DNA of 47,127 nucleotides, from assembly GCA_023645945.1 (NCBI GenBank), contig JALAIB010000023.1, positions 1-47,127 on the forward strand. The letters run 5' to 3'. How positions within the stretch are numbered: position 1 is the first letter of the stretch; every line of letters begins with the position of its first letter. Positions 1-47,127 of this stretch are shown here, piece by piece. The DNA is from Diploschistes diacapsis (lineage: Eukaryota). The notes beneath the pieces were generated by a model. The model was not told where the DNA came from. It saw nothing but the letters and a program-made list of their open reading frames with translations, and searched no databases. The translations under genes were made by a program, and so were the position numbers.

Positions 1-1
1 G

Positions 2-343
2 GGTAAGGGTGGGGATGGGGTTGATTATTGGAATCAGGGCGTGCCCAGGGATACGTTGTGGAGGGGGAAGGGCCATCGGAAGGAGGATGTTGGGCGTTTG
101 GACTTTTGGGAAGGGAGACATGGGTTTGGAGGTAACAGGCAGGCCAGTGAAAAGGGAGACTGGGAGGTGGTTGGAAAGAGCGGAAATAGTGGGGGTGTGA
201 AGGAAGAGAGGACAAACACGCCGCGGGATCCGAACGAAAGGGGCAGGGGGAGGACAGTAGAAACGCAGAGTGGGGGCGTCGCTGTGTTAAGGGCGTTTGA
301 TTTGTTCGATGGGCTGGTAGGGGGAGAAGACATGAAGGAATAA
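2..343 (+). CDS. 3' end of a hypothetical protein-coding gene running in from the left edge (partial)
   Basis: Frame is open from base 2 to TAA at 341-343 (GKGGDGVDYWNQGVPRDTLW...VAVLRAFDLFDGLVGGEDMKE*). G-rich composition resembles the 3' ends of other genes here. No family recognised. Confidence 0.45.
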   Translation, partial: GKGGDGVDYWNQGVPRDTLWRGKGHRKEDVGRLDFWEGRHGFGGNRQASEKGDWEVVGKSGNSGGVKEERTNTPRDPNERGRGRTVETQSGGVAVLRAFDLFDGLVGGEDMKE

Positions 344-1767
344 GAGAGCCAAAAGTGTCTCGAATGTGAGATTGTCATGTGAATGATTAAATATATGGAA
401 TGGACGATAGCAAGGGGTATCCTGTGGAAGTTACGGATCCATGGACATGTAGCAACGAAGCAGCACAATTGACACAATGACAATGGACATACTACAGACA
501 GCCAGGCAGTATCAATAAGCAGCACTTTATGCCCAGCCAAGAGATTCCAGGGGTGCTTCAGATCAATCATAAGATACGATCAAAAGGCTCCTAGAGAGCT
601 TCAAGGAGATAAAGTTGTGGAGGAGGTATTTCCTGAAACAAATGAAGCAGAAGCATCCAGGTAACAACAAGCACCAACACCGAGCAGACCGCTTCTTGCT
701 TATTACTAAAATAAACGAAAGTACCGAGTCCTCATCGTTCGACTTACAGTCACTGTGCTCTTGCAAGGTTGGCCCCCGAATGAGCTCCCATGCTCTTCAG
801 GAGGCCCACATATGGCTACTCAAGGTAACGAAAAGGAGATTGACTTGCCTCAGAGACCTCCTGCCACCTTGAGCAGCCACCAACGAAGTTCCATCCACAC
901 CTATGTGCACAATCCCCTCACATCTCCACTTGCTTATTCGGGAGCATTGCCCACTTCTCGTCCCTCCTTTTCTTGAACATGGCGGGCCCTCACCTACGAG
1001 TAAGCGCCGGAGGTCCATTGGGGTCGTCCGCGCAGCTATTCAAGAAGAACGGGATGATAGTGGAACACGCCAGAGGGCCTCCTACCACCTTCCGCAGCTG
1101 TAAACCAAGCCATTCCTCCACGCGTCTTCATTGCGGCACAGAATCTTTCCCTCTTTGCCTAATAGAGCCCGCGTCATCATCTTCCTGACGTGGATGGGGG
1201 GCCTCGCTGGACGAGTGAGCCGCCCCAGCGAGCTGCAGACTTTTCACACAGCTGTTCAGAATATGGAACGCGGCATTGAAACCCCGGTTGGAAGCTTCTC
1301 CCGAGCATCTTCAGTCGCTATATGCTTATCCCCTTTACCGGTCTAGTACGATGGGACTCGTCCGGAGAGGGAGCGGCGGATAAGATGCATCAACAGGTAT
1401 GCCTGCTGGCGCCGGAGTTGCGGGAGATTCGGGAATCGGGTATACGAGAAGGGGAGGTGTGGACTGACTGGTGGCTTTCCTATATACTCTGATATTAATC
1501 TCCGAGGACCAGCCTCTTAAGCTTGCAGGTTATATCGAGAGAGTAATCCTGCACCAATCAGAAGAGCACAAATACAAAAACAAACACTGAAGAGTTCTTT
1601 AAGTCACTAAACCTTACAGATTGTTGGTGACTCTGACGTTCCTACCCAGTGCTGACTTCTGCTGAGCTGAGGCTGTCTTGAATGCATGTAATGCTGACGG
1701 CCGTAGGGCCCGCTTGGGTTGACTGAGCGATATTTAATGTCTACAGGATCAAAGAGTGCTCAGCAAC

Positions 1768-1789
1768 GTCAGTCAGTCAGTCAGTCAGT
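1768..1789. repeat. (GTCA)5 microsatellite
   Basis: gtcagtcagtcagtcagtcagt read directly. Confidence 0.9.
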
Positions 1790-2892
1790 GGCGTACAGAC
1801 TTTGACAGGTGTGCCTGCGTTGACCTTTACGATTGTGGCCTTCCCATACATTTCTCATGTGCACCAATAATATGAATTGCTTGTGGCATGCACTTCGTCT
1901 CCATGAGTCTCGAAGCAGAATTTTCTCGAAAGCGGATCAAGCTTAGGAACAAAGCGATGCGACTTCTAGAGCCAAAGGCAAAGATTCTTTTGGGAAGTGT
2001 GACTTGCAGACAGGCAGGGATTATCGAGTACTCTTTGCTTAGCATGACTGCTGGTCTGCTACCGTGTCCGAAGCTTTGTGAAATTGCGAGCCGTGTGCAA
2101 GGTGACATTCAAAGGTGCTGATGAAGAAGCCTCCTTCAGCCCAGAAGCAAGAATTCAGCTCATCCAACACGAGCGGTCGTGCCAGGCAAACTTACAAATT
2201 TACGAGGAGGCGGCGCCGCTCACAAACTACAAACTCAGCAGCTCTAAAAATGACACAGCCCTTGTCCCTTGACAACCCACGCGAAAAGCTCCCCAAAAAG
2301 CTTTGTACCATGTTCAACTGACGGAGCTGGGCGCCTGAGGAGGACCAACGCTCTTCAATTAACACCCCAAAAGGCTAAGGAGCTAATGGCGAAAGAATTT
2401 CAGTTCGTAGCGGGCGCCACATGTGCGATCAGCAGCGGCCTGTTCCTTCCGTCCCAGCTTCCAGCGCGCTGGGCTCGCAGAAAAGTTGAACTCATTTTTG
2501 CTGCTGACCACCCTTTCCTCACCTCATCGCGTGGCCAACCTCGTGGCTGCCCAGCCTTGAACGTCGCTGTGACTGCAGCCCGTCCGATGGGGCCAATATC
2601 CAACAGCAATTACGAGATGCTCTCCCATGGACTTCCAATTCCAGTGGCGTGAAGACCCTTGCTCAGAAGCTCGCATTGCCTGCCGTTTTTCTTAGAGTCA
2701 AGAACAGCAAGGCCACCATCGCAAATGGACTGGATACGAAGTGCAGATCTGGAGGAGCGAATATAAAAGCCAACTCCGCCCTCATCATCCCATCGTCTCT
2801 TCATCCTCGAAGCCTTCTAGAATCTCGTCTCCACAGAAGCCATTCAACCCGTCCAAGCCTTTTGCTCCACGCCAACGCCTCAAATCATCGCA

Positions 2893-3367
2893 ATGGCCCG
2901 CTTCACAAGCACCCTTCTCCTCCTCGCCACGGCTCTCACCGCCGTGAACGCCGCCCCAGTCGCCGAGATCGTGACGCGCCAGGCGGGTGAGCCAGCAACC
3001 GTCAACTTCGCGCCCTACGCCGTGGTCGGGTGCCGCATGTCCCAGAACCCGTACGACAACCCTCCTCCCACCGACTACAACGTCACCACTGGCTCCGGCT
3101 GCATCACATCTTCCTACACCTTCTCTTCGTACGTCGAGGCCGCGAACGCGGAGGCTCTGGGCCCTTGCTCGTTTAGCCTATTCAGCGGACCCGGCTGCAC
3201 TGGTAAGTCTACCACGCCGCCATCAAGCCTTTACAAAGGTTTGCTTGCGGATAGTAAGCTGACAGGATGACGCAGGTTCGGTCTCAGCGGCGACATTGAC
3301 CTCGTACGAAAACTGCATTCCCAGCGCCCCGACCGCGCAGAGCTTCGAGCTTAATTGTGGACCATAG
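2893..3367 (+). CDS. Small secreted cysteine-rich protein, 133 aa; join(2893..3202,3276..3367)
   Basis: Signal peptide MARFTSTLLLLATALTAVNA-AP. Intron 3203..3275 has a GTAAGT donor, GCTGAC branch and CAG acceptor. Splicing gives an in-frame C-terminus ...GSVSAATLTSYENCIPSAPTAQSFELNCGP*, with 6 Cys in total. Confidence 0.85.
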
Positions 3368-5524
3368 GGGGCTAAAGCAGGCTGGAGTGTGAGGCCAATG
3401 AATAGAGTAAACTTCGAGAATCAAGGGGAGCCATCCTCGAGCTTGCCGTTAGGATAGCTAGAAAAGGCCTAGAGGGATTCAGAACCTATAGAATTCCATA
3501 CCATCATTTCCATAAACAAATTTGTCCATTCCCAGAGCGATTAGATGTTTGCCTTATTAGGCCGGCAGAGGTTCATAAGGCGACGGATTACACCCTTGTG
3601 AAGTGGCACGAAGATATCTTGGGAAAGGCTGAACAACTCCAGCGACAAGCTCGAGTTCGTACCAGTATTCTCGAACGCCAGCGAAGCCAATGTCGGAAGC
3701 AGCTTGTAGATGGTGCGTGCCGTTGGGGGCTGTTCGTAAATCCTGCTGGGTATCCTTCGCAGGCAGTTTCATTACAGCTTGTCCCAGGTCGGCCCGACAC
3801 AGACTCTAAGGTCACCCTCCCATGCAAGAACGCGCTCAAAAAGGTGTTGAAGGCTATATCGAGGTTTATAGAGAATGTGAACGAGAAGACAAGCAACACG
3901 CGTTCGCTCCACTCCAACATCACCTGAAATGTAGAGATAGCTAACAGCTGTGCGTCACAGCTCGTGGCGCTTTGGAATTCAGTCTCTGCTGACGAGGCTA
4001 GATGGAGAAAGTGCCAGATATAGACGAGCCTAGAAGGCCTTTGCAGCAAGCATAGCGGCCGGATCCGGTACGGAGCATGACTTCTCCTTCTTCAGATCCG
4101 TGGCTCTTCCGACTACCCAGAGTAACCTCTACCCTCAAGAGGCTCAACTACTATCTTTCCCTCGTTCCCATCTGAAGTCAGTAGTACAGAAAGTTCCTTG
4201 TCCGATTTGGGAGACGACGGCAAGGTGGATGATAAGGAGCTAATGCGCGATCGCTGTCCCTTCCACTACACTCTGCCACCTGGTCAGTCGCTGGTGGGCA
4301 GCAGTATCAGTATTAGTCGCTACCTATGGCGCTTCTGCATTGAGAGTCTTCGTGCGGTAGAGAAGGCTGCTGAGTCTGCGGTTTGAGGCGGTGGTTAGAT
4401 CACGATGGGCCTGAAAAGTCATGGAAGCAGTTTCCGAAGCAAGTATCATACTCCATATCAGAGCAGGAAGGCTGAATTGGATTCCGGTTTCCCAGGGGAG
4501 AGCCCTGAATTATCAGTACGCGCATCACTGGAAATCTTCTTTAGGACCAGTGTTATATCATGTAAAGAGCCTCTGCGTGACCGTCCGGTTGCAAAAGCTC
4601 AGCGCATTTCATTCTTTTTTTCCACATGAGACAACCCCAAAAGCATCCTTATAGGACCCCCTGTCTGTGTATGTTTGCACTCAATATTGGTAGAGCTTCA
4701 AAGATTCTGGCAGATAAGGTTGATTTTTCTTTTAAAGAGAATATAGAAATCCTTCCACTGGGCACCTGGAATCCGTATAGGGATTCAATTAACCTTCCAT
4801 CCATTTTTCACTCACCGTGCAGCCTCACCTCTTCCTATTTCCGCATCTCAGACTGTAGAGACTGCGGTTGGAAAATCTTCTCCACGACTGACTGACGTTG
4901 GCGTTCAAAATCTAATTGGTAAATCCAACAGTGTTCTTGCGATAAACGTTTTTAGTAGGATGGGGAACAGTAATCACTAAACCCCGAGGCTGATCGATGA
5001 GATCCGTCCATTGCTTATTCGCATTAGAACTACTACTCAGATCCTAGCAAGCTCCCTAACTAAAAAGATCTGAGTCTCGACCTTGAATAGGACAAGTTCA
5101 AACCCCACATCAAGAGGCGTGTTTCTCTCCGTGTCGCCTTTCTGCATCTCAACCAGACACTCAATGTTGCGGCCGTCTCATTTCCAATCCATTACGTTGG
5201 CAGGGTATTTCATATTCGAGAGTGACTTTCAGCCCAGCTACACTACTGACAGAATGTCACGAGCCCAACCTCGACCAGCGGTTTGTGCTTGATATTGCTC
5301 CCCGAGATAGAGCGACGATGGATATAAATGCAATGTTTTTCCGCCATTGATATTGTATCAGCACACACTGCATCTTGCACTCGACTCAATTCGACATCAA
5401 TCATTCTTACCCTTCTAACTATCACCCACTCGGCACTAGCTATCGATCAACTTAGTCCACTAGCCACCACTCAACTCGGCTCCCACCAGCCCCTTATCCC
5501 CTACCACCCACCCCAGCGGCCACA

Positions 5525-5961
5525 ATGGCCCCCAACGCCAGCATCTTCGCCATGCCTCTCTTCTGGCTCCGCGCTTCGCCACGGTCAACATCCTCTGCGA
5601 CGCCCACAACAACGCCAACCCCCGTTCGGCCGAGGCCTGCGACAACGCGACCAAGGTCCTCAGGCAGCGCCGGTACGGCCTGTACGAGCGCCTGGAAGGC
5701 GTCCACGTCAATTCGCTAGAAGAACATGGCGCTGTTCTACTCGGCCGTCATCGGCGGGAAACCCTGGTCAACCTCCGCGCCACGCAGCTGAACGGCTTGG
5801 CTTGGGCCCACATCGCATCGAGGACCATCCGCACGGTCCTGTGCGTCAAGATCGCCGAGGTCTCGGCGAGCCATGCCCGGACGCTGGTGTTCATGGCCGG
5901 CGTCGCTATCAACAACCGTACCCTGATTAGCGGCGGAGTCAACGTCGTCAACGGCTGCTAA
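5525..5961 (+). pseudogene. MAPEG-family membrane protein, frameshifted
   Basis: MAPEG-like blocks are split between frames: MAPNASIFAMPLFWL / ..NNANPRS..YERLEGVHVNSLE / NMALFYSAVIGG / ..QLNGLAWAHIASR..ARTLVFMAG..*. Frame changes occur near 5570, 5721 and 5760. Confidence 0.7.
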
Positions 5962-7079
5962 GGAGGGTGTGCCTCGAAGCCTCGCGAGGACCCGGGTTTT
6001 GAAAATAGAGGACTTGCCGGGGTAGAGATGGACACGGAAGTGGAGAAGAAGGGGGGGAGAGGGGGGGACAGATATCATGAGGGCGTTGGTGGTGCGGAGT
6101 CGCGGCTTAGGTACTGACCATCACTCCTGGCATGCTGGGCGCTCAAGGAGCATTTGGCGCCCGGCTATCTGACTTCGTGGGGTGGGGCAGATTGGTGGCG
6201 TATGCAGAGATGGGTTGACTCTGTTTGGACTGCGATCGTTTTGTCAGGTTCATTGCAATGCAACTACTTTTTCTCCTCACACTGCCTCTTTGCTTTGCAT
6301 CGCTCCTGTTCGTTTCGTGCGATTTACTTTGTGCCCTTGCAAACGCTCGGGCGATGCTCCGAATCGGTTTACAGACTGAATCTGAAAGTTCGGGGCAGAG
6401 CTTCAGCTATCTCGGGATTTTACTTGATGATTGCTTGACCTGAAGCATCCTCGGAGCTCTTTCGTGAGCTTGGATGGTCGAAGATTGTCACATATCGCGC
6501 TGGTGTCTGGCGGCCTGTTTTCGGTATCAAGCAGAGTGAAATAGAGAGACGGGAATTGCCGGATTAGCACAAGGGGGCGTTACACTACGAGAAGAAAAAG
6601 ACAAACGCCATACCTAACAAGGTACAGTTATCGCCATCCGTTAATTGTTCGGGGACCCAGTAAGCAACGAAAGACCAAAAAGGACCCGTGGATAGAAAAA
6701 GAAAAGGTAAAAGGATAAGCATGCCTAACAGAAATAGAATGGTGACACAGAGACTGTGTCCGCAGAGAACGCTTGCTCAAAGCACTATGTACAATGCGCA
6801 CTATAATATATACAACCCACCAGGCCACTCGGACTCTATTAAGAATAACTTTGCACAACCCAACCACCTCTTACCACTTTATAACATCGCAAAGAGCTCG
6901 CAGAAAAACGCTTCAGGTCAAGCATAAGATAGACTTTAGAGACTCCGAGGATAGCTTCAAATATCTCAGGTTTGTTTTATAATTGGTCTGAAGCATCTCT
7001 CGAGCATTTATGTGGGCACAAAGCGGCCAGAAAGGTACGGGGTGTGCCAACTATTATCAATATCGCCTGCCACTTCACC

Positions 7080-10000
7080 TTAAAGCACAACGATATTGCT
7101 AACCGGCACCCCCTGCGTCTCGATGGTATACCTCCTCTTAATCCCGAACGCAACCGCCCTCTTGAAGCTCTCATACGTCTCCTGCCCGCCGCCAACCATT
7201 ACCATCGGCACCGGATTCCTCCTGGGCACTCCGCTTCTCGTATACTCCGCCCCATCGACCAGCGGTCTAATGAGCCTGTTCTGATCCCTTAATTCCGCAT
7301 TGTCCGTACCGCCCTCGAATCCGTACGACACGAGGACAACCAGCTGCAGCGACCCCTCGGCCGGTGCAAAGGCGGGTATGTTGGCCAGCTTCTCATTGAA
7401 GCTGCAACCGCCACGCTGAAGCACGATGATTTGGTAGTCGCGCGGAATGTGCAGGGGAAGCATGCTGCGGCAATTCGTGCCGCCAACGTAGATCTTGCGA
7501 AAGGGAAGCGTCCCTTGCGGGTTGCCAGCTGCGTCGGGACCGCGCGCTTCGGGGAAATTGGGTAGAGGGCCGGCGCCGGGGCCTTGGGCGGTGATCGCGG
7601 CGGTGTATTTGCGCTGAAAGGTTGGCGTTTTCGGTGACGAGGTGGGCTGCTCCTTGATGGCCGAGGACATGTGCTGGGCCAGGTAGCGTAGGGCGTTGCG
7701 CACGGGCGAGTCTCCTTCGGAGGCGTCACTCAGGAGTTGGGGGAGGGCAATCTCGGGAATTAGTCCTGGGTTCAGGATGTCCTCGTTCCTTGAACGGGAT
7801 TCTCTTATCGCTAGTGGAGTTGTTTGGGCTTCGGTGACATCGATTGCTATATCGAGCATGATATGGTCTTGTACTCTCGAGAATAGTGGATCGTTCGCCT
7901 TTACAATGCTGGATATCGTATCTTTCGCTATGAAAACCTTTTCTTCCCTACCCAACGGCATGTGATTCATAGCATGAACTCGGTAGGTGTCTCTTTGACC
8001 GGTTTCTTCGTCATACGATGGAGCGTCTCGGATCAGCCCCAGTCGGAGCCCTGCCAGACCCCCAACGAGTATGCCTCCGGTCACCCGTGACAGGATGCCA
8101 GACGGAAATACGAGGTTTGACAGGGAGGGAAAGGTAATGTCGAATGTTGGCCGGGCCTCTAGCTTGCCAGAGCTGCCATTGTATGGGATAAGCTCGGTCG
8201 GTAGAGTCCAGGGATAAAAGGTGTAGTTTGATGGGGAGATCATTCCGACGGATGCAGCGGTTGGTGCGGTAGCCACTGCATCTCCGCTCATATTCTTGGG
8301 TCCCAGCTCTAGGCGAACAAGATGCGCGGCATGGAACAGGTCGGATCGAGCGGCAGTCTTTGACAGACTAAAGGCGAGCTGGGGTTCTGGAACCGGGCAG
8401 GTTTCTCGGCCCAAGTTCGGTTCATCCATTCTCGCAAACTGTGCGCTGCGACCGCGAAGGTGCTTTGGGATGATCAAAGGATGGCCCTCGGTGCTGTACA
8501 CAAATGGCTCGTCAAGAGAGTTGAGTGGGTGTTCGGGGTCGAAAAGCAGGTGCAAGTACTTTGCCGTTTCCCCCAAAAAGAAACTCTCCATCCTGTTGTT
8601 TCGCTCGCCTGTTCTCACATCCTGAAGACCCGAAAGACCGCATGGTACCCAGCAAAGGCGTTTCATGTCCATAAGTGTCATCTCGCCGACGTGCAGAAAC
8701 CACGGGTCTTTCGTTGCTCGATAGAGGTGATAAGTGGATTCGATAAACTCTGGTCTTCCCAGCCACCATGTGAGGCCGTGCTCAATGTCGCCGGAAGCCA
8801 TGGACCATCTTTCAGGAAGTGCGGAATAGCGTGACCACAATGCAGTGAAGAGTACGTGATTCTCTACAGCTTCGTCGACTTCACCTGCAAGGATGAGGAG
8901 CCCCGGGTAGAACGCACTCAAGGCATCCATCCAGATTGCTCTTGCGGCCCCTGTAAAGACGTCACCCTGCACGAAGTGAGGGTATCCGTAGCTTTTGCCT
9001 CGACGCAGGTGACGATTGATAGCATCGTGAGAATCCTTCCACACCTTCAGGAAGCTCTCGGGATCGTGGTGCTGCTCTTGTAGAGGTGGAGGGAAAAAAG
9101 CGGCAAAAGTCGGACCAGGGTCGTAAGAATCTTGCCAGGGTCTTTCGGCTCCGGCAAGAAGGATGTATGCCTTCAGGGCATACTCGTAGAAACTGTCTAC
9201 TCCGGCGCCAAGACCAGTGTAAGGGTTCGTCCACAGCCCATTCTCTGCGTTTATGTTGGAGCCGACCAAACCGGTATGTGCTCTACGCTCCCAAATGGAC
9301 CAGAAAGCTCGCTTTGCAGACAGCTCGAAAACCGTATCGCCCGTCAATCGACTAAGCACTATGAGCTCGAGCAGCAAAGTTCCTGCTCCTGCGCTACAGG
9401 TTTCGGTTCCTTCCGTGTTGGGTACTGGCTGGGTAGGGCACGTCATGTTATCGCTGGGAGAGCACTCTTCGCCCCAGAATCCACAAGAGTTTGTGTAAAA
9501 GGGAACTCCATAGCGAAGGTTGACCCGCGGGTACGGGATGCCGGTGGAGGTGGAGAATGCCGGTAGTAAACGGCTTGCGAGATCGTGGGCGAGCCTGAGC
9601 AGCTGACCATCATAGACAAACTTCCGTGACCATCGAATGCCTTGATCCCCAGAAGGCAGGTCGACGAGGCTGTTCAGAGGGTCATAGCCCGTGATTGGGA
9701 GGTCCCCATTGGCAAATAGGTGGGCGCTGAGCAATCCACCCACTCCACGAATCACCGTCTCAAACACCGAAACCTTCGAGTCCAGGTCGAACCCTCGCGC
9801 TCTTTTACCTAAACCAAGCTCGCCTTCTGTCCCGTCTCCGTAGAGCTCCACCAGCGCAGCGACTCCGTCCTGAAAGTGTGTCAACGCCTGCTTCCGGTTT
9901 TTCTTTGGTCCTGAAGAGGATGCGAGTACAGCGAGAGTCGAGAGGCTATCTACTAGGGTCAGGGAGTAATTGCCGAGCGGGTCATTGACTTCGACGTGGT

Positions 10001-10268
10001 CAGGACTGTCGGGATCTCGGGTCAAGGGCGAGCAATTTAGCGGTCGTAGTTCGTCTTCGGGAAAGGCATGCTTCATGTAATTATTGAAGCCATGGTAGAA
10101 AAGATCATCGGCTTCTTCTCTGTGAGAGCGTTAGAGATTCGTGAGTAATCTGCGGCTGAAAGCTTACCTGAGTGCGGTTATTTGGGCATTACTCATGCAC
10201 GACACAAGCTTAGCCAGCTGGAAGATCAGGAGCAGCTCTGCAAGGAGCAGTTTCCAAGCGAAGCGCAT
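7080..10268 (-). CDS. MNL1: Glycoside hydrolase family 47 ER degradation-enhancing alpha-mannosidase-like protein (EDEM/Htm1-Mnl1 type) with C-terminal PA domain, 1046 aa; complement(join(7080..10119,10168..10268))
   Basis: Signal-peptide exon, then a 48-nt intron (GTAAGC..CTAAC..CAG). GH47 motifs: FYHGFNNYMKHAFPEDELRP, SVFETVIRGVGGLLSAH, GAGVDSFYEY, RPEFIESTY, RMESFFLGETAKY. PA motif: IVLQRGGCSFNEK. Confidence 0.92.
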
Positions 10269-10590
10269 GCCGGAGGCCTTTGGATATAGAAGGCATCCTG
10301 ATCGCATCACCGAATGGAACGACTTAGAAAATAAATATACATGAAGGGTAAAGGCATGGAGAAGTGAGATATATACAGCTGGCGCGAACAAGAAATCAAA
10401 GCAAATGCAGGACCACCCAGAGTCTATGGAAGGAAATGAAGACTCGGATAACGAACGCTCTTCTCGTGAACGTGGCCAGAAATTAGAAGCTACCAAGTAC
10501 CGCTTGCTAATCCTCATGACGCCATGCCGCAAGAGCTTTTACTTTGACCGGAGTCAATTAAGCTTAGCGGGCTGTTTGGATAGTCCCTGG

Positions 10591-10810
10591 CCATGTTTGG
10601 ACAGATTAACGGTTAATCGATTAACCGATTAACGGCCTTATAATCATTAATTAATCGATTATTAATTAGTCATGAATCGGGCCGGATAACTCAACTATTA
10701 ATAAGTAGTGGGGAAGGAATTAAATTCTATTAGGAAATTTTTTAAGAATTATTGCATGAATAATGTAGAAGTAATCGCCGGTTGATCGCATATTAATCGT
10801 CCAAATATGG
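10591..10810. mobile_element. hAT-type MITE (220 bp) with TIRs and 8-bp TSD
   Basis: Left end CCATGTTTGGACAGATTAA versus reverse complement of the right end CCATATTTGGACGATTAA. Flanks are GTCCCTGG (10583-10590) and GTCCTTGG (10811-10818). The AT-rich interior has repeated CGATTAA/TTAATCG motifs. Confidence 0.8.
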
Positions 10811-10965
10811 GTCCTTGGCATCAACCCCGGCTCAGCCTTATGGCCCGTGGGGGTTTGATAGAGCTCCTCAAGTGACTCACAATTTAATAGAAATTCTCCC
10901 AATGGACCGAGACTGAGCTTTTTGGATCTGCGCTTGAAGCTGTCTTCCAACTGCCTGTGCTCACC

Positions 10966-12684
10966 ATGTCTGTTGACCATACGCAGCCTATTCTCGACGC
11001 TCTGTCGCAGAGCGATGGCCCCGTCCTCACCGCCGAAGCGTTTCCCTCAATTGAGTTCAAAGATATCAAGAGCGCATTGGACCGGCTCGGCTCGAGAGAG
11101 ATGGTCACGTATAAAACTATAGAGCGGGAAGAATACGATCTGAGCGAAGAAGCGCAAGGCATAGCAAAGGAAGGTTCTCACGAAGCCAAGGTCTTCGAGG
11201 AAGTGCGAAAGGCAGTTGACGGGCTCAACATTGCCGACCTGCCTGTATGTGGAACACGTGTTTGAAGGCCATTTACGACACAATGCTGACGGCTTCCAAG
11301 AGTAAAGTGGGCAAGGACACCGCCAAAGTTGGCCAAGCAAAGGCATTCGCCGCGAAATGGATCAAAAAGGATGGGAGCGTTCTAAGAGCGACGGCGGAGT
11401 CTATTACGGATACTACGCAAAATCAGCTAAAGGCGATTCAAGAGACAAGAACATATGCGGATCCCAAAGTCCTCGTGGAGCTAAAGAAACGGAAGCTCAT
11501 TTCTCCTAAGAAAGTCTTTACTTTTGAGGTTAGCAAAGGGCCAAATTACTCAAGAGAATTCGTTAAGGAAGAGACGGATCTCACGGCCGATATGCTAGCC
11601 AGGTCGGTCTGTCTGTTCGTTTGACTGATGAGTCTTCTGATCTGAATAAACAGTGGCGCTTGGAAAATAGTCAAATTAAAACCATACAATTTCAAAGCCA
11701 GAGGAGCGCCTGCGCAAAGCGGCGCCTTGCATCCATGTCAGGTGACCGTCTGCGCTGAGCGCTATTGTGCGGTGTGGAGCTAACTTAGATGCAGTAATGA
11801 AAGTCCGTCACGAGTTCCGCCAAATCTTCTTCGAAATGGGATTTACCGAGATGGACACCGCAACATTTGTAGAAACGGGCTTCTGGAACTTTGACGCACT
11901 CTTTGTCCCGCAACAACATCCCGCTCGGGACTTACAAGACACCTTCTTCATTTCTGATCCTCCCAAGGGCGATAAGCCACGGTTTCCGAACAAAGACGAA
12001 GCCTCCTCGATAACCGAATCATCCTCCGCGACCGACGGCGTAGAGAAGAAACTCGATTACGAGCGCTACTGGAACGACATACGGCAGGTTCATGAAAGCG
12101 GCAAATTCGGCTCCATCGGTTACCGCTACCCTTGGAAGGAGGAAGAGTCGTTACGCCTCGTGCTACGGACCCACACAACCGCCACAAGCACGTACATGTT
12201 ACACAGATTAGCGGCAAATCCGCGCCCGGCGCGCTACTTCTCCATCGATCGAGTTTTCCGAAACGAGAGCATTGACGCCACGCATTTAGCAGAGTTCCAT
12301 CAAGTGGAGGGGGTGATTGCCGACTTTGGGTTGACGCTCGGCGGGTTGATTGGGTTCATGGAAGTTTTCTTCTCGAAGATGGGCATCAACGGACTGCGAT
12401 TCAAGCCGGCGTATAATCCTTATACCGAGCCAAGTCTGGAAATATTCGGCTACCACGCAGGATTCAAGAAATGGGTGGAGATTGGGAATAGTGGCATGTT
12501 CAGGCCGGAGATGCTGGAGCCCATGGGACTTCCACCAGACTTACGGGTATACGGGTGGGGACTGAGTTTGGAGAGACCAACAATGATCAAATACAAGGTC
12601 AACAATATTCGAGAACTATTGGGACACAAGGTAGACCTAGGCTTTGTGGAGAGTAATGCTGCAGTTAGGTTGGAAAAGGACTAA
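10966..12684 (+). CDS. FRS2: Cytosolic phenylalanyl-tRNA synthetase alpha subunit, 517 aa; join(10966..11244,11301..11602,11654..11736,11795..12684)
   Basis: Three GT-AG introns restore the frame ([17 protein letters not shown]). Motifs: [77 protein letters not shown]. Confidence 0.97.
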
Positions 12685-13127
12685 GGTTCATGTTTCGGAT
12701 GTCTGTAGAGGCGTGAAGAGCTTCGGCTATGGTAGCAACCGGTGAATTCGACCGCTGAAATCATCGTGAGGTAAGCTTCCCACCTGATAGTTCTTGTATC
12801 ACCGCAACATTCCCCCAGTCGTGAATGATCAGAGAAAGGCTGTTAAAAGTCCACTTAGCGTTGCGTAACATTTGGGGGCAATTTCCGGCTCTTGCGGTCC
12901 CAAGGTGCGGATGCTTGCTGATATACAAAGTCTTCTCCTAAACACCCTATAGCGCAGCTCTAGCGAGCGCCATGCAGTTAGAGTACTCCTGAAGACTTCT
13001 GCTGTAAGATATTCAGACCTGTCCAGGAGCCTTCAGAAGCACCCTGGCCATATAGCTCGCCAGTATGACGTTAGAAGAACAATGGACGACGACCAAGTTT
13101 CTTGGCCCAGAAGTGTACATTCTTTTT

Positions 13128-14306
13128 TCAACGTATTTCGATATACTTGAAGGTATCCAGAACTTGCCGGTTCCAAAGGTAGCATTGTGTCAATCTGATG
13201 GTGGTATTGTCGCCTATCATAGACTCTACGCTCTGATAGTGCGTCTCGTTACCGACACAGGCAAAGCAATCACTTGGATTGAGGCACCCAACCACGAATT
13301 TCTTCTTGGCTGCTGGAAAGAAGTCGAGTATATCGCTTCTGGGTCCATGCACAGTCTTGATTCCATTGATGGAAGAACAGGTCGGAGCAAAAGATCCGTC
13401 CTTGCTGAAATCGCAAAACTCTAGACATGCAATATTTGGGTAGCTATGGTTTCCGCATGCGGTTTCTATGGCTTTGACCAACACAGGCATGAGGGTGGTG
13501 CCAATGTTAATACCCGCGCCAGCGACGTCGGAGAAAAAACCACAGCCTATCGCGGATATTTTGAAGTATCCTGAACGGCCCTGGAAGTGCTCCTGGACCA
13601 TCCTATCGAACGCGGTGAGCCAAAGATGCATACATTCTGTCATAGAAACAAGGTAACCGGTTTTGTGGAAGATATGGCTTCCACTTCCAATCTTGAGAAA
13701 GTGTTCCCCATGAGCTGCTGCCTCAACGAGATTGTTCCACGTGTCAGGTATGTCTCCGAACGATGAGTACTGTTTCAATCGAGTTCCGGTGCTATGCTTA
13801 GTAAATATAAAGTCCGCAAAGTCGAGATATGAAGCCTCGAATTGGGGACCAGCACCAGAGATGACGACGCAATCAAAGATTTCAGACTTCTTCAGAGGTT
13901 TGAGCCGGTTCTTATAGCCACCAATCGCGTAGCATTTGGCCACACTTGCGATACACTTTGCTCGGCTCAATCGTCTCTCTTCGTTGCTGATGAGATCTGG
14001 GAACTTGCGTCGTGCTTCGAGTAGTGATGACTGGACCGTTTGGTCTTGCGTCTGAACGTAACTGTCACCAGCAGTGCAAATATAAGGTACACATGTAATG
14101 AGCTTTCTAATCTCGGTAGTGCCCAGTGGAAAGTATCTTGGCAAGTAAAAGACTCGAAGTGTATGGGCAATTTCTTTGATATGCTCAAGGCTCTGCTCCC
14201 TGGTCACTGGCCATTGACCATTATAGTAGGGGTTTTCAGCCAGGACTTGAGCATTGAGTTTCTGAATTAGCGAGGCCCGGATTTGATCCAGGATATCGTC
14301 GGCCAT
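13128..14306 (-). CDS. Intronless 392-aa protein, putative macrodomain-like ADP-ribose-binding/hydrolase of MavL/Larg1 (DUF4804) type
   Basis: Clean ORF with globular composition. Motifs GPQFE (aa153-157), YFKISAIGCGFF (aa247-258, macrodomain-like GxGxF loop) and NPSDCFACVGNE (aa343-354). Family call is from motif recall only. Confidence 0.6.
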   Translation of the reverse strand: MADDILDQIRASLIQKLNAQVLAENPYYNGQWPVTREQSLEHIKEIAHTLRVFYLPRYFPLGTTEIRKLITCVPYICTAGDSYVQTQDQTVQSSLLEARRKFPDLISNEERRLSRAKCIASVAKCYAIGGYKNRLKPLKKSEIFDCVVISGAGPQFEASYLDFADFIFTKHSTGTRLKQYSSFGDIPDTWNNLVEAAAHGEHFLKIGSGSHIFHKTGYLVSMTECMHLWLTAFDRMVQEHFQGRSGYFKISAIGCGFFSDVAGAGINIGTTLMPVLVKAIETACGNHSYPNIACLEFCDFSKDGSFAPTCSSINGIKTVHGPRSDILDFFPAAKKKFVVGCLNPSDCFACVGNETHYQSVESMIGDNTTIRLTQCYLWNRQVLDTFKYIEIR

Positions 14307-14692
14307 CGTTCTTGAGGTGATTTAATTCATTAATTGTGCATCTCCTTCGAGAGCTTGAGTTTTGTATGGCTTTGGCCTCTACCCTGTAGAGTTGTTGCGA
14401 TGTACTGGTCACTCCCGGTGAAAAGACAGAGCAGTTAGGCCTTGGCATCAAAATCTCACAGTGTGGTCGAACTTCTAAGATCCACTCTTTCCCAATTATT
14501 TATTTGGAAAGGGATATTTTCGTCTCCTGGGCCTTTTGTCAACAGCTAATACTAAGTCCAATCTCTCCTAAATGGCCAGGGAACGATTCCTATACTACCC
14601 GAAGCGGGGTTGATCTGGAAAGATCTGGCAGAGTTTCTTTACAAGAACTAATAGATATTCTTTTTTGTAACTCGGTTGTTTCAGTATTCATC

Positions 14693-16491
14693 ATGTCTCT
14701 GCATAGGGTATCTTCAATGGAATCGTGGCGAGAGACGAATGAAGAGAATCGGGCCTCCAATACATTGACATTTAATCCGATACCAGAACAGACAACGCCG
14801 GCCTCCGCTCAGCGCAAGCCTGCCATCCCAACAGAAACATCTCGAGCCAAACGAATCGGTACGTGAACTTATCGTTACAGATTACAGCCAAAGTCGCTAA
14901 ACTGGTGTTTGTAGTCCAGATATCTATAGCGTGCCTCTATTGCCTTCTTGCCTCTGGGGTCGTCTTCGGATACGCTGCGTTCAAGCAGGTCCTGGTTCGA
15001 GAAGGGGTCTACCTGGAGTACTGTGGTCAAGGAATACCCCATGGACCTAACCAAACTTGCTACCAGCAGGAATTAAGGTGGGCATCCTGGAGCTATCAGC
15101 AACCGTGCTCTTACAGGTGACGTCGCAGGCTGAACCTCATGTTTACCATCGCCGCAGTTGTTACAAACGTTGCTGCACTGCCGATAGGAACTATACTCGA
15201 TCGGTATGGTCCAAGGGTTAGCGGTATCGTAGGAAGCGGCTTTATAGCCCTTGGTGCAATATTCTTCATTTTTGCCTCAAAAGTGCCTTTCGACGCCTAT
15301 GTACCAGGGTACCTTTTCCTAGCACTGGGAGGTCCTTTCGTCTATATATCGTCTTTTCAACTATCGAACTGTTTTCCGCGACATTCTGGGCTCATTCTGG
15401 CGCTGCTAACGGGCGCCTTCGACACCTCAAGCGCCATCTTTCTCGCCTACCGGTTAATATATCAGGCGTCCGGGGAGACCTTCACACCTCAGAAGTTTTT
15501 TAGCATCTACCTCGTCGTTCCGTTGTTCATCCTCCTTGCTGAGCTATTCATCATGCCCTCTAGATCCTATAATACCGTCGCCGACATAATCGCAGACGCC
15601 GAAGACCCCTCTCGTGATGTCATTCCAAGGAACCCAAACATGACCGACCAAGCTCGTGAAGATTATCTCCGAGACCAGCGACAGAGCCGTCGCCAAAGCG
15701 TTATGTCTGAGATGACACCTCTGCTAGGGAAAATAGACGTGGACGAAGCTCACCGCGACAGAGAACGCAAAAAGCAAATCAGCGGCGTCTGGGGTGCCCT
15801 GCACGGCCGCTCTGCGCTGCACCAGATCCAGACTCCCTGGTTTGTTCTCATCACTCTATTCGTCATGTTCCAAATGCTGCGCATTAACTACTTCGTGGCT
15901 ACAGTGCGCAAGCAGTACGAGGCTCTTCTCGACTCGCATGTCCTCGCGAAGCAGGTCAATGACGTCTTCGACGTTGCTCTTCCCCTGGGAGGCGTACTCT
16001 CGATACCTTTCATCGGCTTGATTCTGGACAACCTGAGCACACCCGTTACGCTTTCTGTACTCGTCGTTACGGCGACCGCGATAGGCGTGCTGGGTTGTCT
16101 CCCCTACCTTTCCGCCGCCTATCTCAACATTTTCTTTTTCGTGATATACCGGCCCTTCTATTACACGGCGGTATCGGATTACGCGGCCAAAGTCTTTGGC
16201 TTTTACACCTTTGGCAAGGTGTATGGCCTCATCATTTGTGTTTCGGGCTTGTTCAACCTGACGCAGTCGGGCCTCGATGCGCTGCGGTTCAGAGTATTTG
16301 GGAATGATCCGGTGCCCGTGAATGTCATTCTGCTTTCTACGGTTTTGGTCGTGGGACTGGCCTTGGTTGGATATGTGTACAGGCAAAGTTTGAAAAGTGC
16401 AAGGAATTTGCTCGAGGTGGAGGCGGAGGGGGCGGCTGAGTCGGTCATGCCAGACGTGACGAACGGTCATGCGACACCGAGGTCAGGGTAA
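14693..16491 (+). CDS. FMP42: MFS transporter, FMP42/LAT3-like, 563 aa; join(14693..14858,14915..15077,15129..16491)
   Basis: Two GT-AG introns. Motifs: YCLLASGVVFGYAAFK, QELRLNLMFT, GTILDRYGPR, GAFDTSS, MLRINYF, YRPFYYTAVSDY, FGFYTFGKVYG. About 12 hydrophobic segments. Confidence 0.88.
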
Positions 16492-16678
16492 GACGGGGAA
16501 GTATAATTAGTATAATACATATCATGTATGTTAGGTGTTTGAGAATGAGCTGGGAATCCGTTTATAGTTTATACGTATTATGAAGTTTTATAATGCCATG
16601 TTTGTGGAGGCCCCCAACGCAAACCCATTTGTGATGGGCGTGAAGGACGTCCCACACGTTCATAATCATGTCCTTTAT

Positions 16679-18295
16679 TCAGAGCCACTCCGCACACAGC
16701 CGGTCAAGTACCTCCTTGAGCTTCTCCAAGCTCATAACCATGCTCTTCATCGCAGCTCCTTCATCCCCACAAATGTCGCCGACCACACTTCTCAACTTCG
16801 CCGCGCGCTTCTTCTCCAGCAATCCACTACTTTCCTTTGGAAGAGTGAACTCAACAGCGACCGTCCCTGTTTCCGCTTCCCTGTTTCCAACCGTACAGAT
16901 AACGCACCACTTGTCCTTCCTCGCACTAGCCACTTTGCGGCCGATCGTCTTCGGCTCGGCGTCAACGTCGACGATATAGCTCGTGTGAGGTTGAGCCAAA
17001 GGTTGAAGGCGGGGTTCTGGGGAGGATCCTGAAGAATCGCGACTGAGGTGCTGGCCAGACAGCATCGCTGCAACAATCTTCGCGTGGGCAACGGCAGATT
17101 CCGAGGTGTTGGTGGTCACGATCTTGATCTGGCGGGGAGATAGCCAGAGCGGAAAGCGGCCGGCATAGTGCTCGATGAGGAGGGCGAGGAAGCGCTCCAG
17201 AGAGCCAAGCACTGCGCGGTGAATCAGGATGGGAGTCGAGTAGGACAAAGGCACCTCTGTTGTGGAGCCGGTGGAAACGAGATGCGGTGGGCGTGATTGG
17301 TACTTGAGCTCGAACCGCCCAGGGAGCTGAAAGTCTAACTGGATAGTAGCCGTCTGGTGTTCCTTATCCTGGTTGTCCCTAAGAATTACGTCGATTTTGG
17401 GCCCATAAAAGGCACCGTCGCCTGCATTTAGCGCCCATTGCATGTTACTCGCTTCTAGCGCTTCCTGCAGCTGGCGCTCTGCCTGATCCCATTCTTCCAC
17501 CAAGCCGATGAAGCCTGAATCGGGACGGGTACTGAGCAGTAGTTTGTGCGGCTGTAATCCGAAGACGCCGTATACAAGCTCTATCATCTGTAGCGTACTA
17601 CTAATCTCGTCGCGAACTTGATCCGCTCGGCAGAAAATATGGCCATCGTCCTGGTGGAAACGGCGGATGCGGGTGAGGCCACTGAGCGAGCCAGTTACTT
17701 CGTTCCTATGCAAAGGGGAGAAGTCGGCATAGCGCACTGGCAGATCGCGGTAGCTACGTGCCTTCGTCCCAAAGAGTAGACAATGACCGGGACAATTCAT
17801 TGGTTTGAGCCCCCAGCTTTCGCCCTCGTTCATCTCCTTCTCTTGATGATCTTCTGCTCGGCGGGCACCCCGACCAGTGACTTCGAACATATCATCACTA
17901 TAATTATCCCAATGGCCTGAACGTTCCCATAGGGACTTCTTATAGATGATTGGCGATACCACTTCCCGGAAGCCGAAGTGTGCATGCTGCGCACGAAGGA
18001 GGGATTGAAGCTTAAGGAAAATATGGGAGCCATCGGGATGCAGCAGCGGAGAGCCAGCGCTGTAAGCTGTCGAGCTGAACAAGTCAAGCGCTCTACCGAG
18101 TGACTGATGGTCTGCGGGTGGAATGTCTTTGTTCGTAGGTGTCAGCGTTCTTGGAGATTGGGAAGATGAATCAACCGTGAAGTGCGAGGAGCACGTGCGC
18201 AGTTGCTGACAAGGGCGTACTGAGCTTCCATGCTGTGCATATCTAGTCAATGGGCGACACCGGTAGAGAAAGTTCAATAGACGATAATTGATCAT
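16679..18295 (-). CDS. MST1: Mitochondrial threonyl-tRNA synthetase, 538 aa
   Basis: Arg/Ser-rich N-terminal presequence and no N-terminal editing domain. Motifs: LWERSGHW, LKPMNCPGHC, RRFHQDDGHIFC, GAFYGPKID, TIQLDFQLP, IHRAVLGSLERF. Confidence 0.93.
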   Translation of the reverse strand: MINYRLLNFLYRCRPLTRYAQHGSSVRPCQQLRTCSSHFTVDSSSQSPRTLTPTNKDIPPADHQSLGRALDLFSSTAYSAGSPLLHPDGSHIFLKLQSLLRAQHAHFGFREVVSPIIYKKSLWERSGHWDNYSDDMFEVTGRGARRAEDHQEKEMNEGESWGLKPMNCPGHCLLFGTKARSYRDLPVRYADFSPLHRNEVTGSLSGLTRIRRFHQDDGHIFCRADQVRDEISSTLQMIELVYGVFGLQPHKLLLSTRPDSGFIGLVEEWDQAERQLQEALEASNMQWALNAGDGAFYGPKIDVILRDNQDKEHQTATIQLDFQLPGRFELKYQSRPPHLVSTGSTTEVPLSYSTPILIHRAVLGSLERFLALLIEHYAGRFPLWLSPRQIKIVTTNTSESAVAHAKIVAAMLSGQHLSRDSSGSSPEPRLQPLAQPHTSYIVDVDAEPKTIGRKVASARKDKWCVICTVGNREAETGTVAVEFTLPKESSGLLEKKRAAKLRSVVGDICGDEGAAMKSMVMSLEKLKEVLDRLCAEWL

Positions 18296-18661
18296 CAGTG
18301 AAACTCATCGAAAGGTTGATGCTCATGAGCGAAGCTTTGAGTGAGAGGTTTACCGTGGTAAACAAGCTACGTCATCGGGTCGCGTCTTCTAGGTCTAGCA
18401 TGTGCCTTGATGAAGCTCGTGTTTTGCAGATGCTCTTTATGTTCTCTTTGTCTCTTTTTCTATATCATCCTAATTCGTGAAATAGTGCAGATGTTGCAAA
18501 TATGGAGTAGGAAACATATAAAAACATTTTAGAGTCATACATGTCTGTTCACATAGTCTTCCTACAACATTAGATACCATTTGGTTCCAAATTACCAGCA
18601 ACTCACCTATAGTTTCCCCATTTTCAGCAGCTTTCTTGTTGTCCAACTACCTTGCACAGTC

Positions 18662-20230
18662 ATGCCGAAACGTAAGGTCAAGAAGCTTGAAAATTCTTGG
18701 GTTGACGCGGGTGACGAAGCCGAAGAAAGAGACAACCTTGCGGTTTCTCCCTCGAGTACTGCTCCAGGACCAACCTCGCCTGAATCGCCTTTAAGGTCGA
18801 TACAAGAAATACCACCAAAGCAAATCAACGACGCTGGAGCTTCGAGTTTTGTCATGCCAAAGCTCGACAAAGAAACCGCTTCGCCGCAGAAGGCTCCTGT
18901 ATCCCCTCAAGTACGGAAACGAAAGAAGTCTGCTATACAGATCACGCAGTCGGCTCAGGAAGCTAACGAGAGTTCTTCCAAGAGTAACTGGGTTGATCAT
19001 GCAATTAAAGCGCTAGAATCAGTACTAACGTGGTTACTGGCGGTTCTTGGTGGTGCGCTACAGATGTCCAAGAAGCCTATCTCTTACCTGCTCGCTGCGT
19101 ACATTTTCATTGGGCTTCTCGTCGTGACTACGAATGTTCTGACTTCCAAGCTCACTATGGCACTGTCTCCTGTGTGTCGCATACCAGGCGCATCCTTAGT
19201 TGTTCCTCGGCTTTGCGAAAGTCCTGTTAAGTTAAATCTATCTGGGCCAAATGCGCCTCAGCCGGAATTTGACGAGTTAATGCACATTCAAAGCAGATTC
19301 GAAGATCTCCTAGCACAGACCGGTGACGATTACGCTATCCCAGCTTTTATGAAGCAGTCTCAACTGGCAATGAGAGACGTGAGAGAGGTCGTTCGCTTCA
19401 GCCAATTACGCTCGAAACACGAACTCGTACTCGAGTTCAACACATTCATAGATGCTGCTTCACAGGCCTCCTGGGACCTAGAAACATTCAATTCACACGT
19501 TGGCAGAACTGTGGACAAAGTACTGTTGACTGCACGCTGGACTCAGCGAGCGCTTGACGATATTGCCGGACCTAATGCGACTCAGGGTACGATCGGAAAC
19601 ATCGTCAGCACGATGCTTGCACCGTTCCGGCCAATAAAGTATACCGAAGATGTTGTCTTGGACCATTACATCAAACACAGTGATGCCGTCCAGGGCGAGA
19701 TCAGTGATTTACTAGGCGAAGCTCAAGCTGTCTTTTTCCTTCTTCGATCTCTCGAAGAGACACTAGATGCGATACACGGCATCGCTGTCCGAGATACTCA
19801 GTATGCGGAGGCCTCCAGAGACGAAGTCCTAGCACTATTGTGGACAAAGCTGGGTGGGAACATGAAGCAGATGAACAAATTCGATGCCGATCTAAGAACT
19901 TTGAAAAGAATTGCAACGTATGGCCAATCGGCTTACACTAGCATTGCTGCAGCGGTGCTGAAACTGCAGTCAATGTCAGCAGAGATTGATCAGCTCAAGG
20001 AACGGTTGATTAGCGTCGATCCTGTCCTTGGCCGTCCGCAGATCCCCTTGAGCATCCACCTTGAGAATATTCAGCTAGGCGTGCAGAGGCTGGAGGAAGC
20101 TAGGGCCTACACGCGTGAGAAACGGGTGGGATATTCGAGGGAGATGATGGACATAGCCAGAGGAGCGCACGGAATTCCAGGCGAATCTTTAATCCACACG
20201 CCGGGGCGCAAAGATCTCCCGGACCGTTGA
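18662..20230 (+). CDS. Hypothetical fungal membrane-anchored coiled-coil protein, 522 aa
   Basis: First ATG at 18662 within the long ORF. Disordered basic N-terminus, hydrophobic segments (WLLAVLGG.., YLLAAYIFIGLLVV), a CRIPG..C motif and a long helical C-terminus. Confidence 0.8.
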   Translation: MPKRKVKKLENSWVDAGDEAEERDNLAVSPSSTAPGPTSPESPLRSIQEIPPKQINDAGASSFVMPKLDKETASPQKAPVSPQVRKRKKSAIQITQSAQEANESSSKSNWVDHAIKALESVLTWLLAVLGGALQMSKKPISYLLAAYIFIGLLVVTTNVLTSKLTMALSPVCRIPGASLVVPRLCESPVKLNLSGPNAPQPEFDELMHIQSRFEDLLAQTGDDYAIPAFMKQSQLAMRDVREVVRFSQLRSKHELVLEFNTFIDAASQASWDLETFNSHVGRTVDKVLLTARWTQRALDDIAGPNATQGTIGNIVSTMLAPFRPIKYTEDVVLDHYIKHSDAVQGEISDLLGEAQAVFFLLRSLEETLDAIHGIAVRDTQYAEASRDEVLALLWTKLGGNMKQMNKFDADLRTLKRIATYGQSAYTSIAAAVLKLQSMSAEIDQLKERLISVDPVLGRPQIPLSIHLENIQLGVQRLEEARAYTREKRVGYSREMMDIARGAHGIPGESLIHTPGRKDLPDR

Positions 20231-21277
20231 ACGTGATCGGCTTTAGAACTCTTTTTATGTGCGGAAAGCGAAGGAGCTTTAACGTCTTGGTTGAATATCA
20301 CCATCGGCGGCTTACTACGATTTGCTATTTATTGCACCTGAATGCATTCAGTAGCCCATTTCTCTACTACAAGACCAATCCGGGTCCCTTCGGCCTGAGC
20401 ACGAGGGGGCCACCTTGGAGCGCTTTCAATATCCGCCTGTCCGAATCCACCACAACCATAAGACGCCCGCATATCACGTGTTGTGATGTTTGCAGTTGAC
20501 CGATGTGGAAACAGGAAATGAAAGGACTCATCGAAGGTTGCGATGGAATGAAAGCAATCAGTATTCGGCAATCTGCTGCTGCTGCTGATACGTTTAGGGC
20601 ACTTGGACAAGCATCTGTGAACGCAGACTGGACTGGGTCTGGTTGATTAGACGTCCTTTGGCACACACAGTCAGTCGTAGCCGGTCACCCTCCAGTCGCT
20701 GAGAAGATCCAGTCGGGCTGAAGCACTACATCTGGAAGCATTAAAGATGATAATATCGGCATATTTTCAAAAATTTAGACACGGAAACTCTGCCGAGCGC
20801 ACCTAATTTGCAGAGTTATTGCAGCCTCCAACGATCAGATCACAGCAAGTAGCCCCCTTTTGCCACGCAAGCCCAGAACTGCAATCGCATCCCTGATCTT
20901 TCAGTGACTCAGTCGTGAACGGTTCGCCACCAGTGACCGCCGGTTTTAGAGAACCCCCCACCTTCGAGAGGCAGGTGCTTATGGGTCCCCAGAGAGATCA
21001 ACAATCGCAAGGGGTTTGTAAGCGCACTCCCGGGGATTCCGTACTTATGGCATCAGTGCCTTGCTGCATGTGACCGCCGGTGTGCATATACGGTGGCCAC
21101 AATCCTCCTGTTGCCTTGCAAGGCAGTTGCTATGCCTTCGCTATATGAATTCAGCTTAGGTTTTGAATAACAACTCATTCAATGCTTCAATAAACACATG
21201 CTTTGACTTTCTACCCTTTCACTTCAATCATACAGATTCGTCACTCCAAACCACTATCCACTACACTACACCACACC

Positions 21278-22975
21278 ATGTCTCGCGCCAACCCCTCTCT
21301 TCCCTTCGACGTCGCCCTCGGACCCTTCAAATCTCTCTACCTCACCCTCCTCGACACCGCTCAAGTCTATCTCGGCCTTGACCCCGCAATCCTCATCAAC
21401 GCCGCCCTCGCTCTCGCCGCCATCGGCACCTTCCTGCACTACGCCTCGGGCCACCTCTACCGCTACGCTTCCAGCACCTGCCTCTCCTCCGTGCACATCA
21501 ACGAGGACGACCAGCTCTATGCCCAGATCATGCGCTGGATGACGGACCACCAACTCGACACGCGAGCCTTTCGCTCCGTCAAAGCCACCACGCCACAGAA
21601 ATCAAGCTGGGAAGACGAAGAGGATGCCACGCGGCGCATAGACCGTGACTTCGACCCGGCCAAGCTGATCTCCTACCGGAGCATCATCGGCCGCATCCCG
21701 ATCCACCTGCAGCCGTTCGAGGGCTCGCACGTCTTCCGGCACAAGGGAACGTGGATTCTGTTCAGCCATCGTGTGCACAAGAGCTCTCCCTTGCTTCCGG
21801 CGGATGCGCGCGAGAGGGGCTACGTGCAGCTCCAGTGCCTAGGTCGCTCACTCGCTCCTCTTGAGGCGTTGCTGGGGGACGTGCAGACGTACCATCTGGA
21901 GAGGTCAATGTCGACCACCACGGTGTTTCGGGCGCTTACTCAGATGCGGGAGATTATACGGTGGGTGAAAGTCGTGTCCCGGCCATCGCGGGAGATCGGG
22001 ACGGTAATCTTAGAAAAGGAAAAGAAGCATGCTTTGCTGAATGATATCAATGAGTATCTGCACCCCAGGACGAGGAGGTGGTATGCAAACCACGGAATTC
22101 CGTACAGACGAGGCTATCTGTTCTCCGGAGCGCCGGGAACAGGGAAGACGAGTCTTACGTCGGCGCTGGCGGGCGTGTTTGGTTTGGATATCTATGTGCT
22201 GTCGTTATTGGACCCGGCAATGAACGAGAGCCAGCTGATGCGTGTCATGTCTGAAGTTCCGTCTCGCTGCATCGTGCTGCTCGAAGATGTGGATGCTGCG
22301 GGCCTAGGAAAAAGAAGTGATACGTCAGGGTCTCATGTGCGCAAGAAGCGACAACAGGCATCACAGGCTGCCCCTAACACCGTTTCAGACCTGATATCCT
22401 CGGCCACAGGCGTCCCGGAGACCAACCCTTCGGCACCAGCATCAGCCATCTCTCTGTCTGGCCTGCTGAACGCCATCGACGGGGTGGCTTCCCATGAAGG
22501 ACGAATACTGATAATGACGACCAACGCACCCAATGCTCTCGACAAGGCCCTGGTAAGGCCCGGTCGTGTAGACATGCACATTCATTTCGAGCTGCCCTCT
22601 CGACCGGAAATCGAGGAGCTCTTCCTAAGTATGTTTTCCGACGAGTCGGAGGACTATCAGAGCACTGTATGCTCTCGCGAGTCAATCTCGTCTTCAAAAA
22701 GCAAGACAAATGGAAACGTCAACGGTAACACTGTAGCGAGCGAGGACAGCAAGGCTCGAGTTAAGGACGTTCCGGTTCTGGAACTTTTCACCACAGACAA
22801 AATGCAAGAAATGGCTCAGGACTTTGCGAAAGCCCTGCCTGAAGGGGAAATGAGCTTGGCGGAGATTCAGGGCTTCATGTTAAGACATAAGGGAAACCCA
22901 CTGGAAGCTTGCAGGACAGCGCACGAATGGGCTACTGAAAGGACAAGGGAGATGGAAGCACAGGAAGATGATTGA
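21278..22975 (+). CDS. BCS1-like AAA ATPase, 565 aa
   Basis: N-terminal TM segment plus BCS1_N-like region. Motifs: WYANHGIPYRRGYLFSGAPGTGKTS (Walker A), IVLLEDVD (Walker B), SLSGLLNAIDG, MTTN, ALVRPGRVD. Confidence 0.92.
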   Translation: MSRANPSLPFDVALGPFKSLYLTLLDTAQVYLGLDPAILINAALALAAIGTFLHYASGHLYRYASSTCLSSVHINEDDQLYAQIMRWMTDHQLDTRAFRSVKATTPQKSSWEDEEDATRRIDRDFDPAKLISYRSIIGRIPIHLQPFEGSHVFRHKGTWILFSHRVHKSSPLLPADARERGYVQLQCLGRSLAPLEALLGDVQTYHLERSMSTTTVFRALTQMREIIRWVKVVSRPSREIGTVILEKEKKHALLNDINEYLHPRTRRWYANHGIPYRRGYLFSGAPGTGKTSLTSALAGVFGLDIYVLSLLDPAMNESQLMRVMSEVPSRCIVLLEDVDAAGLGKRSDTSGSHVRKKRQQASQAAPNTVSDLISSATGVPETNPSAPASAISLSGLLNAIDGVASHEGRILIMTTNAPNALDKALVRPGRVDMHIHFELPSRPEIEELFLSMFSDESEDYQSTVCSRESISSSKSKTNGNVNGNTVASEDSKARVKDVPVLELFTTDKMQEMAQDFAKALPEGEMSLAEIQGFMLRHKGNPLEACRTAHEWATERTREMEAQEDD

Positions 22976-24632
22976 AAACCCAACGATATTGTCTTTGGCT
23001 GAATCAAATATTCAAGGGAAAACTCGACGAAACACAACGCAGACAGGGATCTAAGGACAAATACAGGATTCGATACAGAAAATGAGTTGATCAACTGCGA
23101 GAAAGGGATCCTGCCCAGGAGCAAAACGTGGTGGTACAGAACAATGCATAGGTAGTGATATTAGAACCGCAACCGCCCAGGAGTTTGTTGCCTGTGGGCA
23201 CAAGATTGTCGAAGGCCCACTTCTAGAACCTCCAAGTTGAATCTCAGTCAGGTCATAGGTGAGATAAAGATTGGTTTGTTCATTGGTGTTGGGCATCTCC
23301 TTAGTGCTTGAGGTTCGTTGCAAGCATAGAGCTCTCGGTATGGCCGAAAACCTAAAATCAGTGCCCTTATAAAGCATGTTTATTTTTGACCCTCGGTCAC
23401 GGTGGGATTCCGTGTGTAGTAGGAATTAGTATACGAATTGATGCTGCTGCATATCTAGGCAAGTTCACGCTTACAGAAAGAAATTGAGATGGTGTGGGAA
23501 TTTGACCTACCATATCGGGAAAATGCTCGGGTTTTCTTTCTTTCTGTTATTGCTAGTTACCTTCAATTCGGCGAAGTAGAGGAAGAGTCAACGAGGTTAT
23601 TGCGGAAGCAAGCTGGTGCTCGAGGATCCTTTGGACTAGACATATTGCTGCAGCCTGGGATGAAGCCTGAGCCTCTAATCTTCAGAGTCACTGTGCTCTT
23701 AGCCAAGCAGAATGGAGCCAGCTGTGCAAGGGAAAAGCCCAATTGGCTTTCTGTATGATTTTGTCAAGCCGCCATCGATTGCCTACGATATCGGGAGTTC
23801 GAGAACTACGGGCTTCCTGGGAACGGTTGATTTTCCTTTCGTGATAAGTCAGACGTTCTACAGAAACGTGATCAAAGTAGAAATAGGCCTGTTGCCTTGC
23901 ATGGGGTGCGTTTCAGTGAATGTTTATCAGCCGGTGCTTCACCGTTCTATTCGGAAGATATTCCGGTCTTTCAGAATAGAACGAGCCAAGTGGCACGTAG
24001 CTGTTCGGACAAACAGTGCCGTTCTCATTTCATACAACCCTCCACAGTGGCGATAGCTCAGGTGCACACAACCCAGTGAGGAAAAGGCTGTCAGAAAGAC
24101 GTGGCTGTTCAAGTAAGATTCGGCTGCAGAAGGACAAGCGATAGTATACTATAAGCCACTTCTGCATCGCAGAGCTCGAGTAACATGACTTGGTGAGGTA
24201 ATTCGATTTTCGCTTTCGGGTCCTGCTATGGTTTCCAAAGTAGATCCAGACCGGTTGGATTCCAAGGACGGGAAGGGACTCAAAGCCGGAACAGATATGA
24301 CCATGAGATACTAGAGCTTAGTGCATAGGCTGGGACGTGCCTGAGAGACGGGCGAAGATACAAATACCCTTCAACCGCCCGCGTCGTCTACCGAATCCTT
24401 ATTCATAGAATTTGAGGCCCAGATCAAGATAACTGACGGTCCCAGAAAGCGGTGGGAGATTGTTTAAAGTGTTCCAACCAACGACGGATACAATAAGCTA
24501 GTGTCGAAAATCTGGTGATCCTCATCTAGGTGGGGCCAGCCATCTGCCCCTAAGATCAGATCAGTCTGACCACTTCAGGTACATCAAAAGCACGCAGTAG
24601 AGACTACGGCCTCTTACCCGCCAAACTGCGTC

Positions 24633-24842
24633 ATGGCTCACAGCCACCGCGTATCATCTCAGCCCTGTTCCCAAGCCTATGGTTTAGCTCGCATATCACA
24701 GCACACCGCTCCCAATGGAGCCGAGGATTCCAAGACTTCATGGCGCTGTGCATTCTGCAATACCAAGAACGGAGAAGACGAGAAACATTGTCGAAGCTGT
24801 GAAAGGGCAAAGAAGATCAAGGAAAGTTCCTTCGCTCACTAA
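24633..24842 (+). CDS. Short ORF with a RanBP2-type zinc finger (possibly the last exon or remnant of a larger gene)
   Basis: WRCAFCNTKNGEDEKHCRSC fits W-x-C-x2-C-x3-N-x6-C-x2-C exactly. A CTGAC..CAG acceptor ends at 24578 and is in frame with the ORF. Confidence 0.5.
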   Translation: MAHSHRVSSQPCSQAYGLARISQHTAPNGAEDSKTSWRCAFCNTKNGEDEKHCRSCERAKKIKESSFAH

Positions 24843-25833
24843 GGGGGACTTGTAGAGTCAATATGAGGATGTCTTGCGAGCGTGAAGATTTGGCACACCG
24901 AAATTTTGAAGCACCGGTCATCCCAGCGTGGTTTACTTGGAGAGATAGGATGCAGGTGATCCTTCAAGATCTGCCTCAGATCTTGGTTCGTCTGGCAGAA
25001 AAGGAAAGGTGTTTGTCTTGTTGGCTAGCGCGATCTGGTATGTGCAGCTGCAATTTAGCCCGTGGCCTTTGTCCTATCCTGATGTTGCACTGAGCGAAAT
25101 ATGGGCCATATGGTTTTGTGTTTTCAGTTCGCAGCGTTGGCCCCACAGATAGGAAATCTTTCAGAACACACATAAACGAGTAGGTTTGCTGCCACTGAAT
25201 CCCGCATCTCCGAGGGTTACAGATGTGGCGCTTGTGGTTGTGCCTCGATGGTCGTCCAAGATCTAAGAGCAGCAGCCTTGTTTGGGATAGTTCGGAGAGC
25301 AAGTGAACTCTGTTCAGAAGATTTCTTAAGAACAGAACCTTGATAGAAATTGTCGTAAGCCCACGTCATCCGACGGCGTGACCAAAAACATCGCCGAAGT
25401 TGTTAGAACAGCTTATGAAGGGCAGAAGCAGCTCCTTATTAGACCCCGCTAAGATTACACGGTTCTCCTTTGCCGTGCGTTTCTCTGTAAAGAGTCGTTC
25501 CTCACTAAAGCAAAACCATCGAAGGGCATTTATGCCGGTGACAAATGGAGCACGCTGGGTCTCTCCATGCCGACCCGATCATTGTTCGCTGCAGCGAGCG
25601 TCGACACTTAACCAGAAAATTCTGTACGAGCTTCGAAACTTGAAGGTTTTGCATAAGACTTTGCTGTGGTGAGTTGATACATACAAGCGGGCCAATCAAG
25701 GCACGGAGTATACCCTCTCTCCAACCCATATATGGAGCACAAATGTAATATTCATTTATATGTAGCAACGAGACAAGCACTTTACGTTCATCTGTCGTTA
25801 TACCGCATCAAGAAGACTTATTTATACTTACAT

Positions 25834-27015
25834 TCACAGCTTGCTTACCTTGTCTTGCGGCACCTTTACCACAACCTTGCCCCATGTCTTTCTATTACCA
25901 AGCATCTGCAAAGCTTCACCAATCGTCTCCAAGCCAATGAATTCTTTGTCTGTAAAGACCGTGCCTTTGAACTTGCCAGCCGCCATCAAGTTGAAGAGCG
26001 CCTTCCACACCTCATCCACCATCTCGGGCTCTTCTCTGGCGTACATGCCCCAATGCAAACCTATCAGGCTAACATTCTTCAGCAAGATCCTGTTCATGGC
26101 AATCTTTTCAATCTTCCCTGCGGTAAACCCGATGATTACGAGCCTACCATTCCAGGCTATACAACGCAGAGAATTATCAATCATGCCGACGGGATCGAAA
26201 ACAACGTCAACGCCCTTTTGCTTCGGTGTTAGTGCCTTGACTTGTTCATACCATTTCGGGTCATTGTAGTCAATGCAATGGTCTGCGCCATAAGCTTTGG
26301 CTACTTCGAGCTTCCGCTTCGAGCCAGCAGTTGCTATGACTGTCGCTCCCAGAGCTTTCGCGACCTGAACTGCGGAGAGCCCGACTCCGCCAGCGGCCGC
26401 ATGCACAAGTACGGTCTCGTTCGGCCGAGTGTTTGCTCGAGTAACAAGCGCAGCATATGCTGTGGGTGCTGTGACCATCAACCCCGCCGCGCTAGCGAAA
26501 TCCCAATTAGATGGCATAGGCCTTAGGCTAGCCTCTGGGGCTAAGATGTGAGTAGAGTAACCGCCCTGGAATGACCCGAACACCCGATCACCGACATGAA
26601 ACTTATGGCTCCCTGCGCATTCAGTCATGATTTGAAGATTTCTAAGCTGTGGAGGAGCACACCTGTCGGAGGTGGGGTTGTCGGCTCTGCTAGGATGACA
26701 CCAGCAAATTCAGCCCCCGAGATGAACGGCATGGGGGGCTGATGCTGATATTTCCCCCGGATCTGGAGTAGATCAAAGAAGTTTGTGGCCGTGGCATGAA
26801 TGGCGATAAGGTATGTTGATGCACTTGGTGCCGGAGTTGGGAGAGAAACAACTTTCATGTGGGAGGGATCCTGAAGAAACAAGTCAGCAAACCACACAAG
26901 ATATTTTTCAGACAGTGACAAGGGAGAATTCCATAGGGAATATGTGTAGAAGTTGTAATGCTTCTTGGTCGGTTACGCTTACAGGAAGATACTCCTTGAT
27001 TTGGATTGCTCGCAT
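25834..27015 (-). CDS. Zeta-crystallin/NADPH:quinone oxidoreductase (MDR family), 339 aa; complement(join(25834..26612,26663..26870,26983..27015))
   Basis: Motifs: MRAIQIKEY, NFFDLLQIRGKYQ..P..PF..GAEFAG, GDRVFG, VLVHAAAGGVG, GVDVVFDPVG, GRLVIIGF, GKVVV. Two GT-AG introns restore the frame. Confidence 0.92.
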
Positions 27016-27390
27016 CTTTGCAAATTTAGGGAAGACTCCGAGGTACGCAAAATGCCACTGAAAGATAATACAGCCGTAGCGCCAGTGACAGTGAGCGCTC
27101 AAGCAATTCAGCACCAGGAAAAAAAGTAATTACAATATTGGAAGTATGTATGCTGAGTATGTACGTATTGCTGTAGGACTCGTGGAGAGCATGGGGAGCC
27201 AGAAGACTCCCATTGGCAACAAACGGCTCCGAAAAGCCGAGGTTAAGCCGAGGTTAGAATCTGATCTTATCGGAGGCCCGGAGGATCTGCGGAATGACCG
27301 GAGTGACGCCTCTCCCGCATGCATGCCCGGTGATTACATCTTACATTTACATGGTAGTTACTGCAACTGCTGCCGTTTAATGCTCAGGTC

Positions 27391-29340
27391 ATGATGGATC
27401 AACTGCCACCTGAGTTGATTCTTCATATCCTGAGTTGTATGCCGTTTCCAGCATGTATCAATTAGCATGCAGCTAACGCTTCTCTAGTCTTGGAGCCCCG
27501 AGACGTCGCTCGAGCGCAACGGATCTCAAAGAAGCTGCATAAGATCGCAAGACAAGATGACGAGCTATGGAAGAACATATGCTTTGACAATTCCATTTTC
27601 CAGTCTCTGAGGAAGCGATCGAGTATACTGTTCCGGCCTTCGCTTCCGTTTCAAGCTCATCCGACTCTGCAAGATTTTCGATGGCGAGCAAACGCAGCTT
27701 TGAATGCGCAAGCAGCTTGGGTCAGCGACCAGAGCGGAACAGGGCCTCAATCGATTATTCAGAGCGGGGTTGAACATTCTAGAGAGCTGGCTCAGTCCGC
27801 TGAACGGAATAGAGCGTTGGCGAATTGGGACCCGTCTTATCTCAATGAGCGAGTTGATTGGTATGGGGAATTCGTCGCACGCCATGCGCCAATCTCGATG
27901 AGCTGGCTCCAACCAGCAAATAAAAACCAAAACCTCGATGACGAGGTACTTGAGGCCAAGGGTCTAGGTCTATACAGAAAAGACCATGTGATTGCGCCTC
28001 TCGGAGACGGGTCGGTATGCGTTTGGGATATTGGGAATGGCTCTTTGAATACCAAGGTAGGAAGTCTCCGAGCTCGAAGCCAGCCAGGTACATTAAACTC
28101 CAAAGAGCCTATGCTAAAGGGCGCAACTTCAGCAATAAATGGTGTAGTCAGTGTCGATAATGATCGCGACAAGGCTTATATGGCCGTTCAAAATTATCTT
28201 CAAGAGATAGACCTGCACACCTTGGCTTTATCAAGCCAACAGCGGTTTCCGTGGGCTATAGCAACTTTGTCGGATATTTGCCCAAATGTACCTTTGACAG
28301 TGGGAACGAAATCCAGCCTTCATCTATTTGACCCGCGCCAGAGGGTCCACGGAGATGGTTTTGGTTCTACATTTGAAGGTGTAAATAATACACCAAGCTT
28401 AAGGAGCGCATCCTATGGTACTAGCTACGGTAATGAAGGAAACAATCATGCGTCCCTTCTTCAACCCGGCCCCACTTCAATTCTACATCTCTATCCACAT
28501 GGCTCGGCTCCGGACGGAACTAGAGGAGAGATCATCGTCGCGGGCCGCTTCCCCAGTCTTTTAATCTACGACCGGCGGACTTTTCCTCGGCCGTGCAACA
28601 CTTTCCACTCCGGCGCCAAACTCTGTGGTTTGGCGTCTCTGCCCTATTCTTTTCGTTCCCTTGAGGCTGATCTTATGCGCCAAAACCAGCTTTCAGTCCG
28701 TGCTGCACAGGACGCCAAATCCCAAGCTGGTGACACTCTTTTTGCATGTGGCGAGTATCAAGGCAAGGGATCGCTCGAGATTTATGGCTTATCAAACGAT
28801 CGAGGATATTCCTCAGCTCGCAGGACTCCTACAGGAACGGCGCAAATCTCTACGTACAAGAATCGTGTCTCCGCTTCGCCATCAAAGCTTCTATCCATTG
28901 CGGTGCATGGAACGCGCATAGTCGTCTCGGACGGTGACGGCCAGGTTCGTTGGCTGGAGCGGGACGGACAAACGCTTGTGCGGAAGTGGAATATCAATAA
29001 GTTTGGTTCTGTTGGGGAGAACCTAATGGCCAACTATGGGTCTCCGAACGGCGACGTAGCTCTGAAGCTCTTACCGGTGCACAAGAGCATCGCTGAGGCG
29101 AGCAATATCCAAGAAGACAGCATCCTTGTCTGGACTGGAGAGAAGATAGGCCTGATAGGCTTTTCAAAGCACCCGCGCTTCGGCGGCGACGACGGACAAG
29201 CGTGGAAAGAGCGTATCGAGAGCGTGGAGGAGGCGATGAAGAGGCGCGAGGAGAAGGTCTATGGGGAAACCATGCGTAGAGCATTGGAAAGGCAGGCAGA
29301 CGAGGTTCGATGGGTATCCGGTCTTGGCCTCGGAGGATGA
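27391..29340 (+). CDS. F-box protein, about 632 aa; join(27391..27436,27488..29340)
   Basis: Spliced F-box MDQLPPELILHILSFLEPRDVARAQRISKKL..DDELWKNICF across intron GTATGC..GCTAAC..TAG. The downstream region is beta-strand-rich and propeller-like (GDGSVCVWD). Confidence 0.88.
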
Positions 29341-29967
29341 ATAGCTCTGCAGATGAATTTCAAACCGCTGTTTTTATACTTCCCGATAAAGAAGCCTAGC
29401 GTCTATATTTCCGCAGGCTATTTACATATGACCTTTATTGTTGTTATCCAAGGCACCCAGCATTTGATGTACTACCGGAGCCAGCAGCTTCATCTTTCAA
29501 ACCACAGCGACAAGATTAGAGTCGTGCGATAGGACTAATAGGAGCACATCGGGAAATGTCAACACGGTTCGTTGCGACTCTAAGTAGTGTCGTTCCCAGC
29601 CAGCCACAGTTCCTTTCTCGGCTGTTCCTGCATACTAGGTCAACGCCGAGTTCCCTATATTGACACCACGCCAAAAGCAAAGTAGGTCTCTAGAGTTCTT
29701 TTTTCTTCCCTTCATCGCAAGAACTGTCCACCTTATGATGTCGCTTCAGCTTGTATGCAGTTTTGGGGCGCTGTTAGGGGGCGGTCTGTCGCGCGATGCG
29801 ATATAATAGAACGAGCCATGCACGGTCAGCCCGATTTATTTTTACATTTATAGGGAGCTGATGTTGCTATCATTCCAAAATCAATCCTCAGAAGTTTTGG
29901 TAGTCCCTACTTGCTATTGAATCTCGAGATCTACTTCTTTTTTACACAATTTTCTCCAAGCGTTAAG

Positions 29968-30799
29968 ATGGTATAGCTGTTAAGTCTCCTTGCTATGGGG
30001 CACTGTTGCTCTGTCGGTTCCATTATTTATTCCGCGACACGAGCTTCCATCAAGCATTGTTAGCGATCTACAAGGCTTTGAATTTATCGCCAATAACTTC
30101 TCAAGCTTTCTGCCTCAAGTCAATGAATATGATTACCTATGGCGAGGCAAGTCCCTCCGAATAGAGCCGAAGGGGTGCCGTGGCTAACATACACTCTTTG
30201 CGGGTTGCAGACCGCAGTTGGTTCTTCCCTGTTTCTCGCTCAGAACATCAGTGCTGCTCTGCATAAACTAGACGGAGATAACTCGGCCGTCGGGACGCGC
30301 AATGCCATACAGATTGTTGAGTCCTACTCAAATGTAAGCTCAATCCGATCTCAGCTATCAGACAAGCGCTAATCGCTGCTCTAAAAGTTTACCGCTGCCG
30401 TTCCGGAATTCATGCAAAACTTGGACAACCTGTTTTCGCTGTTCGACCTGTTCAATACCTTCAACAACGTGGGCAGCAATGTGGCCACGCTGCTAACTGA
30501 CTTTGACGTGAGTGCTCTCTCGGAATGGGTTCTGTGTGCAGGAATTGTGTCTTGGGCCCTAGGGATTTGTTCTCCTTGGGATCATTCTTCGACAGCCTCA
30601 AACATAGGAAGCTGATTCAGAACAGTCATATTCCAACAAGCTGGCTCAAGGTCTTCCACCGAAATACCAAAGCCAGTTTGCCGCCGCTCGGCAGATTGCG
30701 GAGAGCGCTATCCAAGGAGCCAATTGCACCTACTCTCAGACCGATCTGGATAGTATCTTCGAGGGTACAGATGGGTGCAACGTGACGATCACATATTGA
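29968..30799 (+). pseudogene. Four-exon secreted helical protein gene with a disrupted 5' end
   Basis: ATG GTA TAG, then a frame change into a signal-like LLWGTVALSVP. Introns: 30147..30210/30217 (GCAAGT donor, GCTAAC branch), 30334..30387 and 30508..30625. Last exon SYSNKLAQGLPP...GCNVTITY* ends at 30799. Confidence 0.55.
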
Positions 30800-31647
30800 T
30801 CCCCTAGGGGGAGAATCGGTGCAGGGAATAAATTAAGTTCATTGATAGATCCATCTTGGCTCTATAAGGTCATCATTTTAATAAATAGTCGTTGATTTAT
30901 GGCCCTTCTGAGGCTACAACAAGTATCTGCCACGAGCTCTTTAGATTTAACAAGCTTCCATCCAGCCTTAACTGATTGGCATATCTTGCTGGAAGTACAT
31001 GTACTAGAGAAACGCTAGACCACCCAGTCGAAGCTCTAGAAGAAAACACCCCCAAGGAGTCATGGGAAACAACGCCAACATTTAAGGGATGCCGTCGAAG
31101 AAGTCCTCGTGTTGACTGTTGACTGTTGACGAGGCGGAAAACATGTGGCTGTGTAGACGCGGAATGGCAGGGGAACTTTTGACAGCCCTTTTGTGCGCAA
31201 AAGTGATTGGCTGGCACAGCACCAACTTTGCTCCCATAGTGCGGCTACTTGCGCCGGGGCTATGTTCAACTCTGAGCTGTTGCAGCCTGTGCAAAGCTTC
31301 TCTGAGACAAGAGCCAGTTATCATGAGCTTCCTCTGCCTCTCCGGGCTATACAGGAAAGCCCGTATCAGTGGTGATGAGTTTGGTGCAGCAGCAACGTGG
31401 AAACGCTCACACTTCTAGGTAGTGCACTTTCCTTTTCCTCCGAGACCGCCTGGTTCGATTCTACCATTCCTTTTATTCTCATGTTTCTGCCCTCTGCTTC
31501 GGCAGTTGCTCGTACTTCTTACGCTCGCTACTCGCGCTCAGCTTGCCCCAGGACTGCTGTTCCTTGTGCAGCTCTACTATCAAGATAACAGCAGGCCTTC
31601 TCTTCCTAGGATATCGTTCTTCGTAGTGTCACGCAGAGCAATTCACC

Positions 31648-33534
31648 ATGTCTGACGTTGGAATCAGAAAGAAGCGCCTGGAGACTGACGCTTGGGAGCG
31701 CCACAGACAAGTGATTGAGCGGCTTTATCTCGATGAAGGCCAAGCTTTGGATCAGGTCATGGCTCACATGAAAGAGAAGCACAACTTCGAGGCGACGGAA
31801 CAGGCATACAAGAAGAAGCTACGGCGATGGAAAATATCCAAAAACATACCTGCTCCAGCAATGGAATACATGCTGGCACAAGCCGAGGACAGGATGGGGC
31901 AGGGGAAAGATACACAGTTCTATTGGCATGACCGACCAGTCGATCAGGAAAAGATTGAGCGCAGCCGACAGCGAGTGAATCGCGAGAGGAGGGAGAATCC
32001 AGAGAAGCGAGTGGTGACCCCACCTCCAGGTATGTGTGGGCTTGCTGCCTGGTACCATAGCTACTGATGTTGATGCATAGCTGTGCTTCGACTCATCCGA
32101 ATCGAAACTCCGCCTCTCAATACCCAGGTAGAGATCCCTCAGCGGGCTCTACCGCTCCGATTGGATATTCCTCAAGCGAACAGCTTCATACATTCCGACA
32201 GTATACCGTCGTTTACCTTCACCTCCTTTGATCCCATGCTGGTCGAACCGCCCCCGGCTTCGGCCAATTCCTCTATATCGTTCTTTCCTGACGCTCAAGC
32301 TCCGCTGCAACTGGCTAACAGTCCAACATTGTCACCGGCACATTCAGACCCAGATTTGGATGCAATGTTCGATCCAGACTTTGATTTCGAACAGTTGCGC
32401 GCGAAATTGCAAATGATGGGCTCTTCTCCCGACGTTCAACGCGCCTTGTTACGAGCGAACAAGCTGCTTAAAGCCGGCAGTGCTTTGCTTCCAAAGACCA
32501 ATCTCGAAAGCATGGATGTTTCTCGGCTTCAGAATCAAGAGGCTGTTGCCCAATATCGGAACGTGCTGGAGCGGATGAACCCTGGCGCGGACTCGATCGC
32601 AATTGCGGACTCACTAAGGCATATCTCGCAGATACAGGCCAACTCGTCTCTTCCTGATCTCGAGCCTGACGCTTCGCTTGGCGATCGAGAAAGGCTTCTG
32701 GCAGGATACCACTTCCTCTTCGGTAAGAATAGCCCGGTATACCTGAGACAGGTGATAGATTTCTGCGACAAAAGCCGATCTGCTGATCCAGCCACTTTGG
32801 CGAGCCACGTCGCAATGTTCAAACAGACGGTGTACAAGATGCTCGATGGGCAGTACCAACTCGACAAGACCGAGAGTATACTGCATACAGCAAATACGTA
32901 CTGCGTGAAAGGTATGCTCTCCATCAACGAGCTCGATGTGATATTCACGAGAGTCATCGGTCATCAAGCTCCGCAGGCCTGGTGGAAGAATTGCGAGAAC
33001 ATTCGCTTTGTCGCAAGGGTCTTCCTAGGACGGCAGATGTACGCAAAAGCTGAACCTTATCTGATCACGATCATGCGAGTTGCATGCGAGCATATACACC
33101 AAGGCGATTTCTTCGAGCAGGACCAATATGCCTGCTTCATGTTCGAGACCTTGTCCAACCATATCTGGGCGGGTAATCCCGAGTACGAATCTCTTCTGAC
33201 TCTGCTGGAGGAAGGGCTGCGCAACCGCCAACACCCCTCACAGTTTGACTGTCTTGAGCTTACCTGCTGGATCTTGCTCGCCCACACATATGCCAACCTA
33301 CTTCGTCCGCCGGAGATGATAATGTTCATGCTTGACGATGCCGCCCTGGGCACCAGACAAGACCGACCAAAGCAAGTTTCGTGGCATTTTATTGATGGCA
33401 TCAACAGCGCGCTGCAGTTTCTGGCGAAGCGGCTACGTGATTACGGTTACGAAGATTTCTCCGTGTACGTCTTTGGCCTGGCGCAGTCGATTGCCGTGCG
33501 GTGGGCCATGCCTAAACTCTACCCTGCCGCGTGA
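31648..33534 (+). CDS. Clr5-domain protein, 611 aa; join(31648..32029,32081..33534)
   Basis: N-terminal Clr5 motif WERHRQVIERLYLDEGQALDQVMAHMKEKHNFEATEQAYKKKLRRWKISKN. A 51-nt GTATGT..TAG intron joins the two ORFs in frame. Confidence 0.88.
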
Positions 33535-33579
33535 GAGATAGAGAGATAGAGAGAGATAGAGAGGCACAGAGAGAGACAG
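33533..33579. repeat. Imperfect (GA)n / GAGAGATA microsatellite
   Basis: gagagatagagagatagagagagatagagaggcacagagagagacag, at and just after the Clr5 gene stop. Confidence 0.85.
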
Positions 33580-34986
33580 TCAATGCCACTGTGAAGATAT
33601 TTCTTTATGCAGAAAGTTTCAGTACGAAGTTGATCGTCGGAGTAACTAATTACGACATATTCCACTCAGAGATTCCCCGAACGCGCCAACACGCTCTTTC
33701 TAGTACTTTCGGTGTTGCTAGATGTGCATTTAGCACTCTAAACGCTCCAAGCGCCTCAAAGTTTAAATTGGGCACGATCGCCTTCTGTCTCAAGGCGTTT
33801 CTCTTGCGCCACCATGTGATTCCATGGACTATCCCTAGGTGTCTCGCGAAGGAACCTTGACATCGGAGAATCGGCTGAATAGGTCTGCTGGGGCGGACTC
33901 GGGTTGAGGCTCTTGTCTGCCCTGACTGAGTTGTTCTTCAGCTTTGGCATGATGTGAACGGGACCGAGCCGATTGCGATTGTGTGAGATTCTGGTATAAT
34001 ACATGTCAGCCCATGCATGGTCCCTGGCTTGGTACTATTTTCTCGTGCTCTCTACCTCATATAATTAGGTTTGCAACAACCAGGTCCTGACCGTAATAGC
34101 CGCTAACGCGTATTAGATGCGAGAAATAGTATAACGTCGCCGTTCTCTCGGAATCGAAACTGACAGCACTCGAGCAAGGACTTCTGAGAGAGTGATTGCA
34201 GCAAAAATGCTTACTGTTAGAAGTTGACCGTGTAAGGAACCGCCGAAGGAAGAAAGAGCGAGACACCATTCATGTGGTTTTTTATACATGTTGAACAAGT
34301 CCCCCTGACGTCCACTTCAGGGGCATATCAGATCGACTGGACGAAGGTGAGGAAGCGCGTCATGTAAGCGATCATTCTGAACAGAAGGCTGCTACGAAGA
34401 TGGAAATGCCTTGGAGCTTCATGAACAGACACACACCGCCCGTTTTTAATCCTACGAACCATGAGGGACAGTGTCGCGCTCGCACGGGTCCAGGACTCTT
34501 CCCTTGCAGTGGAGCCAAGGCATCCGATCGCCTTTCAAAGCTTACGAGTACCAGCTGATTTTTCCGTCGTGGTTGAATGATGCGCCTTGTCACCCTTGCA
34601 TACACTGTAGTGTTTGGATGGCGCATACGCGCGTTTCGAGGTTCCTGGGAGAAATTTTTCTAGTCAAATGGATGTTGATGCGAGTGTTTTTGACGTACCG
34701 ACTGGGGTTATTAAGAAAGCAACATAACCGTACTTTTGTACAGAAGACTCGAGGGTCGAGACACAGCCTGCTATATCCGTTTATTGGTAGACCGCGTGCC
34801 TTTAATGTATGTATCAAGCGCCATCCCAACTGGGAATTGCTTCTGGAAGGTGGGAAACAGCCCCTGGAAGCGGTGCAACGTTGGAACCATGGCACACGAA
34901 CGATGATTGCGTGGCCATCTTTGTCACTCCTTAGCATCCAAAGTGTTCGATGTGTAAGGCTAACAAGTTCAAAACCCCTGCAGTGT

Positions 34987-35008
34987 CGTTGGACGTTGGA
35001 CGTTGGAC
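34987..35008. repeat. (CGTTGGA)3 short tandem repeat
   Basis: cgttggacgttggacgttggac read directly. Confidence 0.85.
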
Positions 35009-36059
35009 CTTGCACCTTGTAAGTATCTCCCCTTCACTTTGGTAACCCTCTCTCGACTCGAACCTCGGTCAGAAGCAGTGTATCCAGACAAAAATTTGTG
35101 CGGTTCGCTCAATGTTCCTGAATCTGGCAACAGCTGGTGTCGCTCTGTACACGAATTTGATGTTACAGCATCAAGGTACGGACGTACCGTTCGCCTTGCT
35201 TTGCAGATGAGCCGCAATGACATGGATTCAGCATCCACGGGTCCGGTTATTCGCCGTCCGTAGCGGCACGATGCTCCAGTCTGTGCGCGATGATGACCAG
35301 CGTGCTTTTGGTTAATCAAGATCTCGTTTGAAGCTCCGAGGCGCTCGAATCCATGGGAGCTACGAGTAGTGGAAGCCCGAAATTGACCCGACCACGCTCA
35401 ACATCGAAGCATGCTGGTAAGCGGTTTTTGATTGGTATGTGGTTGCATAAAGGCAATAGCTGGAAATTTTATTCTTGGGGAGTAAGTGACGGACGTGCTC
35501 TCGTCAACGCCTCGACCTTGCACGTTGATGATTGACAAGGTGGACCAGATCCTTGATATGAGTGGTCTGTTGAGCTATGGTCTGTATCGACGTTGTCCAA
35601 GGGCGAGCGGAACGTCTGTAGTGCTTATCGACGTTATTCTTCGACAGTGTGTCTTCTCCTGCCTCACCGCCAAATACGCAAACCAGTGTTAGTGCAGGCG
35701 ACTTCAAAGTCACTTGCTGAATAACGAGATTTTCAGAGTGGCTTCGATATCGTACCTCCTTGAGTTTCTCCCTTGTGCTAATTGTGCACGAGACAGTTTC
35801 TTTTTTATTCGCTCGGATCATACTTTGGTCTCCACTAAAAGTAATAAATACCATTCTCCCTTGGATAATCCTTCGTGACAATTCTCGTGCTCTTCTCCAT
35901 GATTACCGTTTCTCATTTGTGGGTTTGAGCAGCGTGCTACTGGCAATTTCTTATCGCTGGAAACTGCCCCCTAGTCATCTAGAGAAGCAGCATGAGATTG
36001 AAGAGATAGATACACACACATCCAGATCTACCAGCCGAGACCTGATATACGGGACCACT

Positions 36060-36791
36060 ATGAGCAAACGACTGACGAGTATCACATGGGAACGGCACCA
36101 GTCACTCATTCCTCATCTCTACCTGGAACGTGTCATGTCATATATGGAGGCAGAGCAATGGTTTCAAGGCTACAAAAACGGCCTACGAAAAGAAGCTCAG
36201 TCGATGGGAGGTTGTGAAGCGGAGGAAGGCTCTTCAACGACCCAGAGGTCTTCAGACTTGGCCGACTCATATCAAGAGCATCTAGCGATATGGGGCGGAA
36301 GATGCACGACACCGGCGCAATCTGATTCGGGTTCGGAAGACAGCGTATCGATCCCCCGCCCACTGCTTTCGAACCACCTTGCTCTCCGGACCGCCCTTCT
36401 ACTATCCTTCAGCATCAGACTCTCCCCAAAGATCTGTGCCGGATAAATGTGAACATCAGGAATTTGACATGGATGATGATGAAGAACAAGAATCTCAGCG
36501 TCTACTGGCGTAGCTTTCTAGCATTCTTCAAAATGTTCATATAGGAGACTCTGCCCGAAACACCAGCACGGAGTGTTTGGAGATCTCTTTGCGCTTTACG
36601 AGCAATCAGAAATGCTACAGCTACTTGAACGAGTATTGTCAACCGATATCCTCTTCTTTGGTTACCAGTCGCCAATCTTTTGCGATCAAAAGCAAAGCGG
36701 TTCTGCGAAGTTGCTGCGAAGGCTGCCGGACATCCTCACGCGGAGAATATCTCGCTCTTTGGTCGGGCACTGCAATTTGATTTCAATCTAG
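36060..36791 (+). pseudogene. Decayed paralog of the upstream Clr5-domain gene
   Basis: MSKRLTSITWERHQSLIPHLYL--ERVMSYMEAEQWF aligns with KKRLETDAWERHRQVIERLYL..DQVMAHMKEKHNF. Downstream, LERVLSTDILFFGYQSPIF aligns with RERLLAGYHFLFGKNSPVY. Stops and deletions lie between them. Confidence 0.6.
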
Positions 36792-38939
36792 TTTATTTGC
36801 AACCAACCCTGAGCTGAAGCGGGCGTCATCAAGCTTTCAGAGCGCTCCGTATTTATTGAGTTCTTCCCTGAGCCACACAGAGAGAGCGATTCAATACTGA
36901 TTTAGACTTAGAGGGGCGCGAAGAATCTACGAGAAGATTTTTAAGGGACGCAGCACTCCGCTTTGGAGGAGCACTAACGATTTCAGCTTCTGATTTCTTC
37001 ACAGTGAGAACTTCGACACCTCTTCCCTTCCCTCGCTCGACTTCGCCGGTCTCTACCTTCCGGCCGCACCCATAGCTCTGTCATCTTGTTACACCCAACT
37101 GCCAACTCTGAGGCACATCCATACCATCAAGCTCAACATTGCAGGCGTGATGCAGAGACATGAACCCAAAGTCTTGAAGAAGGCTTAACCCATGAGTTTC
37201 CTAGACGGGAATGTGGATATGACTGTTGTATTTCCACGCGAAGCGGAGTACACCTTTGAAAGCCAGGGGCAACGCCTGCGCCATTGCAAGCGGAGCGGCA
37301 GGTTATGGGGGGACTTGAAGGTGTACATGTTCAGAAGGTCGACAGAGACTGTACATTATAGAAAAATGAAGCGAACGGGGGAGAGCAGGAGCTGCTCTAA
37401 GCTGCAAAAAGAGCAAGCCAGCCCTTGGAGCATCAAAGCAGATTCAGCGCGCGCTGTAGGAAACCTCGAGGATGATTCTGTACGTATCCGGTGCTGAGTC
37501 TCTTTTGGGGCGCTGTTGAATAGCATGACTTCTATCGACCCATATCTGCTTTGCTGCTGTACATATATGGTAGTTGTAGGGGCTGTATAGGAGCCTAGTT
37601 TGCTATGGGTATCTGTTAGATGGCAGGCGGGGAGTCCCTTCCCCTCTGCTACGCACTACATCCTACCTGCCTTCAAAGCTAGTCAAAGCGTAGGTAGCGT
37701 CTTGGCCCCTATAACCCTAATCTAAGATAAGTCCAGTGGAGTAGTGATATCACGCTAACCCTACGAAAGGGTGTTGGTGCTTATAAGCTCAAAAACGGGC
37801 CAATAGGTGCAGGAATATTACATGTTCTGGAAGGGATAAAAACATATCGAATATGTGTAACTTGAGTCTATCTTAGCCGTAAATACGCGAAAAAACAAGG
37901 TGGTAGCATTATTACACCTTATCATCATTTTAAAAAAACCCCTTCATCAGATGTGATTCTTTGAAGCTATCCGTAGCCCAAGCGGTTAATCACGTGACTC
38001 CTCTAGGGTTTCATGCTCAAAGTTGTATAATGGGTAAGGATTTTCAAAAATCATGGGTTATATTCCATGCTTGAGCTCGCTCGAGTGCGACGACACGATC
38101 AGTCTCTTTTACGAGCTATCTAGACAGCACATTCCTCTTGATCCGCAAAATCGCTTCTAGAGTTCTTCTTACAGGGTGGGTTCAAACTCTGGAAACGCTC
38201 ATTAGGGCTTTCAATTCTTCGTTGTTTTCTTGTTCCTTTTTCCCCAAGATCACGTGGTGGCGTCGGGCTGCAAATATCTTCCCGAAACAGGAGACATAGT
38301 CAATACAATATCGACATTAACTCTATACAAGGTGCCTCTCCCAAGTGGCCGTTTTTTGATGGAAAATTGGAATAGGACTACTTTCGAAGAAGAAGATGCG
38401 TGGAATCGTCATACATGTCGCGTCTTGAAGCTCGCACGGATCGTGAGTGGGATGAGCCGACAATATGAAGACGTTTTAACGGCCGAGCGTCCGGCAGGCC
38501 GCAGCAGCAGCCAGATATCCTCAAAGGCCCCTTTCAGAGCTAATCTGGCCTTTCCGTATTAATGGGCTGTTGTATAGGACATTATGTCTTGCGACCTGGC
38601 CAAGAGAACTACGATGATACCTCCCCAAGTGTCCGATGAGTAGTCCGCGCCAAGACCAAATGAGCCCAGTCATGGCTGGAATTGACAGTATTCACGAATG
38701 CTAATTGGTTCGCTCAATTCAGTGACTGGACAACTCGTTGGACACAGGGAGGCAGGAACCAAAGCCGCAATCCATTATTCGACATCAGCCCTCACCACGA
38801 TCGAGTTTTCCGGAAAGAGCCAAGGTGTATACATGGGCAGGGCACTCCCTGGCTTTCCTGCATCCACTCCATCTACTGTACCATCTTTCCTTTTCATGAC
38901 CACCGGGCATTCCTGAGCGCACCAAGAGCTGCCATAAAC

Positions 38940-39900
38940 ATGGACTTCAGTAGTCCAATGCATCAGCCTACGGACAGCATCACGTCTGACGTTAACATAT
39001 TTGTTGGCCTCCCTGTCTCGCTGTCTTCCCTCCTGAATGGGTACAGTAATTATGGCGGGTAACATTACTGTTTGGCTCTGTGCACGCTTTGCTTATTGGA
39101 TATAGAGTACTGCATTACCCCCACAAGGACTTTGCGGGAAATCTGTAGGGAACAGAGCCACCATAAGCGACTACCTCACCTTCCAGAAGAGGTCCTGAGG
39201 ATTATTCAAACCTGCTTGGACAACGAGAACGAAGCCAAGGAAAACTACTCTTCAAAAGTAGTTGATCGAGGGGTAACGTTCGATTGGAAATCGTATTGGG
39301 ACCTTAATGACTACATAAAAAACGAGGTAAAGTGGTTTAACCGGCGATTTAACCCACTTTAGAGGCTGAAACCGCATCTAGGTATCTCCCTTTTTGAACG
39401 CCCATTTCTCGATTGCTTGCACGATTGGAGGACCTGTCCCGTACATCACCGATGCTCCACATTGCCGCTCTCTAGCCTGGATCTGCATTCCTTGGAACAT
39501 GGCTCCATGGCCACAGCACGGATTTGAGGCGTCGACATTATCGATCAACCCCACGTCTGGTTATGGATCGCGGGAGAAGCGCCATTGTGGTGGTTTCCGT
39601 ACTGTAGGAGTTATTGGGCGAGATAGGCGGTTTACGCCGGCCTTCGCCACGACAGATCAGACCTGCATCGTGGAGCAAGATCTGACTGTCACCTTGGAGA
39701 AGACGCTTGCGATCAACTCGGTCATGAAAAAGCTGGGACTACAGGTAATGACGACTTCGAAGGTGCCGTGGCTGCAAGCAGATTCCGGATGTCCCGATTT
39801 CGAGACGAAGGGCCCAGAATGGCCATATACCACTTCCGAAGAGCACGGAGTCTTGTACACGCCTCGGGTAGTTGTCACCAACGAAGTCATCGCGAGATAG
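38940..39900 (+). CDS. Hypothetical protein with an F-box-like LPxE motif, about 281 aa; join(38940..39045,39106..39326,39382..39900), or a pseudogene if the first intron is not real
   Basis: Intron 39327..39381 (GTAAAG..GCTGAA..TAG) joins two ORFs in phase 0. The in-frame TAA at 39060 is removed only by a weaker intron 39046..39105. Motif RLPHLPEEVLRIIQTCL. Confidence 0.5.
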
Positions 39901-40454
39901 CCTCGTAAGTAGCGGAAATCTCAAGCAAAACCTCCTTCGAGTCAGAATAGTATGAAACAGTACGAATAACTTTCACCGAACATGAGATCCCGCTCCTTGC
40001 TCGACCAAATCAAGATCCCATGGCATAGGTAGGTAAAAGGTGCTGGCTGATTATATCGTACGGAATAACAAAGCATTCGTCAAAGCATTGAGACCATGAT
40101 AAACAGATAGCTCGAGTGCACCCCCGTCCCATAAAACAGAGGACAGATGCAGTCTAGAGGCCCAGCCTAAAAGAATACATAAAAGCCTGGGTAGTGCCTC
40201 AGGTGGTTAAAAAGTGGTCGAAAGAAGACGTCAACAACACTTCAAGCCCTCGACTAAAAATAGGCGAATAGTTCGCAGGGCGTTTCAGGCTCCCATTCTC
40301 TCTCGAGCAGAGTGTCGCCTAGTACTGCAACGTTTTTTCAGAATTTAGTACTCTAATATAGGAGAGCGCGAAGCATGAGCAGTAAACCCCTAGATAACAA
40401 TCCGGAAGAACATGTCAAAAACCAGCCATTTCAAGAAAGCGAGAAGAAGAAGCT

Positions 40455-40635
40455 GGCAAGCTTTAATTCACATATATGGTCGGGTCGGGTCTGGGCACTT
40501 ACCGCAAGCAACGGGTCGCGAAAAGAACCCCAACCTCCCAACCCCCAGTACGGCAAAAAGAAGAAGAAGAAGAAGAAGAAGAAGAAGAAGAAGAAGAAGA
40601 AGAAGAAGAAGAAGAAGAAGAAGAAGAAGAAGAAG
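40455..40635 (+). mobile_element. Short retroposed insert (SINE or 5'-truncated LINE 3' end) with (AAG)n tail
   Basis: About 100 bp of unique sequence followed by (AAG)26. Flanked by the direct repeat AGAAGAAGAAGCT at 40442-40454 and 40625-40637. Confidence 0.55.
40558..40635. repeat. (AAG)26 perfect microsatellite
   Basis: 26 uninterrupted AAG units counted. Confidence 0.97.
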
Positions 40636-41391
40636 CTCATCCGTCAAACTGCGCAGCCCTGGAGGCCTGAATGAAGCACACCTCCTGGAAAAGGCCCAGT
40701 AGGTCGTGGCTAATCGAGCAGTGAGCGACCAGCCATACTTATTGCAACAGCATCGCGCTTTCCAGACCATGGGAAAATGCTTGCTTAAACTGCAGCTGCT
40801 ATCCCATCCATGTCACCAGAGTAACGGGGGTGCCAATGCGCCATGTCAGTCGTTGGGGGCCTTCGCGGCGCTCTGGCCTGGACAACATCATTCAGCAAAA
40901 AACAGCTTTTATATCAGCCCCCCTCCCCCGGTTTCTGCTAGCAAGTAAAAAATACAGGAGAAGCATAACAATATAAATGGGTCTGATCCGAGCCTTAGAG
41001 CCTCACTATGATAATAATAACCGTGTAATCTAATCTACACTCTGTATATAACCTGGCTGGTAAGCCTGGCTGGGCTCTTTTGACGAGACGAGTGCAATTG
41101 TCCGAGCGTGCTACTCCTCTACAGATGAATACCTACGATTTCCACCTTTGGTATTATTATGGGCTCACAAGTTGACGTACAGTAAATACCAATCCACGTG
41201 ATAATTAAACTAAACGACATAGAACTTTAAACGTTATACAAGGAAACTGTTATATAGAGAAATTATTACAGAACTTGTCTCTCAAATGTCGTAGTTTCCC
41301 CATAAATAAAATCTCGCCCGTGACAATTCCTCTGTTCAAGAGTTGGATAACTCCACAACAGCATAATCACACAGCGAGACCAGAGTCGCCG

Positions 41392-41877
41392 CTATTCATT
41401 CCTCGAGCTTGGAATCCAAAGGTCCAGACCTTGAATAATTCCAGCGCCTGCAAAGCTCCCCCCTCTAGCAGAAGTATCCGAAATGTTTTGCTTGACGTTC
41501 CGAACTTCTCCAGGAGTATTAATGAGTCCAGCCACAGCTCTACTGTTGTTGTCTGCTTTGGTATTATTGATTTCCTGCTCGATCCCATCATGAACATTCT
41601 TGGTTTTTAAGAGCGCTTCCTCGCAAGTTTTTCGAAAGACTTCGTTGGAGGCCTTCTGTTCCTGCATCTCCTCGAGCAGCTGTTCCAGATTCCGCTTCGA
41701 CTCTTCGTTGACCTCATCCCGAATACTAACTGAGAGCTGTTTGAGGGAGCTCTCTATTGCAGCTAACTCGCGATTTGCTCGAGCTTTCTCTTCATCAAGG
41801 CGTAATTCATTGTTCTTTCCGATGGCAACGGTAGTGATGCCTACCACCGAAGCAGTAATACTGAGTGGGTCGGTCAT
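41392..41877 (-). CDS. HeLo-like-family effector with two C-terminal amyloid-motif pseudo-repeats, 161 aa; apparently internally deleted
   Basis: The N-terminus MTDPLSITASVVGITTVAI is typical of fungal HeLo-like/STAND N-terminal domains, followed by a coiled-coil middle. Repeats QEINNTKADNNSRAVAG (aa101-117) and QNISDTSARGGSFAGAG (aa130-146), then LDLW. Confidence 0.75.
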   Translation of the reverse strand: MTDPLSITASVVGITTVAIGKNNELRLDEEKARANRELAAIESSLKQLSVSIRDEVNEESKRNLEQLLEEMQEQKASNEVFRKTCEEALLKTKNVHDGIEQEINNTKADNNSRAVAGLINTPGEVRNVKQNISDTSARGGSFAGAGIIQGLDLWIPSSRNE

Positions 41878-42193
41878 TTTCGAACTGGATTTTCTGAGCG
41901 GAAAATATATGCAGACGAAGACCTAGGCTGTCGGTGGACGTTGACCATTTTTGAATGCGTAGGCAATCGGTAGCCTTATACTACAAGAGGGCGGGGGGGA
42001 CTCAGCCACCGCCTCCGGCCCAGCTTGAGCTTGCGACATGCCTCGCAAGGAGGTGCAGATATCCAGCGGTTGCCTTGACTTCATAGCGAAAGCATCCCGA
42101 GTCGCATTACGAAGAGATTCACGCTGAAGGAATGAATTCTTCATAATCGCGAACTCGACAGATATAGCAGCGGCACTAGCAAGACAAGGACCA

Positions 42194-44912
42194 ATGTCGA
42201 GCGCTCCGCTACTCGACCAGCACATCAGCGGCACGTCCGCGACCGACGGCAGCATCGCACTTGCAGGTGACTTTCCAAATCTAACAAATGTGACTATTGG
42301 TACTCGCGAATGTTAATATACTAAACTCGTGTGTAGTCTTCAGAGGCTTATGACTGAATTTATATCTAGCATACCGCCCTCCGAAAGCCTCCTTCATAGG
42401 CCCCTTCCAGCGCGATACCCACTTTGTCGACCGCGGCGACCTCCTCTCACGAATCGACAAATTATGCTCACAACCAGCAGGTCGCGCAGCATTTGTTGGT
42501 CTGGGAGGCGTGGGGAAGTCCCGACTCGCCATCGAATATGCCTACCGCGTCCGAGAGCGGTCACCGGACACATGGGTGTTCTGGGTGCACGCAAGCAACG
42601 CAGCCCGTTTTGGGCAGAGCTATGGTGACATTGCAGACGCGGTCAAGATTCCGTGGCAGGAGAATCCGGAGGAAGACATGTTCAAACAGGTACACGACTG
42701 GCTACGCGGGCATCAGGGAAAGTGGCTGATTGTTCTCGACAACGTCGATGATGCCCGATACCTCCTGAAGGCTAAACCCAAGCGCCAGAGTCAAATCGCT
42801 GGACCAGATAACGGAGCTTCCAGATCGCTTTGGGAATGCATTCCAAAGAGCCCGAATGGTTCCCTTTTAATCACATCGCGGAGTAAAGAGGCAGCACTGG
42901 AGCTTGTCAAAGTAAACGAGACTATACCCGTCGAACCAATGAGCGAGGCACAGGCAACAGAGCTGTGTAAGAAGAAGCTGGGTTCGGAGGTGCCGCAGAT
43001 CGACGAAGATATCGCGAAGCTCGTGGTAGTACTTGAATTTATGCCACTGGCCATTGTTCAAGCAGCAGCGTATATCTTACAACTAGCACCGCTATGCTCG
43101 GTACGGGAATATACTCAGAAGTTTCAGAAGAGCGATCGGTCGAAGGCAAAACTGTTGGATTCCGATGGTGGCTATTTCCACAGCGACGGCGAGGTTAAGA
43201 AACCAATCTTAAGAACCTGGCAAATACCGTTCGAACACATCCTTCAAGCGAGGCCTTCTGCGGCAAACCTTTTATCTCTCATGAGTTTCTTTGATTCACA
43301 AGGAATTCCCGAGGCGTTGGTTCGAAATCGATCGCGAACAAATAAAGCCCGAGGCAACACCATCGACAAAGAATGTGATGAAGACAGCGATGACGAAAGT
43401 AGCGCGAGCGGCTCTGAGGACGATGAATTCAAAGTAGACATATCGACGCTGAGGAACTACTCGTTCGTATCAATCAGCAAAGACATTAGCGTCTTTGAAA
43501 TGCACAAGCTGGTCCAGCTGGCGACGCGAAAGTGGCTCGAAGCAAACAAGCAGCTTGAGGTATGGAAGCAGCAATACATCAAAATCCTCTACGAAGAATT
43601 CCCGACCGCGGAATACCAAAACTGGGCGAAATGCCAAAATCTTTTCGCGCACACACAGACGGTAGTCGCGCAACGACCTCAGAAAGAAGAATCACTTCTA
43701 CAGTGGGCTTCAATACTCTCTAAAGGAGGAGAGTATGCCTGGTATTTAGGCCACAGGAGCATTGCGGAGGAGATGGGGGTCAAGGCAATGAAGGCTAGGA
43801 AGAAACTGCTGGGGCAAGAGGAAAGAGAGACGCTGAGGAGCATGAGTCAAGTAGGACAGTTATATAATATAACAGGCCGACTGAAGGAAGCGGAAGAGCT
43901 GGAGGTGCAAGCCCTAGAGATCTCTCAGAGGGTGTTTAGTCAAGAAGATCCAGACACGCTGATCAGCATGGCCAGATTGGCTTGGATATATAGGAATCAG
44001 GGACGCTGAGAGAAGGCTGAAGAGCTGGAGATGCGGGTAATAGAAATAAGGAAAAGGACGTTAGACGAAGAACATCCTGATATGCTGAATAGCATGACTA
44101 ATCTAGCCGCGACATACTGGAATCAAGGACGTTGGAAGGAAGCGGAAGAGCTAGAAGTGCGGGCAATGGAGATAAGAAAGAGGGTGCGAGGTAAAGAGCA
44201 TCCTGATACGTTGATCAGCATAAACAATCTAGCTTCGATGTATTGGGAACAAGGGCGCTGGAAAGAAGCGGAAGAGCTACAAGTACAAGTAATGGAAATA
44301 ATGATAAAGGTGCAGGGCAAAGAGCAACCGGAAACGCTGACCAGCATAAATAATCTAGCCATAACATATAGGAGTCAAGGGCGCTGGAAAGAAGCAGACG
44401 AGCTATTAATGCAAGCAATGGAGATAATGAAGAAGGTGCTGGGCAAAGAACATCCTTATACGCTGACCAGCATGGCTAATCTGGCTTCGACATATAGGAA
44501 TCAGGGACGTTGGAAAGAAACGGAAGAGCTAGAAATACAAACGATGGAGATAAGAAAGAAGGTATTAGGCAAAGAGCATCCCGATACACTGACTAGTATA
44601 AACAATCTAGCTTGCACATACCGGATTCAAGGACGCTGGAAAGAAGCAGAAGAGCTATTAATACAAGCAATGGAAATAATGAAGAAGGTGCTGGGCAAAA
44701 AACATCCCCAAACGCTGAACAGCATGGTCAATTTTGCTTTCCTCTTGAAAGACCAAGGCGGAGCTACAGAAGCCATCTCATTGATAGAGAGATGCTTTCA
44801 GCTGCAGAAACAGGTCCTTGGTCCAGGGCATCACGCCACGGAGGCTTCGCTTAAAGCTCTACGTGAGTGGGAAGGCAAGGGAAAAGAACCTGATCAAAAA
44901 CTTTCTAGTTAG
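42194..44912 (+). pseudogene. Fungal NLR: N-terminal amyloid motif + NB-ARC + about 9 TPR repeats; join(42194..42299,42370..44912) with one in-frame TGA at 44007-44009
   Basis: Exon 1 MSSAPLLDQHISGTSATDGSIALAGDF.., then a 70-nt GT-AG intron. NB-ARC motifs: PFQRDTHFVDR, P-loop GLGGVGKS, WVFWVHAS, Walker B WLIVLDNVDD, LLITSR, FMPLAIVQAAAY, MHKLVQ. TPR units are 42 aa. The ORFs ending at 44009 and starting at 44031 share one frame. Confidence 0.9.
43749..44872 (+). repeat. 126-nt tandem array encoding TPR repeats (GRWKEAEEL...GKEHPDTLTS..NLA..Y..Q)
   Basis: Unit starts at 43749, 43875, 44001 and onward with exact 126-nt spacing. Confidence 0.9.
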
Positions 44913-45097
44913 CTTATCTGATAAATACTCGCATGTCCGTATGACCACTTGTGCCGAAAGTGCGACGATAACCCAACTCTCTCATCAATTTACTAATTGA
45001 TTAAACAGTAACAGCACGCGAAGCCCGCGCGAGCCTGGCTCGGACCAATTCAAGCTCCATCCCTCGTGCGCGGCAGTCTCATCTTCCACATCCTCCG

Positions 45098-46911
45098 CTA
45101 CCACATCCGCGCCTCTGGGGCGGCTCTCCATGGTTCTAGCGCAATTTCATCCTCCTCAACCTGCGCTTCGCTCATCCGCGCCAACTTTGGGCTTTGGCTC
45201 TGGCGCACTTTGCTTCTTCCGGACTCTTGCGCCTTCCGACCACGTTTTCTTTTGCCCGCGGTGACGACTTTCTTGGCCTCTTTCGCAGCCCCTTTCCCAG
45301 CACGCTCCGCTCGTGCCTTCTCAAGGTCCTCATAGCTCATCACCCTCGCCTTCCCTATTATCTCCGACTTGGTCGATCGGCGAATTTTGCCTTCGTCGTT
45401 AATCTTGGTCAAGAATTGATTTCGATCCTCAAGGAAAAGCACTTTTTGGCAAGGAATGCCTGGGCGGCAGTAATTACCTTCTGTTGGAGCCTCTCTTTGT
45501 GCTCTCTGCTCGTCTCATCATCAGAAACCTGGTTGATCATATTAAGTAGCGAGGTCAGAGCCTCTGCTGACATTGGCGTCCCAGGCGTTGCCAGTGCTTC
45601 GTATTGCGGACAAGACTCTTCCCTCACATCATCGGCTTTCGGAATGGTTAATTTCAGCGGGGGGCTTTGGCGTATCTGCGAGAACTCTTGAATGGAAACA
45701 AACCGCTACCTAGTAATTTGTAAGCCACTACAATGAATTAGGGTACAGCGCAGTAACTTTAGTCAAGTGGTCAGCCTTCAATTTACCTCTCCATCCTGCG
45801 AGAATGTTCTTCTTGGTGAGCCTTCTTTCCCTTGCAGGGCTGTATAGATGAGTGAAATGCTGCTTGCCGATTGTGTTGACACCTCCTCGCTCCATTCGTT
45901 CAACCCGTTCGCGATAGGCTGCTTTCAGTGGGCTAAATACTGCGACGTCACAGGGTTGGAGTTTGTGGGAGGTATGAAAAAGGCATACGGCATAGGATGA
46001 TGTTGTTTTCGAAACAAAATTCCAAGATCTCGAGAGGCTCGTGCGTTCCGAAACCGTCCCATATTAGTATCCGTGGTTTCTTGTTAGCCTGTTCTTTGGT
46101 TTAGGGATCAAACGCACGCTTAAGCCACTGCAGGCTGATAAAGGAGTTAGTAAATCTAACAACACGCATAGAGCCAGCCAGGGATAAGATACGTAGTTTA
46201 ATCATTTCTATAAATCGTAGCGGGCCAGATTACTACAAGTTTCAGACACTTTACCGTCGACGGAAATATATTCGATAGCAGTCACCATCGTTCGCTTGAC
46301 GCGCGCACCTCTATAGCGTCGTGTGTCTCATCCTTGCCTACAAGGACTTTGACGGAGTTAAACCATACTCAACATAATCCCCCCGTCTCGTCCCATATTA
46401 TAGACAATTCTCGGCCAGAAATGGCTGGGTTTTGTAGTTCCTTACCAACCACCTCAAACCAGTCGTGTGTGACCTTATCATAGATATTGTAACCGGCTCC
46501 AGTCCTGCGGCCGGGTTTTTTTTCTTTGCTATGAGCTCTGGACGGGCGTCTCTCTCGAGTGCCTTGGCCCAGTTCACACGCCTGGAGGCTTAAGAAGAGG
46601 TCCATCTGCTGGGAGGCCGCTGGCGGGTGGCACTGAACGCTGTTTGATGCTACATACTTCGTTCGCACGGGTTGTCCCAAGATCCCTTCATTTGTAACAA
46701 GAACCCCCCACCCACGGGCGTTCTCTTCGTCACCGGGTGAGGTACTTGTTGGCTCTGGGCCTTCTCTTCTTTCGACCGTCACCGTCGTCCGCGTGTGCGC
46801 GATGAAGAAGGGTAGAGAGAGCAACTTTGCCATGTTCTGCTCGGGGAAGCGAATGTATCAGGCACACCAGGTGGGAAGGTCTAGCGCCAGTGCCTGACTG
46901 GCTTTGTCCAT
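45098..46911 (-). mobile_element. Decayed pogo/Fot1-type (Tc1/mariner superfamily) DDE transposase
   Basis: Fragments across frames: MDKASQALA.., STLLHRAH, NIYDKVTH.WFEV.GKEL, DETG, KRTMVTAIE, LIWDGFGTH, HTSHKLQPCDVAVFSPLKAAY, NILAGW, ..GKARVMSYEDLEKARAER. Many frameshifts and stops. Confidence 0.88.
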
Positions 46912-46938
46912 GTTGGCTTACTATAGCGATGGATGATA

Positions 46939-47125
46939 ACGTATTCCACAAGTCATCCGCCCACACAAGTCATCCGCCCACTTTGTACCTCTCATACAAA
47001 AATACATGTGATGGTACTTAATTGTCGCTCTCCACGTGATTATCACGTACCATCACATGTATTTTTGTATGAGAGGTACAAAGTGGGCGGATGACTTGTG
47101 TGGGCGGATGACTTGTGGAATACGT
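46939..47125. mobile_element. pogo/Fot1-type MITE, 187 bp, with perfect 79-bp TIRs and TA TSD
   Basis: 46939..47017 is the exact reverse complement of 47047..47125. TA occurs at 46937-46938 and 47126-47127. Each TIR starts ACGT and holds two tandem 17-mers (CACAAGTCATCCGCCCA). Confidence 0.93.
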
Positions 47126-47127
47126 TA

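Follow-up and report, generated by a model that had tools for sequence, protein, structure and literature searches.

Two divergent genes that encode copies of one short motif raise the question of whether they form an amyloid signalling pair, to which class such a pair belongs, and whether it could still operate. In the 47,127-bp stretch of DNA analyzed here (the window), an ATG at 42194 on the forward strand opens a 40-codon ORF and an ORF on the reverse strand (41392..41877) encodes a protein of 161 aa, with an ATG-to-ATG distance of 316 bp, as described in an earlier note on this DNA. Six-frame translation of the window gave only three matches to the strict pattern Q.I..T.A...S.A.AG, at 42218-42268 (+), 41527-41577 (–) and 41440-41490 (–), and none in 30 shuffles of the window, so that the three motif copies reported before were recovered where they had been placed. 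One copy (R0) is located at the N-terminus of the NLR (NB-ARC/TPR), and two (R1 and R2) at the C-terminus of the divergent 161-aa neighbor. R0 shares 11/17 residues with R2, the same count as in the earlier note, and 8/17 with R1; the best unrelated 17-mer of the window shares 7/17, and the best score was 7 in 23 of the shuffles and 8 in the other 7. Judged by sequence, the locus is a head-to-head pair of a fungal NLR gene and a cell-death-effector gene with a common amyloid signalling motif, HRAM2. The interval 41878..42193 between them presumably serves as a bidirectional promoter.

To assign the motif to a class, the repeats were compared with the published description of HRAM motifs. As far as the accessible part of that paper goes, Gly is invariant at position 19, positions 5, 8, 10, 16 and 18 are hydrophobic, and a HeLo, HeLo-like or SesA protein ends in two repeats with a loop of 6-18 residues between them; Arg or Lys at position 15 is a preference, not a rule, and Thr at core positions is mentioned for position 10 only (Daskalov, Dyrka & Saupe 2015, Sci Rep 5:12494). 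Gln at ladder position 3 denotes HRAM2, Asn HRAM1 and His HRAM3, while Gln at position 18 marks HRAM4 and Gln at position 16 HRAM5 (Daskalov et al., 2015). Read directly, each of r0, r1 and r2 carries Gln 3, Ile 5, Ala 10/16/18 and Gly 19. Thr occupies position 8 throughout, and distant relatives such as P0097, P0129 and P0140 likewise have Thr there in both repeats; at position 15, r1 has Arg, r2 Phe and r0 Ile. The HET-s register onto which the motif had been mapped agrees with the published numbering (Gly 19, core 5, 8, 10, 16 and 18, ladder 3), and so does the 17-position numbering used for it. With Ala at both 16 and 18, none of the three repeats has the signature Gln of HRAM4 or HRAM5, and the PP core pattern G-hydrophobic-Q-hydrophobic-G is absent from r0, r1 and r2 on direct reading. 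Neither P0001 (the 161-aa protein) nor NLR exon 1 matched Pfam PF11558 (HRAM1) or PF17046 (sigma) at E<=10, in a search where HMMER filters drop most weak matches; PF11558 matches only 38/155 HRAM proteins (Daskalov et al., 2015).

Relatedness to published effectors points to the same class. Profiles of r1 and r2 were built from 33 distant relatives and scored against 1,437 six-frame segments of the window, where they picked out R0, R1 and R2 and nothing else (best unrelated E 0.15 for the r2 profile and 0.84 for the r1 profile). A phmmer search from P0001 retrieved HeLo-like proteins of about 300 aa with the same C-termini (P0103, 4.7e-18; P0133, 4.5e-08). Both C-termini match rows of the 2015 supplement, that of P0133 being close to the Nectria haematococca row Necha2_97213 by eye; supplement rows were also compared with the window repeats by eye, the profiles having come from homologous proteins instead. 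Cladonia grayi, a lichen fungus, is represented in the supplement by a homologous pair, row Clagr3_10818 with its adjacent NLR, in a table that has no class column, its HRAM2 class being deduced by elimination from Table 1 (Daskalov et al., 2015). Clagr3_10818 aligns with the window over CEEAL...r1-loop-r2 and the r0 of its NLR aligns too, with repeat identities of 10/21, 10/21 and 11/21 by hand count. The earlier note had proposed an HRAM-like motif variant and left the subfamily undecided; with Gln at position 3 in r0, r1 and r2, two C-terminal repeats with an 8-residue loop, a single r0 on the adjacent NLR and the homologous Cladonia pair in the 2015 dataset, we assign the motif to the described HRAM2 subfamily, and not to a new variant.

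The nearest published pair, Clagr3_10818, is like the window pair in its two 21-residue repeats with Gln 3, Ile 5, Ala 10/16/18 and Gly 19, its 8-residue loop, the helix that ends in CEEAL ahead of r1, the single r0 at the N-terminus of the neighboring NLR, and a lichen-forming lecanoromycete as host. In contrast to published HRAM2 pairs, the window pair has Thr in place of Val or Ile at position 8 of all three repeats, 'LDL' in place of 'DF' after r2, a mostly deleted HeLo-like domain and a truncated NLR, and its r0 is nearer r2 than r1, opposite to the trend reported for HRAM2 (Daskalov et al., 2015). The Trp after R2, likened before to the aromatic tail of HET-s, turned out to be a private substitution (Trp in 1/76 relatives, Ser in 72/76). 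AF2 places strands on r1 and r2, a strand prediction being no test of amyloid formation. When a complex of a 35-aa r0 peptide and aa 96-161 (r1-r2) was predicted, the scores were 0.14 and 0.12, where the mark is 0.34, a result that counts neither way.

The closest experimentally studied HeLo-like system with an HRAM motif is HELLF/FNT1 of Podospora anserina (HRAM5), in which, according to the accessible part of the report, the prion-forming region of HELLF shows prion behavior and the full protein is lethal (bioRxiv 10.1101/2020.07.06.188508). Like the window pair, it combines a HELL-domain effector with two HRAM pseudo-repeats and a neighboring NLR gene with the motif in the first ~35 residues, whereas its subfamily is HRAM5 (QxFG, Gln at 16) and the present copy is HRAM2 and damaged. 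In the paradigm, HET-S/NWD2 of P. anserina (HRAM1), the genes are likewise adjacent, one NLR repeat templates the two-repeat C-terminal prion-forming domain in HET-S, and the core, arc and ladder register is alike; the differences are that the HET-S domain is HeLo rather than HeLo-like, that position 3 is Asn, and that PF11558 does not match the window proteins (E<=10). NWD2 is a NACHT/WD NLR, and the repeat spacing given in the earlier note is 36 in HET-s versus 29 in the window effector. The likeness to NWD2/HET-S drawn before thus holds for a divergent NLR/effector pair with a HET-s-register motif, but not for a complete HeLo-like effector or for an NLR frame running to 44912, both of which are damaged in the window.

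Full-length relatives of the effector have about 303 aa and the HeLo-like domain PF17111 (now named PigL_N), which is matched by exon 1 of the related loci L001 (2.4e-21) and L002 (3.3e-20) and by residues 2-209 of P0092 (Lecanora helva, 303 aa; 6.9e-23). For P0001, Pfam gave no HeLo, HeLo-like or SesA domain at E<=10, because 143 of the ~208 domain residues are deleted. Missing from the window effector are P0092 residues 21-163, a loss that takes in most of HeLo-like helix 1, all of helices 2-4 and the beginning of helix 5, while the reading frame, start codon, first 20 residues and both repeats are left. The identification of the neighbor as a HeLo-like effector therefore fails for the window copy and rests on PF17111 in its relatives. 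Blastn located the junction (L001 5504 matches 41819, and L001 6001 matches 41817), which was found in 0/88 relatives. In the AF2 model of the truncated protein, helices H15-54 and H58-95 have pLDDT above 90, and the N-terminal 20 residues are unplaced (pLDDT 33-36). Foldseek with the P0092 model gave no match in the PDB at E<=0.001; a wide VIA-align search with that model returned only generic long-helix hairpins (best Z 12.5, within the range common for helical models), and no HeLo or MLKL chain was among the matches listed, such a fold being still possible.

An upstream exon is needed for the NLR, since a stop lies shortly 5' of the NB-ARC coding frame (RGL*LNLYLAYRPP...) and the P-loop is not preceded by any Met, and the first exon bearing R0 that had been proposed is predicted here as well, r0 recurring in related loci. 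Of the intron given before as 42300..42369, the acceptor end was kept and the donor was not: GT is present at 42312 in 5/5 copies (window, L001, L002, L004 and L005) versus 1/5 at 42300, and the intron is probably 42312..42369. The NCBI gene model P0166 uses a donor at 42267 that would splice the position-19 Gly out of r0, whereas donors 42300 and 42312 retain it. Exon 2 encodes Walker A GLGGVGKS (42498-42521), the winged-helix DUF7779 (~43248-43547) and TPR_10/12 units from ~43830. By Pfam, NB-ARC, DUF7779 and TPR_10/12 are all present, but the frame that had been read to 44912 ends early at an in-frame TGA (44007-44009), which leaves about 1.5 of the roughly 8 TPR units attached. A position of the TGA inside an intron was rejected, because it replaces a Trp codon of the TPR repeat consensus and P0166 ends there.

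Table 1. Coordinates of the effector, the intergenic region and the NLR gene in the window, ordered by position
Feature	Positions	Strand	Evidence
Truncated effector ORF P0001, 161 aa; equals full-length residues 1-20 + 164-303 (P0092 numbering)	41392..41877	-	ORF, alignment
r2, second 21-residue HRAM2 repeat (VKQNISDTSARGGSFAGAGII)	41434..41496	-	r2 profile 26.5 bits, E 3.2e-07; aa 128-148
Inter-repeat loop NTPGEVRN, 8 residues	41497..41520	-	8 residues in 75/76 close relatives, 27/34 distant ones
r1, first 21-residue HRAM2 repeat (IEQEINNTKADNNSRAVAGLI)	41521..41583	-	r1 profile 27.4 bits, E 2e-07; aa 99-119
Codons 21-98, retained C-terminal helical hairpin of the HeLo-like domain	41584..41817	-	Matches P0092 residues 164-239
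Junction of the 495-bp in-frame deletion (143 codons + 66-nt intron lost)	41817..41819	-	Alignment columns 403-897; blastn; X2 contigs
Codons 1-20, MTDPLSITASVVGITTVAIG, start of the HeLo-like N-terminal helix	41818..41877	-	Same N-terminus in L001/L002 exon 1 and P0091-P0094
Shared intergenic region between both ATGs, 316 bp	41878..42193	.	Kept in L001 and L002 (alignment)
NLR exon 1, preferred end	42194..42311	+	Other phase-1 donors at 42267 (NCBI model P0166) and 42300 (earlier note)
r0, single HRAM2 repeat of the NLR (LDQHISGTSATDGSIALAGDF)	42212..42274	+	r2 profile 24.8 bits, E 1.1e-06; r1 profile 19.7 bits; NLR residues 7-27
Predicted 58-nt phase-1 intron GTTAAT...CTAG	42312..42369	+	GT in 5/5 copies; reading frame needs the intron
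NLR exon 2 to premature stop	42370..44006	+	Pfam; Walker A, NB-ARC, DUF7779, first TPR_10/12 units
In-frame TGA; relatives and TPR consensus have TGG (Trp)	44007..44009	+	GR*EKAEELE vs GRWKEAEELE; A>G at 44009 in X2, X3, X4
Cut-off rest of the TPR array, 7 TPR_10/TPR_12 stretches with 126-bp period, and C-terminus	44010..44912	+	Original stop 44910-44912

We further compared the pair with its relatives. Adjacent NLR/effector pairs with matching motifs, as the earlier note had anticipated, were found at other loci, the head-to-head arrangement and r0 recurring in L001, L002 and L005. Among the seven copies compared, L001 and L002 are intact pairs, L004 and L005 are riddled with C>T/G>A changes, L003 and L006 are fragments, and the window copy has two fresh lesions. 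X2, which is 95-99% identical over the locus, has neither lesion: undeleted sequence was read on both sides of 41817, and position 44009 is G. Both lesions are known from one sample only. The sub-branch of HRAM2 to which the pair belongs by itself comprises 88 clusters at 90% identity. One relative, P0088, is fusion-like, and recombination between r0 and r1 was considered as its origin.

The mechanism of the family has been shown for HET-S/NWD2 and HELLF/FNT1, as far as the accessible sources go, and is carried over to this pair by analogy. The TPR array would sense a cue and NB-ARC oligomerization would gather the N-terminal r0 motifs, which would fold into an amyloid of beta-solenoid type and act as template for r1/r2 at the effector C-terminus; the HeLo-like domain would expose its N-terminal helix and attack membranes, leading to cell death. 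In the window, the effector would have been disabled by a single 495-bp in-frame deletion (143 codons and the intron) and the NLR by a TGG>TGA stop in the TPR array, with all three amyloid repeats, r0, r1 and r2, still intact. We consider it likely, on sequence comparison, that the pair is a member of the known two-gene HRAM2 amyloid signalling system (HeLo-like effector and NB-ARC/TPR NLR) that was recently disabled in this lichen-forming ascomycete, and the pair is probably defunct. Some residual or altered function is possible because the deletion is in frame, the repeats are intact and a second in-frame form, P0089, exists.

There is a small chance that the pair still works, the 161-aa protein being a short functional allele (either a minimal killer or a het-s-like prion or decoy that does not kill) that the truncated NLR still seeds. 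The survival of the frame, start codon, first 20 residues and both repeats would fit such an allele, as would the intact NB-ARC and r0, and L003 has its break at the very nucleotides where the window copy is deleted; yet 143 of the ~208 HeLo-like residues are gone and the domain is invisible to Pfam, the model does not place the retained N-terminal residues, the two lesions are confined to a single sample while the closely similar X2 lacks them, and the sister loci L003-L006 are plainly decaying. P0089 (99 aa), in which another in-frame deletion, independent of the first, has brought residues 1-40 directly next to r1, also speaks for working short forms, but ORF callers report open frames only, so that out-of-frame deletions are missed and the sight of in-frame ones is biased. 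Taking the window's 161-aa protein and P0089 as two instances, it is conceivable, and in our view rather improbable, that in-frame 'mini-effector' alleles (an N-terminal helix stub with the HRAM2 prion-forming region) are selected functional forms in lichen fungi and not debris, acting as non-killing het-s-like prions or as decoys for NLR seeding, with the truncated-sensor NLR as a constitutive seed.

It is very unlikely that the deletion and the stop codon are metagenome assembly errors and that the real genome has an intact pair, even though the window stems from a metagenome-assembled genome (Diploschistes diacapsis in the NCBI record of its NLR model) and the TPR array is repetitive, contigs of run X1 breaking at 43926-43955 and one showing another joint, 43970>44553. 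The separate assembly of X1 has both lesions: a contig of 3,348 bp at depth 75.5 spans 41300-43955 with 0 differences, the junction included, another covers 43926-44950 with 0 differences, the TGA included, and the undeleted effector form was in no X1 contig. Because X1 may be the source sample, this agreement is not independent support; as X1 may share the window's reads, it excludes an assembler error and not library artefacts. We give almost no credence to the three repeats being a chance or compositional resemblance with no amyloid role. Such a reading could draw on the accessible HRAM2 literature, in which no experiment on amyloid formation, templating or killing by any HRAM2 protein was found; against it stand the three pattern matches versus none in shuffles, the conservation of the C-terminal region, which peaks at the motif positions in an alignment of 33 sequences, the detection of R0 on the other gene by profiles of distant relatives, and an arrangement seen again at other loci and in the published dataset, in which 98/155 effectors adjoin an NLR carrying r0 (Daskalov et al., 2015).

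This HRAM2 pair, probably disabled recently, contributes little that is new on amyloid signalling in fungi: the motif subfamily, the arrangement of the genes and a lichen example had all been published in 2015. Among lecanoromycete lichen fungi, the HRAM2 module is widespread, occurs in multiple copies and turns over fast, a birth-and-death pattern such as one would expect of genes for immunity or allorecognition. Its damaged copies are dated natural knock-outs, which could be used to ask what role the module has in a symbiotic fungus.

The effector gene, which encodes P0001, and the NB-ARC/TPR NLR gene lie head to head, with 316 bp between the effector start and the NLR ATG. In a six-frame translation of the 47,127-bp window, the strict pattern Q.I..T.A...S.A.AG was found three times, only at the NLR motif copy (R0) and the two effector repeats (R1 and R2), and it gave 0 matches in 30 shuffles of the window. 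R0 was identical to R2 at 11/17 positions and to R1 at 8/17; among unrelated 17-mers of the window the highest score was 7/17, and the shuffles peaked at 7 or 8. The divergent pair with its three motif copies and ATG spacing, described in the earlier note, was thus borne out by ORF reading and pattern search, and the R0/R2 identity was reproduced above background. The downstream NLR frame contains NB-ARC, DUF7779 and TPR_10/TPR_12 domains (Pfam), and because it has a stop directly upstream of the NB-ARC region and no Met ahead of the Walker A motif, the separate first exon proposed for the NLR is indeed needed. The other genes of the window are ordinary ones (GH47, two class II tRNA synthetases, an MFS transporter, BCS1 and an alcohol dehydrogenase), and the pair therefore sits in a normal chromosomal context. 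A microsatellite is located ~750 bp downstream of the effector stop codon.

Positions of features at the effector/NLR locus (repeat sequences in 21-residue HRAM numbering)
Feature	Position	Strand	Detail
Microsatellite	40558-40635		perfect (AAG)n, ~26 units
Effector ORF (P0001)	41392..41877	-	161 aa
R2 (r2)	41440-41490; 21-residue form 41434-41496	-	VKQNISDTSARGGSFAGAGII
Inter-repeat loop			NTPGEVRN, 8 residues
R1 (r1)	41527-41577; 21-residue form 41521-41583	-	IEQEINNTKADNNSRAVAGLI
NLR ATG	42194	+	
R0 (r0)	42218-42268; 21-residue form 42212-42274	+	LDQHISGTSATDGSIALAGDF
Preferred predicted NLR intron	42312..42369	+	58 nt
NLR in-frame stop	44007-44009	+	within a TPR unit
NLR frame cut off by the stop	44010-44912	+	300 codons

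HET-s-related amyloid motifs (HRAMs) are, in the part of the source available, 21-residue repeats with Gly at position 19, hydrophobic residues at positions 5, 8, 10, 16 and 18 and an inter-repeat loop of 6-18 residues; at position 3, Asn marks HRAM1, Gln HRAM2 and His HRAM3, while HRAM4 is marked by Gln at 18 and HRAM5 by Gln at 16 (Daskalov, Dyrka & Saupe 2015, PMC4518210). Gln3, Ile5, Ala10, Ala16, Ala18 and Gly19 are present in 3/3 window repeats, which at the level of residues is the HRAM2 signature. The 29-residue spacing, previously read as setting the motif apart from HET-s, is normal for HRAM2, with the 8-residue loop in 75/76 close relatives and 27/34 distant ones. The Pfam models PF11558 (HET-s) and PF17046 (sigma) had no match in the proteins of the pair; the PP core pattern was absent from r0, r1 and r2 on reading. 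The proposal of a new HRAM-like variant also gives way to a Cladonia grayi homologue in the supplement of PMC4518210, as far as that source was available: the C-terminus of Clagr3_10818 aligns with the window through the CEEAL helix end, r1, the 8-residue loop and r2, and r0 of the adjoining NLR aligns with the window r0 (repeat identities by hand count 10/21, 10/21 and 11/21). Table 1 of the paper gives one HRAM2 and one HRAM5 for this species, and since Gln at 16 is seen in the other Cladonia row, Clagr3_10818 is by elimination the HRAM2 entry.

A phmmer search with P0001 against 1.84 billion representatives (E<=0.001) gave 80 matches, including ~300-aa proteins with the same C-terminal architecture. 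Among relatives, the C-terminus of P0133 closely matches the Nectria haematococca row Necha2_97213, and P0103 resembles Cladonia and Aaosphaeria rows, in the portion of the same supplement available. The r1 and r2 repeats were cut from 33 distant proteins, leaving out P0098 (70% identical to the query), and the profiles built from them were scored on every one of the 1,437 segments in the six-frame translation of the window. The r1 profile gave 27.4 bits for R1 (E 2e-07), -0.8 bits for R2 and 19.7 bits for R0 (E 5.4e-05), with 6.5 bits for the best unrelated segment (E 0.84); the r2 profile gave 19.7 bits for R1, 26.5 bits for R2 (E 3.2e-07) and 24.8 bits for R0 (E 1.1e-06), with 8.6 bits for the best unrelated segment (E 0.15), so that the NLR r0 was found by a model blind to the window's sub-branch. 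In the distant relative P0132 (1089 aa), ~800 residues without a Pfam match follow a HeLo-like domain, r1 and the beginning of r2, which places the motif inside the protein and not at its C-terminus. P0172 and P0175, close NB-ARC/TPR relatives of the window NLR (55% and 52% identical), carry N-terminal G-hydrophobic-Q-hydrophobic-G strings (…GLQVG…, …GFQAG…) resembling the PP motif pattern. One receptor scaffold thus seems to be combined with amyloid motifs of more than one type.

Close relatives of the effector (n = 88; 32/88 aligned) have an ORF-caller start, MKEVKDSML..., which is not in the window. At the related metagenome loci L001 and L002, the effector gene consists of a 144-codon upstream exon (MTEPLSITASVVGITTAAIGSVKFLY...), a 66-nt intron and the exon covered by the relatives' ORFs; the upstream exon matches PF17111 (former Helo_like_N; 2.4e-21 and 3.3e-20) and SesA (~1e-06). 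Annotated full-length effectors of 303-313 aa occur in Xylographa soralifera, Lecanora helva and Lepraria neglecta, and PF17111 spans residues 2-209 of the L. helva protein, P0092. In the window effector, codon 20 is joined directly to the codon equivalent to P0092 Lys164, and because the missing 495 bp comprise 143 codons plus the intron, the frame is kept. On the AF2 model of P0092 (pLDDT 79.4), the missing segment takes in helices 2-4 together with most of helix 1 and the beginning of helix 5; for the remnant, AF2 predicts one helical hairpin, strands over r1 and r2 and an N-terminal stub that is left unplaced. The description of the effector as HeLo-like thus holds for the relatives, but in the window copy the domain is no longer recognised by Pfam.

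P0089 (99 aa) has a second, independent in-frame deletion, in which residues 1-40 (N-terminal helix to ...DVPTALG) are joined directly to r1, with r2 and the tail intact; it and the window effector are two natural 'helix stub plus prion-forming region' proteins. At the related locus L003, a degenerate effector fragment (1349-1864; e.g., r2 Gly19 to Glu) immediately follows the 3' end of a TPR-NLR in the same orientation, and its homology starts at most 1-2 nt from the window deletion end at 41817 (AAGA[GA]CAATGAATTACGCC): two rearrangements, one common breakpoint. The single ORF of P0088 (154 aa; no Pfam match) leads from the effector helical hairpin through residues 1-16 of r1 directly to an NB-ARC N-terminus (…PSSTVPFRRDPDFVDR…GLGGVG), and by sequence resembles either an all-in-one fusion receptor or a chimera of the two divergent genes.

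The NLR frame had been read as continuing to 44912. It is broken by an in-frame stop, where one TPR unit reads GR*EKAEELE and six neighbouring units read GRWKEAEELE. The 570-aa NCBI model, P0166 ('MAG: hypothetical protein LQ340_000374 [Diploschistes diacapsis]'), ends there, and ~1.5 of ~8 TPR units are still attached to the NLR. The window TPR array has a 126-bp period and 5.9 copies. In one contig of sequencing run X1 (depth 60), 43970 is followed by 78 other nucleotides and then by 44553; a TPR repeat-number variant or a paralogue from that sample may account for this. Three GT donors (42267, 42300 and 42312), all phase 1, join the acceptor 42369|42370. Use of 42267, as in the NCBI model, changes the motif Gly19 to Ala; 42300, the donor favoured in the earlier note, is GT in the window and GC or AC in relatives. 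Donor 42312 is GT in 5/5 copies (GTTAAT, GTTAGT or GTGAGC), and an in-frame 9-bp indel among relatives between the motif and 42312 fits coding sequence; for these two reasons it is the predicted donor that we prefer. In P0167 (71% identical), r0 to NB-ARC lies in one ORF.

Public contigs from runs X1-X4 were aligned to the locus. Those of X2, mostly 95-99% identical to it, diverge from the window at 41817 on both sides, with undeleted sequence there (...SVKFLYATIG and MMKEVKDSML), and 44009 is G in X2, X3 and X4. The lichen metagenome X1, possible source of the window, has separately assembled contigs with the deletion junction and the TGA at 0 differences, which speaks against an assembler artefact, although X1 is not an independent sample. 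The junction was found in 0/88 relatives. On these comparisons, the effector deletion and the NLR stop are both recent and private. Loss of the helix bundle and severance of the sensor array lead us to judge the window pair non-functional as a death module; that the effector, with r1 and r2 intact and its frame kept, retains residual function as a short allele is improbable. The locus is probably a damaged HRAM2 NLR/effector pair in a lichen fungus, inactive as a death module.

Adjacent NLR/effector pairs with a matching motif, as the linked-module proposal expected, were found head to head with r0 kept in L001, L002 and L005, whose intergenic DNA aligns closely with that of the window (82% mean column identity over the whole alignment). 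The effectors of L001 and L002 are intact, and the NLR frames at these two loci are open over 813 and 950 codons. In L005, where the NLR start codon is lost and stops are numerous, C>T or G>A changes make up 132/144 differences from L002. L004 has ATA as its start codon and ~4 kb of extra DNA, containing only one reading frame of at least 100 codons, between the two genes; at this locus C>T and G>A account for 104/162 differences from L002 and fall mostly in CpA/TpG context. By their sequence, the changes in L004 and L005 look like repeat-induced point mutation. The hypermutation is directional at both loci (L004:1310-5340 and L005:4000-6750), but in differing contexts, mostly CA>TA and TG>TA in L004 (66/104) and mostly CC>TC and GG>GA in L005 (65/132). 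L003 and L006 are fragments. Intact, mutated and fragmentary copies thus indicate rapid birth and death of the family.

The analysis establishes which domains the two genes encode, the intactness and family membership of the three repeats, and the two lesions. By analogy with the Podospora anserina systems HET-S/NWD2 and HELLF/FNT1, as the available parts of the literature describe them, NLR oligomerisation in an intact pair would nucleate an amyloid fold in r0, this fold would template r1 and r2, and the HeLo-like domain would then free its N-terminal helix and cause membrane damage. The motif class itself is already known. Set against the available part of PMC4518210, only three features depart from the published pattern: every window repeat has Thr at position 8, where the rule is hydrophobic; r0 is closer to r2 than to r1, where the paper reports the opposite trend for HRAM2; and in-frame deletion forms of the effector recur.
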